In this document: in pieces, positions 1 through 64,000 of the stretch
How positions within the stretch are numbered: the stretch's first letter is position 1
Layout of the letters: the number at the start of each line of letters is the position of its first letter
Origin: Minisyncoccota bacterium
GTDB taxonomy: Archaea; Nanobdellota; Nanobdellia; Pacearchaeales; GW2011-AR1
Length of the DNA stretch: 64,000 nucleotides
Direction of reading: 5' to 3'
NCBI GenBank assembly: GCA_035453125.1
Contig: DAOTCN010000002.1
Span: forward strand, 72,289 to 136,288
The notes under the pieces: generated by a model
Seen by the model: only the letters and a program-made list of their open reading frames with translations
Told to the model about the DNA's origin: nothing
Databases searched by the model: none
Translations under genes and position numbers: made by a program

Positions 1-1
1 T

Positions 2-1381
2 GTTCTTTTTTTATACAAAAAAAGAAAGAGTCTACAAAGAGAAGGACCTTTATTTTTATACAAAACAAAAATTGGAATAAAAGCTATTAATTATTTTAGT
101 AAAAAATATGAAAAACAATTAAGATGGATTCAATATTTATCAATAATTACTGGATATATATTGATGATTATAATTTTATATCTTTTTATACAAATTGTAT
201 ACATCTATGCAATACAACCTGATACTGTAAGAGCAATTAAAATTCCTCCAGTGATGCCTTTAATTCCTTATCTTCCTGCAATGTTCAAAGTTAGTTTTTT
301 ACCACCTTTTTATTTTATTTACTGGATATTAATACTTGCAGTTGTTGCAATTAGTCATGAATTTGCCCATGGAATTTTTGCTAAATTCCATAAGATAAAG
401 GTAAAAGCTACAGGATTTGGATTTCTTGGACCTTTTTTAGCTGCTTTTGTTGAGCCTGATGAAAAAAGGATGGAAAAGCTTCCAATAAAAAAACAACTTT
501 CTATTTTAAGTGCAGGAACATTTGCTAATATATTAATTTCTTTATTATTTATTATCATATTTATTATATTTTTTTGGTTAATGTTTATGCCTGCAGGTGC
601 TATTTTTAATACATATACTTTCCGAGAAATTAATGTAACTCAAATAGACTGGATTAATTCGAAGAATATAACTTATTATTCTCAAAATGAAATATTAAAT
701 AATCTAGATATTAATAATAAGAATAATTTAACTAAAATAATAATTGATGATAAAAGTTATCTAATAAGTAATGAATATTTAATTGATTCTATTAATCAAA
801 GTAAAGAAATAATGATAGCATATGAAGATATGCCTGCAATAAATGTTGGTCTTTCTGGAGCAATAATTGAATTTAATGGGATAAAAGTAAGAAATACAAA
901 TGAACTAATTAATGAATTAAAAAAATATAGCCCTGGTGATAATGTTGAAATTAAAACAAAAATAGATAAAAACATAAAAGAATATGATATTACTCTTGCT
1001 GCTAAACCTACAAATAAAAATGCTGCTTATCTAGGTATTGGTCTTTTAGAATCAAGCAGAAAGGGAATAGCTGGGAAAATATATTCAATAATTTCTATAA
1101 TAAGACAACCAGGAACATATTATGAAAGTAAAATTGGAAGTGATTTAACTGTTTTTATACAAGATTTTCTCTGGTGGATGATATTAATAAACATAAGTGT
1201 TGCACTTGTTAATATGCTTCCTTTAGGAATATTTGATGGAGGAAAAGTTTTTTATTTAACTGTCCTATATTTTGCAAAATCAGAAGATATTGCTAAAAAA
1301 TCGTTTAAAGCAATAACAATGCTATTGTTATTTTTGTTAGGTATAATGATGTTATTTTGGTTTTTTTCAATGTTTATTTAA
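2..1381 (+). CDS. Site-2 protease (M50 zinc metalloprotease) with PDZ-like insert; 5'-partial
   Basis: HEFAH zinc motif, NxxPxxxxDGG motif (NMLPLGIFDGG), multiple TM segments. The frame is open from nt 2 (VLFLYKKRK...), so the true start lies upstream of the window. Confidence 0.9.
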   Translation, partial: VLFLYKKRKSLQREGPLFLYKTKIGIKAINYFSKKYEKQLRWIQYLSIITGYILMIIILYLFIQIVYIYAIQPDTVRAIKIPPVMPLIPYLPAMFKVSFLPPFYFIYWILILAVVAISHEFAHGIFAKFHKIKVKATGFGFLGPFLAAFVEPDEKRMEKLPIKKQLSILSAGTFANILISLLFIIIFIIFFWLMFMPAGAIFNTYTFREINVTQIDWINSKNITYYSQNEILNNLDINNKNNLTKIIIDDKSYLISNEYLIDSINQSKEIMIAYEDMPAINVGLSGAIIEFNGIKVRNTNELINELKKYSPGDNVEIKTKIDKNIKEYDITLAAKPTNKNAAYLGIGLLESSRKGIAGKIYSIISIIRQPGTYYESKIGSDLTVFIQDFLWWMILINISVALVNMLPLGIFDGGKVFYLTVLYFAKSEDIAKKSFKAITMLLLFLLGIMMLFWFFSMFI

Positions 1382-1472
1382 ATAAAGTTTATTTTTTTAT
1401 TTTTTTGAGAGATATTTGAATAATTTTTATCGACGGAAATAAAATATTTTCAAAAAAAAATTTCAAAAAATA

Positions 1473-1486
1473 GAAAGGTATTTAAA
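1473..1486 (+). promoter_or_regulatory. Archaeal BRE/TATA promoter candidate (GAAAGG-TATTTAAA)
   Basis: Purine-rich BRE directly followed by a TATA-like box; no long ORF follows on this strand. Confidence 0.5.
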
Positions 1487-1549
1487 TGATATTTGATTAA
1501 TTTTATTATTAAATAAAAAGAGGTAACCAACTTAATTGGTTAATTAAAA

Positions 1550-1576
1550 ATGGCAAAGAAAAAGAAAAAAAGATAA
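1550..1576 (+). CDS. Candidate 8-aa basic micropeptide MAKKKKKR
   Basis: ATG GCA AAG AAA AAG AAA AAA AGA TAA downstream of the promoter candidate, GAGGT (1520-1524) and a 7-bp hairpin (1524-1542). Not in the ORF track. Confidence 0.3.
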   Translation: MAKKKKKR

Positions 1577-1675
1577 AATTCCGTTAATAATTTAATTTTT
1601 TATTTATTTTAATATTTGATTCTATTTCTTTTATTATTTTTATAATATTCTAAAAAAATATATGTTAATCTCAAG

Positions 1676-2026
1676 TTATAAATAAACAATACCTTCTTTT
1701 GTTAATGCAACAAAACGAATTCCTGCTGGAAGTGAAAGAATAGCAGAAATTAATGCCATATGTTCTTTGCCCTCACCAGAAGCAATTGAAAGAGCAACTT
1801 CAGTATCATTAATTTTTCCCTGTAACTTCTTTTGAATTTCTTGTTTAAGATCAATTAACTTCTTATTTGTATCAACTTCAATAAATTCAGTTGACTTTTC
1901 TGTTTTAAAATCTTTTGCAAATGAACTTCCAACTAAGATTATTTTATCCCACTCTCCTTGTTTTATTAAACCAGCTACCTGACCCCAAGTTCCTTTTCCA
2001 GAACTAAGTAATGCTATTAATTCCAT
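1676..2026 (-). CDS. Stand-alone CARF-like (Rossmann-fold) protein
   Basis: b1-loop LIALLSSGKGT, b4-helix VALSIASGEGKEHMALISAIL (resembles CARF motif II, DxTGGxK/R), terminal beta hairpin IRFVALTKEGIVYL. Confidence 0.5.
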   Translation of the reverse strand: MELIALLSSGKGTWGQVAGLIKQGEWDKIILVGSSFAKDFKTEKSTEFIEVDTNKKLIDLKQEIQKKLQGKINDTEVALSIASGEGKEHMALISAILSLPAGIRFVALTKEGIVYL

Positions 2027-2058
2027 CTTAAATAAAAAGATATTTTATTAATAAGAAA

Positions 2059-2071
2059 AAACATTATGTTT
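2059..2071. promoter_or_regulatory. Inverted repeat AAACAT-T-ATGTTT between divergent genes; candidate operator
   Basis: 6-bp arms overlapping the start of the TTTATAAG box upstream of the wHTH gene. Confidence 0.35.
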
Positions 2072-2100
2072 ATAAGTATTGTTGCGTTGATAACTATAAT

Positions 2101-2556
2101 ATGCCAAAAGATGTGCCTTTAAGTGAGATTATTTTAAGAAAATATGAGAAACCATATAATATTGAAAAGAGACAGTTAGTTAAAAAAATATGTCTCTCAC
2201 TTGGACTTTTACAGCCAGGTGATAGCCGTGATGTGATAATTGATGTTCTTATGGTTTTACTTGAAGAACGAGAAAATAAATCAAAACTTGATTCTTATCA
2301 GATAAAGGCTAAAGTAGAGGAGATGCGAACAAAACATAATCTTGAAATGAGGGGAATTGCTGAATCAAATATAAGAAGACAGTTAAAAAGATTAAGAGAT
2401 TTGATGATTATTGAAAAAAAACAAAATCTTTATTACATTTCTGAATTTGAATCACTGCATGAAATTTTTGAACAAAAAATTCAGAAATTAATCGTTGACC
2501 CGAGTATTGAAAGACTTAAAGACTACCTGAAAGAGCTTGATAAACCAAAAGACTAG
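2101..2556 (+). CDS. Winged helix-turn-helix transcriptional regulator
   Basis: Helix AESNIRRQLKRLRDLMIIEK followed by wing QNLYYIS. Confidence 0.7.
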   Translation: MPKDVPLSEIILRKYEKPYNIEKRQLVKKICLSLGLLQPGDSRDVIIDVLMVLLEERENKSKLDSYQIKAKVEEMRTKHNLEMRGIAESNIRRQLKRLRDLMIIEKKQNLYYISEFESLHEIFEQKIQKLIVDPSIERLKDYLKELDKPKD

Positions 2557-2580
2557 ATAAAAAAAGGAATAAATTAATTA

Positions 2581-2856
2581 TTAATTAAAATCAATACCTA
2601 AAACATTTTTAATAAAAATCTCAATTTCAACAATTTTTTCTTTATTTAGTGAAACTTGTAAACCATATGGTGCAGGTTTAGTTAAAATTAAGTTTTCTTT
2701 AATTAATTCTTTTGCAATTTTATCAATATCTTTTCCCATATGGGATGGAAATCCTCTTCTTAATGTATCAAATGCAGTATGAACTCCACCAATAACTTTT
2801 TTTCTTCTAAGATGATACAAAATTGTTGCTTTTATTTTATCATCATCTAAATCCAT
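2581..2856 (-). CDS. Small hypothetical protein (winged-helix-like; possible toxin-antitoxin component)
   Basis: 91-aa ORF with IGGVHT and KPAPYGLQVSLN segments; divergent from the 3011 wHTH gene. Confidence 0.5.
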   Translation of the reverse strand: MDLDDDKIKATILYHLRRKKVIGGVHTAFDTLRRGFPSHMGKDIDKIAKELIKENLILTKPAPYGLQVSLNKEKIVEIEIFIKNVLGIDFN

Positions 2857-3010
2857 TATTAAACCAATAATGAGTAATATTTAAATGTTTCTAATTTTGT
2901 TATTTAAAAACATTAATCAAAACATTTATAAAGTCTTAAAGGGTTAGTAAATTAAGAAAAATGGAAAAAAGAAAATTCTTGATTTTCTAAACCATTTTTT
3001 AAAAGAAAAA

Positions 3011-3316
3011 ATGGAAAATGAAACAATATTTTTACATGTTTTTGGTAATAATCCCATAACTAAAGTTTTAGATTTTCTAATAACCTTCCAGTTATTTGAT
3101 TATCCTCTAACAGAAATAGCAAAAAATTCAGGAGTCAGCTATTCAACTCTTCAGACATTCTGGGATAGATTAGTTGATAATAAAATAGTAATTAAAACAA
3201 GAAGAGTTGGTAAATCGGATTTGTATAAATTAAATACCAATAATCCTGCAGTTAAACAATTAATAAAACTTGATTGGAATTTAATAAAGGGTGCTGAACA
3301 AGAGATAATTAGTTAA
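3011..3316 (+). CDS. Small winged-HTH DNA-binding protein
   Basis: HTH DYPLTEIAKNSGVSYSTLQTFW and wing KTRRVGKSDLYKLN. Confidence 0.75.
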   Translation: MENETIFLHVFGNNPITKVLDFLITFQLFDYPLTEIAKNSGVSYSTLQTFWDRLVDNKIVIKTRRVGKSDLYKLNTNNPAVKQLIKLDWNLIKGAEQEIIS

Positions 3317-4328
3317 CTACATTATTTATTTTCAATCTTAAACAGTTTATTAGTTTATAACTATCTGCCCATTTTGCATAAGCTTGCCAACCTTGAAAAC
3401 TTTCTAAGATTTTTTCCTTAGAAATTTCACTATTTTTAAATAAACTGACTTTGTTAATCATATTTTTTATATTTCTTTTTCTTAATAGTCTAAAATAATA
3501 GTAATTTCTAAAGCCAACAAAATCAATACCTCTTGAAAGACATATAATTCTTGATTTGTCTTTATGTAATTCTAATTTTAATTCTACATTTAAAAATTCA
3601 TTAATTTGCTCTTTCCATATTTCAAGTTGTGATTTTGAGTTATGCAAAATTACAAAGTCATCAACATAACGAATGTAATACTTTACATTTAATTTGTGTT
3701 TGGCAAAATAGTCTAATTCATTAAGATAAACATTAGCAAAGAATTGACTTGTTAAATTGCCTAAAGGCATACCAATTCCCTTACTTTTTTGTCCATTTTC
3801 AAGAATAATTTTTATTAAATTAACAATTTTAATATCATTTATTCTTTGAGTTATAACATTTATCAGAACATTATGATTAACTTCTTCAAAATAATGTTTA
3901 ATATCTGCTTTAAGGCAAAATGCTTCAGATTCTAAGTTATTGGTGACTTTTCTCTTAAACAAATCAAATCTTTTGAGCGCAAACAAATTTCCTTTTCCTT
4001 TCCTGTTTGCACAAGAATCATAAATAAATGTTTTATCAAATATTAGTTCTATGATATTAATCAAAGCATGATGAACTATTCGGTCTCTGAAATCTGCTTT
4101 TGAAATTTTACGAGTTTTTGGATCTCGCAAAATAAATGTTTCTAATGATTTTGGTAAATAATTTTCATTTTTTAGCTCTCTGTAGAGTTGCAATAAATTA
4201 CCTAAAACATCTTTTTCAAATTCAATAACATAATTTCTTTTTGTTTTTCCTTTTCTTGCTTTTCTCCAAGCAAGAATTAAATTACTTTTAGAGTAAACAT
4301 CTTTGTAAAGACTTTTATAAGTTTTCAT
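3309..4328 (-). CDS. DGR reverse transcriptase
   Basis: RDPKTRKISKADFRDRIVHHAL, ADIKHYF, GMPLGNLTSQFFAN (DGR-type LGNxxSQ rather than QGxxxSP), YIRYVDDF, IDFVG. 339 aa with no endonuclease domain. Confidence 0.95.
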   Translation of the reverse strand: MKTYKSLYKDVYSKSNLILAWRKARKGKTKRNYVIEFEKDVLGNLLQLYRELKNENYLPKSLETFILRDPKTRKISKADFRDRIVHHALINIIELIFDKTFIYDSCANRKGKGNLFALKRFDLFKRKVTNNLESEAFCLKADIKHYFEEVNHNVLINVITQRINDIKIVNLIKIILENGQKSKGIGMPLGNLTSQFFANVYLNELDYFAKHKLNVKYYIRYVDDFVILHNSKSQLEIWKEQINEFLNVELKLELHKDKSRIICLSRGIDFVGFRNYYYFRLLRKRNIKNMINKVSLFKNSEISKEKILESFQGWQAYAKWADSYKLINCLRLKINNVVN

Positions 4329-4341
4329 GCCCTAGTTGAGC

Positions 4342-4429
4342 TATTTCAAGCGAAGCATTGGAATTCTCAGGATTCCTGTTGCAATTCAGGTTAGCCCTAT
4401 CTGAATTCGCATTAAACCTCGCGACACTT
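4342..4429 (-). repeat. DGR template repeat (TR)
   Basis: Ungapped alignment to 4743-4830 (offset 401). 19 mismatches, all at minus-strand A. Reads AAY-rich in the target frame (SVARFNANSDRANLNCNRNPENSNASLEI). Confidence 0.95.
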
Positions 4430-4713
4430 GTAGCAAATTCATCATTTAGCACCATATATTCAGATTTTACTCAAAACTTACCCAAGGTTTTTCATTGTTA
4501 CTAACTGTTTATATTGAATTTTATGGCTTTATTAATATTAATTGATATTATTTAACATTTAAAGCACTAATGAATTTACATGTAGCCCAAGTTTCCTAGG
4601 GAATATATGTTAAATTCAAATAGTTTAACAAAATTTAGTTAATCTAATTTATAGATTAAAAAAGAATTATAATTTTATTCTAAATTAACTTGAAAAGTAA
4701 TTTTTCGGCGCGT

Positions 4714-4759
4714 GTGCTTCGCTACCTTCAGTAACTCGCAAATACCCCAAGCGAAGCAC
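4714..4759. promoter_or_regulatory. 10-bp inverted repeat GTGCTTCGCT (4714-4723) / AGCGAAGCAC (4750-4759) at the VR 3' end; candidate DGR cis element
   Basis: Exact reverse complements, GC-rich in an AT-rich context. DGRs commonly carry a hairpin 3' of IMH. Confidence 0.5.
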
Positions 4760-5519
4760 TGGAACTCCCAGGACCCCCGGAGCAATACAGGGCAGCCCAA
4801 CCTGAATTCGCATAAAACCCCGCGACACATTCATCTTTATTTTTTGGTTTAGAGTTCAGTCTCAAAATATATGCTGGAGTCTGATTTATTTTTTGATAAA
4901 CTGCATCTATTTCATTTACATTTTGTGTTCCTAAAATATATTCTAAGTAATCTTTTGGAGAAACTTTTGAAATAAATCCATCTTTGCCTACAAAATCTGT
5001 ATCAATTTGATATTGTTCATTTGGAATTTTATAATTATGAATGACATTATCTTTTCCAGTTGGATTATAGTTTATTCTTGTTAGTGTCATAAGATATTTA
5101 GCTCTCATTTGATTTTTTACAAATTCTCTTGCTTCTTGTGATTCATCTGTATCTAATTTTGATAAAGCATAAAAAGTTGCGTGATGAAGAGGCATGTCTG
5201 CAACATAAAAATCTCCTCTTTCTCTTGCCTTAATTGAATATTCTGCCCAATCATCTTGTGTTTTTTTTATTCCATTATCTAAAAGTGCTTTTGCAAGTCT
5301 AACTGTACAATCTTTTCCTCTATATTTTACTCCATCAATTTCCCAATAGTCTATTGTTGAATTTATGTTAACTGGATAAATATCTGTTTGTGTTTGTGGT
5401 GTTTCTTTAGCTTTTCTTTCAAGTTCTTCTCTTTCTTGTCTTTCTCTTTCTGCTATTCGCTTTGCTACTTCAATCATTCTTTCTCTATTTGAAAATGAGT
5501 TTAGTTTTTGTGTTGTCAT
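4728..5519 (-). CDS. DGR target (variable) protein; N-terminal charged coiled coil, C-terminal VR (CLec-like fold expected)
   Basis: VR lies in the last ~35 codons; N-terminus ERMIEVAKRIAERERQEREELERKAKE. Confidence 0.9.
   Translation of the reverse strand: MTTQKLNSFSNRERMIEVAKRIAERERQEREELERKAKETPQTQTDIYPVNINSTIDYWEIDGVKYRGKDCTVRLAKALLDNGIKKTQDDWAEYSIKARERGDFYVADMPLHHATFYALSKLDTDESQEAREFVKNQMRAKYLMTLTRINYNPTGKDNVIHNYKIPNEQYQIDTDFVGKDGFISKVSPKDYLEYILGTQNVNEIDAVYQKINQTPAYILRLNSKPKNKDECVAGFYANSGWAALYCSGGPGSSSASLGVFASY
4743..4830 (-). repeat. DGR variable repeat (VR) at the 3' end of the target gene
   Basis: Encodes CVAGFYANSGWAALYCSGGPGSSSASLGV; identical to TR except at TR adenines. Confidence 0.95.
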
Positions 5520-5640
5520 TTTTTGTTTTATGTGTTTTTGTTTATTTTTTTTATTTGGTTGTAGTTTATTTTTGTTTTTGGGTTTTTATTGACTATTCGT
5601 CATTTCACTTATTCATTTGTTCACTTCTTTACTTCTTCAC

Positions 5641-6957
5641 TTATCCTTTTGGATTGAGCAATTCAGATAGTTGTCTGCTTAGGTCAGTTGGGTTTTGAGA
5701 ATTATATTCAGCAGTTTCTCTAATTACCTCTTTAACTGGTTTCCATCTTTCATCTGTTTTGGATATTTTATCTAAAAGATTGCTTAGTCTTGAATCAGAT
5801 ATTCCTGCATTTGCAAAAACTAATGCTTCTTCAAGTTTAGGGAATTTATCAAGAATGTCTGCTCTTATTCTTGAATTTCTGCCCAAAACATTATCAAAAG
5901 CAGAATAAACATCTCCTCCATTCTCAATATCAACATAAGCTGGAGAAATTGCACCTGAATAAGGAACAGTAAATTTTAAACAGTCTAAAAATAATTCAGG
6001 TTGTTTTGGTTCGTGTCCTCTTGATTCCGCAATCATACTTAATGCTTCACTAAAGGCAATTGTAGAAAAAACTGCTCTTGGTGAAAGAACAAATATTTTA
6101 TTTTCGTCATTATCTTCTCTTATGCCTTCAATATTTGGCCATTTAGTATCAACAGCAATTTTACTATGTCCTGCAACCTTTTCAAGAAAATCCAATCCCT
6201 CTGTTAGATAAACACCTAACAAATTAATTGTAGAATGTCTGTCAGTTGATTTAAACTCTTGATTTAAGGCTAAAATATCTTCTTTAGTAACAGATGAATT
6301 TGAATGAATATCTGCACGAGGATTTTTCTTTCCGCCAAATATTTCATTTAAATCTCTTGCAGAAGGTCTAAAATCTGGATGATCTAACTTTACAATTAAG
6401 TGCATTCTATCTTTTAATGCTCTATCTGAATCAGCAACACCTACATATTATCCATCTCCAAGATTTCCGGTTGCAAATAGAACACTATATCCGTCTGTTC
6501 CAAGATTAACTATCTTACCATTATGAACAAATTTTCCATCTGCAAAATCAAAAAAATAATTTTGAACAATTGGAGGACATCTATTTAACTCATCTACAAA
6601 AAATAAATTCTTTTTTACATTTTCAGTTAATTCTACTAAATCTTTATCAGATACATCAACTCCAGGTTTTAACTTACCGAGATTAATTTGCTTAAGCAAT
6701 TCTGAAGGTTCGAAATCTGGTCTTCCCATTGCATAACAAGAAGAATCTCCGAAAATACTAACTAAATCATTTCCCAACTGTGTTTTTCCTCTTCCAGTTC
6801 CTCCAACATAATAAACATTAAGTTGAGCGATCAGTGGTGCTTTAACTAAAACATCTTTTGCACTATATTCAACTCCACCTAAAGCAATTCTCCGACTATT
6901 AATATAATGTCCGTCATCTAATTTTCTAATTGTCTCTTTTGATCTATCGCTTATCAT
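5641..6957 (-). pseudogene. MoxR/AAA_5-like AAA+ ATPase interrupted by one in-frame TAA (6448-6450)
   Basis: Walker A GGTGRGKT, Walker B FFVDELNR, sensor ATGN. After the TAA the same frame continues YVGVADSDRALKDR-MHLIV into the 5641-6405 ORF; about 438 codons in total. Confidence 0.8.
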
Positions 6958-7094
6958 GTAAAAGTAGCATAATATACTACTTTTTAAACCTTTCGGTTAG
7001 TAGTAACTTTATAGTAGTTACTATTACTCTAAAAAGATTATTTTGAAAAAATCAACAAAGCAAAAAATGTCTTTTCCGGATAGAACCCGAAAAT

Positions 7095-7109
7095 AAAAAG
7101 CTTTATAAA
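7095..7109 (+). promoter_or_regulatory. BRE/TATA promoter of the uL1 operon
   Basis: AAAAAG-C-TTTATAAA, about 135 nt upstream of the rpl1 ATG. Confidence 0.6.
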
Positions 7110-7244
7110 GCACTTAGAATTGAACATTTTATATCAAACTACATCAACTAGTTCAAGTAATTCTGAACATAAGTTGCATAGGTAGAAGATTGAACCTTTG
7201 ACAAAAAAGGTTCCCAAAAATAAAAGCTGAACTTAATTAAGAAA

Positions 7245-7874
7245 ATGGCAGAATTAAAATTATCTTTAGAAAAAGCTATAGAAGAAATTAGAAAACAAGA
7301 AAAAAAGAAATTTGTTCAAAGCATAGACTTAATTATAAATTTAAGAAAATTTGATGTAAAAAAAACGCAAGTTAATACTTTTATTCCACTTCTACATAAA
7401 ATCAAGGATAAAAAAGTTTGTGGATTTATTGAAACAAAAACACCTTTAATAAATACAATTAACAAAGCAAGTTTTCCGAATTATAAAGATAAAAAATCAC
7501 TGAAAAATTTAGTTAAACAATATGATTTTTTTATTGCTTCTGCACAATTAATGCCTGCAGTTGCTTCAACATTTGGTAGAGTTCTTGGACCTGCTGGAAA
7601 AATGCCATCACCAAAGCTTGGAATTCTTGTTAATGAAAGCGAGGGAGCTATTAAAGATTTGATAAACAAAGTAAATGCAGTTGTTAGAGTTCAGACAAAA
7701 GAACCTTCGATTAAACTAATGATTGGAAAAGAAAGTATGAAAGATGAAGAGATTAAAGAAAACATTGAATCAGTCTATCATTCTATTTTAAATGAACTTC
7801 CAAATAAAAAAGAAAATATCAAATCAGTTATGATAAAAACAACAATGGGAAAAGCAATAAAATTGGAGATGTAA
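7245..7874 (+). CDS. rpl1: 50S ribosomal protein uL1
   Basis: KKKFVQSIDLIINL, GRVLGPAGKMPSP, KTTMGK motifs. Confidence 0.97.
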   Translation: MAELKLSLEKAIEEIRKQEKKKFVQSIDLIINLRKFDVKKTQVNTFIPLLHKIKDKKVCGFIETKTPLINTINKASFPNYKDKKSLKNLVKQYDFFIASAQLMPAVASTFGRVLGPAGKMPSPKLGILVNESEGAIKDLINKVNAVVRVQTKEPSIKLMIGKESMKDEEIKENIESVYHSILNELPNKKENIKSVMIKTTMGKAIKLEM

Positions 7875-7875
7875 A

Positions 7876-8712
7876 ATGCCAAGAGTAAAAAAAACAGATC
7901 ATAAAAGAGAACCATCAAAAGCAAAGATTGAACTTGTTAAAAAAATAGCTGATGCTATTGATAAAAACCAAACTATAATGTTTGCTTCAATAAAAGGATT
8001 ACCTGCAAGACAATTTCAAAGAATTAAAAAAGATCTTTCAAAGAATACTCAAGTGTTTATATTAAAGAAAAATATGCTTATTAAATCAATTGATTTATCA
8101 AAAAAGAACAATAAGTCATTAAAAGAATATATAAAAGAAGATATTGCTGTCTTAATCTCAAATATTGATGCTTTTGAACTAGCAACATATCTTGCCGAAA
8201 GTAAAGTTCCTGTAAAGGCTAAAATTGGGCAAATTTCTGATAAAGAAATTAATGTTGAACCAGGACCAACAGAACTTGTTGCAGGTCCAGTAGTTAGTGA
8301 ACTAGGATCATTAGGAATAAAAATTGAAATTAAAGGGGGGAAAATTGAAATTAAAGAAGCAAAAACAATTGTAAAAGTAGGGCAAGCAATAAGCGAAGGT
8401 GCTTGTGGGATTATGAGTAAACTTAACATTATGCCTTTTTCAGTTGGTTTTATACCTTTAGTAGCTTATGACTCAAAATCAAATAATATTTATACTTCAC
8501 TTGTAATAGACAAAAAAGGAACATTAAAAGAATTAAAAGAAATTTATTCTAAAGCTCTTGGACTTGCAGTTTCAAGAGAATATATATGTAAAGAAAGCTT
8601 AAAGTATATTTTATTAAAAGCAATAAGTCATGAAAAAGCTTTAGAAAATAAAGTTGGAATAAACTCAAAAATTAACGAACAAGATAATGCTCTAAATACG
8701 GAGAAAAATTAA
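7876..8712 (+). CDS. rpl10: 50S ribosomal protein uL10 (P0)
   Basis: GPTELVAGPVVSELG, GKIEI motifs; follows uL1. Confidence 0.95.
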   Translation: MPRVKKTDHKREPSKAKIELVKKIADAIDKNQTIMFASIKGLPARQFQRIKKDLSKNTQVFILKKNMLIKSIDLSKKNNKSLKEYIKEDIAVLISNIDAFELATYLAESKVPVKAKIGQISDKEINVEPGPTELVAGPVVSELGSLGIKIEIKGGKIEIKEAKTIVKVGQAISEGACGIMSKLNIMPFSVGFIPLVAYDSKSNNIYTSLVIDKKGTLKELKEIYSKALGLAVSREYICKESLKYILLKAISHEKALENKVGINSKINEQDNALNTEKN

Positions 8713-8717
8713 ATAAA

Positions 8718-9011
<294 letters not shown>

Positions 9012-9131
9012 TTTTTTATTTTTATTTTTTTAATAAAAATAGACAAACCTTTAGGTACTTGTAGTATCATCGCCGTTCATTTAGAGAAAACTATAATTTT
9101 AACTGATATTAATCTGTAATAAAAATAAAAG

Positions 9132-9139
9132 TTTATAAT
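9132..9139 (+). promoter_or_regulatory. TATA box (TTTATAAT) for a leaderless LAGLIDADG transcript
   Basis: Ends about 21 nt before the ATG at 9160, preceded by a purine-rich BRE-like run. Confidence 0.55.
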
Positions 9140-9159
9140 CTAAGACTGTTTTATAGATT

Positions 9160-9765
9160 ATGCAAAAAGGTGAAAAATTTGCTTTATTTCTTGGAATGTT
9201 AAGTGGAGATGGATGTCTAACTATTGTTCATAATGGAGAGGGTTATAGGGATTATCCAATAAAATTTTGTAATACTAATAAACAACTTGTTTATAAATTT
9301 CAAAGTTTATTATTTGATGTATTTGGTCTTAAAAGTAAAATTTTAGTTGATAAAAGAGTTAATAAGAAAGATTTATGGTATATTTCAAAATGTTCAAAGG
9401 AAAATTATCTAAAAATTAAAGAAGTTGGCTTTCCCGAAGGAGTTAAGAGAGATGTTCTAATAATTCCAGAAATAATCAAAAATGGAACAGATAAAGAAAA
9501 ATTAGCATTTATCCTTGGATTTCTAATAACTGATGGTTGTTTAAGAAAAAATAATTCTATCTTATTTCACTCGGGAAGCAAAGTATTTTTAGAAGAGTTG
9601 TCTATGCTAATTAGTGAGTTTACTAACACTCAAAAAACAATAAAAGAGTATACTCAAAGAGAGAAATATAAATCATATCAGTTAAATTTAAATAAAGAAG
9701 AAACAAAGATTTTATTATCTGGTATGCCGACGTGGGACAATGGTACTCCACTTGCCTTGAGCTAG
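9160..9765 (+). CDS. Free-standing double-motif LAGLIDADG endonuclease-family protein overlapping tRNA-Ser
   Basis: Motifs FLGMLSGDGCL and FILGFLITDGCL; no intein splicing motifs. The last 13 codons (MPTWDNGTPLALS) and the stop span the tRNA 5' exon and intron start. Confidence 0.88.
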   Translation: MQKGEKFALFLGMLSGDGCLTIVHNGEGYRDYPIKFCNTNKQLVYKFQSLLFDVFGLKSKILVDKRVNKKDLWYISKCSKENYLKIKEVGFPEGVKRDVLIIPEIIKNGTDKEKLAFILGFLITDGCLRKNNSILFHSGSKVFLEELSMLISEFTNTQKTIKEYTQREKYKSYQLNLNKEETKILLSGMPTWDNGTPLALS

Positions 9766-9830
9766 TATTAAAATAGTAAAAGATAGCAAGCTTCCTTCGG
9801 GATATCCCGGTTCGATTCCGGGCGTCGGCG
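9726..9830 (+). tRNA. tRNA-Ser(UGA) with a 23-nt intron at 37/38 (9762-9784)
   Basis: Acceptor GCCGACG/CGTCGGC, discriminator G, anticodon stem CTTGC/GCAAG, anticodon TGA at 9758-9760, long variable arm TCC-TTCG-GGA, T arm CCCGG-TTCGATT-CCGGG; T-run follows. Confidence 0.93.
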
Positions 9831-9921
9831 TTTTTTATTAATAAAACTTTTAATAAAATTATTTTTCAAAAAGATTTTTATATAGTGATTTAGTATTTAT
9901 TATAGTTATTAAAAGAGAAAA

Positions 9922-11628
9922 ATGGAAATATTTAATTCTTTATTATCAAATATACCTAATAATTTTTTAGTTCTGTTTCAAATAGGTATTATGATAATTC
10001 TTGCAGGAATATTTGCTTTTGTTTTTAAAATTTTAAAACAACCTAAAATACCTGCTTATATTATTGCAGGAATATTACTTGGACCCCTTGTTTTTGGAAT
10101 AATCAAAGATAATGAAGTTATAAGATCTTTATCTGAAATCGGTGTTGCTTTTTTACTTTTTTTTGTTGGACTTGAAATTGATCTAAGTAACTTAAAAAGA
10201 GTTGGAAAAGTTGCTTCATTTACTGGAATTATTGAAGTGATTTTAGTGTCAATTGTTTCTGTTGTTATATCTTTATTAATGGGATTTGAAAATATAGAAT
10301 TAGTCTACATTTCCGGAGTAATTGCATTTAGTAGTACTATGATTGTAATCAAGTTACTTGCTGATAAAGAAGAAATAAACACTCTTCACGGAAGAATTAT
10401 TGTAGGTATTTTATTAATACAAGACATAATTGCAATAATAATACTTACTGTTTTAACAACCAATCTAAGCTTAAGCACTTTATTTTTTTCTTTAGGTAAA
10501 GGCATATTGTTTATCATACTTGGAATTTTGATTGGAAGAATGTCTCATCCAATACTAAAAGAATCTGCAAAATCAAATGAACTTCTTTTGCTTGTACCTC
10601 TTGCTTTTTTATTTATTTATTCAATTAGCGCTTATCTTTTTGGTCTTTCAGTAGTTGTTGGTGCTTTCTTTGCAGGAGTTGTATTAGCGAATTCTCCTTT
10701 TAAAATAGACATTAAAGGGAGAATATATCCTTTAAGAGACTTTTTTGGAGCTATTTTATTTGTTTCATTAGGAATACAGTTATTATGGATACCAAAAGAA
10801 TACTTAGGTTTATTCATAATTCTTATGGCTATTACTTTAATAATAAAACCAATTATAATATTCTTAACTGTTAGATTATTAGGATATACTAATAGAACTG
10901 CTTTTTTAACTGGAAATTCTTTAGGACAAGCAAGCGAATTTGCGTTAATAATTCTAACACAAGGTTTAGCAATGAATCACATAAGTTCTAATATTTTTAG
11001 TGTTCTAGTTTTTGTAACTATAATAAGTATGTCTGTTACAAGTTATACAATAAAACATGAACAAAAAATTTACAAAATTTTCTCTTACCCTGCTAAATTA
11101 TTTGAACATCTTCCAAATAAAAAGGAACAGTTAAACTATCAAAGTGAAAGTAAAGGTGGAGTGATTATTCTTGGGTGTCATAGAATGGGTACTCTTTTAT
11201 TACAAAAATTTTCTAGTATGAAAGAAGATGTTCTGGTAATTGACTTTAACCCTGATATAATTAAGTCATTAATGAAAAAGAAAGTACCTTGTTTATATGG
11301 TGATTACGCAAATCCTGAGATAATGAGTAAAATAATAAAAATAAATCCTAAAATGTTAATAAGTACAATTCCAGATAAAGAAGATAATATCAATTTGATA
11401 AGAAAGTTAAAAAAACTGAATAAAAATATATCAATAATTGTTGTTGCAGAAAGAATTCATGAAGCATTAGAATTATATAAAGAAGGAGCAGATTATGTTA
11501 TACTCCCAAAAGTTATAAGTGGTGTTTATATAGATGACTTAATAGAAAAGATAACTAAAGACAAAAAAAATTTAAAGAAAAATCAGATTGATTTCTTAAA
11601 TAAAATACACTATTATTTATATAAATAA
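9922..11628 (+). CDS. CPA2/Kef-type cation:proton antiporter with C-terminal TrkA-N (RCK) domain
   Basis: Many TM helices, GVAFLLFFVGLE, FSSTMIVIKLL, LGQASEFA; C-terminal ILGCHRMG...GDYAN. Confidence 0.92.
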   Translation: MEIFNSLLSNIPNNFLVLFQIGIMIILAGIFAFVFKILKQPKIPAYIIAGILLGPLVFGIIKDNEVIRSLSEIGVAFLLFFVGLEIDLSNLKRVGKVASFTGIIEVILVSIVSVVISLLMGFENIELVYISGVIAFSSTMIVIKLLADKEEINTLHGRIIVGILLIQDIIAIIILTVLTTNLSLSTLFFSLGKGILFIILGILIGRMSHPILKESAKSNELLLLVPLAFLFIYSISAYLFGLSVVVGAFFAGVVLANSPFKIDIKGRIYPLRDFFGAILFVSLGIQLLWIPKEYLGLFIILMAITLIIKPIIIFLTVRLLGYTNRTAFLTGNSLGQASEFALIILTQGLAMNHISSNIFSVLVFVTIISMSVTSYTIKHEQKIYKIFSYPAKLFEHLPNKKEQLNYQSESKGGVIILGCHRMGTLLLQKFSSMKEDVLVIDFNPDIIKSLMKKKVPCLYGDYANPEIMSKIIKINPKMLISTIPDKEDNINLIRKLKKLNKNISIIVVAERIHEALELYKEGADYVILPKVISGVYIDDLIEKITKDKKNLKKNQIDFLNKIHYYLYK

Positions 11629-11630
11629 AC

Positions 11631-13103
11631 TTATTTTATTGTAAATATCTTGTTTTTATTATAAAAATCTAAAGCATCCTCCAGTCTTCTTTTTGATTGA
11701 GAATATATAGTAATTAATGGTTCTCCAATTTTTACTTTTTCAGAATTATGTTTAAATAGGAAAAGTCCTGCTTTTTTATCTAAAGGTGAACCAGCAACTC
11801 TTGCCAAGAAATTTATTTTTTTATTGTCTATTGAAATAACTTTACCTGATTTTTCAGATTTAATCTCTTTGTTAAATTTAGCTAAACTTAAATTATCTAA
11901 ACTACCTTTTTGTGCTTCAACTATTTTTCTAAATCTTTCAAAGGCTTGTCCTGATTCTAATGCTTTAATTGCTAAAGTTTCCCCTTTGCCTTTCTTTGTT
12001 TTACCACATAACTCAAATATTTGTCCTGATAAAAAAACTGCTTTTTTTCTTAAGTCTTGTGGAGCATTTTTCTCACATTTTAAAACAGAGATTATATCTT
12101 TTATTTCAAGAATAGGACCAACACCATTGCCTATTGGTTGATCACCTTTTGTTATTACTCCTTTAAGTTTAAGATTAAACTTTTTTCCAAGATTCTCAAA
12201 TTTATTTTTTAATTCAATAGCCTCTTTCTTGTTTACCTTAGCAAATTTACCATAAGGAATATCAATTAATACATATTTACTACCTGCAGATATTTTTTTA
12301 GCAAGAATTGAGGCTAACAAATTTGGTTCGGGGTCTATATGTATTTGATTTTCAACACGAATTATTTTATCATCAGCTGGAGCAAAACCAAGAGAACCGC
12401 CCCAAACAAGACAAGCGTTTGTTTTTTTAATAATGCTCTCGATTTCCCTAATACTAAAGTTAACTTTACAAACTGCTTCCATAACATCTGCTGTTCCTGC
12501 AGCACTTGTTATTGCTCTTGACGATGTTTTTGGAAAAATTAAACCTTGGGAAGCACAAATTGAAACAACAAGAGGAGTAGTCCTATTACCTGCAATTCCT
12601 CCTATTGAATGTTTATCAACTATATATTTGCCTTTAAGTTTAAGTCTTTTGCCTGTTTCAACCATTGATTTAGTTAAATAAGTAACTTCATCTAAAGTCA
12701 TACCACATTTGTAAACTGCGGATATAAAAAATGCAATTTCTATTTCAGTTAATGCATTATCTACAATTGAGCTTACAATATTTTTAATCTCTTTTTCAGA
12801 TAAAGGTTTACATAATAATTTTTTGTTAATTATGTTAACTACGCCTGGCTTTTTTGCTAAATCAACGTTCACTATTTCACTATTTTTTAAATTAAGTTGA
12901 CTTAAAACCTCTACTGACAAAATAATTTCTCTATCTTTAACCATCTTAGAAGAAATATCTATAACTGCAATGGTTTTTTTTGAGTTATGTGTAATTAAAA
13001 TACGATCATTAACATTTGCAGACATTCTTAAAGCTGTTTTGTCATTAAGAATTGCAATAGGTCTTCCTGCTTTCCAATTACTAAATTTAACTTTTAATTT
13101 CAT
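11631..13103 (-). CDS. AMP phosphorylase (thymidine/pyrimidine-nucleoside phosphorylase family, archaeal type)
   Basis: DKHSIGGIAGNRTT, PKTSSRAITSAAGTAD, GDQPIGNGVGP; N-terminal extra domain; SD GAGGT upstream. Confidence 0.92.
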   Translation of the reverse strand: MKLKVKFSNWKAGRPIAILNDKTALRMSANVNDRILITHNSKKTIAVIDISSKMVKDREIILSVEVLSQLNLKNSEIVNVDLAKKPGVVNIINKKLLCKPLSEKEIKNIVSSIVDNALTEIEIAFFISAVYKCGMTLDEVTYLTKSMVETGKRLKLKGKYIVDKHSIGGIAGNRTTPLVVSICASQGLIFPKTSSRAITSAAGTADVMEAVCKVNFSIREIESIIKKTNACLVWGGSLGFAPADDKIIRVENQIHIDPEPNLLASILAKKISAGSKYVLIDIPYGKFAKVNKKEAIELKNKFENLGKKFNLKLKGVITKGDQPIGNGVGPILEIKDIISVLKCEKNAPQDLRKKAVFLSGQIFELCGKTKKGKGETLAIKALESGQAFERFRKIVEAQKGSLDNLSLAKFNKEIKSEKSGKVISIDNKKINFLARVAGSPLDKKAGLFLFKHNSEKVKIGEPLITIYSQSKRRLEDALDFYNKNKIFTIK

Positions 13104-13270
13104 AAAACCTCTTTAATTTGAAAATACTTTATTTTTTCTTTAGTAAGATTACTACCTTTAAATAGTTTAACTGTAATAGGAAAGGCTTATATTTATTTAA
13201 ATTACACTGTGTGTTTTTTATACAATTTTATTAAATTATAGATAATTTGTTAATTGTTTTTAATTTACTT

Positions 13271-14293
13271 TCATTCTTTTTTCATATTTTTTTCTTTATA
13301 AATTTCAAATAAAATAATAAGATATGCAATTATGAGAGGTCCAAGTATTATTCCAAAGATACCAAATGCAAGAATTCCCCCAATTATTCCAATTAATGTT
13401 AAAGAATTAGGTATATCTGATTGTTTTGATACATAAAAAGGATGAGCTAAATTTTCAAATAAAGTAACTACAACAAGTGAATAAATTGTAAGAAAAAGAG
13501 CCTGTGTTGTCTGACCTGTCATAAAAAATCCAAAAACAACTGGGCCCCAAACAATCCATGGTCCAATCATTGGTAAGATACTTGTTATCATTGCAAGATA
13601 CATTAATAATAAAGAGTTTGGTGCTCCAACAAGATAAAAACCGACTCCTGAAAGTGCACCAGTTATAATCCCAATAATAACTCTTCCAAAAACAACTGAA
13701 AAAGTTACTTTCTGAGATTTATTTATGAATCTTGTCGTTGTAGTTTTATCAAAAGGTAATGAATCTTTAATAAGATTTATTATTTTATCTCCATCTCTTA
13801 ATCCATAAAAGAATACAAGTAAAACAATCAAAAACTCCAATATTAATGTTGGAAAATTCATTATTACTCTATTTAGATTATTCATTAAAGAAGTTGTACT
13901 GCTTGATAAAAAAGTTGTGTACATTGCATGAAGATTTGATGCTACTTGCTCGTTAGTAAATAATGCAGGAAAAATATTTTTTAAAGTTCCAACAATATTA
14001 AAATTTTGTAATTGAACATATGTATCAAATATCTGATTGATAAGTATTGGTATTGAAAACCAAATAAATAAACTTACTAAAATTAAAATAAATAAACATG
14101 AGATAAATGCGGAAATTGTTTCATTCTTTATTTTAGATAAAATTAACCTATAAAATGGATAAAAAATATATGAAAGAATAAGGCCTAAAACAATTGATAA
14201 AAATATGGGCTTAATGATTAGAACTGTAAAAAATAATAGAGTAACAACTAAAACTCCAGATATAATATATTTTAAAGTATTTTCATTATTCAC
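13271..14293 (-). CDS. AI-2E/PerM family membrane transporter
   Basis: Multi-TM; ILPMIGPWIVW, GILAFGIFGIILGPLI. Probable GTG start at 14293; the track start at 14413 overlaps the divergent gene. Confidence 0.85.
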   Translation of the reverse strand: MNNENTLKYIISGVLVVTLLFFTVLIIKPIFLSIVLGLILSYIFYPFYRLILSKIKNETISAFISCLFILILVSLFIWFSIPILINQIFDTYVQLQNFNIVGTLKNIFPALFTNEQVASNLHAMYTTFLSSSTTSLMNNLNRVIMNFPTLILEFLIVLLVFFYGLRDGDKIINLIKDSLPFDKTTTTRFINKSQKVTFSVVFGRVIIGIITGALSGVGFYLVGAPNSLLLMYLAMITSILPMIGPWIVWGPVVFGFFMTGQTTQALFLTIYSLVVVTLFENLAHPFYVSKQSDIPNSLTLIGIIGGILAFGIFGIILGPLIIAYLIILFEIYKEKNMKKE

Positions 14294-14403
14294 TATTATA
14301 TATATAAAAAAGTGTATATAAACATTGTTAATAAGCTTAGAAATAATAAGAATAAATTCAAAATATTTATAAAGATGGTTTAAAAATATTATAAAGTAAT
14401 AAA

Positions 14404-15123
14404 ATGGACTCATTTATCAAAAAGATTTTTTTAGGTAAAGTCGACGAATTTGTACATCTCCAATTTCAAAAGTTTAGTAAAGGAGAGTTTAGAGAAAAGG
14501 CAATGATTAATGTATCTAAATCAAAAGATAAATATTCTATAAGTACTACTGCTGAATATGCAAACGAAATTGTAAGAAGTCTTGCTGAACGTATGAAAAA
14601 CAATGAAAAAACAAAAGTAAGCGGGGTACTTATTTCAACAAGAAATTTAAAAGAAGTACCTGAATTTAATCAACTTCTTGCACATGTTGAAGTTAAACAG
14701 TTTATGGGTATTAAACAATTTAAGATAAATTGTGATATGACTAAAGAAGAAATACTAAGAATATGTAACCTTTTACCTACCTCTTTTTTAGCACTTTCTT
14801 TCTCAGTTAATGATATTGAACTTAAAATAAAACCAAAAGCACCAAAATCAGCAAAACCGAGCACAAGCGATAAGGGTCCAACTGTTGATTTTTGCAAAAT
14901 TAAAACAAAGGATAAATCTATAGTTAAAGAATTAGTTTTTGATGTCGAAGAATTTAAGAGTGTTAAAATAAAGCATACTTATTTAATTAATGAAATAATA
15001 TTGCCAAAAAATCAGACAGATCCTGCAAAAATAAGAGAAATGGCAATAAGAAAAGGAAGAATTATAAGAGATTTAGATGTTGATGGTACTAATCATAAAA
15101 AAGAGGCTTTCTTTGAAGCATAA
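14404..15123 (+). CDS. Hypothetical protein upstream of rpl3
   Basis: 239-aa ORF with normal composition; no motif recognised. Confidence 0.7.
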   Translation: MDSFIKKIFLGKVDEFVHLQFQKFSKGEFREKAMINVSKSKDKYSISTTAEYANEIVRSLAERMKNNEKTKVSGVLISTRNLKEVPEFNQLLAHVEVKQFMGIKQFKINCDMTKEEILRICNLLPTSFLALSFSVNDIELKIKPKAPKSAKPSTSDKGPTVDFCKIKTKDKSIVKELVFDVEEFKSVKIKHTYLINEIILPKNQTDPAKIREMAIRKGRIIRDLDVDGTNHKKEAFFEA

Positions 15124-15276
15124 ATTTATAAATGCACTTTTTCTGAATAAACTATTAATAAAAACTTTAAAATAAAAATTAAGGTTTTATTCAAGTTGAA
15201 ACCAACAGTTTAGGCTGTAAGGTCAATTTTCACCTTAAAAAATGGTAAGACTTGTTAAACAAAAATTAGATAAAAT

Positions 15277-16239
15277 ATGGCAAAATTATCAAGGCCAAGA
15301 AGAGGAAGTCTTCAATACTGGCCAAGAAAGAGAGCTAGAAAGATTCTTCCTAGTGCAAACTGGAATTTAATTTCTTCAAAAAACAATAAAAATCTTCTAG
15401 GTTTCATTGGATATAAGGTTGGTATGAAATCTGCATTTGCTAAAGATTTAACAAATGATTCTATGACAAAAAATCAAAGAATTTCATTTCCAGTTACTAT
15501 AGTTGAATGTCCTTCAATGAAAATATTTTCTGTTAGATTCTATAAAAATAATAAAGTGATTAATGAGGTTATAAATTCAAATATTGAAAAAGAATTAAAA
15601 AGAGCTGTTAAACTTCCAAAAAAACAAATTAATTATTCTGAAAAAATTGATCAAATAAAAGATTATGATAACATAAGACTATTACTATACTCAAATGTTA
15701 AAAAAACAGGATTAAAGAAAAAACCAGATGTAGCTGAAATTGGAATTGGAGGAAATATTAATGAACAATTGTCATTTATTAAAGAAAATATGGGGAAAGA
15801 AATAAGAGTTACAGACGTATTTAATAAACTTCAACTTATTGATGTTCATGCAGTTACAAAGGGAAAGGGATTACAAGGAGCTGTTAAAAGATTTGGTATT
15901 GGATTAAGGTCACATAAAGCAGAAAAGGGAAGAAGAAGAGCAGGTAGTCTTGGTCCTTGGCATCCTGCAAGAGTTACTTACATGGCTCCTCAAGCAGGAC
16001 AACTTGGAATGTTCACAAGGGTTGTTTATAACAACAAAATAGTTGATATTGCTAATATAAATGAAAAAAATATAAATCCCTCAAATGGATTTAAGCAATT
16101 TGGTAATATAAAAACAGATTATTTGGTGATTAAAGGAAGTATTCAAGGACCTGCAAAGAGACAAGTATTAATAACTTCACCAATAAGGAAAACAAAAAAT
16201 AGTGATAAAAAAAATTATGAATTGATTGAATTAAGATAA
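15277..16239 (+). CDS. rpl3: 50S ribosomal protein uL3
   Basis: RPRRGSLQYWPRKRA, TKGKGLQGAVKRFG, GSLGPWHP. Confidence 0.97.
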   Translation: MAKLSRPRRGSLQYWPRKRARKILPSANWNLISSKNNKNLLGFIGYKVGMKSAFAKDLTNDSMTKNQRISFPVTIVECPSMKIFSVRFYKNNKVINEVINSNIEKELKRAVKLPKKQINYSEKIDQIKDYDNIRLLLYSNVKKTGLKKKPDVAEIGIGGNINEQLSFIKENMGKEIRVTDVFNKLQLIDVHAVTKGKGLQGAVKRFGIGLRSHKAEKGRRRAGSLGPWHPARVTYMAPQAGQLGMFTRVVYNNKIVDIANINEKNINPSNGFKQFGNIKTDYLVIKGSIQGPAKRQVLITSPIRKTKNSDKKNYELIELR

Positions 16240-16240
16240 A

Positions 16241-17041
16241 ATGAAAGCATCATTAATTAATATTGAAGGAAAAAAAGTAAAAGAAATAGATTTACCTAAA
16301 ATTTTTTCTAATTCAGTGAGGGAAGATATTATTAAAAAAGTCTTTGAAAGTGAAAAAAGAATTCAACCCTATGCTCCTGATTTATTAGCTGGAAGAAAAC
16401 ATTCTGCTTCTGGAAGAATAAGACATATCAGACATAAATGGAGATCTGCTTATGGAAGAGGTATATCTAGAGTGCCAAGAAAAACAATGTGGAGAAGAGG
16501 AACACAGTTTTACTGGATTGGGGCAGAATCTTCTGGAACAAGAAGTGGAAGAAGATCACATCCTCCAAGAGTTGAACACTTCTCAAAAGAAATGAGAATA
16601 AACAAAAAGGAGTATAATATTGCTATATCATCTGTAATTTCTTCAACTTTAAAAAAAGAGTATATTAACAAAAGATATCAAACACTTAATCAAAAAAAGA
16701 TTGAATTAGATTTACCGTTAATTATTGAATCTAATTCAATGAAAGTAAAAACAAAAGAATTCTTAATAGGAATACAGAAAATTTTAGGAGAATTATTTGA
16801 AATAAGTCAAAAGAAAAAAGCAATAAGGGCTGGAAAAGGAAAACAAAGAAATAGAAGATATAAAGAAACTGCAGGATTATTACTTATTATAGGAAATGAA
16901 GAAATAGTTAAACACAATAAGATTGAAATTAAAAGAGTTAAAGATCTTGAAATAAAAGATTTTTGGCCATTGGGAAGAATTATAGTTTATACTGAAAAAT
17001 CGATTGAGGATTTAAAAAAAATGGAGAAAGAAAATGATTAA
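16241..17041 (+). CDS. rpl4: 50S ribosomal protein uL4
   Basis: AYGRGISRVPR, GRRSHPP, RAGKGKQRNRRY. Confidence 0.97.
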   Translation: MKASLINIEGKKVKEIDLPKIFSNSVREDIIKKVFESEKRIQPYAPDLLAGRKHSASGRIRHIRHKWRSAYGRGISRVPRKTMWRRGTQFYWIGAESSGTRSGRRSHPPRVEHFSKEMRINKKEYNIAISSVISSTLKKEYINKRYQTLNQKKIELDLPLIIESNSMKVKTKEFLIGIQKILGELFEISQKKKAIRAGKGKQRNRRYKETAGLLLIIGNEEIVKHNKIEIKRVKDLEIKDFWPLGRIIVYTEKSIEDLKKMEKEND

Positions 17042-17276
17042 AAAACCAAAGACAACTGAAAAAGCAATAAGACTTATTGAAGGAGAAAATACACTTATAT
17101 TTGAAATTGATAAAAAAGATACAAAAGATAAAGTTTCAAATGAAGTTGAAAAAATGTTTAATGTTAAAGTTGATAGAGTTAATATATTAAATGAAGGTGT
17201 TAAAAAAATTGCATATGTTAAATTAAATAAACAAAATGTTGCAATTGATGTTGCAACAAAAATAGGTATGATATAA
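17034..17276 (+). CDS. rpl23: 50S ribosomal protein uL23
   Basis: PKTTEKA, VDRVN, KKIAYVKL, DVATKIGMI. Confidence 0.96.
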   Translation: MIKKPKTTEKAIRLIEGENTLIFEIDKKDTKDKVSNEVEKMFNVKVDRVNILNEGVKKIAYVKLNKQNVAIDVATKIGMI

Positions 17277-17288
17277 TTAATAGACAAA

Positions 17289-18020
17289 ATGGGAAAAACA
17301 ATAATACAACAAGCAAGAGGTCATGGAAGCCTTACTTATAGAGTTAGAAGAAAAGCATTTTTGCATAGAATAAAATATCCTACTACTTCAGAAACTCAAG
17401 GAGAAGGAGTAGTATTAAAATTAATACATTCTGGAGGACATTCAGCACCTATTGCAAAAATAAAAACAGGAAACATCTTTTTTTACAATCTTGCTTCATC
17501 AAAAATGTATGAAGGTCAAAAGATAAAAATAGGTGTTAAAAATAATTTTGAAATGGGAGATATAGTTACACTTGAAAATTTACCTACAAAAACATATGTG
17601 TATAATATAGAATCAAATCCAAATGACGGTGGAAAATTTATTAAGACAGCAGGAAGTTCAGGATTTATAACAAAAAAAGAAGGAGATAAAATATGGATAA
17701 TGATGCCTTCAAAAAAAGAGAAAGTGTTCAATTCAAAATGCAGAGCAAGTATTGGAATTATCGCCGGAAGTGGTAGAAATGAAAAACCAATTGTTAAAGC
17801 AGGAAGAATGTGGTTTATTAAAAAAACAAAGAATAAATTATGGCCTAGAACATCTGCAGTTAAATTTAATGCAATTGATCATCCTTTTGGTTCTGGAAGA
17901 GGAAAGAATTTAACACATGGTAGATTAGGAAAAATACCAAGAAGAAATTCACCTCCAGGAGCTAAAGTTGGATCTTTAAGAGCAAGAAGAACTGGAAAAG
18001 GAAAGGGAGGAATAAAATAA
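17289..18020 (+). CDS. rpl2: 50S ribosomal protein uL2
   Basis: MGKTIIQQARG, WPRTSAVKFNAIDHPFG, PPGAKVGSLRARRTG. Confidence 0.97.
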   Translation: MGKTIIQQARGHGSLTYRVRRKAFLHRIKYPTTSETQGEGVVLKLIHSGGHSAPIAKIKTGNIFFYNLASSKMYEGQKIKIGVKNNFEMGDIVTLENLPTKTYVYNIESNPNDGGKFIKTAGSSGFITKKEGDKIWIMMPSKKEKVFNSKCRASIGIIAGSGRNEKPIVKAGRMWFIKKTKNKLWPRTSAVKFNAIDHPFGSGRGKNLTHGRLGKIPRRNSPPGAKVGSLRARRTGKGKGGIK

Positions 18021-18021
18021 A

Positions 18022-18435
18022 ATGAGTGAAGAAACCCAAGATTTTCAAAAGAAAAAAGATTTTGTTTTTAGAGGAAAAAGTCTTGAAGAATTAAATAAGA
18101 TGAATATTCGTGAATTTGCAAAAATAATTAATTCAAGAGAAAGAAGAAGTCTATTAAGAAATGGAGATTTAACTGAAAACTTTGTTGCAAGAAGTTTAAA
18201 GTCACAAGAAATTGGAAAAATGATTAAAACACATAATAGAGATGTAATAATTGTACCTGCAATGATTGGTATGACTGTTTATGTTTACAGTGGAAAAACA
18301 TTTGAACCAATTAAAATAATTCCGGAAATGATTGGACATAGACTTGGAGAATTTGTTTTAACAAGAAAAACAGTTAAACATGGAGCAGCAGGAATTGGAG
18401 CTACAAGAAGTTCGGCTTCAAGGAGTGTAAAGTAA
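18022..18435 (+). CDS. rps19: 30S ribosomal protein uS19
   Basis: IKTHNRD, EMIGHRLGEFVLTRK, HGAAGIGATRSS. Confidence 0.97.
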   Translation: MSEETQDFQKKKDFVFRGKSLEELNKMNIREFAKIINSRERRSLLRNGDLTENFVARSLKSQEIGKMIKTHNRDVIIVPAMIGMTVYVYSGKTFEPIKIIPEMIGHRLGEFVLTRKTVKHGAAGIGATRSSASRSVK

Positions 18436-18436
18436 A

Positions 18437-19054
18437 ATGGCTGATGAACAATTAAAACAACAAAAAATTAAGAAAACAAAAGCTACAAAATTAGAAAAAA
18501 ATTTAAAAGATTTAAATCAAATTCCAGTTGAAGACAAAAAAAATGAAAAAAAAGTTGAGACTAAAATAGAAAAAGAAACATCTGAAAAAAAAGGAAAAAA
18601 AGAAGTAAAAGTAAAAAAAACCGAGGCAGAAGTTAATGGAAAGAACTTAAGAATATCAACAAAACATGCTAAGTATATTGCAAAATTCATAAAATACAAA
18701 AAAATAGATGAAGCAATTGACTTGCTTAATAAAGTAATAAAGAAAAAAATTGCTGTTCCATTTAAAGGAGAATTACCTCATAGAAAGGGAAATAAGCTTA
18801 ATGGAAAAGGAATGGTATCTGGAAAGTATCCTTATAGAGCGTCAAAAGAGTTTGTTGTTTTATTAAAAAGTCTTTTAGGAAACGTAAATTCAAATGGAAT
18901 GGACCCAAATAAAACAATAATAATTGAAGTAATTACTAATAAATCTCCTAATCAGTTCCATAGATTTGGTAGTGAGAAATTCAAAAGAACACATGTGTAT
19001 ATAAAAGCAAAAGAAATATCTGAAAAAACAAAAAATAAAGGAGAAAAAAAGTAA
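18437..19054 (+). CDS. rpl22: 50S ribosomal protein uL22 with a charged N-terminal extension
   Basis: ISTKHA, GKYP, KRTHVYI core after a ~60-aa K/E-rich N-terminus. Confidence 0.95.
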   Translation: MADEQLKQQKIKKTKATKLEKNLKDLNQIPVEDKKNEKKVETKIEKETSEKKGKKEVKVKKTEAEVNGKNLRISTKHAKYIAKFIKYKKIDEAIDLLNKVIKKKIAVPFKGELPHRKGNKLNGKGMVSGKYPYRASKEFVVLLKSLLGNVNSNGMDPNKTIIIEVITNKSPNQFHRFGSEKFKRTHVYIKAKEISEKTKNKGEKK

Positions 19055-19662
19055 TGGAAGAAAGAAAATTTGTAAAATTTAAAAAAAATGAATTTGAAAT
19101 AAAAGAATTTGTAAAGGGTTATTTGGGAAAAGGAAGAGTAAGTAAAGTTAACATTGAATATACTCCTGTTGGTGAAAAAGTAATAATGATGACTAGTAAA
19201 CCTGGACTTATTATTGGCCGTGGTGGAGAAAAAATAGAAAGATTAACTGAAATACTTAAAAAAAATTTTAATTTTGAAAACCCTCATGTTGAAATACAAG
19301 AAATTAAAGAATTAAGTCTTGATTCTCAGTCTGTTGCAGATGAAATTGCTATAAGTCTTGAAAATAATGGACCTGCAAAGTTTAAAATGATTGCATATAA
19401 ATTACTTCAACAAATTATTGATGCTGGCGCAATGGGTGTGGAAATAAAACTTTGTGGAAAACTACCTAGTGCAAGAGCAAAAACTTGGAGATTTAAAAAA
19501 GGTTATTTAAAAAAAGTAGGGGATAGCGCTAAAGTTGTTGATGTCTCAAGTTCTGTTGCGAAAACAAAACCCGGAACTGTGGGAATTACTGTTAGCATAC
19601 TTCATCCAGATGCAAAAATACATGATCAGATAAATCTAAATAAATCAGAATTAAAAAACTAA
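19054..19662 (+). CDS. rps3: 30S ribosomal protein uS3
   Basis: KPGLIIGRGG (KH domain), GAMGVEI, GKLPSARAK. Confidence 0.97.
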   Translation: MEERKFVKFKKNEFEIKEFVKGYLGKGRVSKVNIEYTPVGEKVIMMTSKPGLIIGRGGEKIERLTEILKKNFNFENPHVEIQEIKELSLDSQSVADEIAISLENNGPAKFKMIAYKLLQQIIDAGAMGVEIKLCGKLPSARAKTWRFKKGYLKKVGDSAKVVDVSSSVAKTKPGTVGITVSILHPDAKIHDQINLNKSELKN

Positions 19663-19663
19663 A

Positions 19664-19846
19664 ATGACAAAGTTTAAAGAGCTATCAAAGCTAACAAAAA
19701 AAGAAATTAATGATAAAATTAATGAATTAAAATTAGACTTAGTCAAAGCAAAAGTTGCTGCAAGTAAAGGTGGAAAAGTAAAAATGAAAGAAACAAAAAA
19801 AACTTTAGCTAGACTAATTATGCTAAAAAGCATAAAAAAATCATAA
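19664..19846 (+). CDS. rpl29: 50S ribosomal protein uL29
   Basis: Two-helix basic protein ELKLDL...KKTLARLI; operon position. Confidence 0.92.
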   Translation: MTKFKELSKLTKKEINDKINELKLDLVKAKVAASKGGKVKMKETKKTLARLIMLKSIKKS

Positions 19847-19847
19847 T

Positions 19848-20150
19848 ATGGATATATGTCCTAAATGCGGCCTGCCAAAACAGGCTTGTGTGTGTGAAGA
19901 AATCGTTAAAAGCGAACAAAGAATCCAAGTAACAACCGAAAAGAAAAAATTCGGAAAGATTGTTACGGTCGTATCAGGTATAGAGAAAGGACTTGATATA
20001 AAAAAAATAGCCAAAGAACTCAAAGAAGAACTTGGTTGTGGCGGAACAATAAGAGAAAACAACCAAATAGAACTTCAAGGAGACCATACTAGAAAAATAA
20101 GGGCTGTTTTAATAAGACTAGGATTTCAAGAAAGTTCAATTAACATTTAA
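19848..20150 (+). CDS. sui1: Translation initiation factor SUI1 (aIF1)
   Basis: CPKCGLP..CVCEE, LGCGGT, IELQGDH. Confidence 0.96.
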   Translation: MDICPKCGLPKQACVCEEIVKSEQRIQVTTEKKKFGKIVTVVSGIEKGLDIKKIAKELKEELGCGGTIRENNQIELQGDHTRKIRAVLIRLGFQESSINI

Positions 20151-20168
20151 CACTCATTAAAAATAAAA

Positions 20169-20546
20169 ATGGAAAAGAAAGAAAAGAAAACAGATAGAAA
20201 TAGCAAAGAAAATATAGCTGAAGCTAGAAATCAAAAAGAATTATACTCTTTAAGAGGAAGAAAATTTGAAGGATATGTTATAAAGAAGATTGATAAAAGA
20301 GTGACAATTGAATATGAAAAAGTAAAGTATATTAAGAAATATGAAAGATATATAAAAGAAAAATCAAAACTTCATGCGAGATTACCTTCAGAATTAATAA
20401 ATTCTATTCAGATAGGAGATTATATTCAAATAACAGAGTGTAGGCCTCTTAGTAAAATAATTCATTTTGTTGTTACAAAAAAAATTAGATCAGCTAATTC
20501 AGAAGTTATTATTAATGAAAATAAAAATTTAGGAGAGAGAAAATGA
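20169..20546 (+). CDS. rps17: 30S ribosomal protein uS17
   Basis: RGRKFEG, KKYERY, GDYIQITECRPLSK. Confidence 0.96.
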   Translation: MEKKEKKTDRNSKENIAEARNQKELYSLRGRKFEGYVIKKIDKRVTIEYEKVKYIKKYERYIKEKSKLHARLPSELINSIQIGDYIQITECRPLSKIIHFVVTKKIRSANSEVIINENKNLGERK

Positions 20547-20944
20547 AAGCAATTCCTGCAAGAGTAACTAGAGGATTAAATGTTGGAAGTTATGTTTTAG
20601 CAGCAGATAATAGTGGAGCACAGATTGTAAAAATTGTTGGAGTGAAAAAAGGAAAAACAACAAAAAAAAGACAGCAGTTTGCTAAAGTATCTGACTGGGT
20701 GAAAGTTAGTGTAAGAATGGGAAAACCTGAAATGAAGGGAGTAGTATTTGATGCAGTAGTTGTAAGACAAAAAAGAATCTACAGAAGATATACTGGAGAA
20801 AGAATTGCATTTAGTGATAACGCAGTTGCATTACTTAAAGATGAAAAAGGAAATCCAAAAGGAACTCAAATTAAAGGTCCTGTTGCAAGGGAGGTAACAG
20901 AAAGATGGCCAGCTGTTGCTAAAATAGCTAAAATAGTTGTATAA
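20543..20944 (+). CDS. rpl14: 50S ribosomal protein uL14
   Basis: ADNSGA, AVVVRQK, DNAV, GNPKGTQIKGPVARE. Confidence 0.97.
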   Translation: MKAIPARVTRGLNVGSYVLAADNSGAQIVKIVGVKKGKTTKKRQQFAKVSDWVKVSVRMGKPEMKGVVFDAVVVRQKRIYRRYTGERIAFSDNAVALLKDEKGNPKGTQIKGPVAREVTERWPAVAKIAKIVV

Positions 20945-20945
20945 A

Positions 20946-21371
20946 ATGAAGAATAAATTTTCAGCTCATTGGAAATCGAGTAAACAAACAAGAAAACAAA
21001 GAAAATATAGAGCGAATGCTCCAATCCATATTCAAAGAAAATTTTTATCTGTAAATTTAAATAAAGATTTAAGAAAAAAGTACAACAAAAGAAATTTTCC
21101 AATAAGAAAGGGGGATGAAGTTAAAATAATGAAGGGTAGTGAAAAAGGAAAAAAAGGAAAAATTTCAATAGTTAATTTAGAAAGGATGAAAATTGCAATT
21201 GAAGGAATACAAAGAAAAAAGAAAGAAGGAACAAAAATTAACTTGTGGTTTGAACCGTCAAATGTTCAAATTCAAGAATTAAATTTAAGTGATAAAATGA
21301 GACTAAAATCACTAAACAGAAAGGTTGCTGAAAAAAAAGAAAATAAAAAAAAGGAAAAGAAAAATGCATAA
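20946..21371 (+). CDS. rpl24: 50S ribosomal protein uL24
   Basis: SKQTRKQRKY, IRKGDEVKIMKG (KOW), EPSNV. Start 20946 preferred over 20937, which overlaps rpl14. Confidence 0.95.
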   Translation: MKNKFSAHWKSSKQTRKQRKYRANAPIHIQRKFLSVNLNKDLRKKYNKRNFPIRKGDEVKIMKGSEKGKKGKISIVNLERMKIAIEGIQRKKKEGTKINLWFEPSNVQIQELNLSDKMRLKSLNRKVAEKKENKKKEKKNA

Positions 21372-22002
21372 AAAAAGATTAAACTCAAGTAAAGTTTGGC
21401 CAATACCTAGAAAGGGAAAAAAATATATAGTTGTACCAAGCCATAATCCAAAAAATGGAATTCCATTATTAGTTCTAATCAGAGATGTGATGAAATTAGT
21501 TAAAACAAGAAAAGAACTTAAAAGAATTTTAAAAGAGAGAAATATACAAGTAAATGGAAATGATGTAAAGGAAGACAATCTTTCTCTTTTATTGTTTGAT
21601 ACAATAAAATTAAAACCAAATAACAAATGTTATAGAATTGTTTATGATAAGAATAAAAAATTGGATGTAAAAGAAATTAATGAAAAAGAATCTAATGAGA
21701 AAATAACAAAAGTTGCAAATAAAAAGATACTTTCTGGAGGAATGGTTCAACTAAATTTTAATGATGGAAGAAATCTACTTTCTAAAGAGAAAATAAATGT
21801 TGGTGACTCTGTTTTAATAAATATGAAAGAAAGGAAAATAGAAAAAGTTCTTCCAGTAAAAGAAAAATCTAATGTTTTAATAATCAAAGGAAAACATTTA
21901 GGTTATACTGGAATAATTAATCATCTAGGTAAAGAAAAATCAACAATAAAAATTAATGAAAAGGATTTTGAAATCAACAATAAAGATTTAATGGTAATAT
22001 AA
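21364..22002 (+). CDS. rps4e: 30S ribosomal protein eS4
   Basis: MHKKRLNS..WPIPRK, IPLLVLIRD, NFNDGRN, KGKHLG. Likely start at the MH codon, 21364. Confidence 0.95.
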   Translation: MHKKRLNSSKVWPIPRKGKKYIVVPSHNPKNGIPLLVLIRDVMKLVKTRKELKRILKERNIQVNGNDVKEDNLSLLLFDTIKLKPNNKCYRIVYDKNKKLDVKEINEKESNEKITKVANKKILSGGMVQLNFNDGRNLLSKEKINVGDSVLINMKERKIEKVLPVKEKSNVLIIKGKHLGYTGIINHLGKEKSTIKINEKDFEINNKDLMVI

Positions 22003-22006
22003 AAAA

Positions 22007-22534
22007 ATGAAACAAAAAACAAAAGTTACATATGAAGATAATAAAATGAGAGAAATTTTTATAGAAAAGTTAGTATTATCTGGAAGAGGAGTAAATGAAG
22101 AATTAAATAAATCTTTCAAATTACTTAAAAAAATAAGTAAAAAAACCCCTTCAAGAAGAATATCAACAAAAAGAATTCCTGCTTTTAATGTAAGACCAAA
22201 ACTAGAGGTTGGAGTACTTGTAACTATCCGAGGAAAAGAAATTAAAGATTTATTAAGAAGACTTCTTGCAGTAAATGATAATATAATAAAGAAAAAACAA
22301 GTTGAAGAAAACCATTTTTCTTTTGGAATTGAGGAGTATATTGAAATTCCTGGTGAAGAATATGACAGAGAAATTGGAATAATTGGTTTTGAAGCAACAG
22401 TAGTATTTGCAAGAAAAGGAAAAAGAGTAAATAGAAGAAAAATAAAACAAGGAAGATTACCTCAAAAACAACATGTGAAAAAAGAAGAAATAATTAAATT
22501 TATGGAAGATAATTTTAAAACAAAATTTAAATAG
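22007..22534 (+). CDS. rpl5: 50S ribosomal protein uL5
   Basis: [33 protein letters not shown]. Confidence 0.96.
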
Positions 22535-22544
22535 GAAACAAAAA

Positions 22545-22775
22545 ATGACAGCAAGCGATTGGAAAAAATTACATAAACAATTGAAAAGTAAACCAGCAGT
22601 TGCTAAAAAATTTATAAAACACTGTAAACCCAAAGAAAGGAAAACTGGAATTGCAATCAGAAAATGTGAGAGATGTGGAAGATTTGGAGCACATGTAGGA
22701 CAATATGGTTTAAACTTTTGTAGACAGTGTTTCAGAGAAATAGCAACAGAAATAGGTTTTAAAAAATATTCATAA
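22545..22775 (+). CDS. rps14: 30S ribosomal protein uS14 (Zn-binding type) with N-terminal extension
   Basis: CERCG...CRQCFRE..GFKKYS. Confidence 0.96.
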
Positions 22776-22791
22776 ATAAACAAAAAGAAAA

Positions 22792-23166
22792 ATGAGTCAA
22801 GATATAATAGCAGACACGCTAAACCAAATAATGAATGCAAAAAAATGCAAAAAAACAGTAATAGTTGTGACAAGAAGCTCGAAACTTCTAATAAAAGTTC
22901 TTGAAATTGCAAAAGATAATAGGTATATTGAAGAATTTAGTCTGGATAACAATAGACTAAGTATTAAAATTGGAAGTTTACATGAATGTAAAGCAATAAA
23001 ACCTCGTTATTATGTTGGAAATGAAGGAATAGCAAAGTATATGAAAAGATTTTTACCTGCAAAAGACTTAGGAGTTATAATAATCTCAACAAATCAAGGA
23101 GTAATGACTCATCAAGAAGCTATAGAAAAGAAAATAGGAGGATGCTTAATTAGCTATTTTTATTAA
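22792..23166 (+). CDS. rps8: 30S ribosomal protein uS8
   Basis: CKAIKPR, FLPA, IISTNQGVMTH.EA..KKIGG.LI.Y.Y. Confidence 0.96.
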   Translation: MSQDIIADTLNQIMNAKKCKKTVIVVTRSSKLLIKVLEIAKDNRYIEEFSLDNNRLSIKIGSLHECKAIKPRYYVGNEGIAKYMKRFLPAKDLGVIIISTNQGVMTHQEAIEKKIGGCLISYFY

Positions 23167-23167
23167 A

Positions 23168-23716
23168 ATGGTAAAAGAAGATATTAATGAAAAATTTGAG
23201 ATTAAAGAGTTTAAATTTGACATAATTGGAAATTCAATAATTATAGAAAATGGAGAAAATAAAGTTAAAAGAACATTTAATCTAAAGAATATAAATTTGA
23301 GAAAAGAAGGAAACAGCTTAATTTTTGAGTCAAAAAAAGCAACAAAAAGAGAAAAAAGAATGATAAAAACAATTATCTCTCATCTTAATAATATTGTAAA
23401 TGGTTTTAAAGAAGAATTTGTTTATAAACTTGGAATTGCATATTTACATTTTCCAATCACTGTTGAACTTGATAAAAATAAAAAATCATTACTTATCAAA
23501 AATTTCCTTGGAGAGAAAAAACCTAGAATAGCAAAGATTGTTCAAGGAGCAACAGTTGAAGTTGATAAGAATCAAATAATTGTTAGGTCTCATGATAAAG
23601 AAATAGCTGGACAAACAGCAGCAAATATTGAACATGCCACAAAAATTAGAAATAGAGACAGACGAAAATTCCAAGATGGAATATTCTTAACTGAAAAAAA
23701 TGGGAGATTAATCTAA
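23168..23716 (+). CDS. rpl6: 50S ribosomal protein uL6
   Basis: HFPITV, NFLGEKKPR, GQTAANIE, DRRKFQDGI. Confidence 0.97.
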   Translation: MVKEDINEKFEIKEFKFDIIGNSIIIENGENKVKRTFNLKNINLRKEGNSLIFESKKATKREKRMIKTIISHLNNIVNGFKEEFVYKLGIAYLHFPITVELDKNKKSLLIKNFLGEKKPRIAKIVQGATVEVDKNQIIVRSHDKEIAGQTAANIEHATKIRNRDRRKFQDGIFLTEKNGRLI

Positions 23717-23718
23717 CT

Positions 23719-24111
23719 ATGAACAAAATAAAATTTACTAGAAGAAATACAACACAATATTTAAGGCTTGGAAAAAAAAGAAAAAAGTTGCAGAAATGGA
23801 GAAAGCCTAAAGGAAGACATAATAAAATGAGAAAGAAAAGAAAAGGTTATCCTGCAACTGTTTCAATAGGTTATAGTACCAATAAAATAGGAATTAAGCA
23901 GATAAATGGAAAAGATAAAGTAATTGTTAATAATCTTAGTGATCTTGAAAAAGTTCAACATAATCAAATTGCAGTAATTGGAAAAATTGGAAATAAAAAT
24001 AAAATAGAAATAGCTAAGAGGGCTCAAAATAAAAATATAGAAATATCTAATCTTAACGTTAAAAAATTTCTTAAAAATGTAGAGAAGAAAAAAGGAGAAA
24101 AATTAAAATGA
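23719..24111 (+). CDS. rpl32e: 50S ribosomal protein eL32
   Basis: WRKPKGRHNKMR, SIGY. Confidence 0.95.
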   Translation: MNKIKFTRRNTTQYLRLGKKRKKLQKWRKPKGRHNKMRKKRKGYPATVSIGYSTNKIGIKQINGKDKVIVNNLSDLEKVQHNQIAVIGKIGNKNKIEIAKRAQNKNIEISNLNVKKFLKNVEKKKGEKLK

Positions 24112-24500
24112 AACTAGACAGTAAAAAAAGACTTGCAGCAAAAACACTTAATGTTGGAATAAATAGAATACTCTTTGATATAAATAGATTAGATGAAATA
24201 AAAGAAGCTATAACTAAACAAGACATAAGAGATTTGAATTCAACAGGTGCAATAAAAATTAAGACAATTGTTGGAAGAGGAAAAAAGGAGAAAAGGAAAA
24301 CTAGAAAAAGGGCTGGAAAAATAAGAAGAAGGGTTAACAAAAGAAAAGAAAATTATGTTATAATGACCAAAAAACTAAGAAGCTATATAAAAGAATTAAA
24401 AGATCAAGATAAAATAAATGAAGAAAAATATAAAGAATTAAGAAAGAAAATCAAAATGAAGAATTTCAAAAATAAAAAACACCTAAGGGAGAACATATAA
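24108..24500 (+). CDS. rpl19e: 50S ribosomal protein eL19
   Basis: KKRLAA, AITKQDIRDL, RAGK. Confidence 0.95.
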   Translation: MKLDSKKRLAAKTLNVGINRILFDINRLDEIKEAITKQDIRDLNSTGAIKIKTIVGRGKKEKRKTRKRAGKIRRRVNKRKENYVIMTKKLRSYIKELKDQDKINEEKYKELRKKIKMKNFKNKKHLRENI

Positions 24501-24501
24501 A

Positions 24502-24996
24502 ATGATAAAAACTGTTAAAAAAAGAAGAAAGCAAAGAAAAACTGATTATAAAATAAGACTTAATCTACTAAAATCAGGAATACCTAGAATTGTAATAAGA
24601 AAAACAAATAAGTATATAATAATACAAGAAGTTATCAGTAAAGAAGCGAGAGACAAGGTTATATTTGGATTAACTTCAAGAGATCTTATTGAATATGGTT
24701 GGCCAAAAGAAGGAGAGGGTTCACTGAAATCTATTGCTGCAGCATATCTTACTGGTTATCTTGCAGGTAAAAAAATAAGTGAAAAAGAGGGTAAAAAAAG
24801 TTTTATAATTGATCTTGGTTTACAAAGAAATGTACATGGTTCAAGAATTTTTGCCTCAATAAAAGGACTGATTGATGGGGGACTTAAAATTAATGCAGAT
24901 AGTAAGGCATTTCCTTCAGAAAAAAGAATAAAAGAATCAGTTAATAAAGAGGATATTAAAAAAAATTTTGATAAAATTAAATTAAACATAAAATGA
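24502..24996 (+). CDS. rpl18: 50S ribosomal protein uL18
   Basis: RKTDYKIRL.LLKSG.PR.V.RKTN, AAYLTGYL, DLGL. Confidence 0.96.
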   Translation: MIKTVKKRRKQRKTDYKIRLNLLKSGIPRIVIRKTNKYIIIQEVISKEARDKVIFGLTSRDLIEYGWPKEGEGSLKSIAAAYLTGYLAGKKISEKEGKKSFIIDLGLQRNVHGSRIFASIKGLIDGGLKINADSKAFPSEKRIKESVNKEDIKKNFDKIKLNIK

Positions 24997-25703
24997 TAAG
25001 AAGAAACGAAACAAGTACTGAAAGGAAAGTAAGAGAAGACAAAAGAAAAATAGAAGTTGAAGAAAGAAAAAAGGATAAACTTTCTTCATGGGTTCCAAAA
25101 ACAAAACTAGGACAAATGGTAAAAGAAGGAAAAATAAAAGACATAAATGAAGTTCTAGATAAAGATATTAAAATATTAGAACCAGAAATTGTTGATTCTT
25201 TAATTAAAATTGAGGAAGATTTATTATTTGCAGGACAATCAAAGGGTAAATTTGGCGGAGGAAAAAGAAGAGCATGGAGACAAGCTCAGAAAAAAACACA
25301 AGAGGGAAGTGTGGTAACATTCTCAGCATTAGTTGTTGTCGGAGATAAAAATGGTCATGTAGGAATTGGAATTGGAAAAGCAAAAGAAACTCTTCCTGCA
25401 AGAGAAAAAGCATTAAGAAAAGCAAAATTAAATATTATACATATAAAAAGAGGGTCTGGAAGTTTTGAAGGATCTTCTGAAGAGTTACATAGTATTCCGT
25501 TTAAAGTTAATGGAAAATGTGGAAGCTGTAATATCACATTAATACCTGCTCCTCAAGGAACAGGTCTTGTGATTGGAGATGAAGGAAAAAAGATATTAAA
25601 ACTTGCGGGAATTAAAGATGTATACTCAAATTCAAGAGGACAAACAAGAACAACATTAAATTATGCTGAAGCTATAATGAGGGCTTTAAAACAATTAAAA
25701 TGA
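24993..25703 (+). CDS. rps5: 30S ribosomal protein uS5
   Basis: WVPKTKLG, VVGDKNGHVGIG, LIPAPQGTGLV, GQTRTT.N. Confidence 0.97.
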   Translation: MIRRNETSTERKVREDKRKIEVEERKKDKLSSWVPKTKLGQMVKEGKIKDINEVLDKDIKILEPEIVDSLIKIEEDLLFAGQSKGKFGGGKRRAWRQAQKKTQEGSVVTFSALVVVGDKNGHVGIGIGKAKETLPAREKALRKAKLNIIHIKRGSGSFEGSSEELHSIPFKVNGKCGSCNITLIPAPQGTGLVIGDEGKKILKLAGIKDVYSNSRGQTRTTLNYAEAIMRALKQLK

Positions 25704-25954
25704 ACATAGAAGCAAAAAAACAAAGAATAGAGATTATAAGAGTTAATAAAACTCCTAAAGAATTAATTGATCAAGGATATACTGTTATGGATCATAATAT
25801 AGAACTTACTAATTTAAGGGATGCTCAAAATGCTGGAAGAAGTTTAGGTGAAAATTTGAATAGTGTAAATGAGGTTATAATATCAAAATACGAAGGAGTT
25901 TATGATATTTATGCTAAAATTAATGAATCAAAAAGTGAGGTAGTGTTATTATGA
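25700..25954 (+). CDS. Hypothetical 84-aa protein inserted between rps5 and rpl30
   Basis: 4-nt overlaps with both neighbours; no recognised motif. Confidence 0.65.
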   Translation: MNIEAKKQRIEIIRVNKTPKELIDQGYTVMDHNIELTNLRDAQNAGRSLGENLNSVNEVIISKYEGVYDIYAKINESKSEVVLL

Positions 25955-26367
25955 TAGCAATAATAAGAATAACAGGTCAAGTGAAAGTTGATGAAGACAT
26001 TGAGAATACATTATATAGGCTTAAACTTAGAAAAAAATATACATGTACAATCTTGCATGAAGACCCAGTAACTTTAGGTATGATCAAAAAAGTAAGGAAT
26101 TTTGTTGCTTATGGAAAAATTGATGAAAAAACAATTGAAGAATTGATTGAAAAAAGAGGTCAACCTATTGATAAATCAAAAAAAATAGATGTTAAAAAAA
26201 TTGTTGAATTATTAAAAAAAGAAAAAAGTTTTGAAAACACTGGAATAAAACCTTTTTTTAGATTACATCCACCTAGGGGTGGAATAAATGCAAAGTTACA
26301 TTATCCAAAGGGTGTTTTAGGTGACAACAAAGAAAGTATGAGTTTACTTCTTAAAAAAATGCTATAA
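25951..26367 (+). CDS. rpl30: 50S ribosomal protein uL30
   Basis: IAIIRITG, TLYRLKL, GMIKKV..FVAYG, FRLHPPRGG. Confidence 0.96.
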   Translation: MIAIIRITGQVKVDEDIENTLYRLKLRKKYTCTILHEDPVTLGMIKKVRNFVAYGKIDEKTIEELIEKRGQPIDKSKKIDVKKIVELLKKEKSFENTGIKPFFRLHPPRGGINAKLHYPKGVLGDNKESMSLLLKKML

Positions 26368-26428
26368 AACAAATTGAAATGTTTAAAAACCTATATTTAC
26401 TACTAAAAACATTATAAAATAAGCTAAA

Positions 26429-26869
26429 ATGATATTCAAAAAAAATAAACTATTCAAAAAAATAGGAGATAATAAATTTTTAGTAAATGTTTTAGGAGTA
26501 ATATTTAATCCAAAAACAAGAAAAATACTTATTGTTAGACGAGAGAATGATTTACATATAAAAAAATTAACTTGGTGCTTTCCGGGTGGTAAAGTAAAAT
26601 ATGATGAAAATCTGGAAGAAACACTTAAGAAAGAGATAAAAAAGAAAACAGGATTAACTATTGAAAGTTTAGGAACAATATTTGCAAGAATACATCCAGA
26701 AAATAAAGAATTTATTTCTATATTTTATTTATGTGAAGTCATTAATGGTGAAGAAAAGGCAAGCGATACTATTAAAGAAATAAAATGGGTCGATCCTACA
26801 GAGATAGAAAAGTATTTTAAAACATCATACCATCCAAAATTAAAAGAGTATATTGAAAATCTAAAATAA
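26429..26869 (+). CDS. Nudix-fold protein with a degenerate Nudix box
   Basis: WCFPGGKVKYDENLEETLKKEIKKKTGL; the REUXEE consensus is replaced by KEIKKK. Confidence 0.8.
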   Translation: MIFKKNKLFKKIGDNKFLVNVLGVIFNPKTRKILIVRRENDLHIKKLTWCFPGGKVKYDENLEETLKKEIKKKTGLTIESLGTIFARIHPENKEFISIFYLCEVINGEEKASDTIKEIKWVDPTEIEKYFKTSYHPKLKEYIENLK

Positions 26870-26873
26870 TAAA

Positions 26874-27299
26874 ATGAAATCAACAAACAAAAAACGAAAA
26901 AAATCTAGTAGATTTAGTGGAAGTCATACTCATGGACGTGGATTTAAGAAAAAGGCAAGAGGAAGTGGACATAGAGGTGGATTTGGTATGGCCGGAACTG
27001 GAAAAAGAGCAGATCAAAAAAAGACTCTTATACTTAACCTGCCTTATGAATATTTTGGAAAAGAAGGATTAAAACCAAAAAAAGAAAGGTATAAAATTGT
27101 GAATGTTGGAGACTTGGAAAGAATAGCAAATGGAAAAAAAGAACTTGAATTAAATGAATATAAAATACTATCAAAAGGAGATATCAAAATAGCACTAAAC
27201 ATAAAAGCTTATTCAGCATCTCAGTCTGCAATAAAAAAAATAGAAAAAGCTGGTGGAAAAATAGTATTAAAAGAAGTTAAATTTAGTAAAAAAGAGTAA
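26874..27299 (+). CDS. rpl15: 50S ribosomal protein uL15
   Basis: GSHTHGRG, RGSGHRGGFGMAG, YFGKEG, KIEKAGG. Confidence 0.96.
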   Translation: MKSTNKKRKKSSRFSGSHTHGRGFKKKARGSGHRGGFGMAGTGKRADQKKTLILNLPYEYFGKEGLKPKKERYKIVNVGDLERIANGKKELELNEYKILSKGDIKIALNIKAYSASQSAIKKIEKAGGKIVLKEVKFSKKE

Positions 27300-27350
27300 T
27301 TCTCTTACCAAACAAATAACCTTATAAACCTAAATTTAATTTATAATTCA

Positions 27351-28715
27351 ATGAATATTAATAATATAATTAAAAATTTGCCTGAAGTTGAAGGACCTGT
27401 AGAAAAAAAATTGAGTTTTAGTGTAAAGGCAAAATGGACAATAATTGTTCTTGTTTTATTTTTTATACTTGCAAATATTTCACTTTATGGTCTTTCAAAC
27501 AATGCTCTTGCAAGATTTGATAACCTTGCAGTTATTTTAGGAACTGATTTTGGAAGTATAATCTCTCTTGGAATTGGTCCTATTGTTATGGCATCTATTA
27601 TTTTACAATTATTGGTTGGAGCAAAAATACTTGATATTGATTTAACAAAAGAAGAAGGAAAGAAATTTTTTCAAGGATTACAAAAGTTATTTGTATTCTT
27701 TTTTATCATATTCGAAGCAAGTATTTATGTACTTATGCAAGGACTTCAAGCAGCACCAGGATATACTTGGGTTGTTATTTTACAACTTTGCTTAGGAGGA
27801 CTTGCGATTGTGTTTATGGATGAAATTGTACATAAGTGGGGATTTGGTTCTGGAGTTTCCCTATTTATTGCTGCAGGGGTTAGTTGGAGAATATTTACTG
27901 CATTATTTCAGTTTATTGGTCCAGAGGGAGGAATAAAAGCTAGTGGAAAAATACTTGTTTTTATCACTTCAATAATGAATGGAGATTCAACAGGAGCAAT
28001 TCTTGCCTTAGCAACTGTAATTATTACTGTGTTAATATTCTTAGGTATTGTTTGGATGCAATCATTAAAAATAGAAATACCTTTATCGTTTGATAGAATA
28101 AGAGGTTATGCAGTTAAATGGCCTCTAGCTTTTTTTTATACTTCAGTTATACCAGTAATCTTAGTTTCTGCACTTGCTGCAAATCTGCAGTTAGCTGCAG
28201 GACTACTTGAAAAATGGCTTGGACATGCAACAATCTTAGGAGGATTTAGTGGAAGTCAGCCAATATCCGGATTTGCATACTGGATTGGTTCAACAGATTT
28301 ACTTTCTGCAATTATAACAAATAGTTTTACATCTAAAATGATATTACAATTAATCACTCATATTTTATTTTATATGACTTTTAGTGTTGTATTTGCTATA
28401 TTTTGGGTTAAAACATCTGGAATGGATTCTCAAAGTCAAGCAAAAAATATTTTATCTTCAGGATTAACAATTCCAGGATTTAGAAAAGATCAAAGAATTT
28501 TAGAATCTGTTTTAGAAAGATATATCTTTCCACTAACAATAATGGGAAGTGCAACAATTGGATTTATTGCTGCAATAACTAATGCTGTTGGAGCAATTGT
28601 TGGAGGAACTTCAATACTTTTAGTAATTATGATCATGTATCAATTCTACCAGAGTATTGCTAAACAACACTCAGTGGATATGCATCCTGCATTAAGAAAA
28701 ATAATTAAAGAATAA
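27351..28715 (+). CDS. secY: Preprotein translocase subunit SecY
   Basis: LGIGPIVMASIILQLL, KWGFGSGVSLFIAAG, YTSVIPVIL, IPGFRKD. Confidence 0.97.
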   Translation: MNINNIIKNLPEVEGPVEKKLSFSVKAKWTIIVLVLFFILANISLYGLSNNALARFDNLAVILGTDFGSIISLGIGPIVMASIILQLLVGAKILDIDLTKEEGKKFFQGLQKLFVFFFIIFEASIYVLMQGLQAAPGYTWVVILQLCLGGLAIVFMDEIVHKWGFGSGVSLFIAAGVSWRIFTALFQFIGPEGGIKASGKILVFITSIMNGDSTGAILALATVIITVLIFLGIVWMQSLKIEIPLSFDRIRGYAVKWPLAFFYTSVIPVILVSALAANLQLAAGLLEKWLGHATILGGFSGSQPISGFAYWIGSTDLLSAIITNSFTSKMILQLITHILFYMTFSVVFAIFWVKTSGMDSQSQAKNILSSGLTIPGFRKDQRILESVLERYIFPLTIMGSATIGFIAAITNAVGAIVGGTSILLVIMIMYQFYQSIAKQHSVDMHPALRKIIKE

Positions 28716-28737
28716 AAAATAAAGAGGAAAATAAAAA

Positions 28738-29271
28738 ATGAGCGGAATTGGAAAAGGAATGAAATGGATGTTAGTGTTATTATTATTTAGTATGATACTT
28801 ACTTTTGCATGGGATACACTGCCTATTATAAAACAAACAGCTCATGCAATTCTTGACCCTAGTGTTGGAAAGATGTTAGATATTAATAAAGAATATGGTA
28901 TGATTGTATTAATTCTTATTATAACACTTGTAACAACTATATTGCAAAAATATGGAACTGATCAAGTTTCTTTGAAAAAATTAAAAGAAGAACAAAAAGT
29001 GCTAAGAGATGAGATGCAGAAATATAAAAATGATCCTGCAAAAATGATGGAACTTAATAAAAAATCATTAGAGTTTATTCCAAAAACTTATGATTTGACA
29101 ATTAAACCTCTATTTTATACAATCATACCTATGATACTTTTATTCAGATGGTTTGGGGATTATTTTCCAAAAGACTATAAGCTTTTTGGAATAATTGGGT
29201 GGCTTTGGTTTTATTTAATTTTTTCAATAATTTTTACAATGATATTAAGAAAAGTAATGGATGTGGCCTAG
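28738..29271 (+). CDS. DUF106/EMC3-TMCO1 family membrane protein (Oxa1 superfamily)
   Basis: TM, coiled coil, TM layout; KPLFYTIIP, WLWFY..FS; position after secY. Confidence 0.88.
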   Translation: MSGIGKGMKWMLVLLLFSMILTFAWDTLPIIKQTAHAILDPSVGKMLDINKEYGMIVLILIITLVTTILQKYGTDQVSLKKLKEEQKVLRDEMQKYKNDPAKMMELNKKSLEFIPKTYDLTIKPLFYTIIPMILLFRWFGDYFPKDYKLFGIIGWLWFYLIFSIIFTMILRKVMDVA

Positions 29272-29325
29272 TAAGAACAAAAAAAGATTCTTCCCCATCT
29301 AGTTAATTAAATAATTTAATAAAAA

Positions 29326-29766
29326 ATGGATCAAAATGAATATCTAATGAAGCTGTATGCTTTAGAACAACAAGCAAATCAATTTGGAGAACAGTTACAA
29401 GTTATTAATCAACAAATAGAAGAGCTGGAAAAACTAAAAGATAATCTTAAGAAGTTTGAAAGGTCTGAAAATAAGGAAATGTTTAGTGAATTTGGAAAAG
29501 GGATTTTTATAAAAGCAAAAGTTGAAAAAAAAGAATTTTTAATTGATGTTGGAAATAAAATACTTGTAAAAAAGTCAGAAAAAGAGATAATTAGTATAAT
29601 TGATGAACAAATAAAAAAATTCGAATCTATCAAACCAGAAATTTCAAAAAAAGTTGAACAGATAAACAAAGAATTAAATAAAATAGTTGAACAAGCTCAA
29701 AATGAAAAAGAATCTCCTAAAAAAGGAGATAAGAATGATAATTCAAAAGAAACTGTTAAAAACTAA
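29326..29766 (+). CDS. pfdA: Prefoldin subunit alpha
   Basis: Coiled coils flanking FGKGIFIKA...LIDVG.K.LVKK. Confidence 0.9.
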   Translation: MDQNEYLMKLYALEQQANQFGEQLQVINQQIEELEKLKDNLKKFERSENKEMFSEFGKGIFIKAKVEKKEFLIDVGNKILVKKSEKEIISIIDEQIKKFESIKPEISKKVEQINKELNKIVEQAQNEKESPKKGDKNDNSKETVKN

Positions 29767-30587
29767 TTTTTTAATTTTTTTACAAATTCCTTGGGTGTTA
29801 AAATCCCTAATTCTGAGATAATAAAAGAAATATTTTTTGATGGAACTTTTTCAAATGATGGGTTTTTTATCTTAATACTTCTTGGAACTTTATTGTCCCA
29901 TACCTCTTTATAAGACCTTTGTTCTAAAAGTATATTCTTTCTTGTAAACTTCCATGAATCTCCAACAACATAAAGTTTTATTCTATGAAACTTTGCAAGA
30001 TCTGCGATCATATTACTACCTACTTTATTGATAACATCTCCATTTCTTAATATTGCATCAGAACCAATAATAACTTTGTTAACTTTATTAAAACCTTGAC
30101 TTCCAGAAAGAGCTAAATCGACTGCTGAATCAACAAAAGTAGTTACCTTAATGCCTACATGAGATAGTTCTTTTGCTGTTTGTTTACCTTGATAAAGTGG
30201 GCGAGTCTCTGTATTATAAACCTGAAACTTTTTACCATGCTGTTTGGAATATATCAACGCTCTAACAACAGCTGTTGAATGACAGTGAGTTAAAATAACA
30301 TCTTTGTTATTAATTATCTTAAACACTTGTTTATTTATTTTTTCTTGAGAATCAGAAAAATGGGACATGATATCTTCTTTCTTTTTCCCTTTTTCCAACA
30401 TTTTCACAACATTTTGAAGCATTGGTTCGGTTGGTCTAAGTGATACTAACCTCTTGAGAGTAGATTTGTCTGGAAAAAGAGAATAAGCATAAATTGCTGC
30501 TTTTGCTATATTTGTTGCACCTTGAATTTTTATTCTTTTTATATCCCTAAATATTCTGAAAAGTATTATCTCTTTTTTAATATTCAT
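29763..30587 (-). CDS. Ribose-1,5-bisphosphate isomerase (eIF-2B family)
   Basis: IQGATNIA, LTHCHS (catalytic Cys), ETRPLYQG, GSDA (catalytic Asp), NKVGS. Confidence 0.85.
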   Translation of the reverse strand: MNIKKEIILFRIFRDIKRIKIQGATNIAKAAIYAYSLFPDKSTLKRLVSLRPTEPMLQNVVKMLEKGKKKEDIMSHFSDSQEKINKQVFKIINNKDVILTHCHSTAVVRALIYSKQHGKKFQVYNTETRPLYQGKQTAKELSHVGIKVTTFVDSAVDLALSGSQGFNKVNKVIIGSDAILRNGDVINKVGSNMIADLAKFHRIKLYVVGDSWKFTRKNILLEQRSYKEVWDNKVPRSIKIKNPSFEKVPSKNISFIISELGILTPKEFVKKLKN

Positions 30588-30720
30588 TCTAAAATCTTTA
30601 TTATAAAATTAAATTCGAAAGATATATATATATTTCGTTTAAAAATTATGTCTTCGTGTTTGAAGATATTTAAAAAATATTTAAAAAAGAGTGAAAGGAG
30701 GTTGTTAAAATAATTTAATT

Positions 30721-31335
30721 ATGGTAAAAAATAATTTAGGTGTTTTACAAACAAAACAATTAGCTGTTCTTTTTGGTGCTGTAGTTTTTGTTAGTTTAGT
30801 TGTAAGTATTATTGGTAGTAATGTTGGAAATGTTTTAACTGGAAAAGTTACACTTTCTAATAATGCTGATGGAACTGGAACATACAGAATTAGGCCTGAG
30901 GGAACATATGCAGATACTTGGCTACCTTATAGTGATGGAAATGTTTACTTAACTAGTAATGGAGCAAAGTCTGGTGCAGGATTTGTTTTAAGAAAATGGC
31001 TTAGCGGAAGTAGCTATCAGAATTTAATGACTATTGATAAATGGGGGAATATGAATATTGATGGGAATGTAACTATTCAAGGGAATATGAATGTTAGTGG
31101 AGATGCATCTTCTGTTTATCTAAAAAGTTGTACTTTTGCTCCAAGAAGTACTGAAGCTTGGATTATATGTAAATGTCCAGATAATAGAAAAATCTCAGGT
31201 TGGATGGGTTATAACTGTGAATATAATGGAGGAAGTTGGGGATGTACTTCAACCAAACCTAGATCACCCTCAGAAATGATGTTTAAGCATGATGGAAATA
31301 GTAGAGCTTATGTGTGGTTATATTGTATAAACTAA
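30721..31335 (+). CDS. Membrane-anchored surface protein with fibre-like beta repeats and a Cys-containing C-terminal domain
   Basis: N-terminal TM, LTGKV motif, NMNIDGNVTIQGNMNVSG segment, C-terminal Cys cluster. Confidence 0.7.
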   Translation: MVKNNLGVLQTKQLAVLFGAVVFVSLVVSIIGSNVGNVLTGKVTLSNNADGTGTYRIRPEGTYADTWLPYSDGNVYLTSNGAKSGAGFVLRKWLSGSSYQNLMTIDKWGNMNIDGNVTIQGNMNVSGDASSVYLKSCTFAPRSTEAWIICKCPDNRKISGWMGYNCEYNGGSWGCTSTKPRSPSEMMFKHDGNSRAYVWLYCIN

Positions 31336-31441
31336 CTCTAAACAGAATTATTCTTTTTCTTTCTTTTTTATTTTTTAATAAAACAAAAAGAATATAAAGG
31401 ATAAGTTATTTAATCTTTTAATAAAAATAAAAAGAGGAAAA

Positions 31442-31762
31442 ATGAAAAACGAAGGATTTTATATTTTTGGAGCAGTTTTGTTATTAACAACTGTCTTGAT
31501 TTTTATGAGTGTTGGAATAACAGGTAATGCTGTTGTAAAAACTGATGGTTCTAACTGTATAGATAGTGATAGAGGACAAAACCCTTTTGTAAAAGGAAGT
31601 GTTGTTGGAATTAGTAAGGTAAGTGGAAAAACAACTTCTCAAATAGATAAATGCTCAAAAAGTGGAGCTTATTTAGATGAGACATATTGTAAAAAAGGAA
31701 TTTTAAGTATAAGAACATATAAATGTACAAAGGGATGTTCTAATGGAGCTTGTATTAAATAG
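31442..31762 (+). CDS. Small secreted/anchored Cys-rich protein
   Basis: Signal/TM, ITGNAV, CIDSDRG.NP..KG, C-terminal C..GC.NGAC. Confidence 0.75.
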   Translation: MKNEGFYIFGAVLLLTTVLIFMSVGITGNAVVKTDGSNCIDSDRGQNPFVKGSVVGISKVSGKTTSQIDKCSKSGAYLDETYCKKGILSIRTYKCTKGCSNGACIK

Positions 31763-31878
31763 TTTCATAAAAAATTGAATGGAATAACATTAAAAGTGTT
31801 GATTTTTTTAGAATAAATAATTCAATTATAAAATTAAGATTACAAAAGAATTAAAAACAAGATTAATTTAATTATAAA

Positions 31879-32730
31879 ATGTTTGAGATGATTATAAACC
31901 CTCGAAGAACTGAAAGAAAACCATGGGAATTATTCTTTGTAGGTTTTGTATATGCTGCACTTTCTGTTATCTTAGTTAACTGGATTTTTGCAGCTGACCC
32001 TGTTTTATCAAAGTACTCTGGAATTTTGGTTGTAACCTTCTCAGTTATGTTTTCTATGCCATTTGTCTATTTTACACTAAGACTTGAAGAAAGTAAAGAT
32101 GTTTATATAAAGAATTCGTTTAGACTATTAAAAGAACATGGTAAAGCATTAATGTGTTTTTTGTGGTTATTTTTAGGTTTTATTATTGCTTTTTCTGCAT
32201 TTTACATAATTATTAATAATACTGATAATTACAAAGCACAAATAGAAACTTATTGTTCAATAAATCAACCTGGAGAATATGAAAATTGTGTTGCTTCTTA
32301 TGATCCAAATAATAAAATAACTGGAAATGTATCTGGACTTGGTATGTTTGAAAGTATATTTATAAATAATATTTATGTATTAATATTTACTATAATTTTC
32401 TCTATTATTTTTGGTGCAGGAGGTATATTTATTTTAGCTTGGAATGCAAGTGTAATTTCTGCTGCAATGGTAATATTCTCAGAAGGAAATATTATTAACA
32501 TACCTTTAGGATTAATTAGGTACATGATACATGGTTTCCCGGAAATATCTGCTTATTTTATTGGAACACTTGCTGGAGGAATTATAGGACTGTCGGTAAT
32601 TAAAAAGGAATTTAAAACAGACCAATTTTGGAATGTTTTATATGATGCATTATTACTAATAATTATAGCAATAATAATTGTCTTTATTGCAGCAGTAATA
32701 GAAGTATTTATAACACCAAAATTCTTTTAA
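31879..32730 (+). CDS. SpoIIM/DUF95 family membrane protein
   Basis: IFINN, ILAWNA, HGFPEISAYF, AAVIEVFITP. Confidence 0.85.
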   Translation: MFEMIINPRRTERKPWELFFVGFVYAALSVILVNWIFAADPVLSKYSGILVVTFSVMFSMPFVYFTLRLEESKDVYIKNSFRLLKEHGKALMCFLWLFLGFIIAFSAFYIIINNTDNYKAQIETYCSINQPGEYENCVASYDPNNKITGNVSGLGMFESIFINNIYVLIFTIIFSIIFGAGGIFILAWNASVISAAMVIFSEGNIINIPLGLIRYMIHGFPEISAYFIGTLAGGIIGLSVIKKEFKTDQFWNVLYDALLLIIIAIIIVFIAAVIEVFITPKFF

Positions 32731-32770
32731 ACTCACATAAAAGTACTAAATTTAAGACTAATAGGTAAAA

Positions 32771-32911
32771 ATGAAATTTAGATGTAAAAATTGTAACTAC
32801 CAATTTAGCTCTGAATCAGACGCTACAAAGAAAAATTGCGGGAATTGTGGACAGAAAAGTATTGTGAGAGAACAAAGCGCTGAAGAGTTATTGGTTGATA
32901 ATCAAGAATAA
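32771..32911 (+). CDS. 46-aa zinc-ribbon protein (missed by the ORF track)
   Basis: MKFRCKNCNYQFSSESDATKKNCGNCGQKSIVREQSAEELLVDNQE with CxxC...CxxC; the stop abuts the aglB ATG. Confidence 0.8.
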   Translation: MKFRCKNCNYQFSSESDATKKNCGNCGQKSIVREQSAEELLVDNQE

Positions 32912-32912
32912 A

Positions 32913-35696
32913 ATGGAAGAAAATAAAGAAAAAGAATCAAAGAATTTAGCTGAAAGTAAAGAAAATAATTTAATTGAAGAAAGAAAGAAAAAATTAGTCA
33001 ATTTTGTTAAAAAAAGTAATTGGTTAATATATTTCATTCTAGGACTTATTATTACTTTATCAGTTTATATAAGAACTAGAAATCTAAATAATTTAAAAGA
33101 TATAACAACTGGTACTTGGACACTTGGACCAGATTTAGATCCTTTTCTTTTCCTTAGATGGGCTGAAGAAATTGTTAAAAATGGAAGCTTGGCAGCTGTT
33201 GATACAATGAGGTATGTACCTCTTGGGTTTGATACAGCAGGGGAAATGAAATTACTCTCTTATATGATTGCTTGGTTCTACCAAATTACCTCTATATTTT
33301 ACAATGAAATGACAATTACTCTTGCTGCTATAATCTTTCCAGTAGTTATGTTTGTTTTTACTTGTATTGCTTTCTTCTTTTTAACTAAAGAAATATTTAA
33401 GAATTCTTTTGAAAATAAGAGAATACCTGATTTAATTGCTTTAATTGCTACTCTATTTTTAGCAGTAATACCTTCATTATTGCCCAGAACAATTGCTGGA
33501 ATTCCTGAAAAAGAATCTGCAGGTTTTTTATTTATTTTTCTATCATTATTATTTTTAATTAAATCTTTCAAATCAAAAACTTACAAATGGTCTATAATCA
33601 ATGGAATAATAGCTGGTTTTAGCACTACTATCTTAGGATTATTATGGGGTGGGTCTACTTTTGTTTACTTGACTATAGGTATCTCTGTTTTTATTTGTTT
33701 TATCCTTGGACAAGTTAATAAAAAAGAATTTTTTGGTTATACTGCATTAATTGTTACTGTTGTCCCATCAAGTATGCTTTTTTCTTCACGTTATAGTATT
33801 ATGAATTATATAACATCGACATCAACAATACCTATATATATTACCTGGTTAGCAATATTTGTTAATCTTTTTTTATATAAATATCTTGAAAAAATAAACT
33901 TAATTAAGAGATTAGAAAGTAGTAAGTTTATTTCTAAAGAATTATTAGTTTTATTTTTAGTGATTATTCTTTTATTTATTGCCTCTTTGTTTATTCTTGG
34001 CCCAAAATTTGTACCCGAACAAGTAACTCATTTAAGCAATAATTTATTGAGTGCTCTAGGTACTAATAGATTCTCTTTAACAGTAGCAGAAAATAGACAG
34101 CCTTATTTTGATGAATGGAAATCAAGCTTTGGACCAGTTATTGGAAATTTACCTCTATTTTTTTGGTTATTTATTCTAGGGTCAATAATTTTAATTTATT
34201 TTATATTTAAAAAATTTCAAAAAAAAGATAGAATTATTGTAACTGTTGGGTATATTGTGTTTATTATGGGATTAATTTTTAGTAGATATTCTTCATCGAG
34301 TAGATTTAATGGAACAAATAATATTAGTTTATTTTTATATTTTGGAAGTATGATTTTGTTTATTAGCGTTTTAGGTTATTTTTGGTATAAATATCATAAG
34401 CAAAACAATGAAAATTCTCTTAAAATTGAATTTGAATTTATTATTTTAATTATTTTATTCTTTGTTTCAATACTTGCTGCAAGAAGTGGTATAAGGTTTG
34501 TTATGGTTTTAGTTCCTCCAGCAAGCATAATTGTCGGATTCTTTGTAGGGTATATTAGTTCTAGTTATTTTAATACAAAAGATGAAACAAAAAAACTAGT
34601 TATTTTAATATTAGCTATTATCTTAATTATTAGCTCAATTTATTCGATTTGGTATTTTTACCAAGTTAGTTCTAGTCAAGCAGAAAGTTTCTATCCAGGA
34701 GATTCTTATCATGTACAATGGCAAAAAGCAATGAGTTGGACAAGAAATAATACTGCAGAAAATTCTGTTTTTGCACATTGGTGGGATTATGGATATTGGT
34801 TACAGAGTATTGGTAAAAGAGCTACAGTGCTTGATGGAGGAAATGCGATTGTTTATTGGGATCATTTAATGGGAAGAGAAGTACTTACAAATCCAGATAG
34901 TAATGATAAAACTGCTTTAGAATTTTTATACACCCATAATACTACACATTTATTAATTGACTCAACAGATATTGGAAAATACTCTGCTTTTAGTAGCATC
35001 GGTTCAGATGAAAAATATGACAGATTTAGTTATATTTCTACGTTTATACTAGATGGAAGACAAACAAAAGAAACAAGTGAGGCAAAAATTTATGTTTATA
35101 CTGGTGGTTTTGGATTAGATGAAGATATTGTCTGGAAAGAAAATCAAACAACATATAATTTACCAAAAGAAACAAGTGGAATAATTGGAATAATAATTGA
35201 ACAGGATTTAAATGGATCAATAAAACAACCTTTAGCAATATTCACAAGCTCAGGAGGAAAACAAATAGGTATTCCAATAAAATATCTTTATTATAATAAA
35301 ACTAAATTTACTTTTGAAAATGGTTTAGAATCAGGAATATTCCTTATGCCATTAATAAACTCAAATGGTCAATCATTATCAATTAATGAAATTGGTGGTT
35401 GTATTTATTTAAGCAGGCGAACTGTAAATTCTTTGCTTGTAAGAAAGTACTTATTTAGTGAAGAAGGAAGCTTTAAACTTGTTCATTCTGAACCAAATGG
35501 AGTTATTGAACAGATTGAAACTTATGGAAATAAAGAAATAGGTGATTTTGCAGTTTATGGTGGAAATATTTTAGGACCGATAAAAATATGGGAAATAGAT
35601 TATCCTGTAAATATTAAATTTAATGAAAGTTATCTTAAGACTAATTATCCTAGTGAAGGATTATGGAAAGTTAAGTCTGGAGAGTATAGTCAGTAA
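32913..35696 (+). CDS. aglB: Oligosaccharyltransferase AglB (STT3 family)
   Basis: DLDPF, IPEKE, TVAEN, WWDYG motif, many TMs. ATG at 32913 preferred. Confidence 0.96.
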   Translation: MEENKEKESKNLAESKENNLIEERKKKLVNFVKKSNWLIYFILGLIITLSVYIRTRNLNNLKDITTGTWTLGPDLDPFLFLRWAEEIVKNGSLAAVDTMRYVPLGFDTAGEMKLLSYMIAWFYQITSIFYNEMTITLAAIIFPVVMFVFTCIAFFFLTKEIFKNSFENKRIPDLIALIATLFLAVIPSLLPRTIAGIPEKESAGFLFIFLSLLFLIKSFKSKTYKWSIINGIIAGFSTTILGLLWGGSTFVYLTIGISVFICFILGQVNKKEFFGYTALIVTVVPSSMLFSSRYSIMNYITSTSTIPIYITWLAIFVNLFLYKYLEKINLIKRLESSKFISKELLVLFLVIILLFIASLFILGPKFVPEQVTHLSNNLLSALGTNRFSLTVAENRQPYFDEWKSSFGPVIGNLPLFFWLFILGSIILIYFIFKKFQKKDRIIVTVGYIVFIMGLIFSRYSSSSRFNGTNNISLFLYFGSMILFISVLGYFWYKYHKQNNENSLKIEFEFIILIILFFVSILAARSGIRFVMVLVPPASIIVGFFVGYISSSYFNTKDETKKLVILILAIILIISSIYSIWYFYQVSSSQAESFYPGDSYHVQWQKAMSWTRNNTAENSVFAHWWDYGYWLQSIGKRATVLDGGNAIVYWDHLMGREVLTNPDSNDKTALEFLYTHNTTHLLIDSTDIGKYSAFSSIGSDEKYDRFSYISTFILDGRQTKETSEAKIYVYTGGFGLDEDIVWKENQTTYNLPKETSGIIGIIIEQDLNGSIKQPLAIFTSSGGKQIGIPIKYLYYNKTKFTFENGLESGIFLMPLINSNGQSLSINEIGGCIYLSRRTVNSLLVRKYLFSEEGSFKLVHSEPNGVIEQIETYGNKEIGDFAVYGGNILGPIKIWEIDYPVNIKFNESYLKTNYPSEGLWKVKSGEYSQ

Positions 35697-35726
35697 GTTT
35701 TTAAAGTTAAAGTTTATTCTATTAAA

Positions 35727-36749
35727 ATGGAAGAATTATTGATTATTTCATTAATAATCTCTTTTGGAGTTGTAGCTTTATTAATGCCTTTTTGGATAAA
35801 AAAAGCAAAACAAATTGGATTAATTTGGGATGATATGAATAAAATTAAATCTGAAAAGGTTACTGGCTCTGGAGGAATTATTGTTCTTTTAGGTTTTACT
35901 TTAGGAGTATTATCTTATATTGCAATAAAAACATTTTATTTTAAGTCTGGCGATAATCTCATAGAAATCTTCTCAATGTTATGTGTAATGCTTATTGTTG
36001 CAATTATTGGATTAATTGATGATTTGTTAGGCTGGCAACATGGTGGACTTTCAGCAAAAGTAAGAATAATATTAGTTGCTTTTGCTGCAATACCTTTAAT
36101 GGTAATAAATGCAGGTCATTCTGAAATGTACTTGCCTTTTATTGGTAATCTAAACATTGGAATTATTTATGCATTGATTGTTATCCCAATAGCAATTGTT
36201 GGATGTTCAACAACTTTTAATTTCCTAGCAGGATTTAATGGGCTTGAAGCAAGGCAAGGTATTTTAATATTATCTGCCCTTGCAATTATATCTTATATTG
36301 GTGGGAACTCTTGGTTGAGTATCATCGCCCTTTGTATGGTTCTTGCACTTTTAGGATTTTTAATATACAATAAAATACCTGCAAAAGTTTTTCCTGGAGA
36401 TGTTATGACCTATCCTATTGGTGCTTTGATTGCAATTATGGCAATACTAGGAAATTATGAAAGATTTGCATTATTTATTTTTATACCTTATATCCTAGAA
36501 ACTGGATTAAAATTAAGGGGAAAACTAAAGAAACAGTCATTCGGTGAGCCGCAAAACGATGGTTCTTTGAAAAACAAATATAAACATATCTACGGTCTTG
36601 AGCATTTCGCTATATGGATACTTGAAAAAATAAAACCAAGTAAAAAAGTTTATGAAAAGGATGTTGTTAATTTAATTAACTTGTTTCAAATAATTATTAT
36701 AATCTTTGGATTTTTGATATTCTTTTATCTTAAACAATTTTTATTATAA
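35727..36749 (+). CDS. Polyprenyl-phosphate GlcNAc-1-phosphate transferase (GT4/MraY/AglH-like)
   Basis: GLIDDLL, NFLAGFNGLE, KVFPGD motifs. Confidence 0.9.
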   Translation: MEELLIISLIISFGVVALLMPFWIKKAKQIGLIWDDMNKIKSEKVTGSGGIIVLLGFTLGVLSYIAIKTFYFKSGDNLIEIFSMLCVMLIVAIIGLIDDLLGWQHGGLSAKVRIILVAFAAIPLMVINAGHSEMYLPFIGNLNIGIIYALIVIPIAIVGCSTTFNFLAGFNGLEARQGILILSALAIISYIGGNSWLSIIALCMVLALLGFLIYNKIPAKVFPGDVMTYPIGALIAIMAILGNYERFALFIFIPYILETGLKLRGKLKKQSFGEPQNDGSLKNKYKHIYGLEHFAIWILEKIKPSKKVYEKDVVNLINLFQIIIIIFGFLIFFYLKQFLL

Positions 36750-36935
36750 AATTAAATTCGAAAGATTTTAAATTTCTAAAAAGTGATTTAATTTATTTCT
36801 TTTTCTTTTTTATTTTTTCTTTTCTTTTTTTATTATTCTTATCTTGGTTTACGTTTTTATCTGTTTTCAGTAGTGTTTTTAGTGTATATATAAGAAAATG
36901 TAAAAGGATTTAAAGCAATTTCTAGTGGTTTTTTT

Positions 36936-37841
36936 ATGGTAAAAAGGCAAAAAAAACTAGTTAAAAAAACAAAAAAGGTTAAAAGAAACTTAAAAAATAA
37001 CAGTGAAAATAAAGAAGTAGTAATAGATTTAAGTATAATTATACCTGCACATGATGAAGAAAAAAGAATAGGTCCTACTCTTGAGGCATATAATAAATTT
37101 TTTGATGGAATTGAAGAGATTGATAAAATCATAAAGCACGAAAAAAATGGATTTAATTATGAAATAATAGTTGTTGTTAATAATTCTATAGATAAAACTC
37201 TAGAAATTGTTGAAAAACTGTCTAAAAAGCAAAAAGGTAAAAAAATAAAGGTTCTAAATTTTGTTGAGGGAGGAAAGGGATTTGCAATAATTGAAGGATT
37301 TAAGGAAGCAATAAAACATAAATCTAAATTAATTGGTTTTGTTGATGCAGATATGGCTACTGGACCAGATGCTTTTTATGATTTAGTAAGAAATATTAAT
37401 AATAATGATGGAATTATTGCTAGTAGATATATTAAGGGGTCTGTTGTTAATCCAAAACAATCATTTCAAAGAGTTGTTTCAAGCAGATTGTTTAATTTTT
37501 GGATTAGAGTTTTATTGATCTTACCTTATAGAGATACTCAATGTGGTGCTAAATTGTTCAAAAGAGAATCAATTACAAAAGTAATTGATAAGTTGATTAT
37601 AACAAAATGGGCGTTTGATGTTGATTTATTATATTGTATGAAAAAAAGCAAGCTAAAAATTAAAGAATTTCCAACAGTCTGGAGTGATAAAGAGTATTCA
37701 ACTATCAATTTTAAAAAAGCTGGGCCTATGATGGCTTTGGCTGTTATAAGGCTTAGATTATTAAACTCTCCTTTTAGCAATATTGTTAAATTATATGATA
37801 AACTACCTGAATGGACTAAAATACATCATAAATTGAAATAA
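36936..37841 (+). CDS. GT2 glycosyltransferase (dolichyl-phosphate glycosyltransferase-like)
   Basis: IIIPAHDEE, GKGFA, FVDAD, DTQCGAKLF, WAFDV. Confidence 0.9.
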   Translation: MVKRQKKLVKKTKKVKRNLKNNSENKEVVIDLSIIIPAHDEEKRIGPTLEAYNKFFDGIEEIDKIIKHEKNGFNYEIIVVVNNSIDKTLEIVEKLSKKQKGKKIKVLNFVEGGKGFAIIEGFKEAIKHKSKLIGFVDADMATGPDAFYDLVRNINNNDGIIASRYIKGSVVNPKQSFQRVVSSRLFNFWIRVLLILPYRDTQCGAKLFKRESITKVIDKLIITKWAFDVDLLYCMKKSKLKIKEFPTVWSDKEYSTINFKKAGPMMALAVIRLRLLNSPFSNIVKLYDKLPEWTKIHHKLK

Positions 37842-37842
37842 T

Positions 37843-38778
37843 ATGATAAAAAAAAATAAACAAAATAACAAAGGTAAAATAAGCATTATTATTCCTTTGG
37901 CAGTTGGAAAAAAACTAGACTATAGCAACAAAAATAATAATTTAAAAATAATTATTAAAGAGGGTGATAACCCTTCAAAAAATAGAAATTCAGGTGTTAA
38001 AGAAACCAAAACTGAATTAATTGCATTTACCAATGGACATACATATATTCCGGATAACTGGTACGAAAATGTGACTAATTTTTTTAGAGAAAATCCTCAA
38101 GTTGATATTGTTGGTGGTCCACAGCTAACACCTAAGAATAGTTCTCTTTTTGAGAGAGCAAGTGGTTATGCTTTAGGTTCTATTTTTGGTGCAGGAGGAG
38201 TTAAATCAAGGTATTCTGGTAAAAAATTATTTCTTAATGCTGATGAAACAATGCTTACTAGTGCAAACTTAGTATGTAAGAAAAAAGTTTTTGAAAAAAT
38301 AAAATTTGATGAAAGTTTATACCCTGGAGAAGATCCAAAATTTATAAATGATGCAAAAAAAGAAGGGTTTATAGTAGCATACTCTCCAAATATAGTTGTT
38401 CATAATAAAAGAAGAACTACAATTGATGAATTATCTAAACAAATATTTGGTTATGGAAAAACCCGCCCTGAAAAAGAAAATTTTTTTGAAACATTAAAAA
38501 AACCTTTTTTTATTATACCTAGCTTATTTTTATTTTATTTAATTATTCTTCTCATATATATAACTTATAAATTATTAAACAATCAAACAGTTAATTTATT
38601 TTTTGTTTTACCATTAATAATTTATGTTTTACTAAATCTAATATTTTCATTAGTAAATTCAATAAAGAATAAAGACTTTTTAGCTATATTTTTATTACCA
38701 GAGATATATTTTGTTATTCATGTTAGCTATGGACTTGGTTTTATAACTTCTACATTAAAAAAACAAAGAAGGAGTTAA
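37843..38778 (+). CDS. GT2-like glycosyltransferase with C-terminal TMs; atypical (short N-terminus, NGH at the DxD position)
   Basis: RNSGV, IAFTNGHTY, VGGP, YPGED, three C-terminal TM helices. Confidence 0.75.
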   Translation: MIKKNKQNNKGKISIIIPLAVGKKLDYSNKNNNLKIIIKEGDNPSKNRNSGVKETKTELIAFTNGHTYIPDNWYENVTNFFRENPQVDIVGGPQLTPKNSSLFERASGYALGSIFGAGGVKSRYSGKKLFLNADETMLTSANLVCKKKVFEKIKFDESLYPGEDPKFINDAKKEGFIVAYSPNIVVHNKRRTTIDELSKQIFGYGKTRPEKENFFETLKKPFFIIPSLFLFYLIILLIYITYKLLNNQTVNLFFVLPLIIYVLLNLIFSLVNSIKNKDFLAIFLLPEIYFVIHVSYGLGFITSTLKKQRRS

Positions 38779-38874
38779 TTGAATAATATTAAATATAATA
38801 TTAAACCAAAGAAAGACTTAAAAAGATGATTAAAGACCTAAGTTTATAGCCTATATTTGGAGACTAATGTTCTT

Positions 38875-40275
38875 ATGAAAAAAATATTGCTTATTGAAGT
38901 TGGATCAAAAGAAACTTTATATCCACCTATAGGTTTAATGCATTTAGCTGCGGTTATTAGAGATAAATATGAAGTTAGGATAAAAGATTATTCTGGAAAA
39001 GAAATTAGAGAAGAGGAGATAAAAGAAGATATTGAAAAATTTGACCCATTTATTGTGGGTTTAAGAGTTTTAACTGGACCACCGATACCTCGTGCAATAA
39101 AAGTTAGTAAAATTGCAAAAGAAATGGGGAAAATTGTTATCTGGGGTGGACCTCATCCAACTATACTACCTGAACAAACTTTAGAAAATGAATATATTGA
39201 TTCTTTAATAATTGGTGAGGGTGAAGACAACTTTCAAAAATTAATAAAATATCATGAGGGGAAAAAAGTTAAATTATTTGGTGCAGGTATAAAAAAGAAG
39301 GGTAAGATAATCATAACTGAAGCTTCGAAAAAATCAGTAAACTTGGATAAACTTCCTTTGCCTGCATGGGATCTTGTTGAAAATATTGAAAAGTATTTTC
39401 CTTTTAAGAAACATAATGAACTACCAATAAGTACAACTCGTGGATGTGCATTTAAATGTGGTTTTTGTCATAATAGTAATGATAATGTAAAAAAATATCT
39501 GGGTTGTTATAGGATAACTCAACCAGAAAGAGCTATTCAAGAGTACAATCTTGTACAAAAACTTGTTAAGAACCAAATAGATATAATTGATGTTGGAGAG
39601 GATTTACATTTAATATCTGAAGACTATGCAAAAAAATTCTGTAAAGTTATGAAAGAAAGTAAACTTGATATAAAATGGACTACTTCTGCAAGATATCAGA
39701 TATTAAATGAAGAAATAATTAAAATGATTGCAGATGCAGGATGTGTAAGAATTCTTCTAGGGATTGAATCAGGATCTGAAAGAATTCAGGCAATGAATAA
39801 TAAAAAAATAGATATGAAAAAAGCAATAGAAACAGCAAAATTATTAAAAAAATATAAAATATTCACTACAAATGCATATATCATGGGTCATCCAACTGAA
39901 ACTGAGGAAGAATTAAACAAAACAGTTGAATTTATAAAAAATGTTCCTGCAGATGAAAACTTAATTCAATTATACCGACCAATGCCTGGAACTCCTTATT
40001 TTCAAATATGTGTAGAAAAAAATAAGTTTAATATACCAAATAATTTAGAAGAATGGGGGGGTTTTGGAGTTTTAGGTCATGACATAAATGTATCTGAAAT
40101 TCCTACAAAAAAGTTATTTAAAACTTTTTATAAAACAAATTTAATACAACAAACAAAATATTGGTTAAATCAACAAAAATTTTTTGTTAGACATAAACAA
40201 TATGCAAGATTTTTTAGCAATTTTATAAGAAATAGGTTTACTCATAAATTAAAAGAATATTTACAAAACAGATGA
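38875..40275 (+). CDS. B12-binding radical SAM protein
   Basis: YPPIGLMHLAA, WGGPHPT, TTRGCAFKCGFC (CxxxCxxC), GIESGS. ATG at 38875. Confidence 0.92.
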   Translation: MKKILLIEVGSKETLYPPIGLMHLAAVIRDKYEVRIKDYSGKEIREEEIKEDIEKFDPFIVGLRVLTGPPIPRAIKVSKIAKEMGKIVIWGGPHPTILPEQTLENEYIDSLIIGEGEDNFQKLIKYHEGKKVKLFGAGIKKKGKIIITEASKKSVNLDKLPLPAWDLVENIEKYFPFKKHNELPISTTRGCAFKCGFCHNSNDNVKKYLGCYRITQPERAIQEYNLVQKLVKNQIDIIDVGEDLHLISEDYAKKFCKVMKESKLDIKWTTSARYQILNEEIIKMIADAGCVRILLGIESGSERIQAMNNKKIDMKKAIETAKLLKKYKIFTTNAYIMGHPTETEEELNKTVEFIKNVPADENLIQLYRPMPGTPYFQICVEKNKFNIPNNLEEWGGFGVLGHDINVSEIPTKKLFKTFYKTNLIQQTKYWLNQQKFFVRHKQYARFFSNFIRNRFTHKLKEYLQNR

Positions 40276-41105
40276 AAAAAAAAATTTTGATAACAGGTAG
40301 TAGTGGTTTTATTGGATCAAACTTATTATCCTCACTAAACAAAAAGTACCAAGTTTTGACTGTCTCAAGATTTAATGGACAAAATAACAGTTATACTGGG
40401 GATCTAGAAGATTTTAATTTTGTAAATAGAATATGTAAAAATGTTAAAGTAATCGTGCATTTAGCATATTCAAAAAACTATATGTCTAATATTACAATTA
40501 CGAAAAATCTTATTCAAGCTGCAAGAGAAAACAAAGTCCAACAGATTATTCTGGTTAGTTCAATGTCTGCAAAAAGAAATTACCCTGATGATTATGGAAA
40601 AAATAAAAAAGAAATAGAACTATTAATTAAAGATTCAAAATTGAATTATACTATCTTAAGACCTTCAATTGTATATGGTAAGGGTAGCAAAAGTTTTGAA
40701 TTTATAATTAACTATATCAAAAAAATACCTTTTTTTACACCCATAATTGGTAATGGAAAATATAAAATCTACCCTGTAAAAGTAGATGATGTTGTTTATG
40801 CAATAAACAAGTGTATAGACAATAAAAGAACTTTAAACAAAGAGTATGATCTTCCTGGAAAAGACGGGATTTATTTCATTGATTTAATAAACTGTCTAAA
40901 AAAAGGAATAAATGTGAGTAAGAAGAATATCAATATTCCTATATGGTTCTGTAAAATTATTAGTATTTTTTTCCCAAAAATACTAAATAAAAATAACATA
41001 AAAAATTTAACAGAAGATAGTCTTGCTGATATAACTAATGCAGCAAAAGACTTTAAATATAGCCCTATTAGTTTTAATAAAGGAATTGAAAATGGTCTCA
41101 TATAA
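40272..41105 (+). CDS. NAD-dependent epimerase/dehydratase (SDR)
   Basis: ITGSSGFIG, YGKNK (YxxxK), ILRPSIVYG. Confidence 0.88.
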   Translation: MKKKILITGSSGFIGSNLLSSLNKKYQVLTVSRFNGQNNSYTGDLEDFNFVNRICKNVKVIVHLAYSKNYMSNITITKNLIQAARENKVQQIILVSSMSAKRNYPDDYGKNKKEIELLIKDSKLNYTILRPSIVYGKGSKSFEFIINYIKKIPFFTPIIGNGKYKIYPVKVDDVVYAINKCIDNKRTLNKEYDLPGKDGIYFIDLINCLKKGINVSKKNINIPIWFCKIISIFFPKILNKNNIKNLTEDSLADITNAAKDFKYSPISFNKGIENGLI

Positions 41106-42213
41106 ACAAATAATGAAAAATGCTCTTAAGAAAAGACCTCATAGAGCAATTAAAAGTGTTTTTTCCACAATAAGACACGGACCAAAGGCTAGTCTTCCAT
41201 TTAAACTAAAAATGGAATGTTCCTCAATATGTAATCTTAAGTGTATTATGTGTCCATTGCATGTTGGATTAAAAAGAAAACAAGGTTTTCTTACATTTGA
41301 TAATTTTAAAAATGTTTTTGATCAGATAAAACCTGCTTACCTCAACTTAACAGGTATTGGCGAACCATTTCTTAATAAAGAACTGTTTAAAATAGTTGAA
41401 TATGCAAAAAAAGAGGGAACAATGGTCAAATTAGACACAAATGCAACACTTTTAACTCAAGAAAATATAGAAAAAATATTAAAAACAGGTATCGATTATA
41501 TATCTATCTCAATTGATGGAGTAGATAAAAAAAGTTATGAAAAAATTAGAATTGGATCAAATTTTGAATTAGTAAAAGATAATGTAAAAAACTTAACTAA
41601 AGAAAGAGATAGACTAAAAAGCAAAACACATGTACATATGTTCTTTGTTTTACAAGAAGATAACATTTTATATTTACCTGAATTCATAAAACTTGCAGAA
41701 GAGCTTGGGGTAAATTATGTTGCTGGTAGTTTTGTGGTAACTCTGGGTGGAAATAATAATGCTAAAAATAAAATTAGTTTATATAGGGAAGAATTACAAA
41801 AAGTTATAGAAGAAACAAAAGAATTAATCAAGAAGGCTAAAGTGGAAGTAAGTGTTCAACCTTTATTGGACTTCTTAGAAGAAAAAGAGGAGAAAAGAGA
41901 GTATAACAAAAATAAACCCTGCCTAATGCCTTGGTATTCAACATTTATAACTTGGGATGGATGGGTTAATCCTTGTGATTTCTCTTGTGATAATGAAGAA
42001 GTTTTTGGAAATGCTTTTGAAGAGCCTTTTAAGAATATATGGAATAATAAAAAATATAAAGATTTTAGATTAAATTTATTAAAAAATAGAGAGAGTATAA
42101 ATTTATGTAGAGGATGTGGAGTTGATGAAAGTTATATAATCCAGGAAATAAAAAAAATACCTTTTGGAAAAAGTATAGGTTACAAAATAAAAGATGAAGG
42201 AGAAAAAAATTAA
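41092..42213 (+). CDS. Radical SAM/SPASM-domain protein
   Basis: CNLKCIMC, GIGEP, C-terminal CLMPW...C...CRGC. Probable start 41092. Confidence 0.9.
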   Translation: MVSYKQIMKNALKKRPHRAIKSVFSTIRHGPKASLPFKLKMECSSICNLKCIMCPLHVGLKRKQGFLTFDNFKNVFDQIKPAYLNLTGIGEPFLNKELFKIVEYAKKEGTMVKLDTNATLLTQENIEKILKTGIDYISISIDGVDKKSYEKIRIGSNFELVKDNVKNLTKERDRLKSKTHVHMFFVLQEDNILYLPEFIKLAEELGVNYVAGSFVVTLGGNNNAKNKISLYREELQKVIEETKELIKKAKVEVSVQPLLDFLEEKEEKREYNKNKPCLMPWYSTFITWDGWVNPCDFSCDNEEVFGNAFEEPFKNIWNNKKYKDFRLNLLKNRESINLCRGCGVDESYIIQEIKKIPFGKSIGYKIKDEGEKN

Positions 42214-43183
42214 TTTACCAAAAATTAGTGTTGTCATGCCTATATACAATGAAGAGATGAAGTTAGATAATTGTTTAAAGAGTATAAGGGATCAAGATTA
42301 TCCTCAAGATAAAATAGAAATTGTCTTTGTTGATGATAACTCTACTGATAATTCAATTGAAATTGCTAAAAAGTACAAAATAAAACTAGTTAAAAATGGT
42401 GCTCACGATTATGATATAGGAAAATCTTTAGGTATAAAGGAATCAACAGGAGAGTATATTATATTTTTAGATGGAGACAATATTTTACCGAGTAAAAACT
42501 GGATAAAAAATATGATTATTCCCCTTCTGGAAGATAAAAGTCTTGTTGGAAGTCAGTTGCTTTGGATTAAATATGACAAAAAACAATCTCTTTTTGATAG
42601 ATACTGTGCTTTGTATGGAATTACTGATCCCCTTACGATTTACTTAAATAATCGTGGACATCTAATGATTTGGGAAAAAAAATGGAAACTTGGATTAATT
42701 GAAGAAAGAGAAGGTTACTTCACTGTAAAATTCAACCAAAAGAATCTTCCAACAATTGGTTCAGTAGGATTTACAATAAGAAAGAATTATTTATTAAAAA
42801 CAAATTATTCTCCGGCATTTTCTCATTTGGATTGTATGCAAGATCTAATAAAACAAAGTTACAATAAATTTGCAATGGTTAAACAAGATATTATTCACTT
42901 ACATTCTGCAAATTATTCAAGTTTTATTGGAAAATTAAACCGTAATTTGTCTATTTTTATAAGGGATCATAATAAAAGAAGATATAAATGGGATGCACCT
43001 TTAAGCAAAAAAATATATGCTGCAGTTGCAATGATGACATTTATTTTACCTACTTACCATGCCTTAAGAGGATATATTAAAATAAAGGATAATTCTTGGT
43101 TTATACATCCATTTATCTGTTTTTGGGTTATATTGAATTATATTACTATACTTTCACTTTGGAAAGTTGGATTAAAAAAATAG
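42194..43183 (+). CDS. GT2 glycosyltransferase
   Basis: SVVMPIYNEE, VDDNSTD, FLDGD. Confidence 0.9.
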   Translation: MKEKKINLPKISVVMPIYNEEMKLDNCLKSIRDQDYPQDKIEIVFVDDNSTDNSIEIAKKYKIKLVKNGAHDYDIGKSLGIKESTGEYIIFLDGDNILPSKNWIKNMIIPLLEDKSLVGSQLLWIKYDKKQSLFDRYCALYGITDPLTIYLNNRGHLMIWEKKWKLGLIEEREGYFTVKFNQKNLPTIGSVGFTIRKNYLLKTNYSPAFSHLDCMQDLIKQSYNKFAMVKQDIIHLHSANYSSFIGKLNRNLSIFIRDHNKRRYKWDAPLSKKIYAAVAMMTFILPTYHALRGYIKIKDNSWFIHPFICFWVILNYITILSLWKVGLKK

Positions 43184-44767
43184 TCAATACTTTATTTCAT
43201 AAATAACTAACAAAGGCTGTGTTTGTTGTAAATCTGAATAATATACTTGAACAGGAATAGCTGACTGATTATTTCTTTGTGGCCATGTATAAACCCATTC
43301 AGGAGTATAACTTGGTTCAAAAACAGAAATAACTATGTATTTGGGTTTTAATTCTTTTATTTTTTCATTAAAAATCTCCTCACTAGAATTAGAACTGTTA
43401 AAAATAAAACCAATTGTTTTTCTTTCAGAATAATAAGGTGTTTGTGTTGAGGATGCACTAACAACTAAATCATCTTTAGAAGTATGATTTTTTAACCATA
43501 AACCTGAATCTTTAACTTGAGAGTATGAATCAACTTTAATTTTAATTATTTGATCTGCATGAATAAGCTGATTATAACAACCAATTCCTACAATAAGAAT
43601 AATAATTATTAAGATAATTTTTTTATTTTTTATGAAACTACCTACAAAATCTGCAAAAAAAACAGCACCTTTTGAAGTAAATGCAAGTAGAGGTATTAAA
43701 AGAGGGAAAAACCAACGAAATTCAAAGGCGTTAGCACGCATTATAAAAATAAAAAAAACCATTACTGAAATAATAACTAACAAATTTAATAAATCAGATT
43801 TTATTTCCAAATCTTCTTCAGAATCATTTATTCTTTTTATTTTCGAAAGGTTAGTAAATATATCAAAAAAAACAAGAAATAATCCAAAAAGAAATGTATA
43901 GAAAAAAATTGAGGGAATTTTTGGAATAACTGATTGAAAAAATCCATAAAACATTGTTAAAGGAATCCAAGAAATAGGTTCTCTTAAATTTAAATAAGCA
44001 AATAAACCAAATTTTGAAGCTATAAAAAAACCTAAAATTCCTGCAATAGAAACAAATCCAATAGTATAAAGCAAATTTCTCTTTTTAAAAATAAAAGACT
44101 TATTTATAGCAACAAAAAAGAGAAATACTGCTGGAATAAACATTGCTGTACCTGGCCTAAATAATATAGACAATATTGAAAATATTATAATAAAAAATAA
44201 AGAATTTTTTGGTTTAATTAACCATAAATTTTTCTTTTTAAGACATACTCTAAATAAAACAAAAAAAACAAGAAACTCAAAAATTAAAGAAAAGTTTTCT
44301 GTATGAAATCTGTTACTAAAAAATAAATGTTCCCATAATAATGAAAGAATTAGTGTTGAAATAAACGCTATTCTTTTGTCATAATACATCTCTCTTAAAA
44401 CGAAATAAAATAAGAATAAAACAATTATTGATGGGATAAACAAAGCAATAAACCTCATAAATATTTCATTACTTAAACCTGTAATAAAAAATGTAGACAT
44501 TAATAAAGAAAAGGTAGGTAGTCTCATCAAACCAATTTTATAATCTAAAATACCTGCAAATCCTTTTGCAGCAGACATATATTCTGCTTCATCCCACCAT
44601 AGGGGTTGATTTACTGTTATAAAAAAGTAATAAAGCCTCACAATTACTATAAATAAAAATAAAGCAGAAACAGTTAGGTTGGTTGGATTTTTAAGCCATT
44701 TTTTTATCTTCTCTTGAGAGTTATAATTAATAATCTCATTATTTTCTTTTTTTTCTGTTTCTTCCAT
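43184..44767 (-). CDS. GT-C membrane glycosyltransferase (ArnT/PMT-like)
   Basis: PLWWDEAEY luminal loop, many TMs, C-terminal soluble domain. Confidence 0.8.
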   Translation of the reverse strand: MEETEKKENNEIINYNSQEKIKKWLKNPTNLTVSALFLFIVIVRLYYFFITVNQPLWWDEAEYMSAAKGFAGILDYKIGLMRLPTFSLLMSTFFITGLSNEIFMRFIALFIPSIIVLFLFYFVLREMYYDKRIAFISTLILSLLWEHLFFSNRFHTENFSLIFEFLVFFVLFRVCLKKKNLWLIKPKNSLFFIIIFSILSILFRPGTAMFIPAVFLFFVAINKSFIFKKRNLLYTIGFVSIAGILGFFIASKFGLFAYLNLREPISWIPLTMFYGFFQSVIPKIPSIFFYTFLFGLFLVFFDIFTNLSKIKRINDSEEDLEIKSDLLNLLVIISVMVFFIFIMRANAFEFRWFFPLLIPLLAFTSKGAVFFADFVGSFIKNKKIILIIIILIVGIGCYNQLIHADQIIKIKVDSYSQVKDSGLWLKNHTSKDDLVVSASSTQTPYYSERKTIGFIFNSSNSSEEIFNEKIKELKPKYIVISVFEPSYTPEWVYTWPQRNNQSAIPVQVYYSDLQQTQPLLVIYEIKY

Positions 44768-44804
44768 AAGTATTATTAAATTCTTTATTTTAAAAAGATA
44801 GTTG

Positions 44805-46301
44805 TTATATTCCCTTTATAGCCATATTTAAGTTTTTAACAATATATTTAAGTTCTTCTAAATTGTTTATTTTTGATAAAAATTCTTTATAAAAAGTGAT
44901 AGGATTAATATATGAAATTAACCTTCTTTTATAAAATTCTTTAAAAATATCTTTTCTTATATTATTTAATTCTTCTTTTTTAAAATTAAGAGTATTATAT
45001 TTTGTATTTTCAATATAACTAGTCATTTCTATTTCATTTAACAAACCTGCATTTTGAAAGTCTCTATACATATCTGTTCCGAGATAAGGCTGTGCAATAT
45101 AAACAAAAGGAAAATTTATTTTTGAATTAATTATTAAATCTTTAGTTTTTTCTATATCTTTCTCTGTTTCGAATGGAAAACCGATTATAAATGTAGCACA
45201 AACCCACATACCTAATTTATGACAATCTTCTATTAATTCTTTAAGTTTTTCTTCTGGAATTATTTTTCTAACATATTTTTGAGATTCTAAACTACCAGAC
45301 TCAACACCAAAAGTTATTCTATAACAACCTGCTTGTTTCATTTTCATTAAAACTTCTGAATCGAGTGTCCATATTGCAATACCATTAGGGGTATCCCATC
45401 TTATGTCTATATTTCTTTTAATTATCTCTTCACAAATGTCTATAATCCTTTTTTTGTTAAGTGTTAAATTATCATCTTGAAAACGAAATTGTTTTGCACC
45501 ATAATTTTTAACTAACATTTCTATTTCATCAACAACATTCTTTGCAGTTCTACCTCTCCAACATCTACCCCAAACAGTATGAATTGAACAAAAAACACAA
45601 TTTCCCGGACAACCTCGGCTAGTTATTAAATCAACAGAATTTTTTCTCATTGTAGCCCTAGAATTATCCGGATGATCAAAATAATCTTTAATATTTATCA
45701 AATGCCATGCAGGATTTAATGAATCTAGATCTTTAATGTAATCTTGAGGTTTATTTTTTTTAAATTTCCCATTTTTAATTAATGCTGTACCTTTAATTGA
45801 ATCTATTTTCTTATTAGAACTATATCTTTTCGAAATCTCTAAAAATGTTAATTCACCTTCGCCAATAACAACCAAATCAATCTCTTTATTTCTCAATACA
45901 AATTCTGGATTTGCAGAAGAATGTGCGCCACCAACAACAACTAAAAATTTTTTATTTAAATTTTTTTCAATAAAACGTATAAGTGAAATAACTTCAAAAG
46001 AATCTTGTTCAAATGCAGTATAAGCACATGAAACACCTATTATGTCGGGATTAAAATCTTCTATTTCATTTATAATATCTTCAGGAAATAAACCAATTTT
46101 AACTTTTGTTTCATTAATATCTCTTTTTTTTGTATAATAAAGAGGACAATCTAAAATTTTAACCTGAAAGTTACTTTTTTCAAGAATTCCAGCCATATAC
46201 AAAAATCCTAATGGAAATTTAAGACCTATTTGTCTAACTGATTTATCAGCTGTTTGAGGGGGATTTATAAACAGAATCTTACATTTATTTGTTTTTTTCA
46301 T
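44805..46301 (-). CDS. B12-binding radical SAM protein
   Basis: FPLGFLY, GGAHSS, TSRGCPGNCVFC, GVESGS. Confidence 0.92.
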   Translation of the reverse strand: MKKTNKCKILFINPPQTADKSVRQIGLKFPLGFLYMAGILEKSNFQVKILDCPLYYTKKRDINETKVKIGLFPEDIINEIEDFNPDIIGVSCAYTAFEQDSFEVISLIRFIEKNLNKKFLVVVGGAHSSANPEFVLRNKEIDLVVIGEGELTFLEISKRYSSNKKIDSIKGTALIKNGKFKKNKPQDYIKDLDSLNPAWHLINIKDYFDHPDNSRATMRKNSVDLITSRGCPGNCVFCSIHTVWGRCWRGRTAKNVVDEIEMLVKNYGAKQFRFQDDNLTLNKKRIIDICEEIIKRNIDIRWDTPNGIAIWTLDSEVLMKMKQAGCYRITFGVESGSLESQKYVRKIIPEEKLKELIEDCHKLGMWVCATFIIGFPFETEKDIEKTKDLIINSKINFPFVYIAQPYLGTDMYRDFQNAGLLNEIEMTSYIENTKYNTLNFKKEELNNIRKDIFKEFYKRRLISYINPITFYKEFLSKINNLEELKYIVKNLNMAIKGI

Positions 46302-46363
46302 AAAATTAGACTAATAAAAGGATATAAAAAGATAATTATTATATAAAAAAATACAAAAAATTA

Positions 46364-47365
46364 TTAAAAAAAACTATCAATTTTATCTAAAACTTCTTCT
46401 ACTGAAATACTATTAACTAACTCTTCACTATATTTATCTGAGTTCTCTGGAAAGAATTCTTTTAATTTTGGAGAGGCAATCTTTAATAATAGTCCATAAT
46501 CTTCTATTTCATCTGGAGAAGTACAAAAGAATAAACCAATTGTTTGTTTGTTAAGAGCAAGTGCAAGATGTAAAGCCATTGTGTCTCCACAAACAATAAT
46601 TTCACAAAGATTGATTAAAGAAGCAAATTGTTTTATAGTAGTATTCTTGTCATTTGAGGGTACATCAATATTTTTCTCAAGTAAAACTGATTTAATTCTA
46701 TGTATTTTTTCCTCTTCATTATTGCCTCCTAAAAGTAAAACTTCATAACCTTGTTGCTTTAGTTTTGTGATAAACTCTATAATCTTACCTTCAGACCAAG
46801 ATTTTGAAGGCCACCTTGAAGAAGAACCAACATTTATACCAACTAGTTTATTTTTTGATAAGTTATAATATTTATTAAAAAAATCTTGAGCATAGGATTT
46901 ATCTGATTCACTTAAATAAATAAAACATGGTTGTTTTTTATACTCTAAATCTGCTGCTTCAAACATCATTTGTTGATAAGTCTTTTTATTTATCTTCTTA
47001 AGCTCATCTGAAAATACTGTTTCAAGATAATATTCTGCGCCTGAATTAAATGGAGCTGGAAAACCTTCTTCAGAATAAAAACCAAATTTATTTTTTGATT
47101 CAATTCTTGAAGCTAGATTAGTTGCCTCATCTTCAATATCTAAGTTAATAAGTACATCAAAGTATTCATTAATTTGTTCATCTGAAATAGGAATAGTTAA
47201 AATCTTGTTTATTTGAGAGTTATTTTCAAGTATCTCTTGGGACTCAGGTTTAGTAATCCAAGTTATATTAGCATCAGGATATTTTTCTTTAATTCCTAAT
47301 AATAGTGGTGTTGTTCTAACTACATCTCCTAATGCGCCAAGTTTAATAATTACTATTTTTGTCAT
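46364..47365 (-). CDS. GT9 (heptosyltransferase-like) glycosyltransferase
   Basis: IIKLGALGDVVRTTP, KSW, CGDTMALHLALA. Probable ATG at 47365. Confidence 0.85.
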   Translation of the reverse strand: MTKIVIIKLGALGDVVRTTPLLLGIKEKYPDANITWITKPESQEILENNSQINKILTIPISDEQINEYFDVLINLDIEDEATNLASRIESKNKFGFYSEEGFPAPFNSGAEYYLETVFSDELKKINKKTYQQMMFEAADLEYKKQPCFIYLSESDKSYAQDFFNKYYNLSKNKLVGINVGSSSRWPSKSWSEGKIIEFITKLKQQGYEVLLLGGNNEEEKIHRIKSVLLEKNIDVPSNDKNTTIKQFASLINLCEIIVCGDTMALHLALALNKQTIGLFFCTSPDEIEDYGLLLKIASPKLKEFFPENSDKYSEELVNSISVEEVLDKIDSFF

Positions 47366-47398
47366 AAAGTTTAAAACTAATATAGATATATAAGGATT

Positions 47399-47833
47399 AT
47401 GAAAGAAAAAAAGTTGAGAATATATATTGCTGGAAAAATATGTAGTGAGTTTGAGAAACAAGAACTTGAAAAAATAGCTATTTTATGTGAAAATCTTGGT
47501 TTTGAAACTTTTCTTCCACATAGGGATGTGGGAATTGTAAAGGGGATTAAAGATGTAAAACAGATATTTGAAGGAGATATAATTGAAGGATTTAAAGGAG
47601 TTAATTTAGTTGTTGCTAACCTAAATGGCCTTCATGTTGGTGCTGGAACTGCATGGGAACTAGGTTATGCTTATGCCAATAAAATACCTGCTATTGGAAT
47701 TAAGACAGATGAATCAATTGAAAGTGAAGGAACTTTAGATTATCTTAGTGCAATACTTCTTGGAAGCATGAAAATTGTTGGTTCTTTCAAAGACCTGGAA
47801 AAAGAGCTAAAGAAGTTCCATTCTAAAAAGTAG
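47399..47833 (+). CDS. Nucleoside 2-deoxyribosyltransferase / nucleotide N-glycosidase family protein
   Basis: IYIAG, FLPHRD, GTAWELGYAYA. Confidence 0.85.
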   Translation: MKEKKLRIYIAGKICSEFEKQELEKIAILCENLGFETFLPHRDVGIVKGIKDVKQIFEGDIIEGFKGVNLVVANLNGLHVGAGTAWELGYAYANKIPAIGIKTDESIESEGTLDYLSAILLGSMKIVGSFKDLEKELKKFHSKK

Positions 47834-47860
47834 TTAAATATCTCGTGTGGGTATGTAAGT

Positions 47861-47886
47861 TAAATCTTTGCCATGGCAAAGATTTA
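47861..47886. repeat. Perfect 26-bp palindrome TAAATCTTTGCCATGGCAAAGATTTA overlapping the helicase promoter
   Basis: The 13-nt arms are exact reverse complements with no loop; the right arm runs into TTTATAAG (47883-47890). Confidence 0.9.
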
Positions 47887-48025
47887 TAAGCTAAGTTTGA
47901 AATCAAGTTTAAGACAATAATCAAATAATAAGCATTATTTACATGTTAAAGAAAAACACCGTTTTTTCTTGCCAAATGTCAAAGACATTGGTTATAATTT
48001 ATTTGGATTAGTTGAATTATACATA

Positions 48026-49432
48026 ATGGAATCAGAAAATCATAAGTTTAAAAGACTAGGTATTAGTGAGCATCTTTTAAAATCAATAGAAGAACATAAA
48101 TTTGAAGAACCTAGTGAAATTCAGGAAAAATCTATACCTTTAGTTGTTGAAGGAAAAGATGTTATAGCTACAGCTTCTACAGGTTCTGGAAAGACACTTG
48201 CTTTTAGTGCAGCAATTGTTAAAAATTGTGAAAAAAAACAAGGATTACAAACTCTTATTTTAACACCTACAAGGGAACTTGCTGAACAAATTACAAGAAC
48301 TGTTGGAAAATTTTCAAAATATAAGGAACTAAAGGTAATTCCTGTTTATGGAGGAGTTTCAATTAATGAACAAATTAGAGAATTAAAATCTGCAGAAGTT
48401 GTTGTTGCAACTCCTGGAAGAATACTTGACCATCTTGAAAGACAAACCATTGATCTTTCAAAAATAAAAATACTTGTTTTAGATGAGGCTGATAGAATGC
48501 TTGATATGGGATTTCAAAAAGATGTTGAAAAAATAATAAGAAACTGTCCGGTAAAAAGACAAACTTTGCTATTTTCTGCAACAATGGCTGTAGAAGTTAT
48601 CGAACTTGCAAATAAATATATGAATAATCCAATTGAGATTAATGCAGAACAGTATGTTGACCCTAGTAAATTAACTCAAGTATATTATGACATAAATGAT
48701 AGGCTAAAATTTTCTTTGTTAAAATATTTACTTGAAAAAGAAAATACTAAACTTGTGATGATATTCTGTAATACTAGAAGAACTGTTGATTTTGTTTCAA
48801 AAAATTTAAAATTTAATGATGTTGAAGTTTTACCAATTCACGGAGGATTTTCACAAAATAAACGAAATCAAATAATGGAAAAATTTCATTCTCAAAAAAT
48901 ACAGATACTTGTTTGTACGGATGTTGCTGCAAGAGGTCTCGATATTCCTGGAGTTTCACATGTTTATAATTATGAAATACCTGCAGATAGTAAAGAATAT
49001 TTACATAGAATAGGAAGAACTGCTAGAGCTGGAAATGAGGGAAAAGTAATAAATTTAATTTCTTCAAGAGATTATGAAAATTTTAGTAGGGTTCTTGAAA
49101 ATAGAGAATTAGGAATAAAAAAAGAAGACACTCCAATGGTTATGCCAATAAGTGTTAAAGTTTCTGAACACACTTCAAGTCATAGCAGATTTAGAAGAAA
49201 TAGCGGACACGATCGAGGTAATAGATGGAAAAGAGATGGAGAGAGTGGTAGAAGTGGTGGTAGAGAAAGAAGTTATAGTGATAGAAGAGAAGATAGAGAA
49301 AGAAGCCATAGAAGTAGAAGTGATGATAGTGGAAGGAGAAGTTATGGAAGAGATGGTAGAAGTGGAAGAGGTTTTGGAAGAGATAATTCTAGTAGAAGAC
49401 ATAGTAGTGGTAGAAGATTTGGTGGAAGATAA
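48026..49432 (+). CDS. DEAD-box RNA helicase with an R/S/G/D-rich C-terminal tail
   Basis: Q motif, ASTGSGKT, PTRELA, DEAD, SAT, ARGLD, HRIGRTAR. Probable ATG at 48026. Confidence 0.96.
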   Translation: MESENHKFKRLGISEHLLKSIEEHKFEEPSEIQEKSIPLVVEGKDVIATASTGSGKTLAFSAAIVKNCEKKQGLQTLILTPTRELAEQITRTVGKFSKYKELKVIPVYGGVSINEQIRELKSAEVVVATPGRILDHLERQTIDLSKIKILVLDEADRMLDMGFQKDVEKIIRNCPVKRQTLLFSATMAVEVIELANKYMNNPIEINAEQYVDPSKLTQVYYDINDRLKFSLLKYLLEKENTKLVMIFCNTRRTVDFVSKNLKFNDVEVLPIHGGFSQNKRNQIMEKFHSQKIQILVCTDVAARGLDIPGVSHVYNYEIPADSKEYLHRIGRTARAGNEGKVINLISSRDYENFSRVLENRELGIKKEDTPMVMPISVKVSEHTSSHSRFRRNSGHDRGNRWKRDGESGRSGGRERSYSDRREDRERSHRSRSDDSGRRSYGRDGRSGRGFGRDNSSRRHSSGRRFGGR

Positions 49433-49447
49433 TAAATTAATAAAGTA

Positions 49448-50386
49448 TTAATCCAACGTCTTGGTAGAATCTATTGTGGCTTCGCCACGCCAGCCATCAG
49501 TGTATGAACTTTTCTTTTTTAGCTCTTTAAATGCTTTAATGTACAAGTAAAGTCTAGCAAAGTATAATTCAATTGTCCACCAAACTTGTTTAACAGATCT
49601 TATCTGTGTGGGAGCAAAAAAAGCACCTTCTTTTATTTCATTAAAAAATGATTTTGTTCGTGGCATGTCTGGAGCAATTTTGCTTAGGTTTTCATGAGCT
49701 TTAATATTTCTAACTTTTTGAGCTAACCAATCTTTCCAGTTGTCTGGATTTTTAACATAAACTTCTATTTGAGGCAGATATTTTATTTTATATCCTTTTT
49801 TCCAAAATAAGTAAGGAATTATACTATCCTCTGATGTTTCCATTGGAAAATCTAAAATAACATTTTTTCTAATTGCAAATAGATATCCAGAACATTCAAA
49901 AAAAGATTTCTTTTCTGAAAGTTTTTTTCTTGTTTTATCAATACCTGCAAATACGACATGCGCCCAGTAACCATACTTTGTATTTCTGTTATCAATTGCA
50001 ACGGGTCTTGCAGTTATGCATCCTATTTCTTTTTCTTTAAATGCATTAATTATTTCAAACAAAGAATTACTTGATGTATAAACATCACCATCTGTTGAAA
50101 TTATTATATCCTCGTTGCTTGAAGAGGCATATTCTTGAAATAATAAATTAAGTGCATAGCTTTTTCCCTCACCAGGGTCAAGGAAAAAAACAAATTCCTT
50201 ATCTTTTATTTGTTTTTTCAGGAATTTTTCAACTTCTGGAAAGGGGTCAACAACAGTTATTCTAAATTTATCTTTTGATTTTGGGTTTTCTTTTTTTATT
50301 TTTTTAATTTGTTCAAGAAAGTTATTCACAGTTCTAAGTGTAGAATTTGGTTCGTTATATGATGTAATTATTATGTCTGTAAACAT
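49448..50386 (-). CDS. GT2 glycosyltransferase
   Basis: IIITSYNE, GKSYALN, STDGD, SEDS. Confidence 0.85.
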   Translation of the reverse strand: MFTDIIITSYNEPNSTLRTVNNFLEQIKKIKKENPKSKDKFRITVVDPFPEVEKFLKKQIKDKEFVFFLDPGEGKSYALNLLFQEYASSSNEDIIISTDGDVYTSSNSLFEIINAFKEKEIGCITARPVAIDNRNTKYGYWAHVVFAGIDKTRKKLSEKKSFFECSGYLFAIRKNVILDFPMETSEDSIIPYLFWKKGYKIKYLPQIEVYVKNPDNWKDWLAQKVRNIKAHENLSKIAPDMPRTKSFFNEIKEGAFFAPTQIRSVKQVWWTIELYFARLYLYIKAFKELKKKSSYTDGWRGEATIDSTKTLD

Positions 50387-50436
50387 TTTGGCTAGTATTT
50401 CTTTGTTTTAATTTATTAGTTTTATTGATTTTATCT

Positions 50437-50631
50437 TTAAGAACAATTAAATGGATATTCTTCTGGACGAATTATCACAACTTTTTCACCATTAGATTTT
50501 GAAGCAACAATCCTGCATTTTTTAGACCCTTGTTTACTAATGTCTGAAAGCTCTACTTCTTCAACTATAAGTGTGTCTGTTCCAATTGAGATTTTATCAC
50601 CTTTTTTAAGTTGTTTAGCTTGTTTTTTCAT
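50437..50631 (-). CDS. Mini aIF5A/EF-P-like protein (N-terminal SH3/KOW domain only)
   Basis: LKKGDKI...SDISKQGSKKCRIV aligns by eye with aIF5A LKVGQYV...SKPGKHGGAKARVV; 64 aa with no OB domain. Confidence 0.6.
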   Translation of the reverse strand: MKKQAKQLKKGDKISIGTDTLIVEEVELSDISKQGSKKCRIVASKSNGEKVVIIRPEEYPFNCS

Positions 50632-50681
50632 GTTTATGAAAGAATAAACAAACTTTTAAAGTTTATTCTAATTGAAAAATC

Positions 50682-51458
50682 ATGGAAAATATTAATAAAA
50701 ATCAAGACAAAAAGTGCAATAAAAGTGCAATAATCCTCTGTTCGGGTGGTTTAGATAGTGTTGTAACTGCTTATTATGTTAAAAAAGAACTAGGTTATGA
50801 TAAAATAAGAATATTATTTTTTAATTATGGCCAAAAAACCTTAAAACAAGAAAGAAAAGCATCAAAAAAATGTGCTTATAAAATTGGGGCTGATTTTAAA
50901 GAAATAAAACTAAAATGGCTTGGGGAAATATCTAACTCATTAATTAACAAAAATAACAACAACCAGATTAAAGAATTAATAAAACAAGATCTAAAAGATA
51001 CAAATGAAGAAAGTCAAAAATATTATGTACCTTGTAGAAATATTTTATTCTTAGTTTATGCTTTAACTTTAGCAGAATCTGAATTTTTTAAGAATAGTGA
51101 AAAAAATGATATTTTTGTTGGTTTTAAGTGTGAAGGAAAAGATAGCTATCCAGATACTACAAAAAAATTTGTTTCTGAAATTAATAAACTATCAAAAATA
51201 AGCTGCATGACTAATTTCAAAATAATTGCGCCATTAATTGAAAAAGACAAAGAGGACATTGTTTTGCTTGGAAAAAGACTTAGTGTTAAAATGGAAGATA
51301 CTTATAGCTGCTATATTGGATCAAAAAGATTAGGTTTAATAGTTAACAATAAACATTGTGGTACATGTTTAGCTTGTAAACTTAGACAGGCCGGATTTTA
51401 TTGGGCAAATGTAGAAGATAAAACCAATTATAAACAAAAAAATGATTTTAAAAAATAG
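50682..51458 (+). CDS. queC: 7-cyano-7-deazaguanine synthase QueC
   Basis: SGGLDS PP-loop, FNYGQ, YVPCRN, YPD, TYSCY...HCGTCLAC zinc site. Confidence 0.88.
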   Translation: MENINKNQDKKCNKSAIILCSGGLDSVVTAYYVKKELGYDKIRILFFNYGQKTLKQERKASKKCAYKIGADFKEIKLKWLGEISNSLINKNNNNQIKELIKQDLKDTNEESQKYYVPCRNILFLVYALTLAESEFFKNSEKNDIFVGFKCEGKDSYPDTTKKFVSEINKLSKISCMTNFKIIAPLIEKDKEDIVLLGKRLSVKMEDTYSCYIGSKRLGLIVNNKHCGTCLACKLRQAGFYWANVEDKTNYKQKNDFKK

Positions 51459-52611
51459 AAATAAGTTTCTTTATTAATTTATCCCAATTAAACTGCTCAA
51501 CGAATATTTTTGCTTGTTCAGCTACTTTATTATTTTTGTCTTTATTTTTTGTTGATAAAACAAGATTTAACTTTTCAGTAAGATCTGAAATGTCTTCATT
51601 TTTAAAAAGATAACCTGTTTTCCCATCTTCAATTAATTCTTTAGAGCCTGAATTATCACTAGAAAGCACTGTTTTTTCTCTAGCCATTGCTTCAATTAAT
51701 GATTGGGGCATTGCTTCACTTTTTGAAGGCAAAACAAATATTTTTGCAGAATCTATTTTTTTAATTTTTGATTTTAAATCATATATTGGATCTGTAAAAA
51801 TAACTCTTCTTTCAAGATTGTTGCTTTTAATGATCTTTATTAAAGTTTGCTTATATGTTTTTTCGGCAGGACCAACTATCTCAAGAATTATTTTCTTATC
51901 TTGTATATTTGATAAAGCCTGAATTAAAATCTCCAAATTTTTAACTGGTGAGATTCTGCCTAAAAAAAGTATCTTATTTTGAGTCTGAGATTTTTTAGAT
52001 AAAAAGAACTCGCTAGGTATGCCATTTGGAATGTAAACAATTTTACTTTTTGTAAGGCCTAATTTTTCTAAGTGATTATCTTCTCCTTTTGTAATAGTTA
52101 TAACTTTGTCAAATTTATTCAATAATCTCAGACCGATAAAATAGTCATAAAAATTAACAACTAACTTTTCAAAAAAAGACCTAGTTATATTATTCTCAAT
52201 AAATGGTGAATGAGTAACTAAAAAACATTTGGTATTTTGATTGGTTTTCTTAAGTTTATTAGCTAGTTTAACTGCTTTATGAGTATGTGGATGTCTATAT
52301 GAATGAGCAATAATTATATCTGGATTAAATTCAGTTGCCTTTTTTTCAGTTTCTTTATTAAACCAACTCATAAAACTCTCTCCTCCTAGTTTTTTTGATT
52401 TAAATCGGGTTATACTTATTCCCTGAAAAAGCTCAGTTTCTGGAGCTAGTTTATCTATGCCTTTAACAAGATTAGAAGAAAATATTTTAACTTCATAACC
52501 TAGTTTTTTAAGCTCCATACTTTCATTTAAAACTCTTGTAAAAACACCACAAGAACCTGCTGAAAAGTTTGTTAATTCTAATATTTTAAGTTTTTTGGGT
52601 AAGTTATTCAT
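51448..52611 (-). CDS. GT4 glycosyltransferase
   Basis: IPNGI, LGRISPVKN, SEAMPQSLIEAMA. Confidence 0.9.
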   Translation of the reverse strand: MNNLPKKLKILELTNFSAGSCGVFTRVLNESMELKKLGYEVKIFSSNLVKGIDKLAPETELFQGISITRFKSKKLGGESFMSWFNKETEKKATEFNPDIIIAHSYRHPHTHKAVKLANKLKKTNQNTKCFLVTHSPFIENNITRSFFEKLVVNFYDYFIGLRLLNKFDKVITITKGEDNHLEKLGLTKSKIVYIPNGIPSEFFLSKKSQTQNKILFLGRISPVKNLEILIQALSNIQDKKIILEIVGPAEKTYKQTLIKIIKSNNLERRVIFTDPIYDLKSKIKKIDSAKIFVLPSKSEAMPQSLIEAMAREKTVLSSDNSGSKELIEDGKTGYLFKNEDISDLTEKLNLVLSTKNKDKNNKVAEQAKIFVEQFNWDKLIKKLISIF

Positions 52612-52696
52612 AATATTTTAATGTCTAAAATGTTTAAATAGTTTAAGTATTATTTTTTAATACTCCTGCATAATTAATAAATATAATTAGTATAAA

Positions 52697-53542
52697 ATGA
52701 ACAATATTGAAGTGTCAGTTATTATACCTGCATATAATGAAGAAAATTATATTGGAAAATGTTTAGAATCCCTAAAAAAACAGAGTTATAAAAATTTTGA
52801 AATTATAGTAGTTGACGATGGTTCAACAGACAAAACAAAAGAGATAATAAAGAAATTTAAAAAAGTAAGAATACTCAGCGGAGAGCATAAAGGACCAGGT
52901 TATTCAAGAAATATTGGAGCAAAAAATGCCTTTGGAAAGATTCTAGTATTCATAGACTCTGATATGTATTTTGATAAAAATTACCTAATAAATTTAATAA
53001 AACCTATTAAAGAAAATAAAGATATTATAGGCACGACGCATGATTATGAAGTTGCAGTAAATGTGAATAATTTTTATAGCTTACTCTGGGGAAAACTAAG
53101 AGTTACAAAGGAGAATGCAAAGGAAGTAAAAATATTTAGAGCAATAAAAAAAGAAAAATTCTTTGAGTTTGGAGAATTTGATCAAAAATATGGCTATGCT
53201 GACGACCAAACTTTTTGGTTTAAATATAAAATAAAGCCAATAGTTGCAAAAGATACTATTTGTTACCATAAGAATCCTGAAACATTAAAAGAAACATACA
53301 AACAAGCTAAATGGATTGGAGCTTCTTGGAAAGAAAGATTTATTATTTTTAAAATGCCAGTAATAAAATTTATCTTACCTCTAATTTTAATTTTATTTGT
53401 ACCCTTACTTGCTTTGATTAAATCATTGAAAAGTAAAGAAAGTATACCTTATTTTGTAAAACTAAAATTTTATTTGGTTAAATTTATAGGTTATTTGATT
53501 GGCACTTTAAAAGCAATATATAAAAATAATGTTGTAAGATAG
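52697..53542 (+). CDS. GT2 glycosyltransferase
   Basis: SVIIPAYNEE, VDDGSTD, RNIGA, FIDSD. Confidence 0.92.
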   Translation: MNNIEVSVIIPAYNEENYIGKCLESLKKQSYKNFEIIVVDDGSTDKTKEIIKKFKKVRILSGEHKGPGYSRNIGAKNAFGKILVFIDSDMYFDKNYLINLIKPIKENKDIIGTTHDYEVAVNVNNFYSLLWGKLRVTKENAKEVKIFRAIKKEKFFEFGEFDQKYGYADDQTFWFKYKIKPIVAKDTICYHKNPETLKETYKQAKWIGASWKERFIIFKMPVIKFILPLILILFVPLLALIKSLKSKESIPYFVKLKFYLVKFIGYLIGTLKAIYKNNVVR

Positions 53543-53608
53543 TAGTTACAAAATTATAAAAAAATAAGTATAACAATGCTTAAAAGTGAGTTTTTATAGT
53601 TTAATTTT

Positions 53609-55351
53609 ATGTATGTTTTAGGATTAAACATAGGCCATAATTCGACCGCATGTTTGTTAAAAGATGGTAAAATAATAGGTTGTATAAGTGAAGAAAGATT
53701 TAGTAGAATAAAAAATTATTATGGAATTCCGATTAAATCGATCCAATTCTTACTAAACGATAATGGTATCTCTATAGATAAATTAGACTTTATTGTTTTA
53801 GATAACCATTATATTGATAAAGAAAAAGAAAATTTTACTAAAAGCTTTATTGAAGCTTATACAGATAAGAGTAAAAAAAAGAAGATTTTATCCAAGTTAG
53901 GATATAAATTTCCTAAATTATTCAATAGTTATTTGAATAGAAAAGAAAGCTTAAAAAATTTAAAGAAAAGAGAGGAAAAAATAAGAATACAAATATCTAC
54001 AAAATTAGATTATCCTATTGAAAAAATATTAGTTATTGATCATCATTTAACACATACCCTTTCATGTTTGTTTAATTTAACTTATGAAAAAAATAAAAAT
54101 TGGTTAATATTCACACTTGATGGTGAGGGCAGTGGTATTTGTGCAAGTGTTAGTACTTATAATGGACATAAATTAAAAATAATATCCAAATCAAAAAAAA
54201 CAGCATCTCTTGGCTATTTATACGCCTTAACTACTCTTTATTTAGGTATGAAACCATTAGAACATGAATTTAAGGTAATGGGTTTAGCACCTTATGCAAA
54301 AAAAGACAAAATTAATGAACTCTACCCTAAATTAAAAGATCTTTTCTGGTTCGATGATTTAGAATTTAAGTCTAAATTTAATATGGTCTTTTCAGACTAT
54401 TTCTTAGAAACTATAAAATTTTATAGATTTGATAATATTGCTGCTTCTGTTCAAAAACTTACTGAAGAGCTTATCTGTGAATGGATAAATAATGCAATCA
54501 AAAAAACAGGTATTTGTAATATTGCTTTATCTGGAGGAGTTTTTATGAATGTCAAGGCAAATAAAAAAGCTTCTGAAATACCTGAAGTTAAAGATATTTT
54601 TATAATGCCGAGTTCGGGAGATGAATCTAATGCTATTGGTGCTTGTCTATATGGATATAAAGAATACTGTGAAAGGAATAACATTAAATTTGAACCTAAA
54701 CCAATTAAAAATTTGTATCTTGGTCCTGTTTATGATAACAGTTATATTGAAGATTTAATTAAAAGAGAAGAGTTAATAAAAAAGTATAAAATAAAAAAGT
54801 ATAAAAATATAAATAAAGAGGTTGCAAAACTACTTGCTAAAGGAGAAATTATTGCAAGATGTTCTGGAAAAAGTGAATGGGGTGCTAGAGCTTTGGGGAA
54901 CAGAAGCATATTATCTAGTGCTAAAAATCATGAAACAATAAAGATATTAAATGAAACAATTAAAGATAGGGACTTCTGGATGCCATTTACTCCAAGTATA
55001 CTTGATAAATATTCAAAGAGATACATTGTTAATCCAAAAAAAATATTCTCACCTTATATGGTAATAACTTTTGATTCTACAAAAAAAGCTAGAGAAGAAA
55101 TACCTGCAGCAATGCACCCTTATGATCAGACAGTAAGACCTCAAGTTGTAACTAAGGATTATAACAAAGATTATTATGAGATAATTGAAGAATTTAGCAA
55201 ATTAACCGGTATAGGGGGTATATTAAACACTTCATTCAATATTCATGGTGAACCTAATGTTTTAACTCCTGAAGATGCACTTTATACAGTCGAAAAATCT
55301 GATTTAAAATTTTTAGTAATGGAAAATTACTTATTTGAAAAAATTAGTTAA
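53609..55351 (+). CDS. O-carbamoyltransferase (NodU/CmcH family)
   Basis: GHNSTA, EERFSRIK, HHLTH, DGEG, KVMGLAPY, GGVFMN, EWGARALGNRS, LNTSFNIHGEP. Confidence 0.93.
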   Translation: MYVLGLNIGHNSTACLLKDGKIIGCISEERFSRIKNYYGIPIKSIQFLLNDNGISIDKLDFIVLDNHYIDKEKENFTKSFIEAYTDKSKKKKILSKLGYKFPKLFNSYLNRKESLKNLKKREEKIRIQISTKLDYPIEKILVIDHHLTHTLSCLFNLTYEKNKNWLIFTLDGEGSGICASVSTYNGHKLKIISKSKKTASLGYLYALTTLYLGMKPLEHEFKVMGLAPYAKKDKINELYPKLKDLFWFDDLEFKSKFNMVFSDYFLETIKFYRFDNIAASVQKLTEELICEWINNAIKKTGICNIALSGGVFMNVKANKKASEIPEVKDIFIMPSSGDESNAIGACLYGYKEYCERNNIKFEPKPIKNLYLGPVYDNSYIEDLIKREELIKKYKIKKYKNINKEVAKLLAKGEIIARCSGKSEWGARALGNRSILSSAKNHETIKILNETIKDRDFWMPFTPSILDKYSKRYIVNPKKIFSPYMVITFDSTKKAREEIPAAMHPYDQTVRPQVVTKDYNKDYYEIIEEFSKLTGIGGILNTSFNIHGEPNVLTPEDALYTVEKSDLKFLVMENYLFEKIS

Positions 55352-56522
55352 ATAATTTAATATCTTTAGTTAAATTAGTCTTTTGAATAATTTCTCTAGC
55401 AATTTCTTCGCTAAAATTTGCATTAAAATGACCGTAGTCTATATAAAAATTTTCAGTTCTTCCAGCTTGAATATCTCCTAACCATATTATATTTTCGCTT
55501 TTGTAAATTTTTGAAATATCAGTATAAAACTGAATAGTCTTATTCCAACCAATATGGCTGAATGACTCTATGCCTCTTTTACATAAAAAATGACTTGAAC
55601 AGCTATAATTGTACGCTGGAAGAGGATGAATTACAAAATAAGTAGTTATATTATAACTTTTAGCTACTTCTGAAATAAATTTTTTATTTTCCAAGTATCT
55701 ATAGAGTATCTTTGTTGAATTTTCTTCAACAAGTGAAGACATATTTTTGTTGAATTTATTAATCAAATAGTTTAAATCTTCAGTTATTGGAAGATCAGAA
55801 ATTAAGTAGCTAATTTTTCCATTTCCTAACATAAAAATACTCATTCTCTGATTATTCCTAACTTCTTTTATATGTTCGTTTAATCCATCTATAAAAATTA
55901 CTACATTGGGTCTCTGATTTTCTTCTAAAAGAAGTAATGTAAAAAGTTCTCTTTCTTGACTACTATAATAAAATGGTCTACCAAAGTTATAAATACAAAT
56001 TTTAGAGGTTTTATTAATTGATGATTCTTTTCTTAAAATCTCTTGTATCTTAGAGGCAATTGTTTCATTGTCAATTACTCCAGATCCAAATGTTGTAGAT
56101 CCTCCAAGAATGAAAAGGTTATATGTTTGATTACTTGGAGGATATGAACACTGATCTTTAATAAATCTAAAACCTTCTTTGTCTACATGAATAAATGTTC
56201 CGTTGAACTCACCAACTTTAAAACCTGTGAAGGGTTCATAAACATGAAATATTTTTTTATGTGTTTCTAAAATTAAAGAACGACTATCTTCTAATGACAT
56301 GTGAGGATATATTTCAGATATTATCTCATCACTAAATGTTAATTCTCCTACAACAAACATTTGCCTTAAAACAGGATTTACAAAATAAAGTATTAAATTA
56401 ATCAACAAAAAAAGGATTATAGTATTAAGCAAAATTATTGAAATTGTAACATAAATTTTTCTTGCTGATTTAATTTTACTTCTTTTAAAATTTTCACTAT
56501 TAGACTCATCAATAACTTCCAT
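55344..56522 (-). CDS. Membrane-anchored SGNH/GDSL hydrolase-like protein
   Basis: N-terminal TM; LGGSTTFG (Ser), NFG, DGLNE, DYGH (DxxH). Confidence 0.75.
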   Translation of the reverse strand: MEVIDESNSENFKRSKIKSARKIYVTISIILLNTIILFLLINLILYFVNPVLRQMFVVGELTFSDEIISEIYPHMSLEDSRSLILETHKKIFHVYEPFTGFKVGEFNGTFIHVDKEGFRFIKDQCSYPPSNQTYNLFILGGSTTFGSGVIDNETIASKIQEILRKESSINKTSKICIYNFGRPFYYSSQERELFTLLLLEENQRPNVVIFIDGLNEHIKEVRNNQRMSIFMLGNGKISYLISDLPITEDLNYLINKFNKNMSSLVEENSTKILYRYLENKKFISEVAKSYNITTYFVIHPLPAYNYSCSSHFLCKRGIESFSHIGWNKTIQFYTDISKIYKSENIIWLGDIQAGRTENFYIDYGHFNANFSEEIAREIIQKTNLTKDIKLFN

Positions 56523-56566
56523 TAAAACTAAAAAAATAATTAGTTTATAAAGATAATTATAGAATT

Positions 56567-56728
56567 TTAAAATAAAGAATAAATAAATGGTGAAAGATAG
56601 CTACTTTGACCAGCAACAATAAGTACACCAACTAGTAACAACAATATAATTATAGGTATTAACCACCAAGATTTTCTTGCCCAAATAAACTGCCAAGTTT
56701 GATATAATAAACTACTATTTTTATCCAT
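56567..56728 (-). CDS. SxtK/DUF5989-like small membrane protein (53 aa, missed by the ORF track)
   Basis: MDKNSSLLYQTWQFIWARKSWWLIPIIILLLLVGVLIVAGQSSYLSPFIYSLF; the RK.WW..P...PFIY.LF pattern directly follows a carbamoyltransferase. Confidence 0.8.
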   Translation of the reverse strand: MDKNSSLLYQTWQFIWARKSWWLIPIIILLLLVGVLIVAGQSSYLSPFIYSLF

Positions 56729-56762
56729 AAAATCAGTTATAAACTGTCATTTAAATATTTTA

Positions 56763-58520
56763 CTAATCGTTTGCAAGTATTTCACTATCCCAAGCATCTT
56801 TAATATTATCTTCTCTACTAACTAAAAAATTACCAATAACTAAGTAGTCAATACCAGTACCCATCATACATTTATAAGCATCATAGGGTGTACATACTAT
56901 TGGCTCACCACGAATATTAAAAGAGGTATTTATTAACATTGGAACTTTTGAAAGTTTGCCAAATCTTTTTATTAAATCATAATAATTTTTATTTTGATAT
57001 CTGCTAACTGTTTGTAACCTACCACTACCATCTACATGAGTAACTGCAGGAATAATTTTATGAAACTTTTTTTTAATAGGGTATACCATTAACATAAAAT
57101 CAGCTATCTCTGGAAGAGGTTTATCGCAATTAAAATACTTTAATGCATCATCTGAACAAACTACTGGAGCAAACGGTCTAAACTTTTCTCTATGTTTTAC
57201 TTTTAAGTTTAATATCTCTTGCATCTTAGGATTACAAGGATTAGATAAAATACTCCTATTTCCTAAAGCTCTTGGTCCCCATTCCATTTTACCTTGAAAC
57301 CAACCAATAACCTTATCATGGAATATTAAATCTGCTGTTGTTTTAATTAAATCTTCATTATTTTTAAATTCCTTAAAAATGATGTTATTGCTAATCAAAA
57401 AATCTTTAATATTTTCATTTGAAAACTCAGGACCTATAAAAGCACTATCAAATATAAAATTACGTTTATTAGACAAAAGAGTATGGTAAATATATGATGC
57501 TGCACCAATACTTGTTCCGCCATCTCCTGGATCGGGTTGAATCCAAATTCTCTTAAATTTAGTTTTTTTTAATAATTTTCCGTTACAAACACTATTTAAT
57601 GCTACACCACCACATAATACTAGATTATCACATTTTGTTTCATTATAAAGATTATTTAAAATTTTAATAATAACTTCTTCTAAAATCATCTGTAATGCAG
57701 CTGCAATATCTTTATGTCTTTGAGTTACCTCTTCATTTTTTTTACGAATTGGTCCGTCTAAAAGAGAAATTATTTTTTTTGAGGGCATACGATCTTTATA
57801 ATGATATGTGAAATAACTCATATCTAATCTATAACTACCATCTTCTTTAATTTCTATAATTTTTTTAATTTTTGAGTAATAGGGGTTTTTTTCCTTATCC
57901 ATATTACCATATGGACTTAAGCCCATTACTTTATACTCTGAATTATTAACTGAAAAACCTAAATAAGCAGTTAATGTTGAATAGAGTAAGCCGAGTGAGT
58001 GTGGAAACTTTATTTCACTAAACAACTTTATTTCATTATTTTCAGCAATACCTTTAGCAGTTGTTGTCCATTCACCAACCCCATCAACAGTTAATATTGC
58101 TGCTTTATCAAAAGGACTTATCAAAAAAGATGCCGCATGAGCTAAATGATGTTCTATAAAAAGAACTTCTTTTTTGTATTTTAACTTTTTTCTTATAATT
58201 TTTATTATTCTTAATTTTTCATTTAACCAAGAGGGTATTGATCCAATAAATGTTTTATAACTTCTTGGAAACATTTGTAAATGTTGAAATAATCCTCTTT
58301 CAAATTTAATAAATGGCTTTTCATAAAAGCCAATATAATCTATATCATCTATAGATATATTCTGACTTTCTAAGCAAAATTTTATTGAGTTAATTGGAAA
58401 TGAAAAATCATGTTTTTTACGAGTAAATCTTTCCTCCTGAGCTGCTGCTATAATCACTCCGTCTTTTAAAAGTGCTGCTGATGAATCATGATAATAACAA
58501 CTTATACCTAAAATGTACAT
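56763..58520 (-). CDS. O-carbamoyltransferase (NodU/CmcH/SxtI family)
   Basis: YHDSSAAL, QEERFTRKKHD, EHHLAHA, DGVGE, EYKVMGL, EWGPRALGNRS, NTSFNIRGEP. Confidence 0.94.
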   Translation of the reverse strand: MYILGISCYYHDSSAALLKDGVIIAAAQEERFTRKKHDFSFPINSIKFCLESQNISIDDIDYIGFYEKPFIKFERGLFQHLQMFPRSYKTFIGSIPSWLNEKLRIIKIIRKKLKYKKEVLFIEHHLAHAASFLISPFDKAAILTVDGVGEWTTTAKGIAENNEIKLFSEIKFPHSLGLLYSTLTAYLGFSVNNSEYKVMGLSPYGNMDKEKNPYYSKIKKIIEIKEDGSYRLDMSYFTYHYKDRMPSKKIISLLDGPIRKKNEEVTQRHKDIAAALQMILEEVIIKILNNLYNETKCDNLVLCGGVALNSVCNGKLLKKTKFKRIWIQPDPGDGGTSIGAASYIYHTLLSNKRNFIFDSAFIGPEFSNENIKDFLISNNIIFKEFKNNEDLIKTTADLIFHDKVIGWFQGKMEWGPRALGNRSILSNPCNPKMQEILNLKVKHREKFRPFAPVVCSDDALKYFNCDKPLPEIADFMLMVYPIKKKFHKIIPAVTHVDGSGRLQTVSRYQNKNYYDLIKRFGKLSKVPMLINTSFNIRGEPIVCTPYDAYKCMMGTGIDYLVIGNFLVSREDNIKDAWDSEILAND

Positions 58521-58521
58521 C

Positions 58522-58770
58522 TTAAAATAATTTATTATACTCCTTAATATCTTTTTTATTTAGGTTCAAATCTTCCCAATAAGTCTTCTTATTTTGATCA
58601 AAATGTAATTCTAAAAAACTTTTTTTTGTTATCTTTGAAAAAAGGTATGTTAAACCTACTCCAAAAATGTAAACTAATGTTAAAAGAAAGGAATTTACAA
58701 TTACTGAAATGGTTTCAAAAAAAGACTTTTGGCCTTCTTTAAATCCGCTGATAAAATACTTAAAATTCAT
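58522..58770 (-). CDS. Small membrane protein resembling the C-terminal half of SxtJ
   Basis: TM LLTLVYIFGVGL followed by the ..TYW.. motif; adjacent to the carbamoyltransferase. Confidence 0.55.
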   Translation of the reverse strand: MNFKYFISGFKEGQKSFFETISVIVNSFLLTLVYIFGVGLTYLFSKITKKSFLELHFDQNKKTYWEDLNLNKKDIKEYNKLF

Positions 58771-58976
58771 TTTAAAAAAGCTTTTAGTAAGCTACCCAAA
58801 AAAACAATGCTTAAAGTAATTAAAAAAACTGAAAAAATCCCTGTTAATTTATTTATTTTACCAAAAAGTAATAAAACAAAATATAAAACAAAAGTAAAAA
58901 ATAAATAAGAGAATAGGAAACCTATAATTTTCCCAATATTTTTTCTTTTTTCAAATTTAAGACTCATAAAAATCAA
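58767..58976 (-). CDS. Small 2-TM membrane protein (possible N-terminal half of SxtJ)
   Basis: Two hydrophobic segments; 4-nt overlap with the next ORF. Confidence 0.45.
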   Translation of the reverse strand: MIFMSLKFEKRKNIGKIIGFLFSYLFFTFVLYFVLLLFGKINKLTGIFSVFLITLSIVFLGSLLKAFLK

Positions 58977-59039
58977 AAAAAAGATTAGTTTATAAATATA
59001 TATAGAATAATCAATAAAACAACAAGACTTAAAAACTGA

Positions 59040-60212
59040 CTAAATGCTATTAGTTACCTGATCAAAAACTTCTTTTAACTTCTTATTTTTTAATTCAATT
59101 GAAAATTTAGTTTTCGCTAATTTTAAACCTTCTTGACCCATTTTTATTCTTAGTTTATTATTTTTAGATAATTTAATTATTGCATCTGATATGTCTTTTA
59201 TAACTCTTTCATCGATATTTTTTATATCTTCAATAAATTCTTTTGATCTCATATTTGAAGGATATTCTGGTGAAAAATAACCCTTAATCTTATTTGAAGG
59301 TTTAATAATTATAGCATTTTTATTAGTTATATAATCTCGAACTGCATAAGTATCTAAAGCAATAATAGGAATTCCATAACTCATTGGTTCTAAAAGAGCC
59401 ATTAGTGAATAGGAATGTCCTGGACAAAGAAAGATATCTGAATTAAAAATAAGATTTTCAAAATCTTCTTTAGGTAATTCTTCTTCAACAAAATTTAACC
59501 TTTCAATAGAGCTATATTTAACTTTTATTTCTTCTGGAATTTTACATCTTAATGTGAAATAAATATTATTTATTTTTTTAGATGCTTTTATAAATGATTC
59601 AATCGCTTCTAATCCTCCTTTAGTATAAAAATCATCAGGATTAGCCATAGATCCTATAAAAATAATTTTTATTTTATCTGAATATTCTTTTTTATTATTT
59701 ATTTCAGGTATTTTAACAGCAGCACGTATTAACTTTATTTTATTCATAATAATCTTATCATCACTGAAATACTTTTTCATTATTTTTAAACTTGATTCAT
59801 TAACAATTATAATACTTTTACAAAAATGTGAAGAAAGTTTGTTTTTTATTTCACCCAACTTTTGATTAAACAAATTATAATCATAACCAGCCATACTTGT
59901 AGGGTTATCTAAAATTTCAATAATATAATTTTGATTTATGTCTAAAGGTATTGTTGAAAAAACAAGATCTGCCTCTTTTGGTATTTTGACTGATGAGAGA
60001 TAATCTATTGCTTTAAGAGTATTAATTTTCTGTTTAATAAGTTTTTTATAAAAAAGTTTTACTATTTTTAATTTTATAATAAAATTATAAAATTTCTGTT
60101 TAAAATTTTCTTTTTTTAATATGAATATATAACCTTCTGGAGGGTTAGCAACCATCAGTTTTGTTTGTGAATGCATGCTAGGAAATTGATGTGCAAAAAA
60201 TATTTTTTTCAT
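59040..60212 (-). CDS. GT4 glycosyltransferase
   Basis: IFIGS, KGG..AIE, LEPMSYGIPIIA. Confidence 0.82.
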   Translation of the reverse strand: MKKIFFAHQFPSMHSQTKLMVANPPEGYIFILKKENFKQKFYNFIIKLKIVKLFYKKLIKQKINTLKAIDYLSSVKIPKEADLVFSTIPLDINQNYIIEILDNPTSMAGYDYNLFNQKLGEIKNKLSSHFCKSIIIVNESSLKIMKKYFSDDKIIMNKIKLIRAAVKIPEINNKKEYSDKIKIIFIGSMANPDDFYTKGGLEAIESFIKASKKINNIYFTLRCKIPEEIKVKYSSIERLNFVEEELPKEDFENLIFNSDIFLCPGHSYSLMALLEPMSYGIPIIALDTYAVRDYITNKNAIIIKPSNKIKGYFSPEYPSNMRSKEFIEDIKNIDERVIKDISDAIIKLSKNNKLRIKMGQEGLKLAKTKFSIELKNKKLKEVFDQVTNSI

Positions 60213-60373
60213 ATTTTAATTGATTCTATTAATATTTAAAAACATTTTTAATATTTATATTTTAATTTCTAATAATCTCAAAAATTGTTTAAATGTTACT
60301 ATTAAAAACAAGTATAAAAATTGAAAAAGAAAAACAAATAAATCTTTTTAAACAGACTTTTTTTGTATAATCT

Positions 60374-61423
60374 ATGAAAAAAACAGCACTGATAACTGGA
60401 GTTACTGGTCAAGATGGAAGTTATTTATCTGAACTTTTGTTGAATAAAGGTTATGATGTGCATGGTATTATTCGAAGAAGTAGCACTTTAAATACAGAAA
60501 GGGTTGATCATCTTTTTAAAGATATACATGAAAAAAACAATAGTTTTCATTTACATTATGGTGACTTAACTGATTCAGGTTGTATATCTGATATAATAAG
60601 AAGAATAATGCCAGATGAAGTATATAACCTTGGGGCACAGAGTCATGTTAGGATAAGTTTTGATATGCCGGAATATACTTCAAATGTAGTAGCATTAGGT
60701 CCTTTAAGAATACTTGAATCAATTAAAAATTTCTGTAAAGATGCAAGATATTATCAAGCTTCTTCAAGTGAAATGTTTGGAAAAGTAGTAGAAATTCCAC
60801 AAAATGAAGAAACTCCTTTTTATCCGAGAAGTCCGTATGGATGTTCAAAAACATTTGGTTATTGGATAACAAAAAATTATAGGGAAAGTTATGGTCTTCA
60901 TGCTTCAAATGGAATATTGTTTAACCATGAGTCTGAAAGAAGAGGTATAAATTTTGTTACAAAAAAAGTGAGTCGGGGACTTTCAAGAATAAAACTTGGA
61001 TTGGATGATAAATTATACTTAGGAAACCTTGATGCAAAAAGAGACTGGGGACATGCAAAAGATTTTGTTAAAGCAATGTGGCTAATTCTACAACAAGAAA
61101 GGCCAGATGATTATGTTATTGCAACTGGTGAAACACATACAGTTAGAGAATTTATTGAAAGAGGGGCAAAATTATTAGATATTAACTTAAGTTGGTCTGG
61201 AAATGGGATTCATGAAATTGGACTTAATCTAGATAATGGTAAAACTATAATTGAGATTGATCAAAGATATTTTAGACCTTCAGAAGTTGATTTATTAGTT
61301 GGTGATCCTAAAAAGGCAAAAAAAGTACTTGGATGGGAACCTGAAATAAAATTTGAAGAACTTGTAAAGATTATGGTTGAAAATGATTTAGAATATGAAA
61401 AAAGATTTATGAAAAAAGATTAA
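60374..61423 (+). CDS. gmd: GDP-mannose 4,6-dehydratase
   Basis: [45 protein letters not shown]. Confidence 0.96.
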
Positions 61424-61425
61424 AA

Positions 61426-62610
61426 ATGAAAGAAACAATTGGAGTAGGGTGTGCAGATATTTCTAAATTAGAAAAAAAATATATTTCTCAAGTATTAAAA
61501 TCTGAAAGATTATCTTACGGTCCTTTTATAAGAAAATTTGAAGAAGAGTTTTCTAAAGGACATGAAACTAAATTTGGAATTGCTGTAAATAGTGGAACTG
61601 ATGCATTAAGAATTGCTATTTCTTGTTTAAAAGAAAAAGAAAAATGGAATGATGGTGATGAGATAATATGTCCTGCTGTAACTTTTATTGCTTCATCTAA
61701 TGTAATCTTACAAAATAACTTAAATCCTGTATTTGTAGATGTTGAAAGAGATACATACAACATAGACCCAAATCAAATTTCTGATAAGATAACTGATAAA
61801 ACTAGAGCAATAATGCCAGTACATTTATTTGGGCAACCCGCAGATATGCAACCAATAGTTGATATATCAAAAAATAGAGAATTAAAAATAATGGAGGATT
61901 CTTGTGAAACTATGTTTGCTAAATATCATGAAAAAAGTGTTGGATCTTTTGGAGAAATTGGGTGTTTTTCAACATATGTAGCACACTTGATTGTTACTGG
62001 TGTTGGTGGTTTGGCAATAACAAATAATTTAGAATATGCTGAGATTATGAGAAGCCTTGCAAATCATGGTAGAGATGGAATTTATATCTCAATTGATGAT
62101 GATAATCAAGTAACTCAGGAAATTGTTGAAAAAAGATTTAAGTTTATAAGAGAAGGATTTAGTTCTCGTATAACTGAACTTGAAGGAGCTTTAGGATTAG
62201 CACAATTAGAAAGAAAAGATGAAATTTTAAAAAAAAGAAAAAGAAATGCACGTGAGTTAATATCTAAATTGAGTTTGTACGAAAACTATATACAATTACC
62301 TGTAGAAAAGTCTGACAGAGATCACGTTTATATGATGTTTCCTATTGTAATAAAAGATGAAAGTAAAATTAAAAAAAGAGATTTAGTAATGTTTCTTGAA
62401 AATAATAATATCGAAACAAGAGACATGCTACCTTTAACTAATCAACCTATTTATACAAAAAGATTTGGAGAAGAATTTGAAGATCAATTTCCTGTTGCAA
62501 AATGGATAAATAATAATGGATTTTATATTGGTTGTCATCAAAAAATAAGTTCAGATGAATTAGAGTATATTATTGATAAATTTGGGGAATTTTTTAAAAA
62601 ATATGGATAA
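61426..62610 (+). CDS. DegT/DnrJ-fold PLP enzyme with His at the catalytic Lys position (ColD-like 3-dehydratase)
   Basis: VNSGTDAL, EDSCE, FSTYVAHLIVTGVGG (compare aminotransferase FSFFGNKT and ColD FSSFYSHH). Confidence 0.8.
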   Translation: MKETIGVGCADISKLEKKYISQVLKSERLSYGPFIRKFEEEFSKGHETKFGIAVNSGTDALRIAISCLKEKEKWNDGDEIICPAVTFIASSNVILQNNLNPVFVDVERDTYNIDPNQISDKITDKTRAIMPVHLFGQPADMQPIVDISKNRELKIMEDSCETMFAKYHEKSVGSFGEIGCFSTYVAHLIVTGVGGLAITNNLEYAEIMRSLANHGRDGIYISIDDDNQVTQEIVEKRFKFIREGFSSRITELEGALGLAQLERKDEILKKRKRNARELISKLSLYENYIQLPVEKSDRDHVYMMFPIVIKDESKIKKRDLVMFLENNNIETRDMLPLTNQPIYTKRFGEEFEDQFPVAKWINNNGFYIGCHQKISSDELEYIIDKFGEFFKKYG

Positions 62611-63535
62611 TTATTTCAAAGACAAAAATGTATTGCTCACGGGTGGAGCTGGTTTTCTTGGTAGCTTCGTAGATGAAAATTTAAAAAAAAGAGAAGCTAA
62701 GACATTTATTCCGAGATCAAAAGAATGGGATTTAAGAGATTATTCAAGAGTTCGTGAATTATTTAATGAAACTAAACCTGATATAGTTATACATCTTGCT
62801 GTTGATGGTGGTGGAATTGGATACATGAGAGAACACCCCGGAAGTGTATTTTATAATAATTTAATGATGAATACCAACTTAGTTGAATGTTCGAGATTAA
62901 ATAACTTAGAAAAATTTGTTGGTATAGGTACTGTATGCTCTTATCCTAAGTTTACTAGTGTACCTTTTAAGGAGAAAAATTTATGGGAAGGATATCCTGA
63001 AGAAACTAATGCACCATATGGTCTTGCAAAAAAAATGATGATGGTTCAAACACAAGGCTATAAAGAGCAATATGGACTAAATGGAATACACTTGTTATTA
63101 GTAAATTTATATGGGCCAAGAGATGATTTTGATCCTAAAAGCTCTCATGTAATACCTGCTTTAATAAAAAAATTTGATGATGCAATAAAGTCAGATAGTA
63201 AATATGTTGAAGTTTGGGGAACAGGATCAGCATCCCGAGAATTCTTATATGTTGAAGATGCTGCAGAAGGAATTATTTTAGCAACTGAAAGATATAACGA
63301 ATCTGAACCTGTAAACTTAGGCTCTGGAATGGAAATATCTATTAAAGATCTAGTTACAAAAATCTCAGATTTAATGGGTTTTGAGGGTGAGATTATCTGG
63401 GATAAGACCAAACCAGATGGACAACCTAGAAGATGTCTTGATGTATCAAAAGCATATGAAAAATTTGGATTTAAAGCAAAAACAACATTTGATGAAGGAC
63501 TTAAAAAGAGCATCAATTGGTATAAAAATAAATAA
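62603..63535 (+). CDS. fcl: GDP-L-fucose synthase / GDP-colitose synthase-like epimerase-reductase
   Basis: TGGAGFLG, GTVCSYPK, YGLAKK, NLYGP, SHVIPAL, DGQPRR. Probable ATG at 62603. Confidence 0.9.
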   Translation: MDNYFKDKNVLLTGGAGFLGSFVDENLKKREAKTFIPRSKEWDLRDYSRVRELFNETKPDIVIHLAVDGGGIGYMREHPGSVFYNNLMMNTNLVECSRLNNLEKFVGIGTVCSYPKFTSVPFKEKNLWEGYPEETNAPYGLAKKMMMVQTQGYKEQYGLNGIHLLLVNLYGPRDDFDPKSSHVIPALIKKFDDAIKSDSKYVEVWGTGSASREFLYVEDAAEGIILATERYNESEPVNLGSGMEISIKDLVTKISDLMGFEGEIIWDKTKPDGQPRRCLDVSKAYEKFGFKAKTTFDEGLKKSINWYKNK

Positions 63536-63597
63536 AAAATAATACAATTCTCTTTATCGTAATTAAATTTATAAAATAATGGTTCTTAAGGAAAAAT

Positions 63598-64000
63598 ATG
63601 GGAAATAGGGTATTTCTTTTTGAAACATCTACTGAAGATCAAAATAGAACAATGGACATAACCAGTAATAGTTTTAATTATCCTTTTTCAATGGGACTAC
63701 TTTATATTAGTTCTGTACTTAAAGAGAAAGGACATAATGTAATAACAAAAGATTACAGTTATTTTGAAGAAAACAAATGCTTAGAGGATATTAAAAAGGA
63801 GATAATAAATTTTAGACCAGAGGTTGTAGGTATTTCAGTTCTTTCTATGACAAGAGTATCAACTTATAAATCAATTAGACTAATCAAATCAATAAATCCG
63901 GACATAAAAATAATTCTGGGAGGAGTGCATCCAACAGTAATGTATGAACAGTTGCTTAATAACTTTCCGGTTGATGTAGTTTGTATAGGTGAAGCAGAAT
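63598..64000 (+). CDS. B12-binding radical SAM protein, 3'-partial
   Basis: MGNRVFL...MGLLYISSVLKEKG...VVGISVL...ILGGVHPT...IGEAE; open to the window end. Confidence 0.88.
   Translation, partial: MGNRVFLFETSTEDQNRTMDITSNSFNYPFSMGLLYISSVLKEKGHNVITKDYSYFEENKCLEDIKKEIINFRPEVVGISVLSMTRVSTYKSIRLIKSINPDIKIILGGVHPTVMYEQLLNNFPVDVVCIGEAE

Follow-up and report, generated by a model that had tools for sequence, protein, structure and literature searches.

The stretch of DNA that we analyzed (64,000 nucleotides, hereafter the window) is part of a 379-kb contig of an 872-kb genome that is 89.75% complete, and carries a genuine diversity-generating retroelement (DGR), in which a reverse transcriptase rewrites the end of a protein, of a tiny DPANN archaeon. 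The element is chromosomal and archaeal, and ribosomal protein genes flank it on the contig. It is encoded on the minus strand as one unit, in which a target gene with a C-terminal variable repeat (VR) is followed by an RT-16 RNA fused to the template repeat (TR) and then by the gene of the reverse transcriptase (RT), and a gene for a MoxR-like ATPase precedes the target gene (Table 1). A sequence-only reading of this DNA had called a DGR and had guessed a DPANN host, and both statements hold: the clade of the RT, the adenine-only differences between TR and VR, the C-terminal VR, the AAY codon design, the IMH/IMH* pair and an inverted repeat present only at VR all agree, and the named relatives are all metagenome-assembled genomes of Woesearchaeota, Pacearchaeota or Nanoarchaeia. 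Related loci were collected with a 10-sequence alignment of the target family, and the same architecture recurs in about 100 assemblies, which are independent and come from many samples. The TR pattern was not found in IMG/VR, and a viral origin was rejected. Scans for promoters and terminators did not rise above shuffled sequences, using models that are bacterial and not applicable to archaea.

Table 1. Features of the DGR locus, with positions numbered within the window
Feature	Position	Strand	Basis or remark
MoxR-like AAA+ (AAA_5) ATPase gene	5641..6957	minus	Pfam AAA_5 3e-7, weak bpMoxR; directly upstream of target
DGR target gene, 263 aa	4728..5519	minus	intact ORF
VR	4743..4830	minus	C-terminal end of target; repeat search, alignment and codon view
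IMH (UUGGGGUA)	4743..4750	minus	encodes L-G-V of the last beta strand
VR-specific inverted repeat (putative cruciform or hairpin)	4714..4759	minus	DNA fold
RT-16 structured RNA (Rfam RF03019), fused to TR 5' end	4425..4601	minus	Rfam covariance model
H1 5' strand, CCCUAG	4596..4601	minus	pairs with 4335..4330
H2 5' strand, CUUGGGC	4585..4591	minus	with junction UA (4584..4583) pairs with 4343..4336
Junction UACAUG, conserved, single-stranded	4579..4584	minus	Rfam consensus and 89 cassettes
TR	4342..4429	minus	ungapped alignment, codon view
IMH* (UUGAAAUA)	4349..4342	minus	within TR
Closing-stem 3' strands, GCUCAA (4341..4336, H2) and CUAGGG (4335..4330, H1)	4330..4341	minus	covariation, folds
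DGR reverse transcriptase, 339 aa, intact	3309..4328	minus	RVT_1 1e-20

TR and VR align without gaps over 88 nt at an offset of 401 when read on the minus strand, and an independent repeat search recovered the same pair. The 2 repeats differ at 19 positions, all of them among the 28 adenines of TR, while none of the 60 non-adenine positions differs. The changes comprise 12 A>G, 5 A>T and 2 A>C, so that the counts given in the sequence-only reading, over the same 88 nt, were reproduced exactly. The boundaries of the repeats are right because extending them by 2 to 3 nt on either side at once adds non-adenine mismatches. The probability that 19 mismatches would all fall on the 28 adenine positions by chance is 7.8e-13. 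That TR and VR arose through misassembly, or by chance duplication followed by biased drift, has nothing to recommend it but the general possibility that exists in metagenome-assembled genomes, and is effectively refuted by this adenine restriction (P=8e-13), by the recurrence of the same architecture in about 100 independent assemblies, and by the length of the contig with its flanking ribosomal protein genes.

Three of the A>G changes lie at the 3' edge of the repeats, where they had been suspected to be differences between IMH and IMH*. This suspicion was right, as they are fixed in the relatives, and mutagenesis therefore accounts for changes at 16 of 25 adenines over a span of 85 nt. The repeat had also been described as strongly diversified; the count behind this description is exact, but the degree is ordinary for the class, in which relatives have 7 to 17 changed adenines per VR. 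The lack of any non-adenine mismatch between TR and VR may reflect recent activity of the DGR. The codon design of TR includes 8 AAY codons, 24 of the 28 adenines occupy codon positions 1 or 2, and A>N changes can reach no stop codon while making about 9e13 protein variants possible. VR corresponds to residues 230–259 of the 263-aa target ORF and encodes about its last 34 residues. The sequence-only reading had suggested a search of the genome for remote VRs, and this search showed that each of the 2 TRs of the genome has its known VR only: nothing further was found with the TR pattern allowing A>N and up to 3 mismatches, or with a lenient whole-genome scan using the full TR and its 5'-50 and 3'-50 halves (≤12% non-adenine mismatches). 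The window locus thus has 1 VR versus 2 to 4 in the relatives. Its nearest congeners are at most ~75% identical, and the cluster of the target protein has a single member.

The difference between IMH (UUGGGGUA) and IMH* (UUGAAAUA) is fixed across all VR/TR pairs of 9 relatives. At these 9 related loci, all VRs end in GGGGU(A/G) and all TRs end in GGAAU or GAAAU. The same motif pair, including TGGGGT, occurs in DGRs of Nanoarchaeota (PMC4372165). In addition, VR is associated with a 10-bp inverted repeat, the left arm of which (GTGCTTCGCT, 4759..4750) is adenine-free except at its first position, and the right arm of which (AGCGAAGCAC, 4723..4714) lies just past the TGA stop codon (4730..4728) of the target gene. 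The right arm holds a GC-GAA-GC mini-hairpin and is not found after TR. Relatives have GC stems of 5 to 6 bp with GAA triloops at the matching place after VR, and the hairpin at the window locus is weaker than these. The inverted repeat is a putative cruciform or hairpin that may mark the homing site.

The RT had been called intact, and it is indeed encoded by a full ORF in which the YVDD and LGNLTSQ motifs align with catalytic and fingers residues of the Bordetella bRT. Its best PDB match is bRT itself (8ub7, E 1e-43, residues 2–329), and it keeps the equivalents of bRT F66, R74, I76, Q187 and D215/D216. PADLOC returned a generic RT match (5e-48), the match to TIGR04416 (2e-41) is below the cutoff of that model, and retron_St85 scored 45.5 bits (5.8e-12) against a cutoff of 235. 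An endonuclease domain was not found in the 339-aa protein by Pfam search or PDB comparison. There is no ORF between VR and TR, and a six-frame search of the 872-kb genome for the accessory protein Avd (PF05635, PF22296) gave no match; an Avd-like gene could lie on the DNA that is missing from this 89.75% complete genome. In a sample of the phylum, PF05635 was absent from 61 of 82 RT-16-positive genomes, and genomes with both had them on a common contig only once. An avd gene is present in ~74% of DGRs, with 26% lacking avd and 29% lacking any accessory gene, and the window DGR matches Architecture A of that survey (Wu et al. 2018).

The 300-nt "spacer" between VR and TR is an RT-16 RNA (RF03019), which fits the full model (positions 1–158) with 74.8 bits, above the gathering score of 50 (E 9e-10). 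The RT-16 motif has been described as lying "near RT genes", perhaps as part of a retron or a DGR, and only RT-10 was linked to a DGR (Weinberg et al. 2017, PMC5737381). Its 3' end meets the 5' end of TR in 9 of 9 TR-resolved relatives and in a second DGR of the same genome; the loci with this adjacency include L003, L005–L008, L010, L013, L014 and the second DGR (L149). Beyond the earlier description, RT-16 is thus the 5' leader of DGR template repeats. Neither this leader nor the closing helices described below appear in the reports on Nanoarchaeota DGRs (PMC4372165 and PMC5006420).

In about 90 independent cassettes, 2 long-range helices supported by covariation form between the 5' end of RT-16 and the 12 to 25 nt just 3' of IMH*. 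For H1, cognate strands were compared with permuted ones, which gave a z of 23.8 and a mean length of 10.4 bp (72 cassettes). For H2, analyzed in anchor-defined registers, 85.6% of positions were paired versus 67.9% in shuffled combinations (0/500), with 160 versus 59 doubly changed cells (0/500) and many G.U pairs, and slid-register controls were 27% to 47% paired. Both the minimum free energy (MFE) fold and the centroid fold of the window RNA contain the 2 helices. The 3' strand of the closing stem stops 1 nt short of the RT start codon. Since the helices are also found in the second DGR, where the RT gene is not just 3' of TR, they are not an RT translation-control feature. The local P1 hairpin of the Rfam model was rejected as the main conformation because pairing of the same 5' strands within it is barely above background (z=3.6, 4 to 5 bp), and it may be an alternative conformer; the base of the annotated P1 is better explained by long-range pairing, in 2 helices, with the sequence 3' of TR. 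Because H1 and H2 join the 5' end of RT-16 to the segment 3' of IMH*, RT-16 and TR form one closed, retron-like RNA domain. In this domain, UACA is a conserved and unpaired junction located across from the 3' end of the template, UACAUG being opposite the GAAA of IMH* (GGAA in most relatives), and P2 with GCUAC is located right at the 5' end of TR. Altogether, the locus is very probably best explained as a complete and probably functional DGR, belonging to a distinct class whose members lack Avd and are common among DPANN (Nanoarchaeia-type) archaea.

In such a DGR, the RT would copy TR into cDNA, misincorporating at adenines, and the cDNA would replace VR in a direction that depends on IMH (GGGGU) as against IMH* (GAAAU) and on the VR-only inverted repeat. 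Each replacement would rewrite about 16 residue positions on the binding face of the target. As to how synthesis starts, we tentatively suggest that RT-16 and TR together constitute a self-contained, retron-like, cis-priming template RNA. The DGR could then consist of 2 components, the 339-aa RT and one RNA, and would need neither Avd nor a 3' spacer, the layout being a circular permutation of that of Bordetella. The RNA may do what falls to Avd and the 3' spacer RNA in Bordetella, namely recruit the RT and position the template:primer duplex, which would be the closing stem itself. By analogy with Sp A56 of BPP-1, the UACAUG junction is a candidate cis-priming site, where an adenosine of UACA would give the priming 2'-OH and cDNA synthesis would start just 5' of the IMH* AA. 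Initiation at this point would explain why these 2 or 3 adenines of IMH* are never transferred to VR.

It is also quite possible, though less likely than not, that RT-16 of a functional DGR only recruits or halts the RT, and that synthesis starts from a nicked target, as in the TPRT of group II introns, or from a separate primer instead of UACA. The RT is phylogenetically near the group II intron RTs (TIGR04416, below cutoff), but this 339-aa enzyme has no endonuclease domain. P2 and GCUAC are found at the TR 5' end, where a polymerization stop is expected; at the other end of the template, however, the closing stem places the 3' end exactly across from the conserved junction, in a geometry that fits both the template:primer duplex of BPP-1 and the a1/a2 stems of retrons. 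The IMH* adenines that are never transferred would also fit initiation just 5' of them.

The cis-priming arrangement can be compared with 2 known types of element. Like the DGR of Bordetella phage BPP-1 (mtd-VR, avd, TR, Sp, brt), the window DGR shows adenine-specific transfer from TR to VR, an RT that is a full-length homologue of bRT and shares its fingers and palm residues, a C-terminal VR, IMH/IMH* and a VR-only inverted repeat. Unlike BPP-1, the archaeal genome yielded no Avd gene, the locus lacks the 140-nt spacer 3' of TR, with just 13 nt between TR and the RT ATG, and all the structured RNA (about 175 nt, RT-16) is 5' of TR, which is a permuted layout. The archaeal target is also not a CLec of the Mtd/FGE type by sequence or Foldseek, and the element is chromosomal and not from a phage. 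With the retron msr-msd, the window RNA shares a closing stem made from the 2 RNA ends, a conserved unpaired nucleotide beside this stem on the 5' strand, and a structured RT-binding domain followed by a template whose 3' end abuts the stem. In contrast to retrons, the window RT belongs to the DGR clade, and the product would serve mutagenic homing into VR.

To our knowledge, DGRs are the only natural systems of targeted protein hypermutation in prokaryotes, and all the mechanistic knowledge of them that we are aware of comes from one Avd-dependent phage element. DGRs are being developed as tools for directed evolution. The window locus and its about 100 relatives define a compact Avd-less DGR class, the orphan Rfam motif RT-16 gains a function, and the covariation-backed RNA architecture provides a testable model for helper-free DGRs. 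If the cis-priming, two-component arrangement is true, this would be the minimal natural DGR and would supply the mechanism for the homing without Avd whose existence in DGRs lacking Avd was inferred by Wu et al. 2018.

The target protein has a charged N-terminal helix followed by a globular domain, with no evident signal peptide or transmembrane segment, and belongs to an unannotated, DPANN-only family of 446 representative clusters. That it appeared uncharacterized is borne out by the absence of any Pfam, NCBIfam or PDB sequence match. PADLOC did not annotate it, no PDB chain matched at E≤10 with the single sequence or with a 61-sequence profile, and comparison of the 61 family members with Pfam produced nothing consistent and no FGE-sulfatase or lectin match. 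AF2 models reached pLDDT values of 83.9 and 90.5. With the full-length model, Foldseek gave no match at E≤1e-3 in PDB or BFVD; with the trimmed-domain model (pLDDT 90.5), the top matches were CTLDs, none of which reached E≤1e-3 (best 3whd_A, probability 0.75, E 0.08, TM 0.49; also 2ls8, 6inu_B and 8k8h). Mtd, TvpA and AvpA were not among the 50 PDB matches listed for the trimmed domain. The expectation of a CLec fold thus has weak backing, in that C-type lectins head the matches without reaching significance, and the binding face of the target may be C-type-lectin-like.

Nanoarchaeota (DUSEL4) DGRs and their target AvpA (PMC4372165; PMC5006420, PDB 5IOO) likewise come from a DPANN host and have TGGGGT versus TGGAAT or TGAAAT, an IMH that encodes the final G-V strand, and a GRA-triloop hairpin after VR. 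Their targets are also orphans with a fold that is hard to predict and with mammalian C-type lectins as the nearest structures. However, the window target is not detectably similar to AvpA in sequence (no PDB match, E≤10), its alignment contains neither GxxVVVYAH nor HPxxxPFxG and none of the 3 conserved motifs of AvpA was found, its VR sits at the extreme C-terminus, and the hairpin is past the stop codon.

The MoxR-like ATPase is a conserved partner gene of the target, since intact homologues of 410 to 480 aa in one ORF immediately precede the target in L003, L006, L007, L009, L011 and others. The cytoplasmic-looking target would work with this ATPase. A MoxR-type AAA+ ATPase coupled genomically to a DGR-diversified binder, possibly of lectin fold and without export signals, is also found in MoxR-vWA ternary conflict systems, which have DGR-diversified FGS/CLec sensors (PMC7159879; PMC10907252). 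Unlike in those systems, neither a vWA nor an effector domain turned up in the target or the neighboring genes of the window and of L003/L006, the ATPase and the target are each encoded by a small gene of their own, and the host is a unicellular, genome-reduced archaeon. The large unannotated DPANN family, together with its MoxR-like ATPase, is thereby pointed to as a diversified binder, of relevance to host or invader recognition by genome-reduced episymbionts. PADLOC gave a weak match to DolB (1e-5).

At the window locus, the ATPase reading frame contains a single in-frame TAA (6450..6448), and the module could therefore be starting to decay. Decay does occur in this DGR class, as seen from the split RT genes of L005, L010 and L011. 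It is nevertheless improbable that the cassette is a recently silenced relic that no longer homes and has a frozen VR in a decaying module. The lone ATPase stop could be a sequencing error, and the reduction of the post-VR GC hairpin to GC-GAA-GC, compared with the 5- to 6-bp stems of the relatives, is compensated by the 10-bp VR-only inverted repeat. The single VR, against 2 to 4 in the relatives, would also suit a relic, but TR and VR differ at 0 of 60 non-adenine positions, the RT ORF runs its full length and includes every catalytic motif, and TR, IMH/IMH*, RT-16 and the 2 closing helices have stayed intact.

The second RT-16 DGR of the genome lies on another contig. Its target shows no similarity to the first one and was rejected as AvpA-like, having no PDB sequence match. 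In this DGR the RT gene is upstream of its target, VR, RT-16 and TR, and the RNA carries the H1 and H2 closing helices too.

The window locus is a genuine DGR whose parts all lie on the minus strand (see the table). Ungapped alignment of TR and VR over 88 nt gave 19 mismatches (12 A>G, 5 A>T, and 2 A>C), all 19 at the 28 TR adenines and none at the 60 non-adenine positions (P = 7.8e-13), exactly as the sequence-only reading had counted them. The core of the pair was recovered independently by a repeat search, and because non-adenine mismatches appear 1–3 nt past both ends of the alignment, the boundaries set in that reading are correct. Its suspicion that the three changes at the 3' edge are differences between IMH (the VR 3'-end motif) and IMH* (its TR counterpart) was borne out: since every VR of nine related loci ends in ...GGGGU(A/G) and every TR of the same loci in ...GGAAU or ...GAAAU, these three A>G changes are, judging by the repeat ends, fixed differences. 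The same pair has been reported for Nanoarchaeota DGRs (PMC4372165). True mutagenesis amounts to 16 of 25 adenines (9 A>G, 5 A>T, and 2 A>C; P = 2.6e-11); relatives carry 7–17 changes per VR, and therefore "strongly diversified" is accurate as a description of this VR but ordinary for the class. Read in frame, the TR contains 8 AAY codons, and codon positions 1–2 hold 24 of the 28 adenines; about 9e13 protein variants, and no stop codon, are reachable from it by A>N change. Searches of the genome with TR patterns, a check that had been proposed earlier, found no remote VR for either of its two TRs, and the TR pattern was not found in IMG/VR viral contigs. After each VR, relatives carry a 5–6-bp GC stem with a GAA triloop, of which the window has GC-GAA-GC only; its VR-side inverted repeat is not present after the TR.

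The RT was rightly called intact. Among solved structures it is closest to bRT, the RT of the Bordetella DGR (8ub7; E 1e-43; residues 2–329 against 3–318), and the full-length ORF keeps the equivalents of bRT F66, R74, I76, and Q187 and the YxDD aspartates. Three related cassettes have split RT genes: in L005 and L010 the frames overlap (frameshift), and in L011 an in-frame stop divides two halves that share a frame. Decay, recoding or an assembly error could account for these splits.

Table. Coordinates of the DGR features (window positions unless a contig or locus is named)
Feature	Position	Strand	Remarks
RT ORF	4328..3309	minus	339 aa, intact; RVT_1 match
TR	4429..4342	minus	ungapped alignment to VR, offset 401
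VR	4830..4743	minus	ungapped alignment to TR
RT-16 (RF03019)	4601..4425	minus	74.8 bits (gathering score 50)
Helix H1	CCCUAG 4601..4596 / CUAGGG 4335..4330	minus	
Helix H2	CUUGGGC+UA 4591..4583 / UA+GCUCAA 4343..4336	minus	
VR-side inverted repeat	4759..4750 / 4723..4714	minus	10 bp; adenine-poor VR stretch / just past stop codon
Target ORF	5519..4728	minus	263 aa; VR encodes last ~34 residues
MoxR-like AAA_5 ATPase gene	5641-6957	minus	in-frame TAA 6450..6448
Second DGR of the genome	C1:117600-120250 = L149 8635-11270		independent of window cassette
Second DGR, VR	L149 10659-10747		
Second DGR, RT-16	L149 11019-11153		
Second DGR, TR	L149 11155-11243		9 A-only mismatches
Second target family, members	L003 4525-5232; L005 8395-9189; L006 7025-7705; L008 1674-2516; L014 9139-9945		
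Split RT genes	L005 9466-10625; L010 9722-10806; L011 3159-4322		

Between the target stop and the TR lie 300 nt without any ORF of at least 50 aa; besides the TR frame, the sole listed ORF there has 48 aa and overlaps the TR on the opposite strand. Likewise, a six-frame search of the whole 872-kb genome (89.75% complete) gave no match to the models PF05635 and PF22296 of the accessory protein Avd. The TR is preceded by RT-16, one of the structured RNAs (RT-1 to RT-19) originally described just as near RT genes, of which RT-10 alone was linked with a DGR, being the Bordetella spacer located 3' of the TR (PMC5737381). In the related loci L003, L005–L008, L010, L013, and L014, all with a resolved TR/VR pair, the end of the RT-16 match and the first TR base are at most a few nt apart; L011 and L012 also carry RT-16. 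The same adjacency occurs in the second DGR of the genome, where the order is RT, target with internal VR, RT-16, and TR, so that, in contrast to the window cassette, the RT precedes the target. This RT (467 aa) is 57% identical to the first, the IMH and IMH* are TCGGTATA and TCGGAATA, and the 270-aa target, which has a GGA-loop hairpin inside its ORF, had no sequence match in PDB and was not similar to the first target. On the metagenome contig L119, which matches the TR pattern, an apparent coding sequence takes the place of the RT-16 leader and the post-TR ...CAGGAC motif is kept; this contig either breaks the RT-16/TR rule or has another arrangement.

Among 301 sampled genomes of the phylum, RT-16 was found in 82 (70 of 224 genera; 1–4 copies each, and exactly two in the genome studied here, one per DGR) and PF05635 in 64. 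Both occurred in 21 genomes, on the same contig only once and there 8 kb apart, while 61 of the 82 RT-16 genomes lacked any PF05635; in the window's own taxonomic family the counts were 8/14 for RT-16 and 0/14 for PF05635. This distribution indicates that RT-16 cassettes form a DGR class of their own, which lacks Avd and occurs alongside Avd-type DGRs in this archaeal class. DGRs lacking Avd (Architecture A, 29% of DGRs; Wu et al. 2018) were known before, as were DGRs in DPANN archaea and the RT-16 motif. To judge from the literature that could be searched, the new findings are RT-16 as template 5' leader, its mutual exclusivity with Avd within cassettes, and two covarying closing helices with the permuted, retron-like RNA layout that they create.

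These long-range helices, H1 and H2, enclose RT-16 and the TR. They were analyzed in cassettes from a metagenome-contig scan with a TR-specific pattern (116 stretches, 106 complete cassettes, 96 of them <95% mutually identical, 89 usable). In H2, the strand directly 5' of the conserved junction UACA pairs with the strand directly 3' of IMH*, and the helix also takes in the junction UA and its partner, the terminal UA of IMH*; because independent motifs anchor both strands, the register was not fitted to the structure. Positions 3–7 were paired in 93, 94, 94, 93, and 84% of the 89 cassettes, against 72, 89, 78, 56, and 46% with permuted partners, and register shifts gave 22–48% versus 84% in register. 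Covariation was counted over 81 distinct anchor-defined segments, excluding three with a visibly mis-set IMH* anchor: paired cells (85.6% versus 67.9±1.0 shuffled), doubly changed cells (160 versus 59±7), and covariation score (0.544 versus 0.240) were each unmatched in 500 shuffles, slid controls gave 27–47%, and 9 of 10 pairs changed on both sides. The many G.U pairs assign the structure to the sense RNA. H1 joins the extreme 5' end of RT-16 to the next segment downstream and stops 1–30 nt short of the RT ATG; in 72 of 89 cassettes it spans 7 or more contiguous bp (mean 10.4 bp; cognate versus permuted partners, z = 23.8), with many fully compensated variants such as GCCUUAGAAU/AUUCUAAGGC, GUCUUGAAGA/UCUUCAAGAC, and CCUGGAU/AUCCAGG. 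In L012 and L013 its 5' strand lies 20–30 nt upstream of, just outside, the Rfam match. The local hairpin base drawn by Rfam uses the same 5' strands as H1 and H2 with marginal support (4–5 bp, z = 3.6), and the RF03019 model probably needs 5' and 3' extension to cover the post-TR strands. In the window, where 13 nt separate the TR from the RT start codon, MFE and centroid folds of 4608..4322 both recover H1 and H2. Both helices also occur in the second DGR, whose RT gene lies upstream; they are therefore part of the template RNA rather than a control of RT translation. The closed domain runs from closing stem through unpaired conserved UACAYG, P2-closed RT-16 core, GCUAC, TR, and IMH* back to closing stem, the topology of retron msr-msd RNA. 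We hold the DGR identity and this RNA scaffold with high confidence.

In Bordetella, the TR 3' end pairs with spacer nucleotides 47–56, spacer A56 primes via its 2'-OH, synthesis starts at TR G117, a neighboring upstream:downstream duplex is the stop, and the structured RNA, entirely 3' of the TR, binds Avd and bRT (10.1101/2023.10.23.563531). The survey in that work took in Avd-containing DGRs plus five archaeal genomes only, and just 40 nt upstream of the TR, and was therefore blind to the RT-16 layout. By analogy, H2 would be the counterpart of the template:primer duplex, an adenosine of UACA the cis-primer, and P2/GCUAC at the TR 5' end the stop, with RT-16 replacing Avd and spacer in holding the RT. 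The G immediately 5' to the IMH* adenines would be the start of cDNA synthesis, which would explain why these adenines never reach the VR. Cis-priming from UACA is a tentative proposal, somewhat less probable than even, and target-primed cDNA synthesis is a live alternative. The locus makes Avd-independent DGR reverse transcription directly testable.

The target family comprises 446 representative clusters at E<=1e-3 (272 at E<=1e-10), and its named genome loci all come from Woesearchaeota, Pacearchaeota or Nanoarchaeia MAGs; the 61 members searched gave no consistent Pfam match. Variation among homologues clusters at TR adenine-containing codons within an otherwise kept scaffold (ERVAxFxAxSxRAxLxCxRxPxxSxxSLGV). 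AlphaFold gave confident models, with a pLDDT of 83.9 for the full-length target and of 90.5 (pTM 0.90) for residues 47–263. [quoted passage not shown] The nearest structural neighbor of AvpA, whose fold was not predictable, is CLEC5A (PMC5006420), an outcome that the lectin-like matches of the target resemble; PDB sequence and profile searches found no similarity between the two sequences. The target has no signal peptide or TM segment.

Directly upstream of the target, in the window and in many relatives, is the MoxR-like ATPase gene. Since the relatives' homologues are uninterrupted ORFs of 410–480 aa at the same position, ATPase and target form a conserved gene pair; the TAA in the window copy either arose very recently or reflects a sequencing error. 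MoxR-type ATPases are coupled to DGR-diversified lectin-fold sensors in conflict systems of multicellular bacteria (PMC7159879, PMC10907252), by analogy with which ATPase and target may form a module for intracellular recognition; neither a vWA nor an effector domain was found in the target or in the neighboring genes of the window and of L003/L006. This broken ATPase and the weak post-VR hairpin would fit a fresh relic, a reading we consider improbable given the zero non-adenine TR/VR differences and the intact RT, TR, IMH/IMH*, RT-16, and helices, which argue for a working element or one that stopped very recently. No congener is closer than 75% identity, and the cluster of the target protein contains one member only. 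The closest target homologue (protein P0002, L004 71-940; 59% identical) has a longer scrambled C-terminus in place of the VR scaffold, and no RT, TR or RT-16 was found on its contig, which suggests a family member gone from DGR control. Related cassettes usually diversify 2–4 genes, among them members of a second target family (about 225–280 aa, no Pfam match). This family shares with the window target family only the last ~35, VR-encoded residues; thus, one TR serves two different scaffolds.

Follow-up and report, generated by a model that had tools for sequence, protein, structure and literature searches.

The window analysed here is a stretch of DNA of 64,000 nt with 26.9% G+C, and its parent archaeal assembly measures 872 kb and is ~90% complete. 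Between rpP0-rpP1 and a tRNA-Ser(UGA) gene, it carries a LAGLIDADG endonuclease gene that shares its 3' end with the tRNA (Table 1). The gene order rpP0-rpP1-slot-tRNA-Ser(UGA) is common to the genomes of the genus that have the endonuclease gene and to those that lack it, and the endonuclease gene itself is accessory, the stretch from rpP1 to the tRNA promoter being a slot of variable content. The cassette consists of the gene's own TATA box, a leaderless ORF, the probable TATA box of the tRNA within the codons for Leu-Asn-Lys, the spacer that encodes the last helix, and tRNA-Ser(UGA). The ORF has no stop codon of its own, and it terminates at the first in-frame stop offered by the tRNA or by its intron. 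We re-derived the ORF, the TATA box, the tRNA, the intron and the stop codon, and all coordinates of the original prediction, which had been made from the sequence alone, proved correct.

Table 1. Features of the endonuclease locus, in window positions, and the two further LAGLIDADG-tRNA pairs of the genome, in positions of contig C2.
Feature	Position	Strand	Remark
rpP0 gene	7876-8712		with rpP1, conserved left flank of the variable slot
rpP1, ribosomal stalk protein P1 gene	8718..9011	+	left flank of the slot
TATA-like box TTTATAAT of the endonuclease gene	9132-9139	+	ends 20 nt 5' of the ATG; putative promoter
LAGLIDADG endonuclease ORF, 201 aa	9160..9765	+	fold, residues 1-188; tRNA-encoded tail, residues 189-201
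LAGLIDADG motif 1 ALFLGMLSGDGCL	9181-9219	+	Asp17 at 9208-9210
LAGLIDADG motif 2 LAFILGFLITDGCL	9505-9543	+	Asp125 at 9532-9534
TTTAAATA, probable tRNA-Ser(UGA) promoter	9687-9694	+	in codons Leu177-Asn178-Lys179
Promoter-to-tRNA spacer	9695..9725	+	also encodes the last helix, residues 179-187
tRNA-Ser(UGA) 5' exon, positions 1-37	9726..9761	+	translated in the ORF as PTWDNGTPLALS
23-nt intron	9762..9784	+	canonical position 37/38; holds the ORF stop TAG, 9763-9765
tRNA-Ser(UGA) 3' exon	9785..9830	+	long variable arm, T arm, acceptor 3' strand
T6 run	9831..9836	+	likely archaeal terminator of the tRNA and of any read-through mRNA
Kef-type transporter gene	9922..11628	+	right flank; conserved in several genomes of the genus
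LAGLIDADG ORF into tRNA-Arg(CCU)	C2:149945-150934	that of the tRNA	
LAGLIDADG ORF into intron-bearing tRNA	C2:230760-231680	that of the tRNA	anticodon stem-loop UUG (Gln) by eye

The tRNA at 9726..9830 matched Rfam RF00005 over its full length (43.9 bits for a cut-off of 29, E=2e-8, model positions 1-71). Its anticodon loop, which reads CUUGAG, then the 23-nt insert, then A, and its long variable arm identified it as a tRNA-Ser(UGA) interrupted at the canonical intron position. Orthologous tRNAs without an intron have the loop CUUGAGA and were called Ser(tga) by ARAGORN. In whole-window runs, both default ARAGORN and Rfam 'gathering' overlooked the tRNA-Ser(UGA) of the window, and ARAGORN run with introns detected it with the intron mis-placed. 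For annotation, this means that default tools mis-call both the tRNA and the end of the ORF at this locus. In the MFE fold, the intron forms a 3-nt 3' bulge (AU/A, the slash marking the splice site), a central helix of 3 bp plus G.A, and a 5' bulge (AG/C). The splice sites are thus predicted to lie in two 3-nt bulges, as in a relaxed bulge-helix-bulge. Both EndA and RNase P RNA (104 bits) are present in the genome.

A BLAST search of the assembly returned one Ser(UGA) and one Ser(GCU) tRNA gene only. Ser(UGA) thus appears to be single copy, and it is the sole UCN-reading tRNA-Ser detected in the assembly. Other 'Ser(tga)' and 'Ser(gga)' calls made by ARAGORN were rejected as candidates for a second tRNA-Ser(UGA): they are class I tRNAs, probably for Ile, in which the intron had been mis-placed. 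In 13 orthologous loci, the acceptor stems were paired at 7/7 positions and yet differed in sequence, which indicates that these tRNAs are functional genes.

Within the window, the tRNA begins at G9726 (position +1), with which the codon for Met189 ends. The overlap amounts to 40 nt including the stop codon, which takes up nucleotides 2-4 of the intron. The arrangement originally described, with the ORF reading through the 5' exon and stopping inside a 23-nt intron, thus holds, now with the Rfam match for the tRNA.

We next consider the protein. Pfam gave LAGLIDADG_3 (PF14528) as the only match to the 201-aa ORF (E=1.7e-16, in two stretches), without any Hint/intein or helix-turn-helix (HTH) domain, and a group I intron was not among the Rfam matches of the window. 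The ORF starts with an ATG of its own; it is neither an intein nor flanked in frame by Hint sequences. Nor is it encoded by a bulge-helix-bulge intron, since it starts 566 nt upstream of a complete tRNA and outside the 23 nt of its intron. Located outside intron and intein and equipped with its own conserved TATA box, the gene is free-standing, in line with the initial description of two intact motifs devoid of intein or group I context.

In an alignment of 36 sequences, G16, D17 and G18 as well as T124, D125 and G126 were invariant, among 34 invariant residues overall. Both motifs, GDG with D17 and TDG with D125, have kept their catalytic Asp. The AlphaFold (AF2) model built from these 36 sequences (pLDDT 91.2, pTM 0.89) has the pseudo-symmetric fold of two alpha-beta-beta-alpha-beta-beta-alpha units. 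It ends in a helix, residues 179-187 (pLDDT about 89-94), in which E181 and the L-L residues are conserved in the alignment, and the tail residues 190-201 are at pLDDT 54-61. Foldseek placed archaeal intein endonuclease domains (PI-PfuI, TliVMA) and I-DmoI at the top (TM 0.72-0.77), with I-Tsp061I next; WhiA and maturases ranked lower, WhiA at 12-13% identity. The dN/dS ratio was 0.12-0.18 in four pairs whose dS is near saturation. As modelled, the endonuclease is an intact enzyme under purifying selection, with a tail that lies outside the fold.

Homologues are numerous (>150, with 52-75% identity and about 190-220 aa) and come mostly from Pacearchaeota/Nanoarchaeota-type metagenome bins. A translated tRNA-Ser 5' part ends 114 of the 120 database homologues, in the frame '..WDNGT..' for 68 of the 120 and in the frame '..TMVL..' for 46; in 11 homologues, the coding region extends as far as the T arm of a tRNA that lacks an intron. 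At the level of DNA, 15 complete orthologous loci (40-75% identity) were compared, spanning several orders of one DPANN class: seven besides the window, obtained from its order and a contig scan, and eight from other orders of the class (40-46% identity). A tRNA-Ser(UGA) follows the ORF on the same strand in all 15. With ~35 tRNA genes per 0.87 Mb, the chance that the 3' end of an ORF touches a tRNA is well <1% per ORF. Of the 14 loci that allowed measurement, 13 have an ORF that overlaps the tRNA, by between 15 and 73 nt, tRNA position +1 falling in codon position 1, 2 or 3 depending on the orthologue. In intron-less alleles, the stop of the ORF is in the anticodon stem. One orthologue, L009, does have a stop codon of its own, located 34 nt short of the tRNA, and there the TATA box is a separate one. 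Neither the reading frame nor the length of the tail nor the site of the stop is constant among orthologues, and the tail can therefore be called incidental. What is constant is an I-DmoI-like double-motif family docked on the 5' side of tRNA-Ser(UGA) in one DPANN class.

Two TATA-like boxes are associated with the cassette. In nearly all orthologues, the first one precedes the start codon by 19-22 nt, a distance that fits a leaderless mRNA and that supports what had been proposed for the window from its box and its ATG at 9160. The second one, TTTAAATA, sits 31 nt before tRNA +1 and encodes the Leu-Asn-Lys with which the last beta-strand closes. Of 13 overlapping orthologous loci that were measured, 12 have the same box, 24-33 nt before tRNA +1. 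Other tRNAs of the genome have this consensus 22-26 nt upstream, some of them at 29-32 nt, and alleles lacking the endonuclease gene (hereafter empty alleles) carry TTTAAAAA, ending at about -24. Conservation among orthologues, a spacing like that of other tRNAs and the box of the empty alleles together point to the internal TTTAAATA as the promoter of the tRNA. What the original prediction had entered as a caveat, namely that 9687-9694 might be a separate tRNA promoter, is thus most probably the case. Transcripts started there would carry a leader of a few nucleotides, removable by RNase P. It would also be a clean case of dual coding, in which a TATA box is translated as Leu-Asn-Lys.

The location of this box offers a simple explanation for the overlap. 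In this view, the ORF runs into the tRNA because TTTAAATA and the spacer behind it encode the end of the fold. The last helix would need about 9-10 codons past Leu-Asn-Lys, and the geometry between TATA box and tRNA leaves about 24-33 nt. We infer that the overlap may simply result from packing, that is, from promoter geometry combined with the requirement for a last helix.

LAGLIDADG genes were also associated with other tRNAs. Paralogues with 25-36% identity, found in the same order, reach up to or into tRNA genes, namely Leu(UAG), Val(UAC/CAC), Arg(UCU) and Thr(GGU) on the same strand. A further subfamily overlaps tRNA-Met(CAU) from the opposite strand in seven loci, and the tRNAs of both groups were confirmed by Rfam. 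In the genome studied here, two more free-standing double-motif ORFs enter tRNAs of the same strand (Table 1). The possibility of a one-off stop loss without any other LAGLIDADG-tRNA pair, raised at the outset, is thus not the case, given these two pairs and the 15 orthologous loci out of 15 that adjoin the tRNA. As the link between LAGLIDADG genes and tRNAs is independent of orientation, it points to a cause at the level of DNA, such as a landing site or a homology arm, and not to RNA processing.

The distribution of the gene was patchy. True orthologues were counted in 7 of the 201 genomes from the order and in 10 of the 401 in the phylum sample, about 3%. In the genus of the window, 2 of 9 genomes have one, so that presence and absence are seen at one homologous site. 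The seven other genomes all contain tRNA-Ser(UGA), which in six of them lies behind rpP0-rpP1. Their slot is a spacer of about 100-185 nt in three genomes (G127, G063 and G150), and elsewhere it holds a small ORF (G196), a membrane ORF (G168) or a peptidase C39-like gene (G101).

A second genus (g24) allowed us to compare a genome with the gene, G079, and one without it, G136. Their homology is lost after rpP1 and returns exactly 39 nt before tRNA +1; the intervening DNA holds the endonuclease gene in G079 and a GrpB gene in G136. TATA box and spacer are retained in G136 with 40/47 identity (85%) to G079 and still read QLSLNNVEKDLLLS, and 4 of the 6 within-codon differences in the shared stretch are synonymous. 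This allele might be what a deletion or replacement left behind, the 3' end with the promoter having been spared, and with so few differences it is suggestive only. It is also the only one in which a real ORF remnant was found: in the empty alleles of genus g1, a relaxed tblastn search for remnants of the ORF matched the tRNA-encoded tail only.

Two other scenarios for the arrival or protection of the gene were considered and rejected. The first was insertion by end replacement, in which the element arrives with an extra tRNA 5' end and the original one persists as a stub. When the 36 nt at the 5' end of the tRNA were aligned locally with the upstream 1.3 kb, no stub appeared in any locus of this family that has the endonuclease gene, and stubs of the tRNA 5' end turned up in two empty alleles only. 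The second was the intron as an immunity device, as in collaborative homing. An intron is present in 10 of 16 tRNA-Ser alleles with the endonuclease gene vs 2 of 7 empty alleles of the genus, with no clear association. In the window, the 5' half of the tRNA next to the endonuclease gene is intact and identical to that of the relative G127, which lacks the gene; self-immunity would thus be left unexplained if the target lay wholly within the tRNA.

We also looked at how the gene is inherited. The endonuclease tree follows the GTDB family labels, with one clade for f1 and one for f31 and mild incongruence within f31. No long-range horizontal transfer is apparent in this tree, which agrees with vertical descent and many losses as well as it does with homing among close relatives. 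Homologues included no near-identical copies in different backgrounds, and no relatives were found on viral contigs, leaving viral carriage unsupported. A search for strain-level polymorphism through the exact rpP1 protein found no such protein on record. Among 17 loci there were almost no pseudogenes, a single copy (L056) being broken; the classical homing cycle predicts many broken copies, and this observation counts against homing.

Collectively, we think it probable that the gene is a free-standing one for a site-specific homing endonuclease of the LAGLIDADG type, established in the promoter slot of tRNA-Ser(UGA). Double-motif enzymes of this type typically recognize a long DNA target of about 20 bp. 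The enzyme would cut tRNA-Ser(UGA) loci lacking the gene, either at the junction that precedes the promoter or close by, or else within the 5' part of the tRNA. Recombinational repair would then copy the gene in, with the conserved promoter and the tRNA as downstream homology arm. The class of free-standing homing elements in tRNA leaders put forward in the original prediction gains from the recurrence of the overlap in orthologues, from the empty alleles and from the other LAGLIDADG-tRNA pairs.

Since the only UCN-reading tRNA-Ser detected has its promoter in the 3' end of the gene, deletions would have to spare that end. More tentatively, promoter capture might be a way to persist: the promoter of an essential, apparently single-copy tRNA having been absorbed, no clean deletion would be available to the host, and homing would go on among close relatives. 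We regard this combination as possible and do not lean towards it. In such a 'hostage' view, tolerated deletions would keep the last ~39 nt, as in the G136 allele. If true, promoter capture with homing would explain why an intact endonuclease under strong constraint has kept to one tRNA while its hosts diverged to the level of a class, why no more than a few per cent of genomes have it, and why DPANN LAGLIDADG branches are each tied to one tRNA species.

An alternative is that the protein has become a host factor with a role at tRNA-Ser or at other sites, for example a DNA-binding regulator of tRNA-Ser transcription or a repair nuclease, which descends vertically and is often lost. The low dN/dS and the 34 invariant residues would agree with this, as would a tree that matches family-level taxonomy, the near absence of pseudogenes among the 17 loci and the linkage to one tRNA kept through class-level divergence. 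We nevertheless consider it unlikely. A factor of use to the host is at odds with an occurrence in about 3% of genomes and in two of the nine of the genus, the slot being empty elsewhere or filled with unrelated genes. Known domesticated LAGLIDADG proteins, such as WhiA and many maturases, have lost their catalytic acidic residues; in the family described here, both Asp are invariant and no HTH domain has been added, so it is not of the WhiA type. Moreover, paralogues sit on many tRNAs and in either orientation, which is better accounted for by landing sites than by regulation.

The original prediction had further proposed that expression of the endonuclease is coupled to tRNA processing. In this scheme, the lack of an own stop would be selected: cleavage by RNase P or EndA would yield a non-stop mRNA and thereby throttle or time the synthesis of the endonuclease. 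Low expression is generally advantageous for homing endonucleases. The overlap found in 13 of 14 measurable loci and in 114 of 120 homologues speaks for such a coupling, and so do the presence of RNase P RNA and EndA in the genome and the absence of a terminator between ORF and tRNA, the T6 run being located only past the tRNA. As a selected design, though, it did not stand up to comparison, and we judge it improbable, even more so than a host factor. Frame, tail length and stop position are unconserved, the length of the overlap varies (15-73 nt), in L009 the ORF is closed by a stop of its own and the tRNA has a promoter to itself, and in the tRNA-Met subfamily the tRNA is antisense, so its processing cannot act on the mRNA. 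By these same features the stop within the intron is incidental, and promoter geometry together with the last helix gives a simpler account of the overlap. Judging from the sequence, cutting of read-through transcripts by RNase P and EndA may possibly take place as a physical side effect.

Chance, in the form of a stop loss or a spurious ORF beside a tRNA, could be invoked because AT-rich genomes yield many spurious ORFs and because default tools overlooked the tRNA, but it has a negligible probability and is already refuted by the significant Pfam match, the confident fold and the >150 homologues that share the arrangement.

Archaeal homing endonucleases are known from rRNA introns and inteins. 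In the literature, we found cases in rRNA introns, inteins, CPR rRNA genes and phages (Seg/Mob), and no description of LAGLIDADG genes docked on archaeal tRNA genes. A large set of free-standing LAGLIDADG genes that land on tRNA genes, fusing with the 5' end and the promoter, would add another way of living to those known for these elements. It might be a source of the variability of tRNA loci in DPANN genomes, including introns, stubs and replaced promoters, and it could put on offer natural enzymes with long, highly conserved targets.

Several known systems share part of these features. In mitochondrial 'tRNA punctuation', as here, a coding region abuts or overlaps a tRNA of the same strand, and processing would set the 3' end of the mRNA. 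Punctuation acts on polycistronic organelle transcripts, with stop codons completed by polyadenylation, whereas here the tRNA promoter lies within the ORF and the tail is not conserved.

In collaborative (trans) homing, a free-standing endonuclease works with a neighbouring intron, mobE/I-TevIII being an example (PMC2790892). The likeness is that a free-standing endonuclease gene adjoins an intron-containing gene, and that the intron could split the site and so confer immunity. Cyanophage F-CphI is reportedly another example. Introns in that system are of group I, whereas those at tRNA-Ser(UGA) are probably protein-spliced bulge-helix-bulge introns, and 6 of the 16 alleles with the endonuclease gene have none.

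The Seg/Mob genes of phages T4 and T6 are free-standing homing endonuclease genes, with SegB located in a tRNA gene cluster (PMC2790892, PMC13096335). They resemble the present case in that a free-standing gene lies between conserved genes, is patchy among relatives and, for SegB, is associated with tRNAs; their spread is likewise inferred to proceed through cleavage of a nearby conserved site and co-conversion. Seg/Mob enzymes are GIY-YIG or HNH proteins of phages, whereas the family reported here is LAGLIDADG and resides in cellular archaeal chromosomes. The overlap of ORF and tRNA, the embedded tRNA promoter and the tie of each branch to one tRNA set it apart from Seg/Mob.

Closest to the enzyme itself are the monomeric I-DmoI and I-Tsp061I, which are also about 190 aa long, have two motifs with catalytic acidic residues and come from archaeal hosts. 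With I-DmoI, the predicted model shares the fold (TM 0.72-0.77) at a sequence identity of only about 20%. The genes of I-DmoI and I-Tsp061I, however, are located in bulge-helix-bulge introns of rRNA, where it is the intron that is mobile, whereas in the present case the ORF lies upstream of a tRNA and has a promoter of its own.

Besides the endonuclease gene that runs into tRNA-Ser(UGA), the window's own assembly (G000) holds two further LAGLIDADG-tRNA pairs, both outside the window and both listed in the table below. Their ORFs encode proteins of 329 and 306 aa, respectively, with N-terminal extensions, and the intron-bearing tRNA overlapped by the second looks like Gln(UUG). Among the loci fetched from relatives, we also found a LAGLIDADG subfamily (L012, L015, L020, L021, L026, L028, and L032) in which the 3' end of the ORF overlaps an opposite-strand tRNA-Met(CAU), that is, in a convergent arrangement.

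LAGLIDADG-tRNA pairs of G000 outside the window, and the RNA motif found within it
Feature	Location	Strand	Remark
Free-standing double-motif LAGLIDADG ORF	G000 C2:149945-150934	-	3' end overlaps same-strand tRNA-Arg(CCU)
Free-standing double-motif LAGLIDADG ORF	G000 C2:230760-231680	+	3' end overlaps same-strand intron-bearing tRNA
RT-16 RNA (RF03019)	window 4425-4601	-	Rfam 74.8 bits vs cut-off 50

At six loci from other orders of the class (L050-L053, L057, and L058), tRNA-Ser(UGA) appears to carry two introns, one separating the D arm from the anticodon stem and the other after position 37. The orthologous endonuclease gene precedes the tRNA at each of these six loci. Locus L056 (G202:C23:208-561) holds a truncated orthologue, whose match is limited to residues 1-118; beyond this point, the frame enters hairpin-rich sequence near the contig end, and it may represent a disrupted copy of the endonuclease.

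In two of the empty alleles, that is, tRNA-Ser(UGA) loci of congeneric genomes devoid of the endonuclease (L038 in G063 and L039 in G150), the 5' end of the tRNA itself is repeated over 15-16 nt, GCTGACATCGCATAG[T], 55 nt upstream of the tRNA, and L039 showed a second partial copy at about -20. An earlier insertion, in which the 5' end of the tRNA was duplicated, may have left these copies behind as footprints. In L041, from a third genome lacking the endonuclease (G101), tRNA-Ser(UGA) contains a 113-nt intron, and the variable interval between rpP1 and the tRNA is filled by a peptidase C39-like gene.

Only UGA and GCU serine tRNAs were detected in the ~90%-complete G000 assembly. Because neither a GGA nor a CGA isoacceptor was detected in it, UCN codons may be read by the endonuclease-linked tRNA-Ser(UGA) alone. 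ARAGORN, run with introns, proposed Ser(tga) at C2:305771-305892 and Ser(gga) at C1:77215-77337, and we rejected both as class I tRNAs with a mis-placed intron, probably Ile(UAU) and Ile(GAU), respectively. Intron-bearing tRNAs of this genome need manual checking.

Finally, when the whole window was scanned, the RT-16 RNA was the sole Rfam match at the gathering threshold. This motif is known for its association with reverse transcriptases.
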